Assembly (NCBI GenBank): GCA_001179505.1
Contig: CDMY01000273.1
Span: 62,001-126,000, forward strand
Direction: 5' to 3'
DNA length: 64,000 nt
Source: Vitrella brassicaformis CCMP3155
Lineage: Eukaryota > Protista > Chromerida
Shown: positions 1 through 64,000 of the stretch, piece by piece
Layout of the letters: every line of letters starts with the position of its first letter
How positions within the stretch are numbered: position 1 is the stretch's first letter
The notes under the pieces: model-generated
The model's database searches: none
The model's input: only the letters and a program-made list of their open reading frames with translations
What the model was told of the DNA's origin: nothing
Program-made: the position numbers and the translations under genes

Positions 1-265
1 GGATCACATCAATCAGTGTGAGACGCCAGACAAGGAAGCACTCCCCTCTTCCACTCCCTCCCTCCTCGCTGTATATATGTACAAGGGTAACCTACATGCA
101 TACCTTGCTTGTCTGGCTGCACCTCCCTCACTCATGTGGCCTTCAGTGTGAGTGAGAGGCCATACATGGGAGAGCTGCACTGTGGCTCGGTACACTCACT
201 CTCTTCAACAGTGTAGTGCGGGGCGGCCTGCCTGGCGCTCTCAGCCGCAAATGAGCGGAGGTCAC

Positions 266-3115
266 TCAGCTGAAATCCGGAGGTGAGCCACCCCCCAACT
301 CGCTCTCGCGCAGCCATGCCTTCAACTCGACACTCGCTGATCGCACAGCTAAGGCTACCTTGATGAACTCCCTCACGCCTTTCTTGCTGGCCAGACGTGA
401 AGAGGTCAGGCGATGGATGAGAGGCCGGCGGACACCCTGCGTGGCGGGGGCGTCCGCCGGCCACTCAGACACCACATCGCCAACGCACCCAGCAATGTCG
501 ACCACATCTAGCTGATCTACGGGCAGGTAGCAGAGAAGCTCACGGGCGGCAGCAAAGCTAGACAGGTCTGAGAAGGTGACACTCTTCAGTGTCGTCAACT
601 CGCCCAAAAGCGGGCTGAGCTTGCTACTGGTGGCACGCACGTCAGCCAAGGACAGCGAAAGATCGTGCACCGTCAACTGCTCGACAGCCGGGAAGTGGCG
701 GCTCGTCGCCCCCTCCCTCTCAGTCAGCCACTCGGGGATGCTGTCGTTCACTGCCGATGCACTCGCGCCGCGCTTGATGTTGATGGTGAGCTTCTTGGTG
801 TTGTGGAAGATGAGCTTGCCCCGCCACGACTCGTGCAGCGCTGTCCCGCCGAGCTTCAAACTGACCTGCATGCACACGAAGACACACACGTTGGTGCCCT
901 GCCTGGTGCACTCCCTCCCGTGTCTGTGCGCTCCTTACCTCGGTCGCCTTGGCCGCCAGCGGCGTTGCAATGTCCCCATAGGGGCCGCCGGGCGCAGGAA
1001 GAGCAGTGGCGTCGCTGCTGCAGTCGATGGTCAGCAAGCTCACTCTCGGCCACTCGATCTGGCAATGGACGTCTGCCGCCCACTTGGTGATGCCCGCCAT
1101 GTCGGCCGCCCCCTGCCTCTGCCCGTAGTCCATCCACCTACGAAAGGCCTCCATGTCGGCCACACCGATCGACGGAATGTCATCAAGCATCACGAACCCC
1201 AGCTTCTTCGGCGCCTCTGCATGCAACGGGTAAGGCAGATAGACAGACCAGCCCCCCGACTAAAGCGATTCGGTCCTTCTGGTCACGTACGCTTCTTGTC
1301 TGGTTTGCTCCAGTTTTGGTCGAGGGCGTTCTTGAGCTGACAGAGGCGGACGAAGTGGCCCATCTTGATCCCGATGCCAGCGATGGTGGTGAGGTGGGGG
1401 CAGCCGACGAGGGCATCGAGGAAGTCGCTCCACCGGGCGTCGTCGAATGTGATGCCGTCGCTGGACTCCAGCCGCTCCATCTTGGGCGATGTGCGGAGCA
1501 GACGCACCAAGGAGGTGGCCATCTCACCGGAGATGCGGCCGACTCGGAGTGTGGTGACTGCCGGGAAGGTCCAGCAACGAGCACTGCAGACACACACGTC
1601 GACTCAAGACAAGAATGACTCGGCGGTGGGGTCAACCCTGACTCCCCTCTCTGCGTACCTGATGTGGTCAAGACCTGCATGGCCAAGGAGGTCCAGGTCT
1701 GTGACTTTGGAGAACACGATGGGCTCGGCATTCGACGTCCGTAGGCGGTCCTTCTCCTCCACGTCCAGCGTCATCTTCTTGAGTGTGTCCCTGCTGGCCT
1801 CCAGCAGCTCCGACGCGACAGACGGCACACAGCCAGCCTCCACATGAGCCACCTGGATCCTGCCCTGCACACACACACACACAAACATGGACAGAGCGCT
1901 GAACCCCCACACACGCCTTCAATGTGTCCCCTGTGAGGCCTCCTACCGCCATGTGCGGCATCTTCTTGACTAGGCAGGCATCATCTACCACAGAGACGTC
2001 AGCGAACTTGCCGAAGAGGCCAAGTGTCGTCTCGGCGGCCCTCGTGTGGGTCCTAGCCTGCATCAGACGATAAGGTCACACATCACATCACAGCTCAGCC
2101 AAACGACCCTCCACTCTCATCTGACCTCGTCTTTCAAGTTCTGTAGCGTCTTGATCTTCTGGTAGGTGGGCTCTTCGCCACGCGTCACGGTGAAGCTGCG
2201 GAACACGCCGTACGTCTTGTCGGTGGCCTTCTCGTGGATCTCCCTGTTGACGCGCGAGAGGCTGCGGACGTTGTCGATGGTGGTCAGGAAGTAGCCCAGG
2301 CGGCCCACGACGGCTGCGGGCAGACCCGGCAGACACGGACGGCCGTGATCCTTCTGACACACAGACAGGCATCAGGTTGAGATATGTGTGTGGACATCCT
2401 CGTATTCCCTCTGTCACCTCTAAGGGCACGCCCTGCTGCTGTGTCGCTGCTGCAGAACCACACACATCAACTGAACCATCTGAAAGCACCACACCGCGCA
2501 GCCATACGTTTGCATCCCATCAGTGTGTGTGTGTGTGTGTGTGTGTGTTGTACCTCCACTACTCGCATCAGCCAGGGCGTCTACACGTCCACGCTTGCCG
2601 TCCTCACCAACCGCCACCTGAACACATGACGTGTGACGTGGTCCACCCATGTGTGTGCGTCGGCCTGTCTATGAGTTTGTGTGTACCTCCTTGCTGTGCT
2701 GTGTATCCGCATCGGTATGATCATTGCGCTGACACGGACAGACAGACAGACAGACAGAAGTGGAATGATCGGCGTGTGTGGGGCAAGTGTCTATGAGTCG
2801 TGCCATCCTTACCTTTGTGTCGTGGTCAGTGGTCTGTGCCATGTCTTTGCGAAGGGCGGACTGGAAGTCGCTGAGAGTCCTCAGGTAAGCCGACAGGCGG
2901 CCAGACAGCGACCCACCACCATCCTGCAGACAGCAGATCGACAAGACAGTGGGTAACGAGTAAGTGCCGCTGCTCGCCTGTCTGTTGTTCCACGTGCCGT
3001 GCACCTGTGTATCATTGTCGGTATGTGTGGCTATGATGTCCTCTGCCCGCTCAAGATCAGACGCAATCTGAGAGGCAACCTGCAAGCCAAAAGTAGTTAA
3101 CACATCCATGGACAT
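266..3115 (-). CDS. Multi-exon lineage-specific protein with an F-box-like motif and degenerate LRR-like C-terminal part
   Basis: Coding-looking exon ORFs at 2669-3115, ~2546-2625, 2117-2362 (LPAAVVGRLGYFLTTIDNVRSLSRVNREI, F-box-like), 1604-2063, 1283-1597, 940-1226 and 266-865, separated by GT-AG introns with microsatellites. Ends approximate. Confidence 0.6.
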
Positions 3116-3743
3116 CGGTCCTGCTGATTGTATGTCATATATGTGAGTAGCCAGCCCTCTCCCCCACTCTCTCTCACCGATTTCATCATCTGCACAACAT
3201 CGCGAGAGCTACCGCCGCCGTGATCTGCACCCGGCCCGCCGCCCTGCCCAAATGCAGCACACAATCATGACAGACAGACACGGCATCACACACGGGCTGT
3301 CCATCAGACGTGTGTGGTGGTGGTGGCGGATGAGACCTGCAGAGGCAGTCGGACCGTCACCGTCATCTTTGTGTACGTCCATCGGAGCATCGTCAGACAT
3401 CTGCATGGTAGTTCAAAACCTCACCGCACCACCACCTGACAAACATACCAAACAAACGGCAGGTCTCAAATATCGTTGCTTATTTCTCGTGCATCCCCGC
3501 CTGCCCCGCCTGCCTGCAGGTCTGTCTGCCAGCTGGCTGTCTGCCTGCTTGCTTGCCTGCTCGATGCAGCGTCGCTCAGATGAGGTCACAGTGGTACTGT
3601 ACCCGCATTCCACTGACATCGTTCTCTCTGCGATGTGTCAACCAGCTCCCACGCATTGAGGAGGATGCATCTCCTCGTCTTTCCGAGCTCGCAACCAAAC
3701 CCGTTGGCCAGGTTATCCTCGCCGCCTCTCTCGACCAAACTAA

Positions 3744-4007
3744 TTGAGAACCGCTTTCTCCGCCTCAGCGTCTTTGGCGGAGTCCGTCATCACTTCGAAT
3801 CGCTCTTTGTATAAGAGATGCGTGGCGTCAAGGCAGCGTGCCGACGGGGTGCGTCCCGCAGGGAGGGGAGGTCATGCAGCGCCGCAGCTCAGCCCAGAGG
3901 TCATGATGACCATGCGATACTTGCCGAGCTGCTACGACATCGGGAGTATTGAGGCCGTGTGCAAATCGTGGCTCGAGGCATCTCGCATGGGCAAAGATCA
4001 CGTCTGA
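3744..4007 (+). pseudogene. Possible orphan or decayed F-box-like fragment
   Basis: LSPEVMMTMRYLPSCYDIGSIEAVCKSW resembles the F-box consensus. No ATG start, a stop lies immediately upstream, and no downstream exons were found. Confidence 0.25.
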
Positions 4008-4589
4008 TCACGCCAACAGACGGCAGCGTGGACCACACCAGCTGACGCCGTGTGGGAGGGTGTGCGCGTGTGGCTAAGTGTGGCGGGCTATGGCTGGTAC
4101 GATGCCCGTATGGAGGAGTGCCGGCACTGGTGTACAGCGGGTGCGCGTGTGTGTGGGTATGGTGGACATGTGCGCATGGTGACGGTGGACTGGGCGGGCG
4201 GTGGGGTGAGACTTGTCCATGTGCGTGTGTGCTTCCCTGTTCAATGATTGACCGAACACTTTGCAAGCAGACACTGCAGCGCTGCTCGCGTCAACGAAAA
4301 CCGCTAAACGGTCCATATCTATCTATACAACACAGGACACCGTTGTAGCCCCTTCTGAGCACACAGGTATAATTACGACACACAGACGTCCACACGGGTA
4401 GTAATAAAGCAGGCATGAGCGCTACACCGTCCAGAACCCATAAAGGGCACATACATGGACAGACACCACATATGAATAAAGCCGATCAACAGCACCCACC
4501 GGTTCCTCTCTTCCCTCGTCAGACGTATCCACACCATGCACCACACCACCCACACGCACCCCACCCCACCCACATCCCTCTCCCTCAAT

Positions 4590-6627
4590 CTACTCCGTGG
4601 GGGCCGCTGCCCGTCGTCTGCCGCCCTTGAGAGGCGTGACGACCATCAAAACCCTCCCAAGCCGCACCAACGGCCTCACCGCCATCAGCACAAGCACCAC
4701 AAGCATCAGCAGCGGCAGGAATGACGCAGGCACGGACACGAACGAGGATCGTGTGAGTGGGGGCTGGTCCTTGTCTAGATGCGCTCGGCAGACGAGGGGG
4801 CACGGCCATTGCTTTGCGAGGGAGGGAGGTGGCGGGCTGGTTGAGAGACAGGGGGGGTAGTGGGGGCACCACAACTCCTGAATGGACCGACACACGCACA
4901 CAAGCAGATAAGCGCTTCCCTGGTGTGGCTGCTTGGATGGTTGATGTACCTACCTGCATTTGTCTGAGTTTGGTCATCCTGTGTGTGTCTGCCATGGCGA
5001 TGTCGGTCTCGACCACCAGCCAGGGCTTCTTGTTGACCTCCCCGTTCCAGTGGATCAACGCCGCCTCACGCAACACCGCCCAGTGATCCTTCTGCACACA
5101 CATCACACACACCCACACCCACAAGACACTCACCCTTGTAGTTCGTCGGTGGCAAGGACGAGACGAGGCTTACTGTCCGCCGCATCAGCAGGACGTCCAT
5201 GAGTGTGGGTGGCCACTCGAAGAAGGAGACGTTCCACGTGTCGTCGATCGGCTCCACCCGCCTCTGTCTGAACAGCAGGTTGAGCGGCAGCTGCGACGAC
5301 TCCACCGTGCTCATGCCCCGGAAGGTCGCCGCATTCGCCGAACGCAACAAACCGATCAGACCCTCAGCCTCCTGACCACGACCCACACCACATTCATTAG
5401 GACACATGACACACATAACATGCCCGTGTGTGTTGTGCACCTACCTGTCGAAGCTGGAGTTTGCGCCAGTATTGTGTGTTGAGTAACGACACGCCCGCAT
5501 TGAACATCTGCACGTCGTCGAACGTTGGCACGCTGGCGGCGAGGCGGGAATAGCTGAAATAAGAGAGATAACCGAGAAGCGACACAAGTGCGTGTGCGTG
5601 TGTGTATGTGTGTGTGTGTGTGTGACGTATCTTCGGCTCACAGCTGTGGAGGCAGCAGTTTGCTGAGAGAGAAGGCGGGGCCCCGCGGCACAGCAGCAAT
5701 GCCCGTGTCACCATCGTCCACCAACGACGAATGGTACAGCTCACCGACATCCCTCTACAATGAATGCAGTCAATTCCACAACCAAATCCCATCATATCAT
5801 GGATCGGGTCGAGCGAAACACAACACAACCCTCCCGTCCACCGACCTGCACGAGTGTGTCGGCATCCGTCCACAGGACCTTGTCGGCCTCAGGCAGCAGG
5901 TCGCCCAGGTAAAACCGCAGGAAGTTGAACACCACCTGGGGAGGCCGCCCTCTTGCAAGCGGCACTTCGTCGGGCGATATCCCCACCGCCAAAACGTCTA
6001 GACCATCTGCCCGCGACGTGCCGTTGGCTGCGGCTGACGTGGCAGCATGATTGAGCGCGGGCTGAATGCGGTCGACCAGGTCTGGCTCGGTGTGCACCCG
6101 CACAGAGAGGCAGCCCACATCCTGAACAAGACAGACCAATCAGCACTTTTGTGCATATGTCTGTCTGTGTGCGCCTTGTTGGTAGCACGTGGCGCGTGGC
6201 TGGCTGACCCTGCTGCTGCTGAACAGCGAATGCACCAGTGCAACAGCCCCCTCCACCTGAAGACTGACACACACACACACACGAAGGGGCAGATCTTTTA
6301 CACAGAGAACTGCTTGCTTCCGTCGTGCCAAGTAAGGGTACCTACCTGTCAGCGCCCGTGGCAACCCACACCCGCCTGTCTGCCGGGCACCCACTGATTG
6401 ACCCAGCCATCGTCTGCGATGACGCCTTTGTCCGCCGAAGCCGTTTACCGGCGCGCCATCCCTGCCTTCGGTGTCTGCGCAGCCCGGCACCTCATTCGGT
6501 GTCTGTGATCATCCCAGATCTGCCAGGCTGCGTCTGCGTCAACACCAACGCAATCGTTTCGCATCGCGCAGAAGTACAGATGAAGGCCCAAACAATGGGA
6601 AGACCTCTGTGACCATGGTCTCATCAA
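4590..6627 (-). CDS. Glycosyltransferase family 8 (GATL/GLT8D1-like)
   Basis: Exons encode VEGAVALVHS, NFLRFYLGDLLPEADKVLWTDADTLVQ (DxD motif), FNAGVSLLN, SQLPLNLLF and LIHWNGEVNKKPW, all GT8 hallmarks. Start codon uncertain. Confidence 0.85.
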
Positions 6628-6969
6628 AGATCAGCACACGGCTTCGGTCGGTCGGTTAAGGGTTTGACGAGACACCTGTCCCTAAGCCCGGCGCTACCTT
6701 CCGGCGCAACCAGGCATCTTCTCTGTCCACAGCACACACCAAACAGGCAACAGGCACATGCAGAATGCATGCACAAGGCCTATCTGCCCTTCCCATGGAA
6801 CCATGTAGCTGCTAGTCTGAGAAGTCAGCGTCAAGCACCCACTGCTCCATCTCATGCAACTCATATATCAATTCATACTCACCATCAAACTGACTGGTTT
6901 CTCGTCTAGGTTTTCAGGGCTTGAAACCCTACTACCCCTTGAACCCTACGCTCGCAACCCTTTGGAGAA

Positions 6970-9602
6970 ATGCGAGGCCGTTTGCGTGATGCGGACGTCC
7001 CCCGGGGCTATGCGGCTAAGCTACAGGCACAACGTTCACCCAGGAGCACCAGACCAACGCCTTCCACCACGGCAACCTCATCCCATCGCAACACGCAGCA
7101 TGCGGCCACACAGCTCCCCAAGAAGGACCTGAGAACTCACTACACTCACCATCGCCACCGCCCGCCCCTCCCTCAAGCCCCACCACCGGCCCTCAATGCA
7201 GTGCCCGCTGCTGCGAGTCTGGAGGAATCCCCATTGGCCAAGCCCGTTTCTCTGCGCCTAACGAATGGTCCCCTATCGCTCACGACCTCAACGTCGCGGC
7301 GGCCGGCTGCGAGGGAGCCCGTCCAATCGCAGGCGCCCTCTCTCTCACGGCCTCCTTCCGCTCCATCGTCCTCTCACCGTGAGAGCCCCTTGACGGCGCA
7401 CCGCAACCGGGCTGTCCCGACGCCATCCAATGCCTCTCCGCAGCTGTCGGCGGCCAGATATGTGCCCAATGCCCACGCCGGAAGAGACCGGCATCTGTTC
7501 GCCAAGTTTGAAGATCCGAAAGACAGTGAGGACGCCACGCCACCGCGGTTTCGGGAGGGCCATCTTCTCTCGCCTCGCGTCCCTGGCCATGGGCAGACCC
7601 CTGCAGCAGGCGCTAGGGAGGAGACGGACATCCATGTTCCCTGCCCGTCCTCCCTGCCACCCCCTCCCCCTCCCCCTCCTCCTCCCCACTTCACGGCAAA
7701 GCTGCTGCCCTCTCCCTCCTGCTCTTCCCACCGTCGCGCACGCGATGCTTTTGACAATGCCGATGGGCCTCGTCGGTATCTGTCCGAATCAGCGGCTGTG
7801 TTGAGGGTGCAGCGATGGTGGCGTCATAGGCGCAGAGTGGTGTTCATGAGATGGCGGCTGCGGCAGATGTGCACCCTGGTGAGGCTGGTGAGGCGGCTGC
7901 AGAGATGGTGGAGGCGAATGCGGTGGATCGGGGAGCTGACGAGACGCTGTGAGGAGCGGAGGGAGGTGGTTGGGAAGTTCGGGAGGCGCGGGACGGCGGA
8001 GGGCCACCACCACCCGTTGCCATTGCCGCCGCCCGAGGAGCAGATCATCCCCACCGTCGCGAGGCGATTGGGCTTGCTGCCGGCTGCGGATGGCAGCCTC
8101 ATCCCGGAGCATGAGCATGAGCACTCTACCCCGCCGCACCCCAACAACAACAACAACAACAATAACAAGACGGCGTCGCCCCCGTCGACATGGACAGCGG
8201 GCAGCGAGAAGAGCCTGGTGTCGACCTCGCAGCACCTCCCGCCCGGCGTCGGCTGTGAGGGTCTCACTGCCGACCCATCCCTCATGCACCTACACGCCAC
8301 TCGACGGGCAGACATCGCCGGACCAAACCCCACCATACCGGAGGGAGACGAACGAGACCAACAAGAAGACGCCATCCACGAGCACGAGGAGGACGAGCAT
8401 GAGGAGGCCAAGTGCGCCCACTCGCCCATGACGGTCATGTCGGTTCCATCCTCGGCCTCTGCTTCGGGGGGCACCAAGCCGTTCCTGCGTCGGAAGAGCA
8501 AGGCGGTGCCGGCGCAAACTGTGGATTGGTCGGGTGTGGGGCCGCGTGTGGAGCCATGGCTGAGCAGACAGGGGAAGGCGCCCACCACCAGACGCCGACA
8601 CGCCGTGGCTGAGGATGGCACGCTCTCCCGCGGAGAAGATGACAGCAGTTTCCTTGCTGCGAGTGAGAGAGAAAGGGAGTCGGTGCCGATGCTGGTCCGC
8701 ACGGGGGCCGGGGGCGCTCCTTGCAGTCGCCAGCCACCCAATACCACCATCGGCACCACCACCAGCAGGAGGAGGGTCCAGGGCAGCCGCTACCCGTCGG
8801 CACCAGCCGTGCTCAGCGAGTCGTTCTCGCGGATCCGCGCGAGCCTGCAGGGCGACTTCGCCGCGTCTCCTTCTCCAGGCCACAGAGAGCACAGAGACGT
8901 GGCGGTGGCCAGGGGCGGAGGTGGGGCTAGGGATGATCAGAGTGGCGATGTGCTGTGCGATTCCTCCGAGTTTGAGCGGCTGCTGGAGGGTATCCAGCGG
9001 CGGGGCATGGCTTTGCCTGTCGGGCTGACAGCGGAGCCCATCGACCCTGCGATAGCACAACTAGAACGGTACGCAATGGGATGAGAGAAAGACGCCCGAA
9101 CCATACGTTTGCGCACAGGAGGTTTGATTTGTCACGTTTTCTCTGGTTGGTTTGTGCGTGAGTGAGTGCAGGGATTTGGACGCTTTGGAGCTGTCACTGC
9201 ACGATGCGGGCATCCTGTCGGAAACGCCGCCAGGTCAGGGAGGCAGGCAGGCAGCGAGGGAGGCAGGCAGTCAGGCAGGCAGCGAGCAAAGTGGATGAGA
9301 CATTCATCCATCGGCTCACCCATCCATCCCCGTCTGTCTCTTTCCTGTGCACGCGTGTACGTATGTGTGTTGGTGTGTGCAGTGACGGGTAGTTCCATCC
9401 CCCAGGTGGCGAGGGACTCGCCCTACATAGCATCGCTGCAGCTGCCGGAGGACTACCAGGTCACTCACATCACATGCAATGCACTGCAATGCACCCACCA
9501 TTCATTTCGACTTACTGTGTTGTGCATGTCGTGTGTGTGCAGCGGGAGGTGGCGGCGCTCGTGCGTGAGTATGACCGCCTGTGTGCGGGCGATGTCAGCT
9601 AG
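6970..9602 (+). CDS. Low-complexity protein with tandem IQ-like calmodulin-binding motifs
   Basis: 704-aa open first exon containing AVLRVQRWWRHRR and VRRLQRWWRRMRW. Splices in frame at ~9068 to small exons ~9391-9459 and 9543-9602 (REVAALVREYDRLCAGDVS*). Confidence 0.65.
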
Positions 9603-10280
9603 CTGCCACGACGACTGACTGACCGGGTGAGAACATTCGTGAAGGTCATGTAGACAGACAGGTAGATAGAGAAAGGGGAAACGATGAGGGACGGGATGGA
9701 CGGCACGGCACGGCACGCTGCTCGTTGTTCCACAGTGAGTGAGTGCATGTGTTGTATGTATGCGAGACGCTGCCGCGCCGCCTGGACATGATTATGTATG
9801 TTTATACGTGCGGTGCGGTGCGCGTGCATTCACTCACTCACGCAAGCTTGTGTCTGTCGGATTGGTGGGCAGTCAGTCCCTCATCGGTCTGGTCAGTCTA
9901 CTCCATTTGCAGACCACACACACAGATCACATCTCAAGGCGCAGCGCACACGACACACATGCGCACAAACAGACCACATACACACACACACCCCATCTCT
10001 CTGTCAGCCACTCGAAAACCTCTCCTCTCGCTGTGACTCTGTTCTGCCCTCTTGGCTGTGATGCGACCGACATTTGAAACACATACATCCATGAGCGGAA
10101 TGCCCACAGGCCACCGACCAGAAGGCTTGTGACAACCTGCTCATGTGTGCATGTAACAAATGCTTCACACACACACACAAGCGGGGCCAGAACAGGTATG
10201 CGACGCAGCTCCATTGGAGCGCTCCGGACCCACACGCACGCAATCCCTCTCCTCTCCCCGTCCCTCTCTCTACCGTCTGT

Positions 10281-11279
10281 CTAGACGAAGAATTTGTTGA
10301 ACTCGTCGAGTGACTGGTTGAGTCTGACGATGGACTTGATGAGGACCTCGATCCTCTTTTGGCTGCGTTGTTTGCCCTCGGGGATCTGCGCCTCGACGCT
10401 GATGTCGCGGATGTCCTGGATGATGTTGCGCAGCAGCCGGTCTGTCCCCACCTGGGCGTCCTCGTCCAACACCTCCAACGACATCTTGTTCAAAGTGATC
10501 CGCAGGTCCGCCACGTCAAACTTCTTCTGCACCAGCGCGTTCAAATCTGCACACACACACAAGATAGACATCCATCCATCCACACCTCCATCCATCCAAC
10601 GGACAGCAATCGACTCCCTCCTGCCCGTAAGTCAGACTGACCGGCGTTTTTGTCGTCTTTGAGAGCGATGGCGAGGTTGGTGGCCGCCTCCCGCCACTTG
10701 CGCAGCTTCTCGATGCCCGCCTGCACCTCCTGGCTCTTGAGCGCATCCTCATTGCGGATGGCCTTGGTGGGGTCCTTGACGCCGGCATAGTCGCCGCCGA
10801 AGGGGCCGTACTTGGCGGCCTCGGCCGGCTGGTCCCCCGACCCGTATGTGAGGCCCAGGAGGACGGCACCCAAGCCGAGACCTGACATGGCCTCCGACAA
10901 GTGCTGACGGCGGCCGCCTTCAGACTGGAATGATTGAACAAGCGGACGGATACACAGAAAGGTGATTAGTGAATGTGTGAGTCAGTCGTGTCGGGTGCTG
11001 TGCATTGATTGCGTCGATGCATCCCACCAGCATTTGGAGCTGCATTGCGCCTCCCCTCCTTGACCGCAAACGTGACCTGGACGGCTGAAAGTGCAACCCA
11101 CACACAAACACAAACAGACAGACACGGGATGAGATGAGCAACCAATTGCCACCAATGCAGATCTGCCGCCCTAGTACCTGATGAGAGTTGGTCAGGAGAG
11201 AAGAGCCACTTTGCGGCACGAAACCGCTGCAGGCGGCGCAAAGCGCCAGGACGCAGACAGTCGCTATTGCAATCCTCAT
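10281..11279 (-). CDS. Nucleus-encoded plastid protein, predicted thylakoid lumen, helical, family not firmly identified
   Basis: Signal peptide MRIAIATVCVLALCAACSG-F, transit peptide, then a GRRQHL...hydrophobic...PAEA-AKYG Tat-like signal. Mature part lies in exons ~10637-10925 and 10281-10546. Confidence 0.7.
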
Positions 11280-11939
11280 CCTGCCGGCGTGATGCCTTCG
11301 GTTCCTTCCCGCGCTGACTGACATTCTGAGCTCGCATGCGATCCTTTGTGAGAGACGTCATCTCGGTGCCTTGGAGCAGGTGCAGCTGCTGCGCGCCTGT
11401 GGTCTCACAGATCTGCTGCAAAAAGGTAAAGAACACGACACACACCCTGACAGATCAGCGCTCGCTGCTGCATGTGGCCTCCCTCGGCCGCACGACGCAC
11501 CACAACCGGCCGTCGGTGCTCATTCTCAGTTGCGTGCGTCATTGTTTTCCCTGTGTTGTCAGGAGTGGGCCTTGTGGTGTGATCCTACCATCTCACACAC
11601 GTCTGTGCTGGCTATCTGGTGTTTGAGGAGGGCATCTGAGTGAGTGACTCGGCAGCGGGTGTTGCTGGTAGTGGCGGGTTGAGTTGAGGCGCGGCAGAGG
11701 TGCCTGCCAGTGGTGCACGTTCAACTGCCGCAACTCTACTCCTTCGCCAAGCAACTGATATGGTATGTCAGCTGACACACGTGGGCGGGGAGGGAGGCAG
11801 ACTGGCAGGCAGGCAGGCGCAGGCAGAGAGAGGGGAAGAGCGAAGCCAATCGACTGGCGGCGGCGCGTGTGTCTCATCTCCCTCCCTTGTGTGGCATGCA
11901 ATGCATGTGTGTGTTTGTGTTGATCCACAGAACGTGGAG

Positions 11940-12145
11940 ATGGCGGGTGGTTCGGAGGGCGCCAACCAGAACCACATGGCCACCAACGGCCAGATCGACA
12001 CCGACCTCTACTCGCGACAGATCGGGGCATTCGGCTTCGAAACCATGGGCAAACTCATCAAAATGAAGATCCTCATCTCAGGACTCAGGGGACTCGGCAT
12101 CGAGACCGGTACGGGACGCCTGTCTGCACGTCTGTATCCATGTGC

Positions 12146-12179
<34 letters not shown>

Positions 12180-13235
12180 TGTGTGTCTGTGTGTCAGCCA
12201 AGAATTTGGTGCTGGCGGGTCCGAACACCGTGACGATTCACGACGACTCTCTGGTGGAGATGCGCGACCTGGGGTCCAACTTCTACCTGAGCGAGGAGGA
12301 CGTCGGCAAGAAGTCCCGCGCACAGGCCTGCCTCATGAAGCTCGCCGAACTCAACACCTACGTCAGCGTCAACATCCACACCGGACCCATCACACCCGAC
12401 CTCCTCAAAAACTTCAACGTCTGTATCTTCTCGGAAACCTCCCGGTAGGTATGGTGGCAATCGCCCACACACACACACCCTCACACACATGGAGGGAGGG
12501 AGGGAGGGAGGGAGGGAGGGGGAGAGGGATGCTCACACTGGTTGGTGTGTGTGCGTGATGGCTGCCAGCCGGAGTTTGATTGAGTACAACAACTTCTGTC
12601 GGTCCCAGAGCCCCCCGATCGGCTTCATCGCGGCCGACTGCTTCGGCCTGGCCGCCTCGGTGTTCGTCGACTTCGGCGACCAGTTCACCTGCCACGACAA
12701 AGACGGAGAGGAACCCAAAAGCGCCATCATCAACGGAATCACACAGGCACGCCGCCCATCTCCACATTCCCACATCACACGAGATGGGTGGTCTCTGTCT
12801 GTCTGTGTGTGTGTCCGTGTGTGAGTGCAGGACAACCCCGGGTCTGTGACGCTGCACAGCGAGCGTCCCTTGCCCTTCCAGGACGGCGACTACGTGACGT
12901 TCAGCGAGGTGCGGGGCATGACCGAGGTCAACGACCTGCCGCCACAGCAGATCAAAACCACCGGCAAATACACCTTCACCTTCGGCGACACATCCAAGTT
13001 CCAGCCATACGAACGGTACGTGGCCGTGCCGTCACCCACACACGGCACGACAGGGGGAGAGAGGGGCGGTGTGACTGTGTGTGTGTGTGGGTGGGTGGGT
13101 GGATGGGATGGGATGCATGTGTGTGTGTGTCTTAATATAGCGAGGGGATCGTCACGCAGGCCAAGGTGCCGGTGACGCTCAAGTTTAAGTCGTACGAGAC
13201 CTGCTGCGCCAAACCTCTCGCCGACGGGTCGGTAC

Positions 13236-13266
<31 letters not shown>

Positions 13267-16099
13267 GATCCGTCCACTGGCGTGCGTGTGCGTGTTCAGT
13301 GAGGAGATGCTGATGGTGCCTGATCTGGCCAAGTTCGGCCGCTCGGAGCAGCTCCACTTCGCCACACAAGCGTGCCTGCACTACATGGTATCTCAGCCAC
13401 CCCGCACCCCGCACCACACTCACCTCACCCGCACACATCTCTGTCCTGATGTGATGTGCTGTGGTGTGATGTGATGTGGTGGTTGTTCAGGACAAGCACG
13501 GTCGTCTGCCGCCGGTGCGAGACGCGTCCGCTGTGTCTGACTGCATGGAGATCGCCACACGCCTCAACGAGGAGGCACAAAAGGACGGAGACGGCACTGT
13601 GACCGTCGAAAAGGTACGCCTTACCAAACACACACACACACCACCAGCACCACCACCCTCCACACACATACATGTGTGTGTGTGTGTGTGTGTGTGTCGA
13701 TCTGATCAGATTGACGAGATGGTGCTCAAGGCGGTGGTGTCGTACGCGTCGTGTCAGATCTCACCCATGGTCGCCTTCATCGGCGGCGTTGTCGCGCAGG
13801 AGGTCAGTCAGTCCGCAACACACGCCACACCACACCACACCACACCACACACACAGGCATATATCCACACACGTGTAAGCAACCGTGTGTGTTATGTCTG
13901 TTGTGGTGCAGGCGGTCAAGTACACGGGCAAGTTTGGCCCACTGCGCCAGTGGCTCTACGTCGACGCATTCGAATGCCTCGGCAAGGAGGAAGCCACAGG
14001 TGAGTGACTGAGTGAGTGGGCGCCATGGTGTGGATCAGATCAAGTCGAGGCAACCATGCGTCTGGCTGTCTGTCTGTCTCTTGTCGTGTCGGTGTCTCGA
14101 TCGGCCGATCGACTGACACCAGACACCGCGTCGACCAACTCTCGGTACGACGACCAGATCGCCATATTCGGCCAGGTCTTCCAGCAGAAACTCGCCAACA
14201 TGAAGATCTTCCTGGTGAGTGAGTGACTGTCGCACGCACACACACAAGAGCTGAGCTGACGGCGAGTGTGTGTGTGCGTGTGTGTGTGTGTGTCCGTGTG
14301 TGTGTGTGTGTGTAGGTCGGTGCGGGTGCGTTGGGCTGCGAGTTTTTGAAGAATTTCGCACTCATGGGCGTCTGCTGTGGCGGCAAGGGGTGAGCGAGGC
14401 GGTGGGTGCATTCAGACATACTACACCTTACCACACGTGTTTTGGTGTGTCGGTTGTGTGCCGTGCCATCCATGATCTGATCAGCAAGCTGACGGTGACC
14501 GACATGGACCGCATCGAAGTCTCAAACCTCAACAGACAATTCCTCTTCAGAAAGGTCGGGAGGGATCAGACCAAACACCACCCACACCAAAGACAGACAC
14601 CACAGCAACAGACGGACCAGACCTGCTGTCATGTACTGTGCTGTGCTGTGCGTGTGTGTTGGTGTGTATTGGTTGGTGATGCGATCGATGCAGGAGCACG
14701 TGGGCAAGCCAAAGTCCAAGACGGCCGCTGCTGCAGCCGAAGAAATGAACAAAGTAACTTCAGGACACACAAAGATGGAAACCATCACAGCTGTGACGGC
14801 ACGCACTCTGTGTGCGTCTGCACCTTCCTGTACCACTCACTCATATGTGTGTTGTGTGTTGTGTGTTGTGTGTTGTGCGTTGTGTGTTGGTTGCAGGAGC
14901 TGAAGGTGGAGTCCAGTGAGGTTCGTGTGGGTCCCGACACAGAGGACACCTTCAACGACGCCTTCTGGGACTCACTCGACTGCACCGTCAACGCACTCGA
15001 CAACATACAGGTCTGGTCTGGTTTGTGGCAGTGCAGTGCACAGCCCACTCCCTCCACAGCACAGCACATCCCGTTGTGTATGTGTGTGTCTGTGTGTGTG
15101 TGCGTGTGTGGCTGCATCACACCACGTCAGGCCCGTTTGTACGTTGACCAGCGCTGCGTGTGGTACCTGAAGCCTCTGCTCGAATCAGGCACACTGGGAA
15201 CCAAAGCCAACGTCCAGGTCAGTTGAGTCAACCCTAGCTAGACACACAACACACAAAGCCCTCCCTCCCTCCCCCCCACACACAAAGACACTTTCCCCAG
15301 TCAGTGCGCGTTCGTTGATGTGTTGTGTTGTGTTTGAACAGGTAGTGTTGCCGCACATGACCCAGTCGTATGGCGACTCGCAGGACCCCCCGGAGGAGAG
15401 CATCCCGCTGTGCACCCTCAAGCACTTCCCGCACCAGATCGAGCACACCATCGAGTGGTCGCGTGACGCCTTCCAGGGGCTCTTCCAGGACGGCCCGCAG
15501 GAGGTGCTCACCTTCCTCAAGGACCCCCAGGCCTACCTCGCCAAACTCAGCACCGAGGGCAGCCCGGCGCTGCAGAGGGAGAGGCTCGTCAAAATCAAGA
15601 CGCTGCTCACGTAAGCAGCCGAAATGAATGGGCAGATCAGAGACGTGGTGGTGTGTGATGTGATGATGGGTGTGTTGTGTTGTGTTGTGGCTGGTGTGGT
15701 GTGTCAGAACGATCAAGACGGGTGCGACGATGCAGGCGTGTGTGGACCGGGCTGTCAAGGTGTTCCAGGTACATAGGCCCGCCAACCAGCCAGCCAGGCC
15801 GCCACAGAAAGAAGAATGGCACACCACACCTGTGTGTTTGTGTGTGTGCTCCTGTAGGATTTCTTCCACGACCAGATCGCCCAGCTGATCCACACATTCC
15901 CACTCGACCACACCACCTCCGAAGGTGAGTACGTCCCACCCACCCAAACACACCGCAGCAGGCCATCCTTTGTCTGTGTCTGCCTGCCTCATACACCACA
16001 CACAGGTCAGCCATTCTGGAGCGGGCCGAAGCGGCCCCCCACACCCATCAGCTTCGACGCATCTGACGACACGCACCTCGTACGGCCCTACCGCACACA

Positions 16100-16135
<36 letters not shown>

Positions 16136-18074
16136 TAGAGAGAGAGGAGAAACCTGAGCCACACGCGCATTCTCTCCCTGTGTGTGTGTGTGTGTGTGTG
16201 TAGGATTTCGTGATGTCGTGTGCGAATCTGTTTGCGTTCAACATGGGAGTGCCCGAGTGCCGCGACCGCAATGCCCTACGCGACATGGCCAGGAATGTCA
16301 AAGTCGAACCATTCCGACCCAAGGAAATGAAAATCAAGGTGCGGTGCGCACGGAGCGGACACACAGACCGATAGATACACAGATAACACACACAGCACGC
16401 TTGAGCTCTGTGTGTGTGTGTGTGTGTGTTTGTGTGTGGATCAGACGAGTGACACGGACACGACTGTCGAGGGTTCGAGCGACGACGAGATGGTCATCCA
16501 GAAGCTCTCGGCCGAACTGTCCGCCATCGGTGAGAGAATGATGCCTACGGAGGGAGGGAGGGAGGGGGGATGCGGCCACGCACACAAGCGTCCACACACG
16601 TGCTGCGGGTTCACTTATGCATCGTTGCCCCCCTCTCTCTCTCTGTGTGTCTGGCCCTCTGTGTGTGTGTGTGTGTGTTCTCAGACGAGGCCTTCAAGAA
16701 GTCCATCAGCCTCAACCCATCGGAATTCGAAAAAGTCAGTCAGCGGTGCGGTTGGTTCGCGGACGCGGGAACCTCTCCATTGATGGGCGCGTGTGTGTGT
16801 GTGACCCCCCCACCCCCCACGACGTTTGTTTGTCAGGATGACGACACCAACTTCCACATTGACTTCATCACGGCATGCGCCAACCTGCGGGCACGAAACT
16901 ACAAGTACAGGCACACACACACACACACACACGCACCTCCCACCATCGATGCATCGCTCTCCCTCCCTGTGTGTGTGGTGGTAATCTAATCGTGTTGACT
17001 CACCACAGGATCACGGAGGCGGACCGCCACAAGTGCAAGATGATTGCCGGCAAGATCATCCCTGCCATCGCCACCACTACCGCCATGGTCACCGGTAGGG
17101 ACCTACCTCAACGAACCACACACACAGCACCTGAAGACGGCACAAAATCAATGCCTCATGCATGGTCGATGGATGGATGGCGCACTGTTTGTACGGCGCG
17201 GTGCAGGCATGGTGAGCCTGGAGTTGTTCAAGGTGGTCAACCGTGCTGAGCGCAAGATCGAGGACTTCAAGAACGCATTCGTCAACCTCGCCCTGCCCCT
17301 ATTCCTCTTCTCTGAACCTCTCCCGCCCATCAAGACCGTCGACAAGGTCACACACACACACACGCACACACACACCTCTGTGTGGATCTGGGCGTGGGTG
17401 TCCTGTGTCATGTCAGGACCACGATCCGATCATTATGGGTCCGGTGAAGGCCCGGCCCTACGGCTTCACGCCGTGGGACAAAGTGCACATCAGCATATGT
17501 AGGAAGGAAGCTCCACACCACACAAGACACAGCCCAGCCACACAGGACATTTCTTATGAGGGTATCTATCTGTCATGTGTCTGCGGTGTGTGGTATGGTG
17601 GGTGCAGCGAACGGGACGTTGCGTGACCTGATAGACTATTTGGCCAGGCACCACCAGGTGTCGGTCATGATCCTGTCGGTGGGCAACGCCTGCCTCTACA
17701 ACGCATACCTCCCCACGCACAGAAACCGACTCGACAAACAAATCGTGCGGGTACGTAGGCCGGTGCTGGTCGGACACACTGACACACACAGACACAGAGA
17801 GAGACCTGCGGATGGATGGATGGATCAGCTGTGGGAGGAGATTTCCAGGTCCACGCTGCCACCTGGCCGCACATACGTCGCCGTCGAGGTCAGCGAGTGA
17901 CACACACATCACATCCACACACAAACCCAGCAACACAGACACACATTTCATTCATTCATTCATTCATTCATGTGTGTGTGTGTGTGTGTGTGTGTATTGT
18001 AGGCGTCGTGTGCCGACTCGAACGACCAGACGGACGTCATCATCCCGACCATCAAGTTCCAATTCACCGACTGA
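11940..18074 (+). CDS. UBA1: Ubiquitin-activating enzyme E1
   Basis: [50 protein letters not shown], catalytic [34 protein letters not shown] and [14 protein letters not shown]. More than 25 short introns. Ends [10 protein letters not shown]. Confidence 0.97.
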
Positions 18075-18764
18075 CCCACTCACCCACTCATTCACTCATT
18101 CACTGCTCCTCGCTGCCTGCCTGCCTACCTGCCTGCCTGCCTGCCTGCCTGCCTGCTTACGGGGCTGTCTGCGTCGGTCCGTCGGTGGCTGCATGTGCGT
18201 TGCGTGTGGATGGATGGAAGGGCGGTTGGCTTTACTTACAGCTGGAAGCATGCGTTTCTGTGATTCTCTCTCTGTCGCCGACGACCCACGTCATCTCGCT
18301 CCCTCTCACTATATCTCGTCCTTCTGTAGTGTGTTGACACGCCCGTTGCCCATCCTCCTTCGTCGATCGCATGACCTGACCCATCGCACCGTGGGGGGAA
18401 GAAAGACAAACTGTGTGCTCCATCCATCCATCCATCCGTCGATCCCACCCACCCACACCAGACAGGGAGCCGCTTAGCGAGAGACACAAGAACGAACGCA
18501 ACGAGAGAGAAACGGGGCGGGCGATCAGCGGTCTGTATAGTTAGATGCTCTCACATGACTGACGATGGATGTCACATGCGCCCGACCCGACCGACCGTCA
18601 TGTGAGGCAGACAGGACAGGTAGCTCAGCTCGGTGGGAGGAAGAAAGAACGAGTGCATAGCGGAGCAGAGAGAGCAGCCGAACGAACGAACGAATCAAGG
18701 CAGTAGCATGCAGTAGCAGCAGACACACTCACTGACGTAGAAGCGCAGCAAGGGGCGGGCGGGC

Positions 18765-19064
18765 NNNNNNNNNNNNNNNNNNNNNNNNNNNNNNNNNNNN
18801 NNNNNNNNNNNNNNNNNNNNNNNNNNNNNNNNNNNNNNNNNNNNNNNNNNNNNNNNNNNNNNNNNNNNNNNNNNNNNNNNNNNNNNNNNNNNNNNNNNNN
18901 NNNNNNNNNNNNNNNNNNNNNNNNNNNNNNNNNNNNNNNNNNNNNNNNNNNNNNNNNNNNNNNNNNNNNNNNNNNNNNNNNNNNNNNNNNNNNNNNNNNN
19001 NNNNNNNNNNNNNNNNNNNNNNNNNNNNNNNNNNNNNNNNNNNNNNNNNNNNNNNNNNNNNNNN
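18765..19064. other. Assembly gap (300 N)
   Basis: Run of N. Confidence 1.
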
Positions 19065-19733
19065 GGGCGGGCATGCAGGTCCGGGGGGTGGGGGGTGGGT
19101 GAGCTCGAATTGGCTGTGTACTTTTGTGGGGCTGTTGGCGTGGTGGTCAGTGCCGTCAATGCCTCGGCCGAAACAAGCAGGTCGGCTGTTGAAAGACGAC
19201 CTGCTTGCTTCGGCGGGTTTCTTGATGGCACGAGCCGTCCATGCGTGGCTCGATCCATGCTGTGTTTACTGAATGTACTGTCATGTGACTGTGACATGGC
19301 GGAAGAGACAGGCCTTTCTGGTCCAACCATGCCATGCGTGTGTGTGTGTGGATGGGTGTGCCGTGTCGGTCGGGCAAGAGTGTGATATCATCCAGCCCAA
19401 ACAGACTAACATCCGGGAGGGGCCAAGCCAGCGGCATTCACAAAGGCAGTCGGGTGGTGGGTAGGTACAATCCGAGTCAGTCAGTTTCCGCATGCACACA
19501 CGAATCCGTCCGTCCGCCTGTCTGTCTGTCGCGTCGCCTCGCCTCTCACACGGGTGCACAGATACATGAGACTACACACGATCACCCGGTGGTCAGCCGC
19601 GCATCGATTCATTGGTTTGATGATACAATCCTCTGTCTACCCATCTCAGTCACGTCACACAGACAAAAACAGACAGGACGCTGGCTTGCCTCGTAGCTTC
19701 ATTCACAGACAGACACCACACGGCAAAAATCGC

Positions 19734-20617
19734 TCAGAAGCCCAGCGCGTGCAGGACCGGCACGGACTGGTCGACCCCCCTCTCGGCCGCGAAGGCCGCC
19801 ATCGCGATCATCGCCAGCCGGCCGTTCTTGAGCTCCTGCAGCTCAAGCTTCTTCTTCTCGGCGTCCGACTTGTTCTTGTACAACCTACAAACACACACGC
19901 ATACAACACCACCAACATAACCCCAGCCGACCAAGACCGTGTGTGTGCCGTGCCCTTCGCCCCACCTGAGTGGGTCGAAGCCGAGGTTGCCAGCGGGTCT
20001 CTCGGGCGTGCCCTGGAAGAGTCCGTCGTTGTATGTCTGGCCCTCGATGAGGCCGATGGCGGCGAAGATCTGGGGGATGGCCAGGGGGTGCTGCTGCAGC
20101 ACGGCCTTGTAGATGTCGATCCAGTCGTCGGGCTTGCTGTCGAGATAACCCGGGATCATCAGACCCAGCCGGTTGGCCGCGATGCCCAAGAAGGCAAGCA
20201 TGCAGACGCGGCCGTGCTTCAGCTCAGACTCCCGAAGCCACTGCGCAACACACACACACACACATGCCAAAACGTTCCATGTGTGTCCACCCATCCATCT
20301 TGGATCCATCTTGTCCTCACCTCAACAGACGGCCAGACCATGCTGCCGTATTCGCGAAAGAGGATGTTGCCGAGCTCGAACTTGCCGGTGAGCTTCCAGG
20401 GGTCCCATGGGCCCTTCATCATGGACTGTGTTTCCACGTCAGCTCCCACCATCTCCTCCAGCTTGGGCGACACGTCACGCTGAGACGTCACCTGCATCGT
20501 GACGTCACGCCGACCGCCCCGCACGCCGCCTACTCGAGATGGCAGCGGCTGGAACGCATTGGCGCCCACAGCCAGGCAGAGAGCGACGACGATGGACGAG
20601 ATGGTGAGATGGGCCAT
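19734..20617 (-). CDS. Light-harvesting complex (LHC, chlorophyll a-b/FCP superfamily) antenna protein
   Basis: Bipartite leader MAHLTISSIVVALCLAVGANA-F. Helix 1 WLRESELKHGRVCMLA, GNLGFDPL, helix 3 ELQELKNGRLAMIA. Two introns. Confidence 0.95.
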
Positions 20618-20892
20618 GATGCTGTGCCGTTTGGCCTTGGAAAATCTGCCTTGCTTCTGCTTGCTTATTCAGCGAGCTAACCAATCATCGGTGGATGTAA
20701 ACAGTGAAGCGACGGGTTTCTCCCCGCCCTAACACGGTACCAAGGGCGCAGGGCCATTCCGCCCTTCATCGGCTCGTTGGCAGCGTTCCTGACGGCTCAC
20801 TGCCCGAGATCTGCTGTCCTCGCCCCTCTCTCCCTCTACCTTGTGTGTGCTTCGCTGACACACATCGCAACGTGACACACACGCAGGGGGGC

Positions 20893-22123
20893 AGGTGCGC
20901 GAGGCGGACCTCATCCGCATGGTGGGTGCGTGACACGCCGAATTGATGTCGCTGTCTCGACGGCTGTGTGTGTGTGGGGTGTTTCTCTCTGCAGATGTCG
21001 TGTGGTGTGCGCGGTGCGATGCGGCGGTGCTCGGCGACGCACTCACTGCACTCGAAGAACAACTGGTACGCAGAGACGTTAGGACACCTGCAGGATTTTT
21101 CTCACAGGCGTCTGTCGATGTATGTGGTTTGTGTCGTCTGAATGGGTGCAGGTGTGACTGGCTGATGGCTTCGACGCGCTGATGCCGACGGTGTGATGTG
21201 ATGTGTGTTGAAGGAAGAAGATCGGCCGATGAACCGACAGACGTGCTGACTGAACTGAATCTCTCACTATGTCACATTTTGGTCGTGTGAGCCGATTGTT
21301 TTGCATTGTGTGGTTCTGCGTGTCGGTCGGTCTGGCTGCCATTGTCATACATTCTCGGCCGTCCACTCCTCAGCCGTCAGCTGCCATGCCGTCTGTCTGT
21401 GAGACAGAAGAGTGTGACGTATGTTCGCGAGAGTGTCTTGATCTCTCGTCGATGCATCCGTCACACAAGGGCGCCTCACAGACAGACGGGCCGACAGCAC
21501 ACACACACACACGCACAGGCGTCGTGTGGTGTGCGGTGCGGTGTTGCTCGGCGACACTCACTGCACTCGAACAACTGGTACGCACAGACGTTAGGATCAC
21601 ACGTACAGTAGGACAGGCAGGATTCACACACAGATATGTCTCTCTGTCGGTCGGTCGGTCGGTGTGTGTCGTCTGATTGGGTGCAGGTGTGACTGGCTGA
21701 TGGCTTCGACGCCCTGATGCCGACGGTGTGATGTGATATGTGCTGAAGGAAGAAGATCGGTCGATGAGCCGACAGACGTGCTGACCGAACTGAACTGAAT
21801 CTCTCACTATGTCACATTTTGGTCGTGTGAGCCGATCGTATGGCATTGTGTGGTTCTGCGTGTCGGTCGGTCTGGCTGCCATTGTCATCTGGTCCCGGCC
21901 CTCCACCCATCAGCCGTCTGCCGCCATGAGTGTGTCGGCTGATGAGTGAGGGGCGGGGGAGAGATGACAGACAGACAAGACAGACAGAGCAGGATGATTG
22001 GCTGGCTGGCTGCACAAAACAATCGCTGTGTGGTGTGGCGGTTGCCGTCTCTCTGTGGTTGGGTGGGCTGTGACGGTTGTTCGCGAGAGTGTCTTGATCT
22101 CTCGTCGATGCATCCGTCACACA
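20893..22123 (+). ncRNA. Candidate cluster of H/ACA-like hairpin RNAs (unconfirmed)
   Basis: Stem-pocket-stem hairpins followed by ACA 14-16 nt below the upper stem at 20895-20935, 21413-21467 and 22069-22123. A possible H box ACAGAA lies at 21404-21409. No canonical target identified. Confidence 0.25.
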
Positions 22124-22158
22124 CCGCCGGCTCACAGACAGACGGGCCGACAGCACTC
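20997..22158. repeat. Degenerate non-coding tandem duplication (copy A ~20997-21500, copy B ~21521-22158 with an insertion)
   Basis: Shared blocks CTCGGCGAC..CACTCACTGCACTCGAA, GTGTGACTGGCTGATGGCTTCGACGC, CTCTCACTATGTCACATTTTGGTCGTGTGAGCCGAT and GTTCGCGAGAGTGTCTTGATCTCTCGTCGATGCATCCGTCACAC each occur twice in the same order. Confidence 0.85.
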
Positions 22159-23376
22159 ACTGTCTATCTTTCGCCTATCTGGATGCATCCCCACAATGTT
22201 TCGTGTCTTGCCCTCTCCCTTTGTGCCCCTCTGTCTGCCTGTGCTTACGCGTGTGATACCCTGTGTGGTTGTCGTACCGTGTGTCCTCCCCCATCCCTCT
22301 GTGGGCATCTGTCCTCCAGTCCGGTAACGCCAGAGCATCAGCCCATGAAGGGTGTCGGTGCTTTTGGGTTGCCGGGCAGTGACAGAGATGCGCACAGGGC
22401 GGGTGGGGGAGGGAATGGACACACACGACTGCTGACCCATCCCACCAAACAAGACAGTGGATGTGTTCTTTTGTGTATTGTCATGCCTGTGTACCAACAC
22501 GAGAGAGAGAGAGAGAGATCGATCTGTTTATCTGTGCCGTGTGTCGTGATGAACACGTGTGAGAGTCGATACGCACACACACCCATGAAGTGCGAGGCAC
22601 GGATGCAACCATCTGTGCCTCGCACGGACGTACGTCGGCTTTTGTGTGCCTTTCTTTCTACGATGTGGCCACGACGCACGGCCGGTGAGTCTCTGGACGG
22701 TGGATGGGAAGAGAGAAAGAGAGAGAGAGAGATGGGACGGAGGTGTCTGTTTGGTGCTGCATGCGTGTGTTGGTGTGCTAGCTGTAGAGACGTGTCAGGT
22801 CATGCAACACAGTGAGTGTTGATCATCGCTGTGGTGGCCATCGAGCGTCAGACAGACACACACCACATACACACACAAAGGAAAGAAAGAAAGAGTGAAC
22901 TACCTGCTTTTGGTGTAGTCATACATACATGGCCAGCCGGCCGCTGCTGCTGCTGCTGCTGCTGTGAGTGACTTGTTTGCGTGGATGGATTGTGTGTGAC
23001 ACTGACCCACTTCGTCTCCCCAGCGCAGCGGTCATGTGTGTCGCTTTTGACTTGAGTGGCTGACATGTCCGCTTCATGAGGGGAGCTGATGTGGGCAGTG
23101 AGCACACAAACAATGAGATAATACTCACACGCACGCACACACACACACACACGGATGTGTGAGTGGTGTGTTGTGTAGTTGAGTGAATGAGTTGAGCGAA
23201 CGAGTGCTTCGCGCATCGGCCGCGGCGGACCGATCGCAGCGGGTGAGTTTGATGTGATCGGTGGCGTCATCAACGGATAATATAAACACATTACAGAGCT
23301 CGACTAACACAGGCGCGGAGACCACCGGGCCAGGGTCACGGGGGTAAAGGGTTTTGCACCCTACCCTACAGTGCAG

Positions 23377-25722
23377 ATGAGTGGTGGACACACGCTGACC
23401 CAGGCGCTGGCCAAGCACGTGGCGCATCGCAAGCTGGGCATCCCCGTGAACAAGGTCAAGTCAGACGAGCCTGCCGCCCTGCGGAAGGTGCTCGTTGGTG
23501 TGGCGACTGGGCTGGAGAACCTGCTGGAGCGGGAGCTGAAGAGCCTGGGCATCGAGGGGACCTTCCAGAAGGTGGCGGGAGGCGTGCAGGTCGAAGGGAC
23601 CGATGATCTGCTGTGGCGCATCTGCCTCAAGAGGTGAGTCAGTCGGATGCATGAACATGCGACGAATGAATCATTCATCGCGTGATGCCGGTTGATTTGT
23701 CTGTGTTTGTTTGTTTGTGTGTGCAGCCGCATTGCCGAGAGCGTGAAGCTTTGCCTGTGCGACCCTTTCCATGCCAAGGACGAGAAGCACCTCGTCAACA
23801 ACCTGCACGCCATCCCATGGTGAGTGGGTGGGAGGGCGGATCCATCCATCCGCGTAAGATGCATTCGATTCACGTGCCCTCATCAGGGGTCACTACTTCC
23901 CATTCTTCGCCACGATGCAAGACCCCCCGATCAAGGTGAGGTCACGACACCCACCGCCCTCTCACCTCTCACCTCACACCGACCACAAGTCAGTCACGTT
24001 GTGCACTGCAGGTTGAGTCGTCCCGTTCGCGTCTGTTCCACACCAAGATGATAGAGCGGGCGGTGGTGGACGCCATCCGCGCTGAGCTGAGGACACACGT
24101 GGAGGAAAAGGGCGACCCCATACGATCCATGCACGCCAGAAGGGGAGGTAGGCATGGCATGGCATGGCATGCACTGACCGACCGACCGATGAATGAGGGC
24201 TTCTTCAACCAATCCCTGTGTGGTGCCATCCTGGCTGGCTGGTTGGGTTGCTGAATGCATTCAGTGCAGCGCGCTGCGAAAGTGGAAGTGCAGCTCCATC
24301 ACAATGAGTGCCAGGTGAGGGGCAGCAGGGCCCAAATTGCAACGGCATCCATATTAACCAAAGATAGATCTATGTGACGGCTGATTTCCTGCCTGCCTGC
24401 GTGCCTGATTGACAGATCTATCTTGACGGCTCTGGTGACCTGGGAAGGCGACTGTGGCGAGAAACCGTCGGCACACTCCCACTCAGGCACGCGAAGCCAC
24501 GCCACCATCACGCCAACACATTCATATCACCAAATGGTGTTTGCTGGTGTCTGCAGGGAGAATCTGGCGGCGGCGATAGTGCTTAAGACGCCATTCCTGA
24601 AGCTTCTATGCGAGGACAGGGGTGTGGCTCTGTGGGACCCCTTCTGCGGGGCGGGCACCATCCTGCTGGAAGCGCTCGGGATCGCCATGGGCCATCCCGC
24701 AGGCTCGCCGCGGATCCGCTATCCCTTCTATGACGTGAGCAATCCGGCGGGCGTCAAGCTAGCTGAATGTGCCTCCCTCCCTTACCTTGCGGCTTTTCTG
24801 TCTGTGTATGTCGATGTCGTCAGTTCCCCTGTCACAGCGCTCGGCGCTTCTCTGAGGTGCTTTCAGATCTCGCACTCACGTACGCAGCGTCCGTGCCTCC
24901 GTCTGTGATACTGACTGACGTCATCTTCTCCGTCTGTTTGTTCTACCTACCTGCATCCATTTAGCCCTCACCCCAACTTGGCGAATCTGACGCTGCTGGG
25001 CACCGACATGCGGGAGCAGGAAGTGAATGGCGCCCGGAAGAACCTGACCACCTTCTGCGAGCGGATGCCGCGGCAAGCGTCGCCCGACTATGAGCCCCCC
25101 CTGGCCGCCCAGCCGAGACTCAGTGGTAGAGGGAGGAGTCAGGCTGAATGTGGTGGTACAAAACCTTTGTGTTGGCTGATGGGATGCAGGTGATGACGGC
25201 ACTGCCGCTGCATCGTCCCCGTCGTCCTCCGAGAGTCAGCTGCCGGCCAAGATCAAGTTCGTGCACACCGAACCATGGAAGGTACAAACAACAGAAGAAA
25301 CACACGCTGACCGAGTCAGACCAAGAAAAAGCTCCACTCCCCAAACGTTTGCGTGTCTGGCAGGTTGGCTCCTACGTGGACAACTGCATGATCGTGACGA
25401 AGGTGCCCTACGGCCGGCAGCTGGGCAGCGAGGCGCTTCGCCGCATCTACCAGAAGTTCGCCAGGCTGCTGCTGAGCCGGCACGACTGGCGGGGCGTGTA
25501 CTGTCTGGCTTCTCGGAGAGACTTCAAGATCGTCACAGGACTCGACTGGCGGACGGAGCTGCGGTTCAAGAACAAAGACACGGTCGTCGAGCTGCTCAGC
25601 TGGTATGTGTTTGCATCATTCACTAGACGAGTGCATCCGCGTATGGATGTGTGTGTGTCTATGTGTCGATGTTCAGGAGTGGCGGAAAGAAGAGCTGGGA
25701 TTCCTACTACACGGACGACTGA
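23377..25722 (+). CDS. THUMP-domain RNA methyltransferase (RlmL/Trm14/THUMPD3-like)
   Basis: VATGLENLLEREL, CLKSRIAESV, RENLAAAIV, SAM-binding WDPFCGAGTILLEA, LLGTD and IVTKVPYG. Multi-exon; an upstream exon is possible. Confidence 0.85.
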
Positions 25723-26081
25723 TTGATGCGGTAACGATTTGGCGTCTTGGTGTTCGTGTGTGGGGCGCGCCGCGGCGTGGCGTGGCTGGTGCAGTGCAGG
25801 TGGTTTGTAGATGCGTTGGTTTGTAGATACCGCAGGTTCGTGTGCAGAAACAGATATCTATAGCTAGTCGGGGTGCGAACATACGTACATGATGGAGTTG
25901 TGGCCACACTTTATATCCGATGTGTCCCGTGCTTCGACAGACAAAGTGTCTCAGCCAACTTATTGAACACATGTGACATGTCTCTTGCAAGTCATCATAC
26001 CACCAATGAATGCCTTACTACCCGACACACACAAACCCTTTCACACACACACGGCTTCAACCACTCAGCCACCACGTCTCT

Positions 26082-27371
26082 CTACATGGCCCAACCGACA
26101 ATCTCGACATCCGTCGCGTCCTTGCCGTGCTGCCCCTCGCCCTTGGACTTCACACCAGCCGCAGGGCCTTTCCTCGCCTTCTTCGTCTCCCGCAGGTGAT
26201 GCTGATACAACTTAACCGCAGCATGGGCATCCTCTGTCGATGACACACCACACCAGACCACACCAGACCGCACCACAAGACACACAGAGATCGGCATCTC
26301 ATCTCTTTCCTGAATGCAGGATGCCGGGTGTTCGGGCAGGCCCACCGACCGATGCTGTCATGCACGCCGTTTCGGCGCAGCGTGATACCCAGTTCCTTCT
26401 TGGCGAGGCTCTGGAGGGACGGGAGCTGCTTCCGGCTGTGCGGGTAAAGCCGCTGCGTGTCCGCCCATTGGATGCCCTCGTCATCAGCATCGATCTCAAG
26501 TGCCTGATGGAGGGAGAGAGGGAGGGAGGGAGGGATACGACAACACACCATGTCCGTGTGGATGCGCGGGTCGGATACTACCTGCCTGGAAGTCATGGTG
26601 GATGGCGTGCCCAACAACCAGCGCGCCCTTCATCGCGAGCAGAGCTCTCGTGCGGGCCTCATCGAAGCTGATCCCTGCAGCCAGCCAAGGCGTACCGACA
26701 GAGAGGAACACGAAGGATGGATGGATGGGCCATCGCTCCCTCCCTCCCTCCCTCCCTTGTTCCTTGCCTTGTTTGAGCCGGCCGAGTGTTAGTCCAGTGA
26801 TGGATGACCGCAGGTCGGACACGTACGACCGAGGCCGCACCACCTGCATGCCAACACGCATCCTTGATTCACTCATGCACATATCTGCCCCCCGGTTTGT
26901 TTGTGACTGCAACCCTCACCTCGTCCATGACGATGCGGCCCGCGTCGTCACAGATGGATATCCTCGCGAGCTCACTAGTCGCCCCATTTGGACCAACACC
27001 CACCTGTACACACAACACGACACACACCGAGAACCATCAACCACAAACCTCTCGCCTTGTGTGCCTCAGTAAGTGACCGACCATACCATCTCACAGTCGA
27101 GCCCCAGAACGCTCTTGCCGCCCATCTTTCCCTTCTTGTCCGGCCGTCTGGCGCCGGACGATGATGCACGCTGCTGGTGCTGGTGCTTGGGTCGGGCTCC
27201 ATCGTGAGAATGCTTGGCCGCGTCCTTCCTCTTGAGGGACTGCATGGCGGCCTTGAGCTTCGAGATCACGTCATCCTTCTTGACGACAGAGGCTGGATCT
27301 CTGTGGGGACGATCACGATCCTGCTTGTCTGTGGCGTCGTGACGTCGCTTCTTCTTGCTCTTCTTGCCCAT
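26082..27371 (-). CDS. REX4: DEDDh RNA exonuclease, REX4-like
   Basis: Basic N-terminus, then LGLDCEMVGVG, ARISI, DYVSDLRSSITGL, LVVGHAIHHDF, PSLQSLAKKELG and HDSI.EDAHAAVKLY. Confidence 0.88.
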
Positions 27372-27586
27372 GGATGACGTGAGAAGTGCGACAGATGCCC
27401 GTGCCTGCAAACAACTCATCAAAGTGATTGATTGCATTCATTGGCCGATGCGCACCCATCCTATCCTCTCTTACCTGCCAAGCGCCTCAGCTCCTGAGCT
27501 CGCCCACTCTAAGCTCGCAGATGGGGTTCCTCTCTCAATTTTGCATTTCCCCGGGCTTTAGGCGTCGGAGTCGTGACGTGAGGCAA

Positions 27587-29776
27587 ATGTATCGCAAAGA
27601 GAGCTTTCGGGGCCTTCAGGGCCGGCTGCTCGCGTGCGGCATCAACTTTCTGCATCGGCACATCAAGGACGATGCCGATGTGCACGAGAAGATGGCAGGG
27701 AATGCCGTCTTTCGCCTATTCTGCGAGCGCTCCGTTGACATGACCCTGCACAGCAGCCCTGGAGGTGCGCACAGGCGCCTGGCCCACCATAAAGAGCTCC
27801 GGTGTATGTCATCATTTCTTTGCAGACACAGCTTCCTTCATCGTTGATATCGTGCACCGCGGGCTGTTTGGGGTACCAATCAAGTCATTTCTGTCCTTGA
27901 TGCCATCTGCCGCGTGTGCCTCGTCTCGTCAATCAGGTGGCTCCGTTCATCATAAGCATCATCCTGCTCAGCCGCTTCAAGCAGAAGACGCACATCTCGC
28001 TGCACTGTGCGACGTGGCGGCCGCTGTTTCTCTCTTCGCTGCTCATCGCTGACAAGATGTGGGAGGACAAGCCTGTCCGGAACTCGTCCATACCGATGCT
28101 CTTCCCGGCCCTCACCAACCAGGAGATTAATGCTCTCGAGAACACCATCCTGATGGAAATCGGGTGAGGGAGGTCTCCTGCAAGGGAGGAAGGCAGCTGA
28201 GACACCTCAGCACATTGCGTGGTTACTTGCAGCTTCAACTTGTTGATAACACCGACCCTCTTCAACTCCTTCTGCGAGAAGCTGCTGTAAGCACGATGGA
28301 TGACACACTGCCGCATACCTCCTGAGCATCGTGTGGGCTACCTATGTCGCGTGTCTCTGCAGGGCTGAAGCCATTCACCCCGAGATTGAGTTGGTACGGT
28401 CGCCACTTCTGAAGCAATGTCCCAGGGTGAGCATCCGCCCTTCTTGACGTTTTCCCTTCCATCAGGCCCTTCACCAGAGTCAGCTCATGGCTGACCTGAC
28501 GTCGACCACGCAGTACACAGGTGCTCATCAAAAGGAGAGATACTCGATGCATAGCTTAGGCATCGGTCGTGTTGTACAACGCAGATTTGGCTCCATCGCA
28601 GCTGCTAACGATCCCTGCCCCTGATGCCCCGACGCCCTCCAAACAGCCCAACAACGCGAAGCAATCGCACACACCCAAACAGAAACAGGTTGGTTGCCAG
28701 GTAGTCACCGGCGTCAATCGTGTCTCATGTCTCTTGGTTGGCAGGCTCGAGCTCGGTCAGCTGATGGCAGGGCTTTGTCTGTTCCAAGGCGCACGGCGCC
28801 GCGTGTGCAGGCACACGGCGCGGGAAAGGGCCAGGTGGATGGGGTGCGGCGTTTTGATCCTGCCTCAGCAAAACAACTATGCAAGACAGCTCCGATGCAT
28901 GCAGCAGGTCAGAATGGGATGCGATAGACCAGATCATTACGTTGGAGGTTGGACCTCGATGGCTCTTGTCTGTCTCCTTCTGCACAGGTGCTGCCTTTGC
29001 GGCTCCTTCACGCAAGACCGTGGGGGGCACTCAGCGGAGGACTGTGGCCAATGTTACACGGCCAGACGGCCACACCAAGGTGAGTACATGAGCGGGTGGC
29101 GTCGGCCATGTAGGCAGGCATGATTCTATCTGCGGCCTGTGTGGCAGGGCGGCGCTCTGTTCGTGCCCAGCACCTCTATTCCTCATCTGCCTGTCGTCGT
29201 GGCGAGTGGTGGTCGACGACCACTTGCGCACGGCAAGGATCTGCCCAATGGTCCTCTCATCCAACAACTGAAGAAAGGCGAGGAGGAGCGGGAAAAGAAG
29301 GCTTTGGTGCAGGACGGAGAGGCCAGTCCGAAGCACAACGGGGGAACTGGGGGAGATGGGGTCAATGCCGTGTATCAGCAGGGAAATGTGGAGGAGGGCA
29401 CCAAAGCAGACGGCATTGCAGGTCCAAGAAGAGAAAGAGGAGAAGACACAACACACATACACCTATTTGCACCAGCTCTGCTTTGCCCATTGCTGCTGCA
29501 GTGTCTGGCCCAGCTGTCGGCGCCGGCGATCGCCACTCGCGTGATCCTTCGCGAGTTCCCTCCGCCGCTCGCGCTTCCAAGCTCAAACGTGACGCAAGCA
29601 ATCCGTCTCGTCCACGGCACAAGTATTCCACCCCGTTCCCCAACCAGACGAAGAGGGCTCCCCGGGGCACCGCAACGAGCCCAGGTTCGAATGCGATGAT
29701 ACAGCCCAAACAGCCCAAAGCCAAGGCAAAGCAGGCCAAGGCAAAGCAGCCTACCACTCGAGTGGAACCCAAGTAA
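27587..29776 (+). CDS. Cyclin-Y/PHO80-like cyclin with low-complexity C-terminus
   Basis: TWRPLFLSSLLIADKMWEDKPVRN and INALENTILMEIGFNL match the cyclin-Y/P-type cyclin box. 3' exons approximate. Confidence 0.8.
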
Positions 29777-30113
29777 GCACAGATAAGAGGCAGATAAGAG
29801 GGGAGGGGAAACGTCGTATTGCCGCTCAATGAACAGGGTGAAGAGGGTGCCGAGGGCGGAAACTCAAAGATTCGCACCAGCTGTTGGTAACCATAATCAT
29901 CAGGCATTCCATTCCGCCACACCAAGACACACCAAGATACCCACGTATCTGTACTTGTCGCGAGTCAGGCAACCCTAAGGTCGTGTCACATGGTCGGCTC
30001 CACGTCCAGCATCCTCGCGACGAGTGCGTGTCAGATGGGCCCACAACAGAGCGGCCGGGGGTCAGTGATGCGGCCGGAGCGGTCCAAGCCGATCAGAGCC
30101 AGGTCCTTAGATA

Positions 30114-31566
30114 ATGAACAGACACCCAGACATACCTAGCATCCCTTATGGTTTGTGCCACAGAAGCCCGTTTTTGAGAGCCACCCGATTGATGGTCGCT
30201 CACCGTCTGCCCCACCCCATCCATCGGCCCCCCGCATGCCCGCGTTCTCATCTGGCTTGCATTTCGCCGTCCCGCCGCCCTCCCGCGGCACTGTGGCCGT
30301 GCCATACCCGGGGGTCGTCGGCGGCTGTCATCCGGTACCCCAAATGAGCAGGTCAGCCGGGAAAGGGACATAGGACATCTGTTTTATATCACATTATTCT
30401 CCGTTTCCGTCGTTTACAGGTTGGTGTATCCCCCTGCAGTCGATCGCCGGACCCTGCACCCAATCCCACGCCACACACTTGGTGCAAAGGTAAGTTTCTG
30501 ATGCGCTGACAGACAATCGCCTTCCCTCTCTTGTGTCTTCCTCTTTTCACAGCTGCTGCCCAGCCAGACCAACCAGTTCCATGTCGTCCGACCTCCTCTC
30601 GTGCCCTTGGGTCCGCTGCATCCACCTCACCCCCTTCTTGTCGCGAAGGCACCTCCCCCTCCACCGGTCTACTACCCCGCGCCGCCGCCGCCGCCGCACT
30701 CACGATCCCATCACTCCCTCCTCGGTCAACCCCAGCGGCCTCCCATAGCAAGCAATGTGGCGTACCTGAGGCCCTCTCAGAATGTTCGGGGAGAGCATGC
30801 AGCGGTGAAGACACAGCTGGCGACGCATGTGAGGTCGGGACCATCCTTTGGCTCGGCGATTGGCCTTCCCCTGCCACACGGCGTCCCTGCTCCTGCTCCT
30901 GCTGCTGCTGCTGCTCTTGGTACACAAATAAATAATCACGAGACCTTGGTCGGCATGGTTGCATGTTTGTGTCAGGTCGGTCGATTTCTCCTCCCCACCA
31001 CATGTGGGGGGGTCCTCGGACTGTCACCCCGCAGCAGGAGGCGTACATGGCAGCGGAGGCGCGTCGTTTGGCAGCGATAGAGGAGGAGAGGCAGCGGACG
31101 GAGAAGCAGCTGAGAGACAGACACGCCGAAGAGCTCTTCAGACAAATGGTCAGCGCAGGCACTCACACACATCCCTTGACCACTCCTTTTCTGCGCCTGT
31201 CTGTGTGTCTGCCTGTCTCTCTCTGTGTGTGTAGGATTTCCACCAGGTGCAGCGTGCCCGCGACATGCAGATGAGAGGGCTCGAGAAGAGACAGGTCGGT
31301 GGGGCCAACCACACATAGAGAGGGAGGGAGGTGGTCGCATTGCTGTGTGCTGTGGTCATGGTTGTGTCTTTATCATCAGAGTGAGTTGGCCGAGCGAGAG
31401 TTGTCTCGGGCGCTGCAGACGGAGCGCATCAAGCAGGAGGAAATCAAACGAGTCCTCAAGGTGCGTATGTGTATGTGTGTGTCTGTCGAGTAGGGCAATG
31501 GATAGAGCTGCCATTGGTGTGGTGTGGGTGCAGGCCAACAGGGAGCAGCGACAGGCCGACCAGTGA
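30114..31566 (+). CDS. Chimeric gene or pseudogene: Pro-rich N-terminus spliced to a copy of the CFAP53 3' exons
   Basis: Pro-rich exon (PPPPPVYYPAPPPPPH) can splice in phase via GT30829..AG31034 to QEAYMAAEARRLAAIEEER...ANREQRQADQ*, which matches the C-terminus of the gene at 36795-39064. Confidence 0.5.
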
Positions 31567-31670
31567 GGGAGCGACTGGATGAGGGCTGCGGGGGTGGCTC
31601 TTAGTCGGTCTGTCGTGGCTGTCGTGTGGCAAGGCACACATGAGAGAGATTGGACCTCACTTGCTGCATG
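31046..31670 (+). repeat. Left arm of a ~630-bp inverted segmental duplication (partner 36681-37321)
   Basis: Reverse complement of 36681-37321, including three introns and 3' UTR. Exons near-identical, introns with scattered changes. Confidence 0.95.
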
Positions 31671-32294
31671 ATTCATCCATGAGCATTCCTTCATTCATTC
31701 ATGAGTCGACAATTATGTTTGTACGCACAAGGGCGGCCGATCGGTATACACACGGATGCAACACAACGCACCCACATGCACGCATAGCCCCCCCGCCCCG
31801 CCGCACCACACAACATCCTCAATCAGAACAAGGCCGCCAATCAACACACAAAAGACCCATGCCGCCACGTGCAGTGAGTTAAGACGACTGAAGATGTAGT
31901 GTGGCTGTGCTGTGCTGTGCTGTGTGTTGTCTGTCTGTCAGCGAGCATGTGTCTCATCCGTCCATTTGTTAGACAGACCTGCTGTCGGTAGTAGAGGTTT
32001 CGGGTGTGATGTGCGCGCACGTCGATCGAGGCCACATATGTATCCACCCAATGGCATGCAGACAGCAGGGTGGTACTTTCGGACCTATACAGTGGCACTG
32101 AGGGAGGAGGCAGGAAGCAGGCAGAAAGCAACGAAACAACAGTGCACGCTGCCGCCCGAGAAAGGAGCGAGACATAAGCAGAACTGCCCGAGCGGTTTGC
32201 TTAGACGAGGCCTTCTTGCCACTAGCGCCCAGCCTACCCACTACGGTGGCAGAACAGCTGTGTGCTGTCCTTGGGCTGCTCTCTGTGTAGTCGA

Positions 32295-34258
32295 TCAACC
32301 TACATACATCACATCCATGACGCACACAATGAGTGCGTGTATGTCACGCTGATCTAGCTCCTCCCCTGCCCCCATCTCACCCTCTTCATCAGGCTGATGC
32401 TGATGCTGCTGCTGGCCATCGCCCTCGCCCTCGCCATTGCCGTCGATGTCGCCATCCACATCTGTACACTCAAGACACGCAAACATACAAGTGGGCCCAA
32501 CCACACACACACATGTATTCCACTCACCCTCATCGCTGTCGCCGTCATCCGCACTATCGTCATTATCCTCTGCACACACACACACACATACATATGAGCA
32601 AGACACCTAGCCAGGCGGGCTGGGCACTACACAGACCACTTACCCTCACGACCATCGCCATCGCCGTCATCCGCACCCTCCTCTGCACACCACCACACAC
32701 ACACCGATTCATCCGACCGACAGACCGAGGTGGAGGCGGCCGGCTGCACACTCACACACTCACCTTCAATGACTTCCTCCTGCGGGTTGACCATCATGTC
32801 TGCGTAGGTGCTGCCCAGCGCGCCGCCCACCAGAGGGGCGGTGGTGGGCCGGCGGTCCTTGAAGGCAGCCGATGCACCACCCACTGGCGGCTCGTTGGTG
32901 AGGGCACGAACGCACACTGCATTCAGCGAACAGCACACGTCAAAGGACGGCTCCATCACTAGAGGATCTCTGACCCCTTTCTTACCCATGGTCAGGCCGG
33001 CCCAGATGATAAGGGCGATCGATGCGACGAATGGGCCGTCGAACGGCGTCAGCAGCAGCTGCCGAATATCTATAGGGGGATGGCTACTGTCCATCCTGCT
33101 CGCCACGACGGCGGTGCATCCGTTAGGGGGCTGGTGGGGCGAGTGGTTGAGGAAGCCGTCCAGCACACCGCCGTGAGCATGCCTGAACAGACCAGCACAT
33201 AACAGAGGGAAGAGGCCATGATGGATGGATCGATGTGTGTCTGCCTGAGTGTCGTGTTTCCTGCGTACCGGTCCACGTAAACCCATGGAGTGGCGCCCCA
33301 ATTCGCCAGTGGAGGGGCCATGATGACCCTCATGATGGTCCTCATGACGAAGGCCGACGCCGAGGCATCAGTGTTATCCTCACCACCACTTGCCGTCCAG
33401 CCGCCCCCGTGCCAGCGGATTCGGGATCTGACGGGCGGGTTGTCGTTGATGGTGTGTGGGTGGTATGGGTGGGCGGGGGGAAGGGGCGGATTGATGTCCA
33501 GCTCGAAGCCCGGCGCGTCGCGGAGGGCACGCACACCGCCGCCCGGCTGGTCGAACAGCTCAAAACGGCCGTAGTTGCCACCGAAGTCGATGTGTCGGCC
33601 GACTATCTTCCACAACGCAATCACGCGCACATCCGCCAAATAAGCCTACACAGACACCACACAGACAGACAGACAGACAGACACAGACAGACACACACAT
33701 ACAGACAGACCGATGAGTGCCAGCCACCCCACGCCACGCTCATCTGCCCACCTGTTTGCTATCGTGACGCTGCATGTCGGCCACAGCGAGTGTGATCGGC
33801 AGCTGACAGTAGCCCCGCTGCGCCGCCAACTTCAGCGCATTGGCCACCTCAGTCCACTGCTGCGTGTCCACCAGCCAGATGGCCTTCAGCAGCAGAGGGC
33901 GGTCCAGCTGAGCGTCGAATGCGATGATGGTCTGCAGCCCCCGGGCCACCAGGCAGCGATTGAGTCGGTTGCTCAGGACGGCGGCCGAGAAGTCGACTTC
34001 ATAGAGGAAATGGGCCGTGACTCTGAGGCTGCCGACCTCCGACCGGCTGCACACATACACAGATGGCACATCACACCCACCCACACACACACGCACACAC
34101 ACACGCCTGTCAACTGCCGCTCCACCTCCCTCATTGATTGAATTTCGGGTGTGGTTTGCATACGTGTGGAGGGCATCTCTGTCGTCTTTGTGGAGGAATT
34201 CCAGTGTGTGGTCGTCGATAACGGCACCATGGCGGTCCGCAGTGTGGTTGTTGCCCAT
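32295..34258 (-). CDS. Lineage-specific multigene-family protein with acidic C-terminal tail
   Basis: Exons MGNNHT..., SEVGSLRVTAHF...LKLAAQRGYCQLPITL and YLADVRVIALW...NPPVRSRI, a pattern I associate from memory with an expanded Vitrella-specific family. D/G/E-rich mini-exons at the 3' end. Confidence 0.7.
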
Positions 34259-34409
34259 CTCGCCCTCTACGCTCCTGCCGGACGGATCAGCTTCACACTC
34301 ATGCCAATGATGCTATGGATGAAATCGATGGTTTCCATTGTCGAACACTGCAGGAGGTCAGGATTCAGGCTGCCGACTGCGCACTAGTGGGCGTGGCGAG
34401 GGCGGTGGT

Positions 34410-36404
34410 ATGGTAAAACACATTTCGTTCGGTCTCAGGGTTGGGGTGTGGGGTTCGAAACCCTGCAGAGATCTTGGAGGAGAACTTTGTTTATGTACGC
34501 TCGTTCGTCAAAGGCGCTGTCGAAGGGTCGTGCGGCTCAAACGTCACCATTCGCACAGCAGGTGATGAGTCAGAGACCAGATCTTCCGCGCAACGAGCGC
34601 CGATTGTTGTATGTGCTGTGGTGTGCTGTGGTGTGTTGTGTTGTGTTGTGTTGTGTTGTGTCGTGCGGTTGCAGGTGAGGACGGCCAAGCTGCTGCGATG
34701 GGACAGCGACACACGGATGTCCCGCCAGATGGAGGACCTCATCGAGGCCCGAGACTTCCTCGCCTTCTGCCTCGAAAACCAGGGTAGATCAGTCGACAGA
34801 TGCATGGATCCATCCCACCCACCCACTACTCATCAGATGCACTGACCTATCTTCTCTTCTCTCGCTGACTGACCCAGACTCATTCACAAGGCGTGACTGG
34901 CTGGCTTCCTTGACGCTGCTCACCACCAGACGGCATCTCGACATCGGCCCACACCTGCGCAGCCCTCCAACAGCAGCGAGTGGGGGCAGTGCGGGTGGGA
35001 TTGACAGGCTGCCCCCTCAGTCGACGTGTGCCGCCAGCTTCGCCGCTTACAATGAGGCCGTGCTCAAGAGGGTGTCGCTGTTCGAGGACTCACTGCACCT
35101 ACTCATACACAGGTGAATGGGCAGCAGCAGACACTGACAGAGGATGGACACACACACTCGAGATGTGTGTGTGTGTGTGTGTGTTGGCTGTGTAGGTATG
35201 GTGTGTTGTCGTATTCGCCAGCTTTGTGGCGATTGAGCGGTTATGTGGAGTCTCGCGTGGCGGGCATGGCCATGGCCAAGGTGGCCCTCACAGCCTGGGG
35301 CCTCGCAAAGGCGCTCGTCAGCCACGAAGATGTGTGGCGACAGATCGGCCGGCAGGTGACGGTGCGGACGGATGAGCTGGGCGGCATCGATGCTGCCATG
35401 CTGGCCTGGAGCTTCGCACGGATTGAAGTGAGTCAGATGTCCGCCACAGAGCACACCAACCAACCAAACGTGCTTCCATGTTTCCGTTGAGCAGCGCCGG
35501 AAGCCCGCCGAGATCCTTGCTCTCAAGACGCGAATCACGGCGCTGCTCAACAACGGTTCGGCTGAGTCATCATCGCAGCTGACAGCTCAGGATCTGTGCA
35601 TGGCGTTCCGTGCCTTCGCATCACTGACCCCCCGCGACACGGCCTTTCTGTCGGCCCTCCTGGCGGCCACACGACGGCTGGCGGACGAAGAGCGAGTGGC
35701 ACTGCCCTCACAAGTGAGAGAGTGATGGGTAGAGGGGCCTTCGTGTGTGCGGCAGATAGGGATGATTCGTGTGTTGTGCAGGGTTTGACGAGCCTGTGGA
35801 GTGCGCTGGCTGACTTGGGTCAGGCGGGGTGGCGCGACGATAACGCCATCGAGTGGCTGTGTGAGGAGTCCCGGAGGCTCAGGTGACCGAACAACCAGCA
35901 CACTCGGCCTTCCACACATGTGCTGTTTCGTTGTGTGTGCGTTGCGTTGTGTCGTGTGTCAGGTTGGATCACACGTTCAACCAGAACATGGTCGCAGAGA
36001 TCGCTTTGGCCGTCCGGCAGCTGCAGGTCCGCGACCCGCGCATCGTCTACCAGCTCGTGCACTGGGTCGACAAGAAGGGCGAGTGTCTGCGAGCGGAGCA
36101 GCTGCTGACGGTGGTGGATGTCTTCTCGAGCATGGACATCAACCACGAGGGCGCGTGGAAGCGGCTGGGCACTCGTGTGCAGAGGGCGGCCATCGAGCTG
36201 GACATGGCCGATATACAACGGATCCTCCAGGCATTCGAACACGTTGGTAAGAAAGCCCGTGGGAGGATATTGTACAGACGCGCCTCACCATCTGTGTGTG
36301 TGTGTGTGTGTGTGATATTAGGTCAGCTGAACGATCGCGTGAGGGGCGTGTTGTCGCTGTTCATCAGCACCAAGGGCGACGAGATGGCCTATGGCACCAC
36401 ATGA
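34410..36404 (+). CDS. Alpha-helical repeat (HPR/OPR/FASTK-like) organellar RNA-binding protein
   Basis: Repeated helical units such as KVALTAWGLAKA, DAAMLAWSFARI, LCMAFRAFASL, LTSLWSALADL and LLTVVDVFSSM. Multi-exon; ends EMAYGTT*. Confidence 0.6.
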
Positions 36405-36680
36405 CGCGACGTGACGTGACGTCACGCGACGGACCGATCAGATGACCGACGGCCGGCCTGGCTGCGTGGAGTACTTGATGGATGGATGGATGTGCATATT
36501 ACGTCAGTCAATGGAGAGATGGATACTATCGGCGGGCGGAGACCTTTGTGTGTACAGACAGGGTAGATCGAGGTGACAGGCAGACAGACAGACAGACCAA
36601 CACACTTGGCCTACAGCTGCATGTCTCATCGAGTGAGGGAGCAAACCATTGTGTTGATCTGATCCAGGGCATACATACAC

Positions 36681-37321
36681 CATGCAAGCAAGTGAGGTCC
36701 AATCTCTCTCATGTGCGCCATGCCACACGACAGCCACACAACAGGCCGGCCGACTAGGAGCCAGCCACGCAGCCCCGATCATCCAGTCGCTCCCTCACTG
36801 GTCGGCCTGTCGCTGCTCCCTGTTGGCCTGCACCCACACACCACACCAATGGCAGCTCTATCAATTGCCCTCCTCAACACACACACATGCATACCCCCCG
36901 CACCTTGAGGACTCGTTTGATTTCCTCCTGCTTGATGCGCTCCGTCTGCAGCGCCCGAGACAACTCTCGCTCGGCCAACTCACTCTGATGATAAACGCAG
37001 AACCATGACCACAGCACACAGCAATGCGACCACCTCCCTCCCTCTCTATGTGTGGTTGGCCCCACCGACCTGTCTCTTCTCGAGCCCTCTCATCTGCATG
37101 TCGCGGGCACGCTGCACCTGGTGGAAATCCTACACACACAGAGAGAGACAGGCAGACACACAGACAGGCGCAGAAAAGGAGTGGTCAAGGGATGCGTGTG
37201 AGTGCCTGCGCTGACCATTTGTCTGAAGAGCTCTTCGGCGTGTCTGTCTCTCAGCTGCTTCTCCGTCCGCTGCCTCTCCTCCTCTATCGCTGCCAAACGA
37301 CGCGCCTCAGCCTCCATGAAA
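36681..37321 (-). repeat. Right arm of the inverted duplication (3' end of CFAP53)
   Basis: Reverse-complement match to 31046-31670. Confidence 0.95.
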
Positions 37322-39064
37322 CCGCGCTCTACGTGTACGAAAAAGAGTATGTTTACACGAGCTCGTGGGCCCCATGGTTGGTCGTAGATACCATTGTGAA
37401 TGTCTTGTTTGATTTGGTCTCTAGCGGCGGTCTTGTCGCAGACCTGCTGTGCGCGCCCCTCGAAGACCTGCCGCAGCAGCTCGTTGCGCCGGGCCTTGTC
37501 GAGGTCCCACTGCTGCTGACGCTTCTCCCACTGGATAGATACATCATGAGATAAACGCACACACAGGGGACATAGAGCGATGTGTGTGATGAAGGGGCAT
37601 GTTTCTTATGTGTGTAGGTAGGTACCTGTCTTTCCGATTCTTCCTCCTGCATACGGATGAGCACCTCCTCGCTCTCGGCTTTCTGGCCACATACATTCAC
37701 CACCCACAGGCGGCAGATAGATCAGAGAGCTGGAATGCTGTGTGACGCTCAGCCCACCCTCTGCATGTCTTCGACGAGCGCTCTCCTGAACTCATCGTTT
37801 TGCTGCTGTCTCAGCCGCCTCTCCTCCTTCTCACGATCAGCCATCTCACGCTCCTTCGCTAAGGCCAGCTCCAAATACTCCCTGAGACACAGACAGACAC
37901 AACAGCAGGGCAGAGGAACATCCCTTCTGTGTGTCCTTGGTTGTGTCAGGTTATCTTGTGGCGGTTACTTACTTGTCTAGTCGTCTCTCCTCGGCGTCCC
38001 TCCTCTGTGCATTGCCCTGCTGCTGCAGGATGAACTCGTCGAGCTCCTTCCTCTTTTGGAAGTTGCGCTTGGCCTCCTCGACCACCCGGCGCTCGGCCTC
38101 CTCCTTCTCCTGCACCAACTGCTCCTTGAGCCTCCTGCCCTCCTCCTGCTGCTCCTTTGCCGCATCCTGCTTGCGGAGCTCGGTGAGCTGCAGCTGCTGG
38201 CTCAGCACTGCCTTGGTCTCCTCGTTGCGCTTCACCGTCTCCTGGAAGTCGCGGTCCTCTCTGTCCACCTTCTTGTGGTACTCCTGCTGCCTGTTGGGTG
38301 GTCGCATCACAGAAAGGACGGGTACAATTGAAATGCGACAAGAGAGGGAAAGAGAGAAACAACATGTCTGTACCAGAGCGCGTCATAGACTTTGTCGTCC
38401 TCCTTCTCCTTGAGTCTCGCCCGGTTCTTGTGATTGATCTGCTCGTCCCTCGTGGCCAGCACGTTGAGCTCGAACAGCTTGCTGTCCTCGGTGCGGAGCT
38501 CGTCCTGCGCCTCGCGGAACTGCTGGTACAGCTTGGCGTTGACGATGCCCTGACGCTCCTGCTCGCGCTTGGCCTTCAAGGCCAGGGCACGATTGGCCAT
38601 CGCCTGGCGACGCTGATCGGGCGTCTCCTCGCGATTGCGTAACTCGGCCTCATACGCCAAACGCTCTGATTCCTGTAGTGCAACAGACAGGGGTGGGGAA
38701 TGGGGTACTAAGGGGTGAAGGGTTATTTACCAGCAGGTTGATGAGCCTTTGTTGTCGGTCAACGAGGTTTTGTCTGTGTGTGGCCTGCTTGGCTTTGCTG
38801 AGTGACTCTATGCGCTTGGTTGCGATGACCCCGTCGCTCTTCTGCTCCCACTCGGCCTTCTGCTGGGCCGTGTTGAGCGAATGCACATCCTTGCACAGAG
38901 AGAGATGCCGGTCCTCCTGCTGCCTGCATGGCATGGCAATACATGTGGGTCAAATGCGTTATAATAGAGAAAGGTGAGCCAGTGTATGGGGCCTCTCTTT
39001 ATGATCGTTTCTCGTACCTTCTTCTCGAGATGAGGTAGTCGCTGCGACACTTGGCTGTGAGCAT
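36795..39064 (-). CDS. CFAP53: Cilia- and flagella-associated protein 53 (CCDC11), trichohyalin-plectin-homology coiled coil
   Basis: KAEWEQKSD, RQQRLINLL, YEAEL..REET and KREQERQGIVNAKLYQQFRE..DELR align with the CFAP53 N-terminus. Long E/R/Q coiled coil. Confidence 0.8.
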
Positions 39065-39208
39065 GACTTACGCTTGCAACAAACCAGCGATTTGAGCCAC
39101 CTTGCAATGTACTACGTGGCGTGTAGTGTCGAAAAACGGAACGAACCGAGGACGATCCTCGAGTGGCGAGCTTAAAGGCCCCCAACAAACTCATTGCTGA
39201 CTTGTGTC

Positions 39209-41167
39209 ATGAACATGGGGACTCCGAGTCCCAGGAGCCCTGGTAGCGGGCGTAAGGCTGCCAAGGAGCAGCCGCCAACGCCCCTCATGCACTTGCTGCC
39301 CCACATAACGATGTCATGTCTGGAGCGACATGCCGCCGGCAGACCAGCCAAGCTCTCTGACATGTGCGTCCCTGTGGGCTGCGTGGACACATGCTTGCAC
39401 GCCCGCATCACAACACATCCTGTCTGTGTGTGTGCAGGTGCCGAAGAAAGCTGTCCCAGTCATTTCTCAAGTTCGGGGTGGAAATGGGGGAGCAGAGAAG
39501 GGACGGAGGGGCTGCATTGTGGTGCTTTGTGGCGTGTGTGTTGTGTGTTCAGGACATAGAGAAGCGCCTGCCTTTGCAGGACCTGCAGCAGATCTTCTCG
39601 GCAGTGCCACACGATGTGCCCGCAACCATGGCCATATCGAGGTGTGTGGGCCGCACTGCCGCATACATACATGCGTCAGACAGCAGAAGCATTGCAATGA
39701 TGTTTTTCTGCCATCTCCAGAATCTGCAACGAAGACTACTTCAGGGAGAGGTGGGAAAGAATATGATATGCCAAACTCACACACAACAGAACAGGGGCAG
39801 TCAGCTCTCCATTCCTTGATGCTGATCCAGATCCAAGGCGACTTTCCCTCTGCGCTCCCTCTCAGTCGTCGACCACGGCAAGTAAGAAAGCAGCCCTTCA
39901 CTCAACACACCGCTTCAGAGTCTCTTCCCTCATCTAGCCGTCTGTCTGTCTGTCTGTCTGTCTATCTCTGTGTCTCCCTGTAGCTCGTGGAAGCAACTGT
40001 TCCTGGAGCTGACCCTCCAGCAGGAGCTGGAGAACATGGGCAAGCCCGACTGGCCCAGCAACGTGGACATCAAAGAGCTCACCACCCTCTGCCGCGCATT
40101 CGTCTTCTCCCTCTCCCTGAACCTCCAAAGAGGCGCCAAGGAGACCCACGCAAAAGTGGTCGAGGTCATCGACTCCCTGCCAAACCTCTGCAGGATCACC
40201 CTGAGGTGTGCGGACGACAACATGAGTGCGACGCCCAGCAGGGAGCTAGGGGTGGGCGGGCTGACCCTGCCCTTTGCGCGGAGCCTGGCGGTGTCGATGC
40301 GGCGGCTGCAGATGCTGACGTCGGTAAATCTGTCGTCGAACCTTATCAATGATCGGATTGTGAGGGTCCTCTGCAAAGGTGGGTGGGCGCGTTGTGGGGG
40401 GGTGGGTGCGGTGGGTCCGCCATCCGCGTGTGTGCGTTATGCGTGTGTTGGTTCAGGTTTTGAGGGCATCTGCACGCTGAGGGACCTTGACCTAGCACAC
40501 AACAAGATCTCTGACCGGGTAGGCGGGCGCGATGATTTCCAGGCCATTCCTCTCTGAACCACATCTCTCTCTGTCTCTGCCTCTCTCTCTGGCAATGCAG
40601 GGCGCCCACTATGTGGCCCAGATGCTAGACGAGTCCACCACCCTCAGCACCCTCTCTCTCCGCGACAACCTCCTCCACGACAACGGCCTTCTCAAACTAG
40701 GCGCCACCCTCGAGCACAACAACTCCCTCCAGCGGCTCGACGTCTCCCTCAACAGAGTCGGCGACACCGGCGCGTCGGCCATGTTCAAAGACCTGAGGAA
40801 GAACACATCGCTCACACACCTTTCCCTCTCGTCCAATGCCATCACGGAGGCATCGGAAGCCGCGCTGGAGCTGTTGCTGAGGGAGAACAGGACACTGGAG
40901 CACCTGGACCTGAGCGGCAACGGCGTGGCTGTGCCGGAGGGCGTCCCGACGCAGTGCAAGATCGATGTCAGGCGGTGTCTCGTGGTGCCTAGCGAGGAGG
41001 AGGGAGGGGAGATGCAACAAGAGGGGAATGGGATGATTGTGGCCGCTGAAGACGCTGATGCCCCTGATGCCGAATCTGCTGGTGGTGGTACTGGTGCTGT
41101 TGAGGATGCAGCGGTTGACACTGAGACAGTGGTTGCAGGTGGGGCCGCTGGCGGTGGGAGTGCGTGA
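39209..41167 (+). CDS. DRC5: Dynein regulatory complex subunit 5 (TCTE1), RNI-like LRR protein
   Basis: Spliced LSDMCRRKL..VPHDVP..ICNEDYFRER..DHGNSWKQLFLE, followed by LxxLxLxxNxI LRRs (VNLSSNLI, LDLAHNKI, LSLRDNLL, LDVSLNRV, LDLSGN). Confidence 0.8.
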
Positions 41168-41628
41168 TGTGTGTGCGTGGAGTGGACGGGGGGAGGGAGG
41201 GAGGGAGGGCTGTGGGGGGGATGCGGGCGAGCGCTTGGTTGGTTCTTCCATCTGTTTCGCCATCCATCTGTTGCATTTGCATTTGTCTCTCCATCGACCG
41301 GTGGGTAGATAGGGGAACGATAAAAAGGCCGCTCCATTGGCACTCAGTCTGAGCTGACTGACTTGACTGCATGCATGTCGTCCACATCCATCCATCTATC
41401 CATCCATGCCTTGACTAACAAACAGACGTGTGCTCTTCTCTTCTATCTCTGTCCAGCAAATGCCTGCCACTCAGCCAGCCGTTGGATCTATCTATCCATC
41501 TATCTAGCAGCCACCGAGCCCGCCGCCATGAGCATACACACATCAAATACCCATGTGATATCCCATTCTGCAGCACAGCCGTGATCCCATCTTTGCAGAC
41601 AGCCTCAGAGCGCCAAGACAGCACAGCC

Positions 41629-44030
41629 TCAGAGGGCGAACGCAACGTCCTGAAAGAAAGAAGGAAAGACACACAGATGTGCTGTCCAGCATGACATGAC
41701 ATCGCCTGTGTCTCGTGGTGCGTGTGTTCTCTTGCTGACCAGCTCGGCACTCTCCGCTAGTTCGATGATCTCGGCCATCTTGACGGCCTTGCTGGCGCTC
41801 TCGCTCAGGTCCGTCGAAAACAACATCTTCAGACCTGACTCGTCGATCAGCTGCATAGACACACACACACACACATCCCACATCACACATGAGGAAAGAC
41901 AGACAGGCAGGAAGCAAGGGGCGGCACGTCTCGTACCTTCTTGGCTTGTTCCTGGTTGGTGCCTTCGAGTCTGACGACCAGCGGTTTGGACAGACCGATC
42001 TCCTGTGACGCGTGGATCACGCCCAGCGCGATCGTGTCACATCTGATGCAGTCATTATATCATTATATCCACAGACATCCATCACGCGATTACAGACAGA
42101 CACGTGTGGGTGAACGGATAATCGTGTACACCTCATGATGCCGCCAAATATGTTGACGAGTATGGCCTTGACTTTGGGGTCGTTTTGGAGGATGCGGAAG
42201 GCCTCCACCACCTGGGTCTTGGACGCACCCCCACCAACGTCCAGGAAATTCGCCGGCGAGCCGCCGTTCTGATCAACACACACATCGACACGCACACACA
42301 CGGAGGCGTGGACACAGGCGCGCGAGCCTACCAGTTTGATGATGTCCATTGTGGCCATCGCGAGACCCGCGCCGTTGACCATGCAGCCTACGACACACCA
42401 CAGCCAGGAAGGCCATGGGTGCACCAGACTTGTATGCATTTGACTGACGACTGAACTGACCGATGTTGCCATCCAGGCCGACATAGTTGAGGTCAAACCG
42501 GGCCGCCTGCACCTCACGGGGGTCCTCCTGCACACCAACACCAACACCAACACACCAACAATGAGGCAGGCGCATTTTCCTTTCACCCACACATGGATGG
42601 GCGCGACAGGCAGGCCTACACACAGGTGTGGTGGGTAGGTACCTGAGTGGTGTCCCTCATTTCGAAGATGTCTTCGTGTCTGAACTCGGCGTTGTCGTCG
42701 AAGTTGACTTTGGCGTCGCACACCATGACCCGGCCGTCGTGCGTTTCCGCGAACGGGTTGATCTCCACCAGCGTGCAGTCCTTGTCGATGAACATCTTGT
42801 ACAGACCCATGATGCACTGACGGCATCATGACGTGACGTACACACCCACACGTAGGGATGGACGGATGGATTGATGGGTGCGTCCGTCCGTCCGTTCGCC
42901 CGTACCTGTGCGGCCTGGTCGACCCTGTCACCTTCGAAGGCCAGCTTCTCGGCGAACTCCCGTGCCTGCGCCTCGCTCAGACCAACAGTAATGTCAATCG
43001 GCATCTTGACAATCGCTGTAGGATCCTGGCAACACACACAGACACACCACATCACATCACATCACACGGATGCTTCTATCTATCCATCTGTTTGTCCGTG
43101 TGAGTGCGCGTGGTGACCTTGGCGGCGATGTCTTCGATGCTGGTGCCGCCGACAGCGCTGCCGATCATCAGGGGGCCGCCAGATGACCGATCCATCAATA
43201 TCGCAAAATACTTCTCCCGACGCAAATCTGAACCATTAATGACGCACGCAGGCAGGAAGGGAGGCAGGCAGGCAGGAAGGGAGGGACGGAGGCAGGAATA
43301 CACACAACACACCCAACCACTCTGCTTCCCTTCGCTTCCTTTCGTTGTGGCTCACAGAGTCGTTCGCAGACGAAGATGGCGTTGCAGGGCTTGCCGGCCT
43401 CGCCCGTCTGCTTGGTCACCAGCGTGTTACCCAGCATCTTCTTGGCGATCTCCTTCACCTGCAACACCCCCACCCACAAACACGCCCACCAGTCATTAAA
43501 TCAATCAGCCTTTCTGTCTGTCTGTCTGTCTGTTCTGTTCTTGCCTTTGAGGGTGACTGGCATTGGTGGACGCCCCCCTGGAACCCATTCTCCTTAAAAT
43601 ACCCCAACCCACGGCCGCCTGCCAACACCTGTGCAACGCAGCAGCCAGGCAGACAGGCAGGCAGTCACTCACACGATGGATGGAAACTCTTTCGTCGTGT
43701 GAGTGACCTGTGCTTTGACGACGAAATCAATGTCGCCCTGCTCGGCCTGCAATGCCGACGCGGCCGCCTCGGCCTCGCGACCCGTGAAAGCAGGCAGACC
43801 CTGGCAGAACACACACACACACACAAACACGCTCGCCAAATACCTCTGACTGCTGCCATGAGTGATGTGTTGTGTAGTGTTTCCTTTCATACCTTTGGTG
43901 TGTGTACGTGGTAGGACTGCATGACCTGTACGCTCTGGTACTCGTGCAGGTTGAGCCATCTCTTCTGGAGGGCGGGGAAGCCCCGAGCACACAGAGCCCC
44001 GATCGCACGGCGCGGAGTGAACGCAAGCAT
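41629..44030 (-). CDS. sucC: Succinyl-CoA ligase beta subunit, mitochondrial
   Basis: Presequence, then [80 protein letters not shown] and [12 protein letters not shown]. Confidence 0.97.
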
Positions 44031-44179
44031 ACTCGATGACTCGCAGCCTGCTCGGAGCGTCCTCCTCTCTTCCCAGAGCCTCAAGTGAGCGCTGAACTTC
44101 CGACGTCTGCGAGCTTAGCTTGCGGGAGGGAAGGGAAAAGGAGGCACATCTCGTGTGTGTGACTCCCCTACTGCCGGAG

Positions 44180-44894
44180 ATGCCTCCTCCGTTGCAAGGG
44201 CCGTTCAAGTTCAAAGCGCCGTTGCCCGTCAGGTATGCTTTCAAGAGGACAATGCAGGTCTTATCTGTTCCCTCCACACGGTGGCCCTCCCTGTGTTATG
44301 CTGTGTGTGTCAGGTTCAAGGTCGGCAGAACCAAGATCAACCCACAAAAGGCAAGCAAAGTACCCAGCACACCGTGCAGCCAGAGAGGAGAGACACCCAC
44401 TCTCTCTGTGCTGCGTATGTGTGCAGGAGCCCGACATTCGTATGGGCAAGAGTTTCGTGCTGGCGATGCCGACACGGGTGCGTGCTGTCCAGCTGGAGAA
44501 GGCGCAACTGCTGCTGCGGCAGAAGCTCGGCAAGGGCAAGGAGTTCCACATGGACGTGCACGCCACGTACGCCACCACCAAGAAGCCCGACGGCTGCAAG
44601 ATGGGCAACGGCAAGGGCAACATCAACGACTTCGTCGCGCGTGTCCCCGCCGGCAAGGTCGTGATGCACATCCCCACCATCAGCCCGTTCGCAGAGTTCA
44701 TGCCGCAGCAGCCCATCTACAGGGGATTCCGCGTGATAGCGGGCAAGCTGCCTGTGCCGGTGCGGTTTCGGTCGCAGAACAACATCTTCCCGATGGACAG
44801 GATTGACCTGCAGATGAGCCCCGCTGAGGTGGCGCGGCAGGGGCAGGCGGAGAAGCCGCCGAGGCTGTCACATGCACGAAGGGCTGCGGCGTAG
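44180..44894 (+). CDS. rpl16: Organellar (probably mitochondrial) ribosomal protein uL16
   Basis: QLEKAQLLLRQKL, TKKPDGCKMGNGKG and VARVPAGKVV match uL16. No signal peptide. Confidence 0.88.
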
Positions 44895-45244
44895 TGCTGT
44901 TTGGTGTGTTTGACGGATGAGTCCTTTGGCCACTGTACAGTAGTGCCTGAGTGGGTCGTGGACTATTATTGATCGATCCATCAATCGACTTGTGTATTTC
45001 AAGTGTTGGTGTTGCAATGCATCCATCACGTATTAATGACGAAAGGTCTGTGTATCGTATGTGTGTCATTGACACACTCACTCATTGAAAAGTTTGCACG
45101 CCTGCCTGCCTGCCTGCCTCAGTCAGTTCCAGCAGCTAGCAACGCAATACATCCACGCCCCGACACGCCCAACAAAGATCCATCCTTCACACCACGTATT
45201 GCAATCAAGCAAAGCACGTAGCGCAGCCGTCTGCGTCTGTCTCG

Positions 45245-45992
45245 CTAGACCTCCAGGACGACCTTGATGTGTGTCGTCGGCCGCCTGTACACCGACGCCC
45301 GCCCGCGGGACTGAAAGTGTACCCGCTTCCTGTAAGGCCCTCGGTTGGCAAGCACCGTGAAGATCCTGGGCTTGACGCTGTTGGCACCGTACTTCTGCCT
45401 GGCGTTGGCGAGCGCAGACTTGATGCACTTGTACACCTGCTTGGCGGGTTTCCGCGGCGACCACTCCAGGATGGCCAGCGCCTCAAGCAGAGGCTTCCCC
45501 TTGATCTCCGACAGCGTCCTTAGCGTCTTGATGGTGGACAGCCGCAGAAACCTCGCCTCGGCGGTCACCAGGCGCTTGCCGGCGATCTTCTGCGGGTCGG
45601 GCCGGTTCGCCCAGACGGACTTCTGCTTGCCGACATGTGTGACGGTCAGGGGATGCTGCGAAAGGGACGACTGGGTTGGGGAGTGGGAAGGGGAGAGGGG
45701 AGATCTGTCGAGGGCATTGCTGTTGAGCCGCTGCCTCAGTAGGGGGACGGGCGAAACGAAGCCTGCATCAACACAAAGAGTGAGGGACAGGTTACATGTA
45801 TGGCTTGTAGTGCTGCATGGGGGTTGGCCATAGCACCACTCACTCGTGTGATCAGGCGTGATGGCAAAGCATCGAAAGGCATCTGCACCAGGCAGGCATA
45901 AACCAGCGCAAACGTCTGAGCAGTGCACGTGTTGCGTGCCTTGCTGTCAGCGTACCTGCAGCGAACACAGCCACAAGCGCCAGCACCTTCAT
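45245..45992 (-). CDS. rpl22: Plastid-targeted ribosomal protein uL22
   Basis: Leader MKVLALVAVFAAGADA-F plus S/P-rich transit peptide. Core AEARFLRLSTIK..IKGKPLLEALAIL..SALANA..RGPYRKR...RGRA....RPTTHIKVVL. Confidence 0.92.
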
Positions 45993-46174
45993 CTCGCCCT
46001 GAGCGCGACAAACACACAGATCACGATTGGTTCTGCGTCAGGCTCGTCCATCCATCTCTTGCCAAAGCCCTACCGTCATCGCCTTTTCTTCATCCAGACC
46101 ACCTGCGAGCCTAACAACATCGTTTCACACCGCCTGTGCCCTAAGCTCCCTTTACCTTGTAAACATCGGCGGAA

Positions 46175-49100
46175 ATGGTGCTGGTTATCTCATTCCTCTT
46201 TGCCTTGGCGTGTGGATTGGTGGCCGCTGATCCATCCCCGAGGGAAAGGGTGGTCAATCTCGTCACCGAGCTGAAAGAACGCATCGTGGAGGACCGCAGC
46301 AACGAACAAAAGGTACGACCTATACAGATGGAGAAGATGTGCAGCCATGGCGGCCACAGGTGTATGACAAGTACGCCTGCTGGTGCGAGAAGACGCTCAA
46401 GAGGAAGGCCGACACCATCCATGCTGCAAAGTATAGTCAGCACATAGATCACCCGCGCGGGAATTCGTCGGTATCTCTTTTTCCTTGTCAGGGAGGAGAT
46501 CGCCGCATTGCAGCACCAGGTGCTGGAGACCAAGAGCCGGCTGGCAGTCCTTGCCGCGGAGATCCAAACTACCAAACAGGTAATAGGAAGGGCAATGAAT
46601 CTGTGTGATCTGCGTTACCGGGATGTCAGGAGATGACAGAGATTGCCAATTCTCGGGAGGACGCGACAGCCCTACGCAAGAGGGAGAGCGAGGAATATAT
46701 GCAGGAGCAGGCTGGTACTGCAACAAATGTCACAGCAGATTGGCCGTCATCTTTTTCATTGGTTCTCCGTTTCCCCCACGTCAGAGCTCAACGAGGCCAT
46801 CGCAGCGCTGGGCAAGGCAATAGAGGTGCTGGGAGGAGTACAAAGAAAACCCCAGCAAGCAGAGCAGGAGACGGCGTTCCTCGCCACCCTACCAGGTGCG
46901 CAATAGCTCACAGACGCTCACCCATGTATCATCAACAGCATCATTTCATGTTGTTGTGGTCGTCATTTATCAGCCATCCGTCACGCGCTGCAGCTGCCCG
47001 CCGCAAAAGAGATGTCCAGCGCCAAGCTGCAGCTACTCAGCTCCTTCCTCGCCTCAACTATAACAGGAGTAAGACTGCCTCCTTTTGTCTATCTGCACTC
47101 ATTGTCATGTGCATGTGTATTGGCGTTTCCGCGCCACATGATCAGCCAATCGCCAACATTTGGGGATTCTGGCCCGCAGTCATCGACCATCTTGGGCATC
47201 CTCAAAAGCATGGACGACACTTTCAAGGGAAACCTCGTTAGGCTAGAAAAGGTGAGTAAAAGGCATTTACTGAAGCCATGGGCCTCGGAAAATCCCTCCC
47301 TGCGTGTCTGTCGGCCTGTGCAGCAAGAAAAAGCCAAGCAGGAGCAGTACAAGGTCTTCCTGCAGGACACATCTAACCAGCTTAAAAGCCTTGAAGAGGC
47401 CCTGGCCGCAAAGGAGGGAGAACAAGCCGACAAGATGAAAGCAGAGGTGAGGAAGACCTCGATAACAAACACCCAAGTAGACCCATGGATTGCCCTGTTG
47501 CTACAGGCCGAGAGCAAATCTCAGCTCGCCGATACAGTGGAGCAGCGAGACAGCGGTAAAATCCAACACACACCTACACACACACACACACACACACACA
47601 TACACATTTGATGAAGCTACGTGTGTCTCCCTCTTCAGATGAGGCGTTCTTCGCAGACGCTGCTGCCGGCTGCAAAAACAAAGCGGACGAATGGCACGGT
47701 AAGCGGCGGGATGTGCGGCTCGGTTGACGTTGACGTTGGCTCTCGCCTGTGGGTGTCAGCTCGGGAGCAGATGCGTGACGATGAGCTAAGTGGCATCCAA
47801 AAAGCCCTGGACTTCCTCGCCTCAGATGAGGCACAGCAGCTCTTCCTCAGGTAAGACGGCCGCTTACGCGTCACCGGTGAGACAGGATTGCATGTAACGC
47901 CTTCTGGTCAGGATCGGCAAGCGACAAGCGCCGGAGCTGCTGCAGGTGTCGGCGCACATCCGTCGTCACCACACCGCTACCAAGGCGCAGCACATGTGGG
48001 CCCTCAACCAGCTCCGCAACGTGGCAAGGAAGGCGCACAGCCCCCAGCTGGCGCTTCTAGCCCTCCAGTTGTTGTGCGTTGCCCTCCTTCTTCAGCAAGG
48101 TCGTTTCGAGAAGGTGCTCAAGGCCATCAACAAGACACTCAAACATCTGAAGGTCAGAGGATTGGACAAATGCGACTTTTACCGCTATTCATGTGTGTCT
48201 CTGATCGATATTCAGGACGAGGCGCAGCAGGACATCAAACAGCGAGACTGGTGAGGCACCAAGGAAGGAAGGATGGACACCCCGATCGTTTGGGCATTGT
48301 GATGCAGGTGTATAGAGGAGCTGCACCAGACGAAACTGAGCCTTGAAGAGCTGTCACACGCATACACCATCCAGTCGTCGAAGATTGACAAGCTGTCCGC
48401 CAAGTCCAACAAGCTGGCGCACGACATGCAGAAGACACACGAGGTCGCAAAAAGAAACGAAATGAGGTCCTTGCAGACATGCCTTTTCCCTTTTCCCCTT
48501 TGCAGGAGCTTGAGCAGGTGAATGCGACGATCAGTACTGCACATGACGATCGCAATTCTGCCGCAGCGGCATACAACCAGAGCAGAACTGGTATGGAAGA
48601 AGAAGACCGCATGATGCATGTCTCTCATTTCATCGACTCATCCGTCGCGGTTTGCTCTTTCAGCCAACTTGGCTGCCGTGGAGCTGCTCGGCCACACCAT
48701 TTCAGAACTGCAGGCCTTCTTCAAGAGCGGCGAGGGCGATGTGCCCAGCCCGTCGACAGCGCTGATACAGGTGGCATCGTGCCCCCTTCTGTCTAGTATC
48801 CATTCTCATCCCTCCCCCGCCTCTCTCTGTCTGTGTATGCGCGCGCGTGTGTGTGTCGCAGACCCAAAGCGTGGTCCCCAGACACAGATACTCCCCCCTT
48901 CGTCTTCTGCACCGCCACCGTCGGTCGAGTGCACTCCTCCGCCGCACACACAGCCACCGCTACGGTCACCGCAGGATCCTCGCGTCGAAAGACTACAAGT
49001 CTTCCCACAGCAGCAGCATCAGCAGCAGCCAGGAGCCCACATTCGATGTGGATCCTGACCAGGCACCGGAGACGAAGTTCTCAGACACGAAATCCACAAA

Positions 49101-49976
49101 GGTACACATGCGGACAGATGGAGACACGGCAAACGAGAGAATGCATGAGGCCTTTGCACGCGTGTGGATGGATGTGTGGATTTGTTGATCCAGGGTCAGA
49201 CGGACAGTGTGTTGGGCATGATTTCCTACGTCAAGGACAAGATTGAGAGCGACATCGAGGCGGAGGAGAAAGATGAGCAGGAGGCCATCGAGCAGTTTGG
49301 CAAGGTCATGGCCGACCTCAAGACCACCCAGCAGTCACTGCAAGCCAAATATGTGGAGCTCGAAGGCGCCAAAGGCAAGCCAACACAACCCAATCCACAC
49401 TCACCACATTCACCTCCTCCCAGGTCTGTGTGTTTGTGTGTGTGGTTGTGCCGGTATGTATTGTCTGTGTTTGTGTCGTTGCAGCTGATGTCGACATGGA
49501 TCTGGGGGAGACGCTTTCAGGCCGCAATACAACCAGCACCACACAAAGCGACACGGAGACACACAAGAACCAGATCAAACCTGGATGCGGTGAGTGCAGT
49601 GGACGAGGATGCGTGAATGCCCATCATTTCCTTCTGTGTCACATGTTGAATGAATGTCAGATTGGTTGATGGCCAGTTTCGACGCCCGAGCTCAGCATCG
49701 TGCCGAAGAAAGGGACGCGCTCACAAACGTAAGCACGCTGAATGATGTCCACAGCCGGCCCCCGCAAACGGAACGGGTGCATTTCTCTGTGGCTCACGCT
49801 AGGCAAAGTCGGTGTTGAAAGGCGCGTCGATGGGCAAGGCCCTCCTGCAGAACGACAGAGTGAGGAGCCAGGAAGGCCATCAAATGGATGCGGAGGACGG
49901 GGCGGACGACTCCCCGGTCGTAGTGGTGGAGGAGGTGATTGAAGAGGGGCCACTTCTCATCAGGGCTCAGCAATGA
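46175..49976 (+). CDS. Secreted alveolate coiled-coil precursor (dinoflagellate-type, possibly extrusome matrix-like)
   Basis: Signal peptide MVLVISFLFALACGLVAA. Motifs VYDKYACWC, ELNEAIAALGKAIEVL, STILGILKSMDDTF, DELSGIQKALDFL, KQRDWC and QEPTFDVDPDQAPE. About 18 exons. Confidence 0.75.
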
Positions 49977-50270
49977 CGGCCAGTGGTTGTGCGTGTATTC
50001 GACGGACTACTAGGGCAATGGCATTGGTCGATCACTGCCAGAGTGCTGTCTGTCAGCAGTCAGTGCCTGGTGGGTTGGCTGTGTTGCGTACCGTGAACCT
50101 GTGCATGTTCCGATCCAATGTCTCTATCGCACGAAGGTAAGCTGCGTCGAGACATCAATATTGATTCACGTCTCATATCGACACACACCAAGGCACACGT
50201 AGCCCAGCCAGCCGCACATAAACCACGCAGCATCTCCCTCTCCCTCTCCCTCTGTCCGCCCTACGTCACG

Positions 50271-50978
50271 TCAGCTTTCCACACTCTGATATATCCACCA
50301 GCACACCACTCTCAACGACGAGTACTGATTCGCCGACCCCATGTGCTGTGTCCTCGCATCAATCACACACGGCACGCCTTCTCGATAGCAGTACCACACC
50401 TCCTCCCTCTCCTCTTTCTCCTTTCGCCCCGCCGCCTCGTCCGCCCGGTGGTCCGTCACGTAGTCGAGGTGCGAGCCAAGCCTGATGCCCAATGGGCCCG
50501 TCGATCTGTCGAACGTGTCAAGCGACATCAACACGGTGAACTCTCCCGCGTCGCCGTCTGCGTGCCACTCAATCTCTGAGCCACCAGGCAGAGTAAGTGA
50601 GAGGCCGGTCTCGGAGAGGACGAGCGTCCGTTCGCTGCCGAGAGCTGCCTGGAGGATGTCTGGGATGCCTGCCGTCTGCATGAACTCCGCCATAGCCTCG
50701 TGCTGGGGCGACTCATCCGACAAGTGGACATTTTTCCTCAGCCGGCCGCACTCAGGCATCCGCACAACGCCCAGGTCGTCGAGATCCAAATAGACATCGT
50801 CCTCAGCAGGCCGCCAGTGGCCCTCAATAGCAGTAATCAGACCACCAAGAGAGCGGCGCAGATCTATCAGAGCGTCGTGTCCGACGACACTGGGCAGAAT
50901 GACGACGCCGTGTTGCCGAAGCTTGTCCACACATTCTTCAACCTGAGGATGGAGTCCAGCCACCTCAAGCTGATCCAT
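50271..50978 (-). CDS. Phytanoyl-CoA dioxygenase (PhyH)-like 2OG/Fe(II) oxygenase, intronless
   Basis: LRQHGVVILPSVV, the HxD motif WHAD, TGPLGIRLGSH, distal HMGSAN and R in SSLR. Confidence 0.82.
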   Translation of the reverse strand: MDQLEVAGLHPQVEECVDKLRQHGVVILPSVVGHDALIDLRRSLGGLITAIEGHWRPAEDDVYLDLDDLGVVRMPECGRLRKNVHLSDESPQHEAMAEFMQTAGIPDILQAALGSERTLVLSETGLSLTLPGGSEIEWHADGDAGEFTVLMSLDTFDRSTGPLGIRLGSHLDYVTDHRADEAAGRKEKEEREEVWYCYREGVPCVIDARTQHMGSANQYSSLRVVCWWIYQSVES

Positions 50979-51194
50979 CTCCCGAGATGTCGTGGCTTCT
51001 CGCCGCTGGCAACTCAGAGAAAGATCAATCCCGCTGGCGGTTTCTGGAGAGATCTGGAGCTCCTGGGAGACAGAACCACCCCTTCCTCTCTCCTTTCGTT
51101 GCTTGGCGCCTGGGCTGGCGCCAGCCGTCCTCTTTTCCCTCTCCAGTTCTGCGAGCTTGACATCTGCAAGCTTGATCTTTATGGTCACGTAAGG

Positions 51195-53228
51195 ATGAAG
51201 CAGATTGACGCAACCGCGGTGCTGCTGGGCCTGGCCTCTGCCCTGTCTGTGAGTTACAGCATCATATCTGACTGCGATGAGGTCTTCAACTACTGGGAGC
51301 CGACGCACTTCATCGCCTTCCATAAGGGCATGCAGACATGGGAATACAGCCCGCAGTACGCACTGCGCTCCTATGCATACCTCCTGCCACTCGCCGGGCT
51401 CGCCAAGCTGCTGGCCCTCATCGGCTTTGCCCGGCCTCTCATCTGGTTCATCTTACGGGGCGTGCTGGCCATCTCTTGTGCCATCATTCAGGGCTCTCTT
51501 ATCAGCGCATTGGGTTCGGCTGTCAGCCCATTAGTCGCCCGCTATGCTTTGCTGGCCTTCATCTGCAGCCCCGGTCACGTGCTGGCGTCGTCGCCCTTGC
51601 TTCCCTCCTCGACCTTCATGCAGCTGTCGATGCTCGTGTGGACGCTGTGGCTACGCAACAGGTGTGCCTTGGCTGTGGGCGTGGCCGTGTTCGCCACAGT
51701 GGCCACCAACTGGCCGTTCGCCGCTTTGCTGTTCGTCCCCTTCATGCTGGACGTCTTCCTTGCCAAAGGCATCGTGTGGTCGGTGGTTTGGGGGCTGCTG
51801 TGGGGCGCTCATGTCACTGCACCGGTCGTGCTTGTCGACTATGTCTTTTATGGACGGTGGCTGGCCAGTCCGCTCAACATAGCCATGTACAACACGGGCA
51901 TCGGGGCTGGCGAGAGTGCGGCTGGCCGGTCGGTGTTGTATGGGGTGGAGTCATGGCACTACTACGCCACCAACCTGCTGCTCAACTTCCACGTCTGGGT
52001 GCCCCTGGCTGCTCTGGGTGCGGTCGTCATGGCTGTGAGGTGCTGCTCACGCCAGAAGAAAGAGAAAGGAATGACAGGTGTTGCAGCACCATCCGCCAGG
52101 CGCTTCACGTTTGTGGTGCTGTCGCCCCTGTTGATCTGGCTGGCCGTCATGTTCCGGCTGCCCCACAAAGAGGAGAGATTTCTGTTCGTTATCTACCCAC
52201 TGATCAGCATCGCGGCTGCGTGTGGCTGCGAGGCCATCCACAACGCTGAGGGCTTCTTCTGCGGCGGTGCGGCCAAAGTGCCGGGCAAGGCCGACCAGGA
52301 CATAGCCGCCAGCAGCAGCAAGCCAGTGGCCATGTCGTTACTGCGGCTGGTGTTGCGAGGGCTGCGTGTGGGGATGTGGTGTGGGCTGTTGCTGGGGGCG
52401 TCGCTGACTGTCAGCCGTGTGGCTGGTTTGTACGTTTACTACGGCCGGCCGGTGTTCCGTGTGTGGGAGAGGACCATGGCTGCCGTGGAGAAAGAGGAGA
52501 GCAAGTCTGTCAGTGCGTGCACAGGTAGATGAAATGGGTTGGTCTGGGACGTGTTGAGTGATCGCCCGATGCCATGTGTGTGCGTGTGTGTGTGTGTGAT
52601 TCAGGTGCGGATTGGCATCGGTATCCCAGCAGTTTCTTCCTGCATGAAAGGGCAGAGCTGCGGTTCGTCAGGGCGGGCTTCAAAGGTGGGTGATAACTAA
52701 CTAACATGACGGACACATACATCAACAGACAGACCGAGGCGAGGGGGGCTGTGCTGTGCTGTGCCGTTGGTGTGTCAGGCTTGCTGCCTGGTGTGTTCAA
52801 CTCCACATCCAGTATCCCACCAGGCATGAACGACGACAATCGAGAAGACCCTCACAAGTGTGTCAGACAGGCGGCCAGAGAGAGGCACTCACCCATACAT
52901 ACGCACACTGTCTCTGTCGGTTGTGCATACACACAGGTACGTGTCGATAAGTGAGTGCGACTACTTAGTCGACTCGACGGACCAGCCATTGGCGGCCAAC
53001 GCACCACGGCCACGCGAGAAGCTCATGCAGTTGAATGGCGATGCGATTGCCGCCGACCAGCTGGCCTTCGAGTCGGTGTCATGCTATCCCATCCTGGAGG
53101 CGGCCATGAGCCGTGCACCATACAGGAGCTTCCTCATCCCGCCGTGGAGCATAGAGACGCATGAGGGCCGCAACACGTTCGTGCAGATGTGTGTGTGGAA
53201 AGTGGTGGCCGGGCGGACGACAGATTGA
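51195..53228 (+). CDS. ALG9: Dol-P-Man alpha-1,2-mannosyltransferase (GT22)
   Basis: ISDCDEVFNYWEPTH, QTWEYSPQYALRSY, LLPSSTFM, PHKEERFLFVIYP, WHRYPSSFFL, MNDDNRE and CDYLVD. Multiple transmembrane segments. Confidence 0.95.
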
Positions 53229-53326
53229 ATTCATTCGTTCATGTCATGTATCGATACATGCAATTGATGTGACTGACATTTATGTGCCATGCCATCATGA
53301 GGGCGTGGCGTTCATGGACAGACAGT

Positions 53327-55615
53327 TCACATTTGCTCGTGTAGGTGCATTGCCTTGGCAGCCAGCGCCTTGATCACCCCACACATTTCCCCACTGCACT
53401 TGCCGAACGTCATGCGCAGCAGCAGCAGGGAGGCAGTCACCCACTTGACGGACGCATCATCCTTCGAAACACCAACACACACACACGCGTAGACACACAT
53501 GAGTCCAGTCCGTGCTTGGCTTCCACGCCCTTGGAGCTGACGCGCACGCACCGCACCTTGGTGAGCTGCGATTTCCAGAGCCAGGCAGATGCCACACAGT
53601 AGCTTGACAATGGTCGCACGCGAATCGATGTCGGGGTCACTGGTGAGGCCGCGCATCGTCATGCCCATCACGTACGCCTTGAGCGCGTAAAGGGTCTTGT
53701 CGAGCAGCACCCTGTCCATGTCCACGGCTGCTGCTGCTGAGTCCTCTTCAAGACTGAGACACTGCAGCAACAGCTGCAAAACAGGGAGACACACAGCACC
53801 CACAGATTCGTGCGTGCACACGCTTGTCCGTGCCTCGTGCACGCAGCCTCAACTTGGGACATACCATCATCAGCGCCGCCATCGGCCCTGGTCTGCGAAA
53901 GACAAATACACACACGCCACACACATGCCGAATGAACGAACAGCTCTCTCCTGTGCATACAAGTATGCTATGAGGCAGTCGACATCACTTAGGTTGGTCA
54001 CATCCATCGAGTCAGAGATCACCACATCCACGGCCTGCAGAGTGGACAACAAACAAGGGGCCGTACATCGATTGCACGATGGGTGGTGCGTGTGTATGTG
54101 TGCTGACTTGGCGCAACAAACCTGGTCAAAGCACACCACAATAGAGCCATCAACACAATTCCTTCTCAATAAAGCTGGGGGCCTACTTTCGACAGAATGT
54201 CTCAGCCCTCCAATAAGCTCCTCCTTCCTCTCTGGCCGTGACAGCACGATGGCAGCAGCCGCCTCGAGCGCCGCACACGTGCAATGCTGCCCCACACGGA
54301 CCCTCCTCGCGGAGAAGGAGCTCACCTTGACCGGACTCGCCCCAGCTGCCTTTCCCTCAGCTCTTTTGTCGCCCCTTGTTGCCGACCTCACTGCCGAGAA
54401 GAAGCCCCTGGTACTACTTGTGGTGGTGGCCTGTAGCTGCCTCTTGGCGGTCGACCTTTTCTTCTCTTTGTTGAGTCGTTCCGTCCTGACATTGGCCGCC
54501 TTGAGCATGGCGTCGATCAGCGGAGCCAGCTGGGTGTCGGAATTGGTGTTGTCGTCCATGTGTGCGGTCATGAGAAAGGCGGCAGCGGCGCCATAGGTGA
54601 CAGTGTCGCATGACGGCCGAACGCACTCGAGGCAGTCGTGCAGGAGGGGAAGAACGCCCTTATCGAGCAGGCACTTCGTCAGATGTCGCTTCTTGGCTGC
54701 ATAGAAGCAGATAGAGACATGAAGAGTGTGCACCAACAGGACAACAGAGCATCTACGTGTGAGCCCACCGGCCGCCTCCTCACTCAAGTAGCTCCGGTCA
54801 GCGACGGTGTCTCGCAACTCCCGGCACTCCTTCCACCACAGACACGCGTCCTCCTCCTCCTCACCGCCCGCCCCCTCGTCCAGAAGGTGCTCCACCATGG
54901 CCACCATGAGGCAGTGGCCGGCAGCATACAGAGCCATCCGCCAACTCAGCCCCAGCTGAGCCAGCGCAAACACCAGGTGGATGCTGTCCTCGGCTGTCTC
55001 CTCCTCCTTGCTGCAGTGCTGCATGTATGTCAGCAGCACATCCACACGGTCAGGCGTGAAGACCCCCAACACGTCGGCGGCCATAGCGTCTCTGCCAGTA
55101 GGGAAGTGGTAGAGCCCCTCCATCATATTGGTGATAACGTCGATAAGGGTGGCAGGGGGCATGTCGGGCAGCGACAAGAGGCCGAGATGCGCATCGAGGA
55201 AAGCTGCCAGCCTGCCGTTGTCGATGAGATAGCTGATCAGCCACGGCAGATGGCCGAGCGTGTCGGTCGTCACGTAAGGGCTCATCAGCTCACACCAGCA
55301 GTCGAAGAGGACCTCCACTTCCGACGCATCGCGGGGCGACAGGCTCATCAGCACATCTACACCTCCACTTTTGGCAAACAACTCACATGTTCTGCTGCTT
55401 GGTTCCTCCATTCCGCTGTCCGTCATCGTGTCCATGAGGTCTTGCAGCCCTGTCGTCCACAGGCGGTCCAGCTGCCCTGTTCTCAACATGGAAGCCAACC
55501 GCTTGACTGTCTTCTTGTAGCTGCGGTCCCTGCCCTCGTCACTCCCGTGATTCAGGGGGCGGGCTTCAGCGTCATGGCCTTCCGGCCGCTTACACATGCT
55601 GAATGCGAGACCCAT
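53327..55615 (-). CDS. Alpha-solenoid (ARM-like) hypothetical protein with N-terminal MGxxxSxC
   Basis: ~1.5-kb open first exon of amphipathic helices plus small downstream exons. No family recognised. Confidence 0.65.
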
Positions 55616-55761
55616 GGCGGATGTGTGTGCGCCTCTTTGCCTGTGGCTGAGTGCACTACAGGGCCACCAGAGGGCCACAGTGGAGGGCCTGAACACTCAG
55701 TTTCAACAACGTTGCCCGGGAGACGGGGGGCTGCGAGACGGCCCCCAAGACGGTGCCCAAA

Positions 55762-56718
55762 ATGGCGAGTACAGCTCCTGTCGAGGACAAGAAGGCATTT
55801 CACCCCATCGACGTTCCCTTCCCACCCTTCTTCGACAAGGAGCTGCGGGAGGCCTGGCTCAAGTGGGGTCTCAGCGAGGACATGGGGGCCGTCAAATTCT
55901 CATTCGACAACGCCCTGCCGACCGCCGCAGCCACCACACAGATCAGCAAAGATGTCCTTCGGCCGTTTGTCGAGGACTTCTTCTCGGACCCGACGGTGCG
56001 TTCGGCGCTGCGAGGGGCGTTTCCCATGGTGTTTGGGAGTGGGCGCACGGTGTGCGAGTTTGATGTGATGCGGACGAGCAAGACGCGGATGAGCTTCCTG
56101 AGCGAGCCTTTGGTGAATGGGGGCATCGTGAGTGAGAGCGGACACATCAAGGGGCGCCTGGAAGAGGACTATGAAGGTGCCCATGCACACACATGGAGAC
56201 GATGTGTATGCATGGATAGGATGGTCGTGTTTGTTGTTGTTGTCGTGCCTGTGTGTGTGGTGCAGGCATTCCGATAGTCAATATGCTGCGTGAGTGTCTC
56301 CTTATGGAGGAGAGCGAGCACTGGGAGGTTTTCTCTGAGCAGGACCGGTGCGAGTTCCTCTTGATGATCTTCCAGCACCTGGTGGTCGGGGGGGCCATGA
56401 ACCAGTACGACGACAGCGCCACCCCCTACTATGACACCACACGACGCCTCTACAAGGAGTTCTGCAGTGTGAGACGCAACGAAGACGGAGACATTCAGGT
56501 AAGAACACATCAACGGTGCAGAAAGCCGTGTGCATCCAGCGTCTTCTCTTGTGTTGGTGGTTCAGGTGATATCAAAGGTAGTGCGGGTGCGTTCGTTCTC
56601 TGATGAGGGGTCCTCGCTGTTTCCCCGCGAGCATCCCTCCAACTTTTGCTATTTGATCATCGACCCGCTCAGTCGGCAGCTGTGGGTGTGGTACTATGGC
56701 TATCGACCCTGGTTCTGA
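55762..56718 (+). CDS. CFAP300: Cilia- and flagella-associated protein 300 (C11orf70)
   Basis: WLKWGL, FVEDFFSDP, LRECLLMEESEHWEVFSEQDRCEFLLMIFQHLVVGGAMNQYDD and NFCYLIIDP..R..WVWY. Confidence 0.92.
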
Positions 56719-56992
56719 CTGATGCATGGATGGATGATTGGGTGCACGTGTGTGTTGTGGATGGACACGTTGACGGACAGGGCTGATCGAAGGGCACTGG
56801 TGTCTCACAAGTGTTTGTATGGCAATGCACACACAAGACAACTCGCAGGGTCTGTACTCGAGGGCACAAAAAATCCAACATGACGCACAGAAAAAACACC
56901 TCACTCGCTCATCATACATTTGAGCCTCATCGGCTCAATCGATCGATCGACACGCCAGTTCTTCCATCCTAACCCGCCCTAATGTCATATGG

Positions 56993-59504
56993 CTAGTAGA
57001 GTGCCGTCTTCTCCTTGACGAATGTCCGCCTCGCCTCGACATCAGACGGATCGTACGGATACATGCTCCGAGGGTAGTACCTGCCAGCCAGCCAGCCGCC
57101 CTCGGGTGTGGTGTGAAGGGTATTATTCGTGCTCACCTCTCTGATTTTGTGTCCCCGTGAGCATAGTCAAATCGCCCCTCCTCCAGCTGGTACGCCACAT
57201 ACGAGTTCCTGTGGCCGAACTTGACAACCGCACCGAGAATCCGAAAGGGATTCCCTTTCTGTGCATCGACAGGCACACACACAGGGGGAGGCAGGCTCTC
57301 TGTAATGTTGGTGTGGTCTCCTGGATGAGTGTCGGTATACCTCGGGCGTGATCGTTCTGAAGACAAAGATGTCGTCGAATGACTTGGCAAAGTCCAAACG
57401 CTCCTGCCTGCCGGTGGTCCCCATCATGCCATCGGGGCTAGGGACGTCCTGATCGATACACACAAACGGACGGACGATGCGCTGCCCTTTTCCTTGCCGC
57501 ATCCCCGCTCGCAGGCAATGGCGTACCCGCAGCCTTGGATTCAGCATTATAAAGGGGCGTGCACCCACTGCCTCCTGCATCTCATCCAGCACCTCAACGA
57601 TCGGGGTGCTCTTCTGCAATGCATTACACGCAGACACCCATGTGGACGCACAAGAGGGCATGGAAGCTTGTTGTGCTCACGGCGGTTTGCGGGCAGAAGA
57701 CGATGAAGATGTCGTCGTCATCCTCCACAAACTGAGGTCCCACGCCGCCGAATCGCACCTTCCCATCTAACCTGAACACACACGAGGCCACTGAGCTGGG
57801 GTCATGTGTTTGGCCTCCATCCCTCACCTTGGTGGGAGGCTCTCTGCTGCGACGACCTCACTGAGCGACTTGAGGCCTCGTGCGGGGATGGGCTCCTCAC
57901 GCTGCAGCCGCATCAACAGTGCACACACCACATGTAGGCCAATCCGGGCATACAAAGATCGTGTGTGTCGTGGTGTGTGCGTGCCTACAGGTTGGTATGG
58001 CTCTGAACCATCACCCCTGTAAGAGGAAATGGAGAGAATGGATGGGTGTACACTAGCTGGACGCTTATTTGGTCTGAAGAACATCTTCCGCACCAGTCCA
58101 TCATACCGAACATCTTCCGCACCCCGGCCAACGGCAGAGGGGTGCCCTGACGAAAGCCTATCTCCACCGCACCCTGAAACAGCCAAAGCGGCGGACGCAG
58201 ACACACACAAAGGATTCAATGCATTCATCTGCCTCGCCAGCTGTATACCTACCTGTATGCAAATCTTGACATTTCGTCCGGTCTCCTTGACGACGTACAG
58301 GGCGACCTCCCTGACCAGCTCCATCAGTGTGGCCACGCGGTACGTGTCAATAGTTGGATTGGTCTCGGGCACATTGATCCGCAGTCGCATCTTCGACGAC
58401 GCGTAGTCGCGATCGATCACGGCCTGGTGAACAGCAAAGGCGGCGCTGCGATAGAACCACTCACTGCGACACATACAGACAGACACCAATGCAGGGAAGA
58501 CAGGCGTAGCTCGTATCTCGTTTGCACACCGGACGGCTTGACTCATTGGTACGCTGTTCACCTGCACACACACAGACGTGTACGCAGCGATGCCCCATTT
58601 CTCCGTCTGAGTGTGTCTGTTTGTCTGACATTGAGGCCCATTGGCAGCTCCTGAGATGACCCGATGGGGATGGCCATCAAACTGCCATCAAGAACAGGCA
58701 CAAGACAACGAATGAATACGACACAATGATCACCTCACTCGCAGCTGCGTGCATGGATGTACCTCGCGATGCTCTTGGCGCGATCGGCCCTCCTGCTGAG
58801 CGCCATCAACGCCTGCTTCAACCCATCAACTGCACACCAAATCCACGCAATCAGCCACAAGAGCATCCAAAGGCTTCGGCGTGAGCTCACCAGTGGTCAC
58901 TCGTCCATCGAAAGGGATGGCGACCGTCTCTAGAGTGGTCTTCTTGTCGCTGCCGAACAGCTTCCTCTCAGTGATGGTCAGGTTGACAATGGCCTCGTCC
59001 TCAGTCATATCCACCAGGAGCGCATCGTCGATGACAAACAGACCAGCTTGCCAGAAATTCGCCTTGGTCATCCGCTCCTTGATGTCCGCGTCAAGACGAG
59101 AAGCATACGCAACCAAATCATCCTAAGAAACAAGCAAAGCAAGCAGAACGACCAATGAGGGAAGCAAACACAGCCAATCAACAAACAAGCATCATGCAGC
59201 TTCTTTCACAGTGACTGCGCACCTTGTGTTTGGTGTTCATGTACTCAAGTAGAGTGGATCTGTCCTTCTCGTTGAGCTGCAGCGATTGCCTGAACGTCCC
59301 CGCATAGAACGGCGAGGATGAAGCTGCACCGATCTTTGTCCTGGCGCCACGCCGCCGCAAGATCAGCCCTGAGGCATGAGTAAGTCTCCATTGCGGCACA
59401 GAGAAGCAACCAGCCAGCGCAGCACAGCTGCAGAGGGTGCTGAGCCACACAAGACTAACTCTGCAGCTCTGTTGGCCCTTCGCAATGAGTCCGCTTCGTC
59501 GCAT
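56993..59504 (-). CDS. Plastid-targeted DUF2470 + DUF1995 protein
   Basis: Bipartite leader (..CAALAGC-F), LLEYMNTKH (DUF2470-like), then LRINVPETNP.IDTYRVATLMELVRE, PLPLAGVRKMFGMMDW, DDIFIVFCPQ, RPFIMLNPRL and GRQERLDFAKSF (DUF1995, as in plant LPA3/AMK5 C-terminus). Confidence 0.8.
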
Positions 59505-59891
59505 TGCGTTGCGAGCCTCAGGAAAAACAGGTCAGCGTTCATCAGTAGGGTTCGGGTTTTAGGGTTGTCCAGTGATGGGGTTATAGGATTTGCTGACTTG
59601 GTCACGGTCTTTGGCAGAGTCCAAGCATTCACTGACACCAGCCTCCCCCCTGCGTGGAGCTCCTCTGCCTCAGCCAGAACCTCTTGTCTCGCATCCCTCG
59701 CAGTTTTGTCCTTGTGTTCATAACTAGGTCCTCTCTCTGCGGCTGTCTTTCATCTGCACTAGCTGACCACGGGGCGCGAACAGTCGGCATTGACGGAGGC
59801 CGGGAGTGACCCACTCGCAGAGCCCTCCCGCTCCCCTCGCCTCGTCCCCCCCGCCTGTCTACTCTCTCCTGTGTGAATTTCGTGTGTGAGG

Positions 59892-62800
59892 ATGGCGTGC
59901 GAGGTGCTGTCGATGATCGGCAGCTTCGACGAGCTCTCAGATGTACAGCCGGTGGTGAGCAAACACACAGCCCTGCTCGGGTTACAAAGATGGCTGCATG
60001 CGTGTGGGTGCGCATCTGCTGCGCTGTGTGTTGTGTGGGTGTCGATATTATGTCAGGGCGGCTGTCACTGTGGAGGCGTGCATCTGCCTATCGGTGCTGT
60101 GTCTTGCCATCATGACCACCATCCATCGGAGGAGCAGCGCAAGGAATGGGTACCGCGCCCAGACGCACACACACACACAAGGCACCCACACACACTCGAT
60201 AGATGCCCTTATCTGTGTGGCAGGGTCGTTTAAACGACGAGGGTCGCGTAGATTGGTGTTCGCGTGAGGGCAAGTGGAATGTGCACGCCGCCGCATCGAT
60301 GAACTACCAGGTCGCCATGAGCCCTACGCTGTTCGATGTCGACGACGGCACGTTCGCGAGCCACTACAGCAAAACAAAGAGGTGCGTATGAGCGGATGGG
60401 ATGGCTGGCGTGTCCTGTGTGAATGCGCTGGGTTGGGTGCGTGTTTATGGTCGCCTGTGCAGGTGTTTGGCGTTTGTGGATTCGTTTGTGTGGAGCGAGT
60501 ACGGCGACCGGCTGCGGACCTACTTCAACACGTACGAGATCAACGCCCACTTCGTGCCCATCAACATACCAGAGGAACAGAAAACTCTCGCGGTGAGTCC
60601 GCAGACCCACTCACACAAGTGGATAGATACACCACACACGGACGAATGGCTGCCCTNNNNNNNNNNNNNNNNNNNNNNNNNNNNNNNNNNNNNNNNNNNN
60701 NNNNNNNNNNNNNNNNNNNNNNNNNNNNNNNNNNNNNNNNNNNNNNNNNNNNNNNNNNNNNNNNNNNNNNNNNNNNNNNNNNNNNNNNNNNNNNNNNNNN
60801 NNNNNNNNNNNNNNNNNNNNNNNNNNNNNNNNNNNNNNNNNNNNNNNNNNNNNNNNNNNNNNNNNNNNNNNNNNNNNNNNNNNNNNNNNNNNNNNNNNNN
60901 NNNNNNNNNNNNNNNNNNNNNNNNNNNNNNNNNNNNNNNNNNNNNNNNNNNNNNNNCCGCACCGCATCGGGGGCTACCGCTTCCGCACCGACATCACCTT
61001 CGACGAGCTGGTCGACGTCTGCGGCGAGTACGCACGGGTGATGACTGTGCGGGTCGAGAAGCTCATCTGCGACGCGCCCGCGACGCTGCGGCTCCTGCCG
61101 CCCGTCACCGATAGCGATAGAAAGGAATGGGTGAGTGAGCTAACACAGACAGGCACAGAGAGAGTCGTGGGTCGTGTCTGGTGGCTCATTTATGTGGTGT
61201 TGTGTGTGTGTGTGTGTGGATGGGTGTGCAGAGGTTGAAGAACGACGACGGTCGTGTGGAATGGGAGGCGTGTTACGGCACCTGGTCGGTGGTGGCGAGC
61301 CAGCGCATGGACTACGAGGTCACCATGCGCCCGGGGCTGTTCGACCCGGCAGACGACGCACTCGCACAGTTCTACGCCAAAACCAAGAGGTGAATGACCG
61401 CCTCCACAGGCATCCACGGACGAGTGTGTGTGTGTGAGTGGATGTGTGTGTGTCTGGATGTGCAGGTGTCTAGCGTACGTTGACCCGTTGGTGTGGCAGG
61501 AGTATGGCCATCACATCAAGGCCTACTTCGAGGCGCACAACATCGCAGCTCGGTTCGTACCGTGCGCTGCACCGGAGGAGAACAAAAACCTTGAGGTACG
61601 CCTGAGATACAAACACACACAGAAGGCCCTTTGACACATTGTCCCATGTGTGTGCGCGTGTGTGTGTGTGTGTGTGTCAGTTGCTGGCTGCCGGTGCGCA
61701 AGCCATAGTCGATTTCGGTTTGGATCGTCGGCACGAGCCTGTCTTGGCCATCGGCGGCGGTGTGCTGATGGACGTGGTGAGTTTGCTGTCGTCTCTGTAC
61801 AAGCGCAGGGTGCCCTTCATCCGCATCCCCACCACTTTCCTCGGCATCGTCGACGCGTCCATCGGCGTCAAGACGGGCGTCAACTTCGGCAAAAACAAAA
61901 ACATGCTCGGCACCTACACGCCGCCCAAGGCCGTCTACATCGACACGGCCTTCCTCCGCACAGTTCCCGCACTCCACATCAGAAACGGACTCTGCGAGAT
62001 CATGAAAATGGCCCTCATGCGTGACAACGAGCTCTTCGCACTGCTGGAGGTACACGGGCGGCACATCCACGCACGGCTTGCCTGTGTTGACACATCCTTC
62101 TATCTGTGTGTATGTCCCGATATCTGTGTGTATGTCCCGCGTGCCTGTCTGGTTTAGGATTTTGGTGAGCGTTTGATCGAGACGCGTTTCGGGCACTACA
62201 CGGGCGGCGTGGGGGCGACGATGCCGGCTGCCGAGCTGTCGCAGGTGTGGGAGGCCGGCCAGGAGGTGATCCGCAGAGCCATCCACACGATGCTCGAGGA
62301 ACTCTCCTGCAACCTCACCGAACAAAACCTATACCGGTAAGCCAAACACAGACATTCGCAGAGCCAGCACACACAGCTGTACATAAAGCCTTCCGTTTGT
62401 CTGTGTGTGTGAATGTCAGTTGCGTTGATTTCGGTCACATCTGGGGCCCCGCTGTGGAGCTGGCGGCCTCCCCGCCCATCCCCCATGGGTTTGCGGTCAA
62501 CCAGGACATGGCCTACTGCGTGTACCTGAGCTACCGGGGCGGGTCGCTCACATGGGAGGAGGCGTGCCGCGTATGGCACTGCATGGACCGCCTGGGCCTG
62601 CCGCGCAGCCACACCTACTACCTCGACCCCTCCCTGATGCACCCCACGCTCATGAAGATGCAGAAGACCCAGGCCGGCATGCACAGGGTGCCCATCCCGC
62701 ACCGCATCGGGGGCTACCGCTTCCGCACCGACATCACCTTCGACGAGCTGGTCGACGTCTGCGGCGAGTACGCACGGGTGATGACTGTGCGGGTCGAGAA

Positions 62801-64000
62801 GCTCATCTGCGACGCGCCCGCGACGCTGCGGCTCCTGCCGCCCGTCACCGATAGCGATAGAAAGGAATGGGTGAGTGAGCTAACACAGACAGGCACAGAG
62901 AGAGTCGTGGGTCGTGTCTGGTGGCTCATTTATGTGGTGTTGTGTGTGTGTGTGTGTGGATGGGTGTGCAGAGGTTGAAGAACGACGACGGTCGTGTGGA
63001 ATGGGAGGCGTGTTACGGCACCTGGTCGGTGGTGGCGAGCCAGCGCATGGACTACGAGGTCACCATGCGCCCGGGGCTGTTCGACCCGGCAGACGACGCA
63101 CTCGCACAGTTCTACGCCAAAACCAAGAGGTGAATGACCGCCTCCACAGGCATCCACGGACGAGTGTGTGTGTGTGAGTGGATGTGTGTGTGTCTGGATG
63201 TGCAGGTGTCTAGCGTACGTTGACCCGTTGGTGTGGCAGGAGTATGGCCATCACATCAAGGCCTACTTCGAGGCGCACAACATCGCAGCTCGGTTCGTAC
63301 CGTGCGCTGCACCGGAGGAGAACAAAAACCTTGAGGTACGCCTGAGATACAAACACACACAGAAGGCCCTTTGACACATTGTCCCATGTGTGTGCGCGTG
63401 TGTGTGTGTGTGTGTGTCAGTTGCTGGCTGCCGGTGCGCAAGCCATAGTCGATTTCGGTTTGGATCGTCGGCACGAGCCCGTGTTGGCCATCGGCGGCGG
63501 TGTGCTGATGGACGTGGTGAGTTTGCTGTCGTCTCTGTACAAGCGCAGGGTGCCCTTCATCCGCATCCCCACCACTCTCCTCGGCATCGTCGACGCGTCC
63601 ATCGGCGTCAAGACGGGCGTCAACTTCGGCAAAAACAAAAACATGCTCGGCACCTACACGCCGCCCAAGGCCGTTTACATCGACACGGCCTTCCTCCGCA
63701 CAGTTCCCGCACTCCACATCAGAAACGGACTCTGCGAGATCATGAAAATGGCGCTGGTGAAGGACTACAAGCTCTTCACACTCCTCGAGGTCAGTCGAGC
63801 GACCTTAGCACCCCACAGCCCCCCATGTCCGCGCCGTTGTCAATTGTGCTGGTTGTGTTCTCTCAGGAGTTCGGTGAGTCGCTGATTGAGACGCGTTTCG
63901 GCCATCTGAGTCACGGCGACTACCGCTCGTCGGAGCTCAAGGATCTCCGCGAGGTGGGCCAGGAGGTGATCCGCAGAGCCATCCACACGATGCTCGAGGA
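59892..64000 (+). CDS. Multi-domain sedoheptulose-7-phosphate cyclase (EEVS-like, DHQS superfamily) polyprotein with at least 3 tandem cyclase domains; runs off the window
   Basis: Per unit: W.V.A...YEV..LFD, EENKNL, RRHEPVLAIGGGVLMD, RIPTT.LGIVDAS, KTGVNF..NKN.LG, NGLCEIMK, MLEEL..NL.E, VDFGH and HGFAV..DMA. Units are joined in phase at RKEW|RLKNDDG with no stop. Confidence 0.9.
60657..60956. other. Assembly gap (300 N) inside the cyclase array
   Basis: Run of N. The flanks are the N-terminal half of unit 1 and a C-terminal piece identical to that of unit 2. Confidence 1.
60957..64000 (+). repeat. Tandem repeat, period 1740 bp, of the cyclase unit including introns
   Basis: 60957-62012 matches 62697-63752 except 4 substitutions (61740/63480, 61743/63483, 61837/63577, 61935/63675). 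Confidence 0.95.

Follow-up and report, generated by a model that had tools for sequence, protein, structure and literature searches.

The window analysed here is a 64,000-nucleotide stretch of Vitrella brassicaformis DNA, and from position 59892 to its end it holds the 5′ two-thirds of a single expressed nuclear gene on the forward (+) strand. The gene runs uninterrupted on contig L002 past the window end to window-equivalent position 66689 (L002 16798), and in the exon map drawn on L002 exon 5 of the second cyclase module, a linker, and the O-methyltransferase (OMT) exons lie beyond 64000. The public gene model for the locus, P0151 (1482 aa), contains two pairs of DHQ_synthase and DHQS_C domains and then Methyltransf_3 (Pfam; residues 1115–1315), a domain order in which cyclase sequence is N-terminal to Methyltransf_3 in one reading frame. 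An earlier, sequence-only reading had seen no OMT partner to the left of the cyclases in the window; the OMT in fact forms the 3′ part of this very gene, a short way past the window end. The search for downstream partners that it had proposed succeeded within the gene and otherwise came back empty, with no separate partner gene, MysC-type ATP-grasp ligase included, detected within 10 kb.

Translation begins in leader exon 1 (59892–59954), whose start codon opens the peptide MACEV..., in agreement with the N-terminus of P0151; a stop codon lies in frame six codons 5′ of this start. By a crude test the N-terminus has no signal or transit peptide, and no hydrophobic signal-peptide-like stretch follows the first few residues. 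Leader exon 2 (60057–60149) ends in ...EEQRKEW, followed by a phase-0 GT intron, and shares this ending with the last exon of the first cyclase module (module A). The two 5′ exons of module A come next: exon 1′ (60224–60381, GRLNDEGRVDW...) and exon 2′ (60463–60592, ending ...EEQKTLA), the latter with the E..K motif kept. At the DNA level they are 72.5% and 61.5% identical, respectively, to exons 1 and 2 of the second module (module B). An assembly gap of 300 N (60657–60956) follows, which covers what is left of intron 2′ and probably also the first 27 nt of module A exon 3. Positions 60957–61680, directly after the gap, are a probable artefactual duplicate of 62697–63420 (the two agree at every position for 300 nt or more, and the segment has the depth of a single copy in two runs each of DNA and RNA) that spans the end of exon 5, the junction intron, exon 1, intron 1, exon 2, and intron 2, and within it lie exon 1 (61232–61389) and exon 2 (61466–61595) of what is assembled as unit 2. 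Exon 3 as assembled in that unit (61681–62049) belongs to module A in its core and 3′ end and is of module-B type in its first 27 nt. Module A continues with exon 4 (62158–62336) and exon 5 (62420–62870), the latter running from CVDFGH... to ...TDSDRKEW with no stop and containing Pfam DHQS_C. Beyond the phase-0 GT-AG junction intron (62871–62971), the window holds exon 1 of module B (62972–63129, RLKNDDGRVEW...), exon 2 (63206–63335), exon 3 (63421–63789), which over its first 330 nt shares 98.8% identity with the module A copy, and the part of exon 4 that precedes the window end (63867–64000).

As assembled, unit 2 has five exons with GT-AG introns throughout and encodes 429 aa with neither a start nor a stop, and the exon map bears out the earlier observation that intron positions are common to the cyclase units. 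Each unit had also been said to end in TDSDRKEW ahead of a phase-0 intron. This holds for unit 2, where the intron at 62871–62971 leads from TDSDRKEW into RLKNDDGRVEW, but not for unit 3, which lacks the ...KEW ending and continues into the linker and then the OMT domain past 64000.

Splicing of the cyclase modules

Two RNA runs from independent studies (X8 and X9) were compared with two DNA runs (X2 and X4), and read mapping covered 62011–64000. The 101-nt junction intron is removed exactly in RNA contigs from both studies (X8 record 14 and X9 record 19), joining ...RKEW to RLKNDD... in frame, and the X8 record extends into exon 2 of module B. Splices at 62869|62971 and 63132|63209 (tool coordinates) correspond, within repeat ambiguity, to the exon ends at 62870, 62972, 63129, and 63206. 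For module A, the joints 62047>62156 and 62335>62419 on either side of exon 4 (tool coordinates, GT..AG) were present in both RNA runs, and the joint 63787>63865 (cut +2), likewise observed in RNA, leads into exon 4 of module B. RNA depth was zero in the introns, including the junction-intron bin 62882–62948, and the spliced junction had the same depth in the RNA contigs as its flanking exons. These junction-crossing contigs confirm the claim that the cyclase units share one spliced frame, and the splicing check that had been suggested for the 62870–62972 junction found the intron excised and the frame open. Since the RNA contigs span the junction at full depth, we rejected the idea that the units are separate mRNAs subject to SL trans-splicing.

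Number of modules at the assembly gap

The segments 60957–61256 and 62697–62996 are 100% identical, with a period of 1740 bp. Copy number was estimated from Logan contigs by their assembler word depth rather than from a gap-spanning read, and by this measure the contig holding the junction, exon 1, and exon 2 was single-copy relative to unique flanks (0.80–0.97x), whereas the exon-3 core was present at ∼2x (1.8–2.1x), in each case across X2, X4, X8, and X9. The assembly as built predicts 2x and 3x, respectively. With the first contig at 1x and the exon-3 core at 2x, two modules form the only linear path. The depths therefore fit two modules and not the three units of the sequence-only reading, and we conclude that the array most likely consists of two modules, the extra one being an assembly artefact at the gap; 60957–61680 probably stems from an assembly path that was walked twice next to it. 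An alternative 27-nt exon-3 start, which reads TLKRCAQEI in translation, was found as a loose end at 63448, where the preceding letters are GCG in RNA and CAG in DNA; GCG is the end of exon 2′. This alternative start is absent from the assembled locus (window and L002 searched), and metagenome scans for it and for an exon-3 core word gave no match. On the basis of the three visible letters and the path argument, the gap at 60657–60956 probably hides module A's own exon-3 start.

It is unlikely that the assembly is correct and that the gene is a true multi-cyclase array of three or more modules, with further ones possibly in the gap. The scaffold does show them, since the sequence after the gap (60957–61231) reads as the end of one module and is followed by a full one, and the gap length is merely an estimate; the doubled and tripled depths that such an array requires are nevertheless at odds with those observed in all four runs, DNA and RNA alike. 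A third module that is less than 95% identical throughout may be hidden in the gap. The two-module solution corrects the P0151 model, which carries ∼96 spurious residues and lacks the true exon-3 start of module A, and flags the assembly error at the gap. An environmental contig, L001 (ERZ893784), is 96% identical to module B; as junction evidence it was uninformative, because it is a chimera in which an inversion places exon 5 ahead of exon 3 and on the other strand.

Affiliation of the cyclase domains

Judged by sequence, the modules are sedoheptulose-7-phosphate-cyclase-type domains, and their earlier placement among the sugar phosphate cyclases (DHQS-like fold) is upheld by Pfam matches of exon 3 to DHQ_synthase (PF01761, 2.3e-30) and of exon 5 to DHQS_C (PF24621, 6e-09), with ValA as the best solved structure. 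The DHQS-like fold of a single module is beyond doubt. The NAD-binding GGG..D, the E..K motif, and the metal ligands (E, H, H), which occupy columns conserved in at least 95% of homologues, are kept in both modules, as are most of the other columns conserved in at least 80%; the alignment with ValA and DDGS gives the same picture for these motifs.

The further claim, that the modules are EEVS rather than DDGS, did not hold up in this form. In comparison with PDB entries, unit 2 matched ValA best (2.1e-81, 277 bits) and DDGS second (9.9e-73, 248 bits), and the top database matches were actinobacterial and fish EEVS with 41–44% identity. In trees, however, DDGS, P0014, and P0017 share a clade with the modules (UFBoot 89/SH-aLRT 88), with 96–98 SH-aLRT for the enclosing clade in quick trees and lower values for a position as sister of DDGS (UFBoot 82/SH-aLRT 58). 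The modules do not branch within the EEVS groups named from Streptomyces and fish; with moderate support, their relatives are instead DDGS and further cyclases that are fused to an OMT.

The active-site residues are likewise mixed. To find discriminating columns, we compared alignment rows named as EEVS or DDGS with each other; the residue numbering and role of these sites are reportedly those given by Kean and colleagues in 2014; a 14-residue cyclase fingerprint reportedly goes back to work by Asamizu in 2012, Kean in 2014, and Osborn in 2017. At these sites the modules carry D/F/T-Q, a combination that is neither EEVS nor DDGS. The EEVS fingerprint Asp (VDFGH in ValA, with Ala in DDGS) is present in both modules as CVDFGH, but the EEVS His-Arg of the second fingerprint site (...KHRDG in ValA) is Thr-Gln in both; among homologues, this pair of positions is H in 86% and R in 94%. 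The DDGS signature consists of Ala at xAxGH, a His that follows the second metal His, and Thr-Arg at the third site; of these only the Thr is matched, whereas the 13 rows of the DDGS clade have A at the first site without exception, H (11 rows) or Q (2) at the second, and TR (12) or KR (1) at the third. The Vitrella modules thus resemble ValA and other EEVS in the VDFGH and MLEEL..NL.E motifs and in the metal and NAD motifs, and differ from them in having T for His, Q for the next Arg, F for the Glu after the second metal His, and a MysB-type OMT instead of MT-Ox as partner. They are like DDGS in the Thr at the DDGS Thr site, an apparent sister or near-sister position in trees, and the class-I OMT partner, and unlike it in having Asp rather than Ala at xAxGH, 'EL' rather than 'LE' in MLExx, and F rather than H after the metal His. 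A search of exon 5 against 1.84 billion representatives returned nothing above ∼41% identity except near-identical environmental fragments.

Comparison with other cyclase fusions

According to PMC6001144 (citing Waller 2006), dinoflagellates possess a single DHQS-like (DDGS) cyclase fused to an OMT. Fusions of this kind (P0088, P0294, and P0104 in databases) share with the Vitrella gene the order of cyclase before Methyltransf_3 in one frame and a common cyclase clade, and differ from it in having one cyclase module where Vitrella has two and in the DDGS signature (A at xAxGH, H after the metal His) that Vitrella lacks; no plastid-type leader was seen in Vitrella, and identity is ∼35–40%. For the Vitrella OMT, the best matches come from DDGS-OMT fusions, at 39% with the domain in P0294 and 34% with that in P0088. 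The best reading of the gene is a duplicated-cyclase variant of the dinoflagellate-type cyclase-OMT fusion. Two sugar-phosphate-cyclase domains also occur in one predicted polypeptide in P0133 (2653 aa, GCA_021733565.1), and the same Pfam families are listed for P0156 (2275 aa). Unlike the Vitrella protein, P0133 has a ROK kinase-like domain between the cyclases, a zinc ADH after them, and no OMT, and one of its cyclases has a degenerate fingerprint (H.E.KK); its cyclase domains belong to a separate clade. A length-matched search with P0151 yielded only four distant megafusions, and no paper on a cyclase-cyclase-OMT layout was found, the layout being in public databases as an unnamed prediction. 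The assertion that this architecture was undescribed is accordingly sound for the cyclase duplication and too broad otherwise, the single cyclase-OMT fusion being known from dinoflagellates (PMC6001144) and the gene model being public.

Discussion

The reading that we favor, with a probability of roughly 0.62, is that the gene encodes an expressed fusion of two cyclases and an OMT that would make a deoxygadusol- or gadusol-type core. The protein of ∼1386 aa would comprise a short leader, two cyclase modules, a low-complexity linker, a cation-dependent class-I OMT, and a tail. Module A would be built from exons 1′ and 2′, the gap-hidden exon-3 start, and exons 3–5 of unit 2, and module B would be unit 3, the two being joined through ordinary cis-splicing of a phase-0 intron; the assembled third module would reflect an exon-3 repeat cycle that was walked once too often beside the gap. 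Each module is predicted to cyclise sedoheptulose 7-phosphate with NAD+ and a divalent metal, and the fused OMT may methylate the product to 4-deoxygadusol or a close analogue, the core of a mycosporine-type sunscreen. Because enzymes of the superfamily act as homodimers, the duplication probably created a single-chain pseudo-dimer. The ancestor would have been a cyclase-OMT fusion of the dinoflagellate kind that underwent an internal tandem duplication whose boundary reused the ...RKEW|intron junction of the leader, and the likeness of that leader junction to the one at 62870 suggests a footprint of such an event. The dS between modules A and B is 0.037 in the exon-3 core versus 0.68–1.0 elsewhere, a disparity that points to homogenisation of the exon-3 cores by gene conversion. 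The corresponding dN/dS is 0.33–0.46, and we infer that both cyclase copies are under purifying selection.

A photosynthetic relative of the apicomplexans thus expresses a cyclase-cyclase-methyltransferase that is kin to the mycosporine and gadusol pathways of dinoflagellates, cyanobacteria, and vertebrates. Its duplicated cyclase and mixed EEVS/DDGS fingerprint offer a natural test of the residues that set the product of sedoheptulose-7-phosphate cyclases, a question that mutagenesis of the two established fingerprint sites is not known to have answered. Should the product prove to be a UV screen, the gene would bear on the high-light tolerance of coral-associated chromerids. It is improbable that the modules are surviving EEVS-DDGS intermediates with an Asp/Phe/Thr-Gln site of no characterised cyclase, that their product is neither 2-epi-5-epi-valiolone nor desmethyl-4-deoxygadusol, and that the duplication gave rise to an obligate single-chain heterodimer that channels this product to the OMT; with such an enzyme, the algae related to apicomplexan parasites would have a new route into sunscreen-like chemistry.

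The modules could also split the work, one supplying the cyclitol for the OMT and the other making a different C7-cyclitol or serving as a non-catalytic scaffold. Their DNA differs by ∼20–40% outside the exon-3 core, and the exon 4 loop differs between them in both length and sequence, as would suit such a division. We nonetheless consider it quite unlikely, as wherever at least 80% of homologues agree at a column, both modules hold the same or similar residues (F/L, I/L, G/K), including the unusual D/F/T/Q, and dN/dS is below 0.5 in both diverged parts. Alveolate algae use polyproteins, and plastid polyproteins occur in dinoflagellates and Euglena. Cleavage of a precursor at its ...RKEW/RLKNDD... 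linkers and again ahead of the OMT would free the cyclases and the methyltransferase, and it would account for the similar short stretch that precedes both modules, RKEW and then (G)RL(K)ND.GRV.W. This possibility is very doubtful: the duplication itself explains the repeated motif, no other recognisable cleavage motif is present, there is no N-terminal signal or transit peptide, and single cyclase-OMT fusions are widespread and come without evidence of cleavage, and the gene has only two modules. Nothing supports proteolytic processing. Finally, that a single-cyclase gene was misassembled into the entire tandem, as the gap and the 100%-identical segments adjoining it might imply, is already contradicted by RNA contigs that join the last exon of one module to the first exon of the next, by N-terminal halves (exons 1′ and 2′ versus exons 1 and 2) and C-terminal halves that are clearly distinct (62–80% identity), and by the single-copy depth of both C-terminal halves in DNA and RNA.

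The repeat as assembled and its splicing

The spliced gene lies on the forward strand and begins at 59892. Its second cyclase repeat as assembled (unit 2) was rebuilt exon by exon on the same strand, giving exon 1 at 61232-61389, exon 2 at 61466-61595, exon 3 at 61681-62049, exon 4 at 62158-62336, and exon 5 at 62420-62870. All introns of this unit have GT-AG borders, and the spliced exons comprise 1287 nt encoding 429 residues, with neither an initial start codon nor a terminal stop. A phase-0 intron of 101 nt separates the C-terminal ...TDSDRKEW encoded by exon 5 from RLKNDDGRVEW... downstream. On this rebuild, the unit limits, GT-AG junction intron, and open unit ends described in the sequence-only reading were accurate. 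The introns at 61130-61231, 61390-61465, 61596-61680, and 62337-62419, and their copies, are rich in (CA)n toward their 5' ends and have (GT)n runs directly before the acceptor; splice joints in such introns were skipped as repeats in the contig alignment.

Contigs from four public sequencing runs were aligned to 62011-64000. Runs X8 and X9 showed zero depth in every intron and are therefore RNA; X2 and X4 covered the introns evenly, with contigs 225 kb and 61 kb long, and are therefore DNA. One RNA contig (X8 record 14, 553 nt) consists of 62663-62869, 62971-63132, and 63209-63335, and another (X9 record 19) of 62663-62869 and 62971-63117, so the junction intron is precisely spliced out in two studies. 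Depth at the spliced junction (621 in X8 and 8.5 in X9) equals that of the adjacent exons, and RNA likewise showed GT..AG joints for intron 3 of module B (unit 3) and for the introns that follow exons 3 and 4. Mature mRNA carries the tandem modules in one piece rather than as separate transcripts; the RNA contigs crossing the junction bear out the in-frame concatenation of cyclase units proposed earlier.

Number of cyclase modules

A repeat finder showed 60957-61256 to be 100% identical to 62697-62996, at a spacing of 1740 bp, and an assembly gap of 300 N occupies 60657-60956. Because the assembly contains the junction twice, in identical copies, and the exon-3 core three times, it predicts depths of 2x and 3x, respectively. 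The segment containing the end of exon 5, the junction, exon 1, and exon 2 (62663-63381) instead had depths of 19.6, 6.2, 621, and 8.5 in X2, X4, X8, and X9, respectively, or 0.80-0.97x that of unique sequence, whereas the shared exon-3 core (63448-63752) had 41.9, 1144, and 22.3 in X2, X8, and X9, or 1.8-2.1x. The tail specific to unit 2 gave 21.8 and 21.3 (X2), 8.7 (X4), 706 and 570 (X8), and 11.2 and 10.3 (X9), and that specific to unit 3 gave 24.4, 5.8, 637, and 9.7 in the same order of runs. In all three runs showing the core, a contig joins it at 63448 from other upstream letters. This alternative exon-3 start of 27 nt encodes TLKRCAQEI and is preceded by GCG in RNA, where exon 2' of the module A start ends ...CTCGCG, and by the acceptor CAG in DNA. 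It does not occur, at up to four mismatches, in the window or in the fetched contig reaching past the window end (L002), and it sits in the unread gap.

Only one linear path accommodates a single entry from the leader, a single entry from the junction, two cores, and two distinct single-copy tails. It would run from the leader through exon 1' (60224-60381), exon 2' (60463-60592), exon 3 with the module A start, the core, the 'unit 2' tail, the junction, exons 1 and 2, exon 3 with the module B start, the core, and the 'unit 3' tail to an O-methyltransferase (OMT). On the basis of assembler word depth and this path, we put the probability that the gene holds two cyclase modules at about 0.75; module A would then comprise the start of unit 1 with exons 3-5 of 'unit 2'. 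A third, wholly diverged module may be hidden inside the gap. The three-unit 'polyprotein' disagrees with the depths of both junction and core and should be dropped. With two modules, 60957-61680 would reflect the assembly going round the repeat a second time in error, and the public protein model of the gene (P0151, 1482 aa) would thus have ~96 surplus residues; the true protein should be ~1386 aa.

Two more 300-N gaps lie on the contig, at window positions 18765-19064 and at L002 22185-22484 (window-equivalent 72076-72375), the latter inside or adjoining the downstream CPW_WPC gene. Gene models spanning them may contain errors like that in the cyclase gene.

Duplication history

DNA identity between modules A and B is 72.5% in exon 1, 61.5% in exon 2, 98.8% in the first 330 nt of exon 3, 80.5% in exon 4, and 74.5% in exon 5. 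The exon-3 cores (61681-62010 and 63421-63750) differ at 4 of 330 nt within flanking exons that are 62-80% identical; dS is 0.037 in the core and 0.68-1.0 outside it, and dN/dS between the modules is 0.33-0.46. This pattern indicates an old duplication with both copies under purifying selection, within which the core looks like a sharp tract of recent gene conversion. Leader exon 2 (60057-60149) ends ...EEQRKEW before a phase-0 intron, much as the last exon of module A ends ...DSDRKEW (62780-62870). The shared RKEW before gt is probably the footprint of the tandem-duplication joint, with the boundary in the leader exon.

The fused methyltransferase

P0151 maps to GCA_001179505.1, contig CDMY01000273.1 (L002), which is identical to the window across their overlap. 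The P0151 model begins with the leader and with exons 1' and 2', which are spliced across the gap directly to unit 2; unit 3 comes next, then a linker rich in Ser, Ala, and Gly, the OMT, and a tail, with a Methyltransf_3 domain at residues 1115-1315 (3.5e-43). The OMT partner reported absent from the window to the left of the gene thus exists, fused to its 3' side just past 64000; no further pathway gene was found within 10 kb either side. The domain is a cation-dependent class-I enzyme (best structures 5LHM, 3TR6, and 3CBG) and, among the proteins compared, is closest (34-39%) to the OMT domains of fusions with demethyl-4-deoxygadusol synthase (DDGS).

Relationship to EEVS and DDGS

Exon 3 of unit 2 matched Pfam DHQ_synthase (2.3e-30) and exon 5 matched DHQS_C (6e-09); NCBIfam gave AroB-type matches only, all sub-threshold. 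Unit 2 matched the Anabaena desmethyl-4-deoxygadusol synthase 5TPR at 9.9e-73 (248 bits) and true dehydroquinate synthases at 1e-31 or worse, and its best structure match was ValA (2.1e-81, 277 bits). Neighbors at 41-44% identity were actinobacterial sedoheptulose-7-phosphate cyclases and EEVS, with one fish EEVS. Among 1.84 billion cluster representatives, exon 5 had no match above ~41% apart from the one close cluster, which holds P0151.

Where at least 80% of 98 aligned homologous domains share a residue, both modules mostly do so too, including in the NAD-binding motifs and at the metal-ligand positions (E, H, H). Among the sites that separate named EEVS from named DDGS rows are a few at which the modules deviate from this consensus. 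Vitrella has the D of EEVS (A in DDGS) at the xDxGH site and the EL of EEVS (LE in DDGS) in the MLExx motif. After the second metal His it has F, compared with E in EEVS and H in DDGS (Q in 2 of 13 rows), and at a third site TQ, compared with HR in EEVS and TR in DDGS (KR in 1 of 13 rows). Trees were built from 100 rows (quick) and 66 rows (quick and careful). Modules A and B were sisters (100/100) in a clade with two proteins from unnamed lineages, P0014 (a cyclase-OMT fusion) and P0017, and a DDGS group that includes cyanobacterial enzymes named as demethyl-4-deoxygadusol synthases, along with fungal enzymes and DDGS-OMT fusions. The quick trees supported this clade at SH-aLRT 96-98 and the careful tree at UFBoot 89/SH-aLRT 88; Vitrella as sister of DDGS proper received 82/58. 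The assignment to EEVS rather than DDGS is therefore not established, given the mixed fingerprint and the grouping with DDGS and cyclase-OMT fusions. P0014 (669 aa) and P0017 (392 aa), both from Logan contigs, read D and HR as EEVS do, but their residue following the second metal His is L or F; they may be further EEVS-DDGS intermediates.

The cyclase placement and the OMT similarity both point to the dinoflagellate cyclase-OMT fusion (PMC6001144, citing Waller et al. 2006). Searches of full-text papers for Vitrella or chromerids together with mycosporines, with deoxygadusol, or with a dehydroquinate synthase-OMT fusion returned no description of this gene; its architecture, earlier thought undescribed, is already present as an unnamed predicted protein in public databases. 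The gene appears to be a duplicated-cyclase form of that fusion with an unusual active site.

Proposed function

One mRNA carries two intact cyclase modules and one OMT. Judging from the families, each module would convert sedoheptulose 7-phosphate to a C7-cyclitol, which the OMT would then methylate; the product is most likely 4-deoxygadusol for mycosporine-like amino acids, with an OMT of MysB type. DDGS-like cyclase chemistry is somewhat favored, EEVS-like chemistry seems unlikely, and chemistry of neither kind is less likely again. Dehydroquinate synthases are homodimers, as are ValA and DDGS; because the superfamily enzymes are homodimers, the tandem duplication with its linker of ~45 residues plausibly forms a putative single-chain pseudo-dimer. 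A crude test of the N-terminus showed no signal or transit peptide, in agreement with the plastid leader noted as lacking, and we saw no evidence of proteolytic processing of the fusion.

Related fusions

The 2653-aa prediction P0133 (L003 2001-9962; GCA_021733565.1, JAKFZD010001294.1) resembles the Vitrella protein in having two cyclase domains in one chain but has a ROK domain between them; a zinc alcohol dehydrogenase follows, and the fingerprint is degenerate (VHFGH, KK) in the first of the cyclase domains. P0153 (1639 aa) and P0293 (2041 aa) fuse a cyclase with OMT, SDR, and GST. These two and P0154 and P0155, from JGI and other metagenome or metatranscriptome sources, combine a family cyclase with Methyltransf_3, short-chain dehydrogenase/KR, and GST domains, one with a xylose-isomerase-like TIM-barrel, and look like entire cyclitol pathways in single chains of eukaryotes. 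An environmental contig (L001; ENA ERZ893784, k147_1055246, 2487 bp) is 96% identical to exons 3-4 of module B, so a close Vitrella relative was present in the sample; in this contig, which is an inverted chimera, exon 5 lies on the other strand. Of the words of the locus, 10-28% were also present in the marine-sediment metagenome runs X12-X16.

What the first reader, a model, noticed from the sequence alone, without database searches (positions are those of the whole stretch)
61741..62760. Hybrid or altered active-site fingerprint in the cyclase domain
Seen in unit 2: metal ligands are intact (E of GLCE, H of DFGH, H of PHGFAV), as is the NAD motif GGGVLMD. The EEVS-type Leu (MLEEL) and Asp (VDFGH) are present. 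The C-terminal motif reads KTQAG, where EEVS has KHRDG and DDGS has LTRDG, so it carries the DDGS-type Thr and has lost the conserved Arg-Asp. KNRLG has become KNMLG (DHQS-like) and HGEAV has become HGFAV. Reference motifs are recalled from memory of ValA and Ava_3858. Inference: shifted product or substrate specificity, or partly inactive scaffold domains.
Basis: partly seen in the sequence, partly recalled or inferred. Interest (0 to 1): 0.7.

Follow-up and report, generated by a model that had tools for sequence, protein, structure and literature searches.

The report
Mixed-fingerprint sugar cyclase domain in chromerid
One repeat of an algal sunscreen-pathway gene encodes an intact, expressed sugar-phosphate cyclase whose active site matches one known enzyme class at two key residues and a sister class at a third, so its product cannot be read from sequence and would have to be assayed.

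Summary
Every motif is at the stated place in unit 2 of a tandem cyclase array, and PDB alignments bear out the recalled ValA and Ava_3858 reference motifs.

The region is five spliced exons (429 aa). They encode a complete NAD+/metal-dependent sedoheptulose-7-phosphate cyclase (SH7PC) domain inside a multi-cyclase plus O-methyltransferase gene of a probable Vitrella genome.

Of the three residues that published work uses to separate EEVS from DDGS, the domain has the EEVS Leu and Asp, the two tested by mutagenesis, and the DDGS Thr. No other of 390 homologues has this triple.

Most of the other flagged changes are ordinary:
- KNR→KNM, HGE→HGF and the lost Asp sit at positions that vary among EEVS-type proteins.
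- The lost Arg is ~95% conserved, yet fish EEVS lack both the Arg and the Asp (KHSGG/QHSAG).

All 42 other strongly conserved positions but five are kept. Units 2 and 3 keep identical motifs under purifying selection (dN/dS ~0.3), and spliced transcript contigs exist. An inactive scaffold is therefore unlikely.

The domain is a deep, isolated lineage that leans EEVS but is not resolved. The product (EEV or DDG) is undetermined. I rate it a new variant of a known kind, of moderate interest.

Another note of this scan (s1-215951) covers this same stretch.

The parts
61232..61389 (+). Unit 2, exon 1: N-terminal strand region of the cyclase domain. It follows in frame on the last exon of the preceding unit.
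   Evidence: AG acceptor and GT donor read. Weak ValA match. Identical to P0286:149-201.
61466..61595 (+). Unit 2, exon 2: the 'CLAYVD...EENKNLE' part of the NAD-binding domain.
   Evidence: Splice sites. Aligns to profile columns 53-95. Present in P0286.
61681..62049 (+). Unit 2, exon 3: core of the NAD-binding domain. It holds GGGVLMD, VDASIGVKTG, KNMLG and the metal-ligand Glu of GLCE.
   Evidence: PF01761, 105 bits. ValA 149 bits against DDGS 107 bits. The donor at 62050 is confirmed by spliced contigs.
62158..62336 (+). Unit 2, exon 4: inter-domain helices with MLEEL (Leu267-type fingerprint residue) and the Asn of CNLTE.
   Evidence: Both junctions are confirmed by spliced contigs in X1, X2 and X6. 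Aligns to ValA MLEELQPNLWE. The best exon-level hits are DDGS-OMT fusion proteins P0088 and P0104.
62420..62870 (+). Unit 2, exon 5: C-terminal helical domain. It holds VDFGH (Asp281-type residue and metal His), GHIWGP, PHGFAV (metal His) and KTQAG (Thr at the His360/Thr347 site, Gln for Arg361).
   Evidence: PF24621. ValA 57.7 bits against DDGS 56.2 bits. The acceptor is confirmed. Equals P0286:428-577.
62972..64000 (+). Unit 3, exons 1-3 and the start of exon 4; it runs off the window. Exon 5 lies at window-equivalent 64118-64520, followed by a linker and O-methyltransferase exons. Unit 3 carries the same fingerprint (KNMLG, MLEEL, VDFGH, HGFAV, KTQAG).
   Evidence: The E3|E4 joint is confirmed, and one 2187-nt contig links the tail of unit 3's exon 5 to the methyltransferase exons.
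60203..60656 (+). Unit 1, diverged exons 1-2 only. The rest is lost in the 300-N assembly gap at 60657-60956, so its fingerprint cannot be read.
   Evidence: The gene model P0286 jumps from unit 1 exon 2 to unit 2 exon 1.

Best explanation
Unit 2, like unit 3, is a folded, expressed and catalytically competent NAD+- and Zn2+/Co2+-dependent sedoheptulose-7-phosphate cyclase domain. It belongs to a deep, isolated eukaryotic lineage of the EEVS/DDGS radiation.

It sits in a multi-cyclase plus MysB-type O-methyltransferase fusion, which is the only EEVS/DDGS-type cyclase locus found in the assembled genome. It most likely supplies the cyclitol core of the alga's gadusol- or mycosporine-type sunscreen chemistry.

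The fingerprint really is mixed. It is EEVS-type at the two sites supported by mutagenesis (Leu267, Asp281) and DDGS-type at the third site (Thr for His360). It also has a lineage-specific Gln for the usually conserved Arg361. The other flagged substitutions are ordinary family variation.

Inferred, not shown: the chemistry is EEVS-like, meaning oxidation, phosphate elimination, reduction and aldol closure to 2-epi-5-epi-valiolone or a close isomer. The fused methyltransferase, and probably a separate oxidoreductase, would act afterwards.
For: SH7PC identity:
- ValA scores 277 bits and Ava_3858 248 bits, against at most 113 for any DHQS.
- The AlphaFold2 model has pLDDT 91.6.
- Foldseek gives TM 0.85 and 0.81, rmsd 1.9, to 5tpr and 4p53.

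Integrity:
- Of 48 columns conserved at 85% or more, unit 2 differs at 6, and only Arg361→Gln is a radical change.
- Metal, NAD and Lys/Asn positions are kept.

Selection: units 2 and 3 have dS ~0.65 and dN/dS 0.28-0.37 in their diverged half, with all motif blocks identical.

Expression: GT..AG joints appear in three runs but not in a DNA run.

EEVS leaning:
- Leu and Asp are at the sites validated by mutagenesis.
- 6 of 9 class-discriminating columns are EEVS-type.
- The EEVS profile beats the DDGS profile by 80-92 bits.
- All 120 best database hits shown are EEVS-type or unnamed cyclases, at 36-44% identity.

The Arg-Asp is dispensable: fish EEVS read KHSGG or QHSAG.

Precedent for an EEVS-type cyclase fused to this methyltransferase family: P0014, which is followed by a short-chain dehydrogenase gene.
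Against: - No enzyme assay exists, and the role of His360/Thr347 is not established by mutagenesis in what I could read.
- The fused methyltransferase belongs to the family that partners DDGS in mycosporine pathways.
Both point to a 4-deoxygadusol route, which normally starts from DDG rather than EEV.
- Two class-discriminating residues (Trp, Thr) are DDGS-type.
- Exon 4 is most similar to DDGS-OMT fusion proteins.
- A sister position to DDGS is not rejected (AU p 0.26).
- The C-terminal domain is about 2 SD more diverged than expected from the N-terminal domain.
Confidence: 0.5

Rival explanations
1. The domains are functional DDGS (MysA equivalents) with a non-canonical active site. They would make desmethyl-4-deoxygadusol, which the fused MysB-type methyltransferase converts to 4-deoxygadusol for MysC- and MysE-type enzymes encoded elsewhere. 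Thr360, the Trp and the Arg361→Gln change would be part of an independent route to the extra dehydration steps.
For: - The cyclase is fused to a Methyltransf_3 O-methyltransferase on one transcript contig.
- The only other cyclase-superfamily locus found in the assembled genome is DHQS-like, on C297.
- A colinear chain of ATP-grasp (NF005315) exons lies at C908:176145-178116.
- Thr and Trp are DDGS-type.
- A sister position to DDGS is not rejected.
- Foldseek ranks 5tpr first.
Against: - The domain lacks the Glu254 and Ala268 equivalents that mutagenesis shows to matter.
- It lies outside the DDGS crown clade, which has 100/94 support.
- Profile scores favour EEVS by 80-92 bits.
- Green algae show that MysC-type enzymes can also partner EEVS-type cyclases (PMC7826186).
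Confidence: 0.3
2. The changed pocket (Met for the KNR Arg, Phe for the HGE Glu, Thr-Gln-Ala for His-Arg-Asp) shifts the substrate or the stereochemical outcome. The product would be a different cyclitol, such as 2-epi-valiolone or a product from another sugar phosphate.
For: - Loss of both Arg residues together is very rare: 2 of 210 homologues.
- The Leu/Asp/Thr triple, and Gln at position 361, occur in no other of 390 homologues.
- The C-terminal domain has diverged faster than expected.
Against: - Each single change occurs in proteins of the EEVS-type group, and fish EEVS lack the Arg-Asp.
- The residues that distinguish sedoheptulose-7-phosphate cyclases from DHQS (Met263, Asn270, Asp281, Pro288) are all kept.
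Confidence: 0.13
3. Unit 2 is a catalytically dead scaffold or regulatory domain, and only one unit of the array is active.
For: - Repeated domains in one polypeptide often include degenerate copies.
- Arg361 is lost.
Against: - Every metal, NAD and general acid/base position is intact.
- Units 2 and 3 carry the same fingerprint, so neither stands out as the degenerate copy.
- dN/dS is about 0.3.
- The model is confident.
Confidence: 0.05

Closest known systems
[quoted passage not shown]
   Same: - Same fold, with rmsd 1.9.
- Highest sequence score: 277 bits, 42% identity in the structural alignment.
- Shares the metal ligands, the NAD motif, Leu267, Asp281, Met263, Asn270 and Pro288.
- Like fish EEVS, it lacks the Arg-Asp after position 360.
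   Different: - Thr instead of His360.
- Gln at position 361, Phe for the Glu of HGEAV, Trp for the Phe after the metal His, and Met for the Arg of KNRLG.
- Not nested in the main EEVS clade.
- Present in at least three tandem copies fused to an O-methyltransferase.
[quoted passage not shown] 2006)
   Same: - Thr at the 347 site and Trp after the metal His.
- Partnered with a Methyltransf_3 O-methyltransferase, as a fusion like the dinoflagellate architecture.
- Best Foldseek E-value.
- Exon 4 is most similar to P0088 and P0104.
   Different: - Leu instead of Glu254, Asp instead of Ala268, and Phe instead of the His of HGHAV.
- Outside the DDGS crown clade.
- N-terminal domain identity is only 41-46%, against 56-61% to EEVS-type proteins.
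P0014: uncharacterised EEVS-type cyclase fused to Methyltransf_3, followed by a short-chain dehydrogenase gene, on a metagenomic contig
   Same: - Leu/Asp-type cyclase fused to the same methyltransferase family.
- Non-Glu residue in HGxAV.
- Its methyltransferase matches the Vitrella exons better than those of P0088 and P0104.
   Different: - Keeps His360 and Arg361.
- Has a single cyclase domain and an intron-free gene.
- Groups as sister to DDGS rather than with Vitrella.
3-dehydroquinate synthase (DHQS)
   Same: - Same superfamily fold, with TM about 0.72.
- KNMLG resembles KNL(I/A)G, and xAG after the Lys resembles KKxxAG or KKxxGG.
   Different: The DHQS-defining Lys250, Asn268, His275 and Lys356 equivalents are Met, Asp, Pro and Thr here. 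The sequence score is at most 113 bits, against 277 for ValA.

Membership tests
Sugar phosphate cyclase superfamily (DHQS-like fold) | Two-domain fold, GGGxxxD NAD motif and Glu/His/His metal ligands | tested here: met
   PF01761 and PF24621 hits. Invariant columns are kept. The AlphaFold2 model has pLDDT 91.6 and matches 5tpr, 4p53 and DHQS structures.
Sedoheptulose-7-phosphate cyclases (EEVS plus DDGS) | Met263, Asn270, Pro288 and Asp or Ala at 281, in place of DHQS Lys, Asp, His and Asn. Much higher similarity to ValA and Ava_3858 than to DHQS. | tested here: met
   Columns, with the DHQS-like P0137 and 6lk2 for contrast. Scores are 277 and 248 bits against at most 113.
EEVS | Leu267 and Asp281, the sites supported by mutagenesis | tested here: met
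   MLEEL and VDFGH align to ValA. The literature basis is PMC10666671.
EEVS | His360 | tested here: not met
   Thr in both units. Of 373 aligned homologues with Asp or Ala at position 281, 339 have His; no Asp281 homologue has Thr.
EEVS | Placement inside the EEVS clade | tested here: inconclusive
   The Vitrella pair branches outside the main EEVS clade (92/91) on a long stem. Profile scores lean EEVS.
EEVS | Makes 2-epi-5-epi-valiolone from SH7P | not testable with these tools
   Needs an enzyme assay.
DDGS / MysA | Glu254 and Ala268 | tested here: not met
   Leu and Asp are at these columns.
DDGS / MysA | Thr347 | tested here: met
   KTQAG aligns to LTRDG. The column is Thr in 18 of 21 DDGS-type representatives.
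DDGS / MysA | Placement inside the DDGS clade | tested here: not met
   The DDGS crown clade (100/94) excludes it. A sister position is not rejected (AU p 0.26).
DDGS / MysA | Partnered with a MysB-type O-methyltransferase | tested here: met
   Methyltransf_3 exons lie downstream in the same gene model and on the same transcript contig.
DHQS | Lys250, Asn268, His275 and Lys356 equivalents (Aspergillus nidulans numbering, recalled from memory) | tested here: not met
   Met, Asp, Pro and Thr are at the aligned columns, compared with the DHQS-like P0137 and 6lk2.
EVS (2-epi-valiolone synthase) and DEIS/EboD | Clade membership with characterised members | not tested
   No characterised EVS or DEIS sequence was on hand. 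TIGR04425 scores below aroB on both exons.

The most novel reading that the evidence does not exclude
The Vitrella cyclases would be a natural intermediate between EEVS and DDGS. They would feed a MysB-type methyltransferase and a MysC/MysE mycosporine pathway from an active site that keeps the EEVS Leu and Asp. That would mean either an independent origin of DDG-forming chemistry or a new EEV-to-sunscreen route. In either case the Thr360/Gln361/Trp/Phe set would be the specificity switch.
Probability: 0.3. Interest if true: 0.7.

Novelty: new variant of a known kind. Interest (0 to 1): 0.5.

Why it matters
What decides whether a sedoheptulose-7-phosphate cyclase stops at 2-epi-5-epi-valiolone or goes on to desmethyl-4-deoxygadusol rests on three residues, and only two of them have mutational support.

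This is a naturally selected enzyme with the EEVS pair plus the DDGS third residue. It is wired to a DDGS-type downstream methyltransferase, so it offers a ready-made test of that model.

It would also define the entry step of sunscreen biosynthesis in chromerids, the photosynthetic relatives of apicomplexan parasites.

If it turns out to be a plain EEVS, it still widens the accepted sequence range for annotating these often mislabelled enzymes.

Tried and rejected
Papers not held. The primary fingerprint papers could not be read: Kean 2014 (PMC4095911), Asamizu 2012 (PMC3405187), Osborn 2017 (PMC5400686) and the 2017 review (PMC5553865). The three-residue fingerprint is therefore taken from the review PMC10666671. 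The full 14-site list was not available. The structural role of Arg361 and of the KNR Arg is unknown to me, and my idea that they help bind the phosphate is speculation.

Joined spliced model. Later the database's own gene model P0286, found by the listing of cluster members, gave the same protein under a reference. That reference was used for the full-domain searches, the tree and the fold.

MysC search. Two fungal ATP-grasp neighbours of DDGS, used as queries on the window's own genome, found nothing. Only the family model NF005315 found a below-cut-off exon chain.

Trees. The 'quick' N-domain tree proved unreliable, because a constrained tree scored 45.7 log-likelihood units better. It was replaced by careful trees. 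One AU test, Vitrella with the P0088-type fusions on the C-domain, did not finish.

False leads. Regex hits suggesting other sequences with 'LTNAG' or 'LTRAG' were misplaced matches.

Unit-to-unit junction. The exon 5 to exon 1 splice (62870→62972) was not seen in contigs, because the repeat breaks them. A single polyprotein transcript across the units therefore rests on the in-frame splice sites and the gene model only.

Structure limits. The tools return no coordinates, so no residue contacts could be measured.
Full report
**What is there**

The window is G000:C273:62001-126000 of a 72.7-Mb, 1064-contig, ~58% GC, intron-bearing genome. Its size and contig count fit Vitrella brassicaformis as I remember it, and an earlier follow-up note names Vitrella. 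I did not verify the taxon.

No long ORF covers the finding. The region is one unit of a 1740-bp tandem repeat.

Each unit has five short exons with GT..AG introns rich in (TG)n. Unit 2 is:
- E1 61232-61389
- E2 61466-61595
- E3 61681-62049
- E4 62158-62336
- E5 62420-62870

Together these make 1287 nt, or 429 codons.

Exon 5 ends in phase 0 and the next unit's exon 1 starts in phase 0, so the units can be read as one polypeptide.

Unit 1 has only diverged exons 1-2 before a 300-N gap (60657-60956).

Unit 3 runs off the window. Downstream it is followed by a Ser/Ala/Pro-rich linker and caffeoyl-CoA-type (Methyltransf_3) O-methyltransferase exons.

Later, the listing of cluster members returned the database's own 1482-aa model of this locus, P0286, which sits on a contig of the same 140,566 bases as C273. 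P0286:149-577 is identical to my unit 2 model. I used that reference for the whole-domain work.

**Is it expressed and spliced?**

Contigs of runs X1, X2 and X6 show GT..AG joints exactly at unit 2 E3|E4 and E4|E5, at unit 3 E3|E4 and at three methyltransferase introns. The genomic run X3 shows none of them.

One 2187-nt contig links the tail of unit 3's exon 5 to the methyltransferase exons.

The unit-to-unit junction was not observed, because the repeat breaks the contigs.

**The observation**

The recalled references are right:

| Protein | Motifs |
|---|---|
| ValA | KNRLG, MLEEL, VDFGH, HGEAV, KHRDG |
| Ava_3858 | KNRLG, MLELE, IAYGH, HGHAV, LTRDG |
| Vitrella unit 2 | KNMLG, MLEEL, VDFGH, HGFAV, KTQAG |

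With a tag offset of 6 in 4p53 and 34 in 5tpr, my residue counts reproduce the published numbers: Asp281, His360, Ala268 and Thr347.

**What the fingerprint means**

The primary papers are not held. The review PMC10666671 states that His360, Asp281 and Leu267 of EEVS are replaced by Thr347, Ala268 and Glu254 in DDGS. It adds that mutagenesis supports the Asp/Ala and Leu/Glu sites. The Vitrella units therefore carry the EEVS residue at both validated sites and the DDGS residue at the third.

I aligned 269 homologues, later 390, to a profile. The counts below are from 100 diverse EEVS-type representatives, from 18 DDGS-type representatives for the class-specific rows, and from all 390 homologues for the last two rows.

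| Position | EEVS-type representatives | DDGS-type | Vitrella |
|---|---|---|---|
| KNR | R49 L8 K7 I3 M1 | not determined | M |
| HGE | E82 Q5 F4 L3 | H, 17 of 18 | F |
| 359 | freely variable | not determined | K |
| Asp362 | G35 D33 N21 A8 | not determined | A |
| Arg361 | 95% R | R, 18 of 18 | Q |
| Arg361, all 390 | R351 S18 H2 W1 A1, never Q | included in the 390 | Q |
| Leu/Asp/Thr triple, all 390 | absent | absent | both units |

Loss of both Arg residues together occurs in 2 of 210 homologues.

[quoted passage not shown] They read KHSGG, or QHSAG in Danionella, and have KNK at the other Arg site. [quoted passage not shown] Arg361 and Asp362 are therefore neither fingerprint sites nor needed for EEVS activity.

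An unbiased scan of 48 columns conserved at 85% or more finds six differences in unit 2:
- G→S
- A→L
- R→K
- L→F (unit 2 only)
- S→G
- Arg361→Gln

Only the last is a radical change.

Of nine columns that separate EEVS-type from DDGS-type representatives, Vitrella is EEVS-like at six. It is DDGS-like at two, namely the Trp two residues after the metal His and Thr360. It matches neither at one, the Phe of HGFAV.

**Is it functional?**

Units 2 and 3 are almost identical over the first ~1055 nt, introns included, and then diverge. In the diverged half, dS is 0.62-0.68 and dN/dS is 0.28-0.37. The motif blocks (EVIRRAIHTMLEEL, VDFGHIWGP, PHGFAVN, HPTLMKMQKTQAGMHRVP) are unchanged.

The AlphaFold2 model of unit 2 has mean pLDDT 91.6. 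It superposes on 5tpr (TM 0.85) and 4p53 (TM 0.81) at rmsd 1.9, and on DHQS structures at TM ~0.72.

An inactive scaffold is therefore unlikely.

**Where it belongs**

- Whole-domain phmmer gives ValA 277 bits, Ava_3858 248 bits, DHQS at most 113 and DOIS 85.
- The best of 5.8 billion clustered proteins reach only 36-44% identity. All that carry a name are EEVS or sedoheptulose-7-phosphate cyclases.
- A search of 1.84 billion representatives with exon 5 found only a fragment of unit 3 above 41% identity.
- The N-terminal domain is 56-61% identical to EEVS-type proteins and 41-46% identical to DDGS-type. The C-terminal domain is about 34% identical, some 2 SD below expectation.
- Exon 4 is most similar to DDGS-OMT fusion proteins P0088 and P0104, which have the architecture reported for dinoflagellates.
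- In a careful 45-taxon, 378-column tree the two units form a clade (100/99) on a long stem. That clade lies outside the DDGS crown (100/94) and outside the main EEVS clade (92/91).
- In the same tree a Leu/Asp/His clade, P0014/P0017/P0096, is sister to DDGS.
- The AU test does not reject Vitrella as sister to DDGS (p 0.26).
- The EEVS profile beats the DDGS profile by 80-92 bits for Vitrella. Typical EEVS-type proteins show +116 to +182, and DDGS-type show -132 to +24.

The verdict is a deep, isolated, EEVS-leaning lineage.

**Context and likely function**

The only other cyclase-superfamily locus in the assembled genome is DHQS-like, on C297.

A colinear chain of ATP-grasp (NF005315) exons lies on C908. 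It scores below the family cut-off, so it is only partial support for a MysC gene. Earlier notes of this scan report MysC- and MysE-like genes. I treat those notes as leads.

This context suggests the array supplies a mycosporine- or gadusol-type pathway. Canonical logic (DDGS, then MysB, then MysC) favours DDG. The validated fingerprint sites favour EEV.

Two precedents make an EEV route plausible:
- Green algae pair EEVS with MysC homologues for gadusol-core mycosporines (PMC7826186).
- The uncharacterised P0014 fuses an EEVS-type cyclase to the same methyltransferase family, next to a short-chain dehydrogenase.

I put the odds at EEV-like product 0.5, DDG 0.3, another product or substrate 0.13, and inactive 0.05.

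**Novelty**

I found no paper that links Vitrella to this gene. The kind of enzyme is known. The residue combination, the lineage and the architecture are new variants. Only an assay can settle the product.

Noticed in passing
window 60203-64000, continuing to C273:128500 (L004): The gene is a tandem multi-cyclase plus O-methyltransferase fusion. The public gene model P0286 (1482 aa) jumps the 300-N gap from unit 1 exon 2 straight to unit 2 exon 1. The true number of units and unit 1's active site are therefore unknown.
   Followed up: partly
window 60957-62012 versus 62697-63752: Two stretches of ~1055 nt, introns included, are almost identical (4 mismatches). The 3' halves of units 2 and 3 differ by dS ~0.65. 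This points to recent gene conversion, a partial duplication or a collapsed assembly.
   Followed up: partly
window 62883 (L004:5883): A contig of run X1 matches from inside the inter-unit intron onward, but is preceded by 141 unrelated letters. It may come from another unit variant, such as one hidden in the gap, or from an alternative upstream exon.
   Followed up: no
L004:8024, 8286 and 8719 (C273:127024-127719): Transcript contigs leave the methyltransferase exons for similar but different sequence, for example one reading DADKVGYTV where the locus reads DADIQKYGVYF. This suggests a paralogous O-methyltransferase transcript, or an exon that the assembly has wrong.
   Followed up: no
L004:7730 (C273:126730): Genomic run X3 carries a 12-nt insertion, GAGATGGTGGGT, in a GEMVGEMVGEMV-type repeat just after the linker. 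This is a length polymorphism of a short tandem repeat.
   Followed up: no
L010:115-2895: A metagenomic contig encodes an intron-free EEVS-type (Leu/Asp/His) cyclase fused to Methyltransf_3. A short-chain dehydrogenase gene follows 4 nt later. This is a candidate compact gadusol-like operon.
   Followed up: partly
P0014, P0017 and P0096 in the tree: A clade of Leu/Asp/His proteins with Trp after the metal His, and F, H or L in HGxAV, groups as sister to the DDGS clade (94/83). It may be the 'equidistant' clade that the literature reports as authentic EEVS.
   Followed up: no
G000:C908:176145-178116: A colinear chain of four exons matches the ATP-grasp family NF005315 (positions 10-370) below its cut-off. 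This is consistent with the MysC-type gene noted elsewhere in this scan.
   Followed up: partly
G000:C297:11737-11980 (- strand): This is the only other DHQ_synthase-domain locus in the assembly, presumably the shikimate-pathway enzyme. One TAA lies inside the second match, probably an intron.
   Followed up: no
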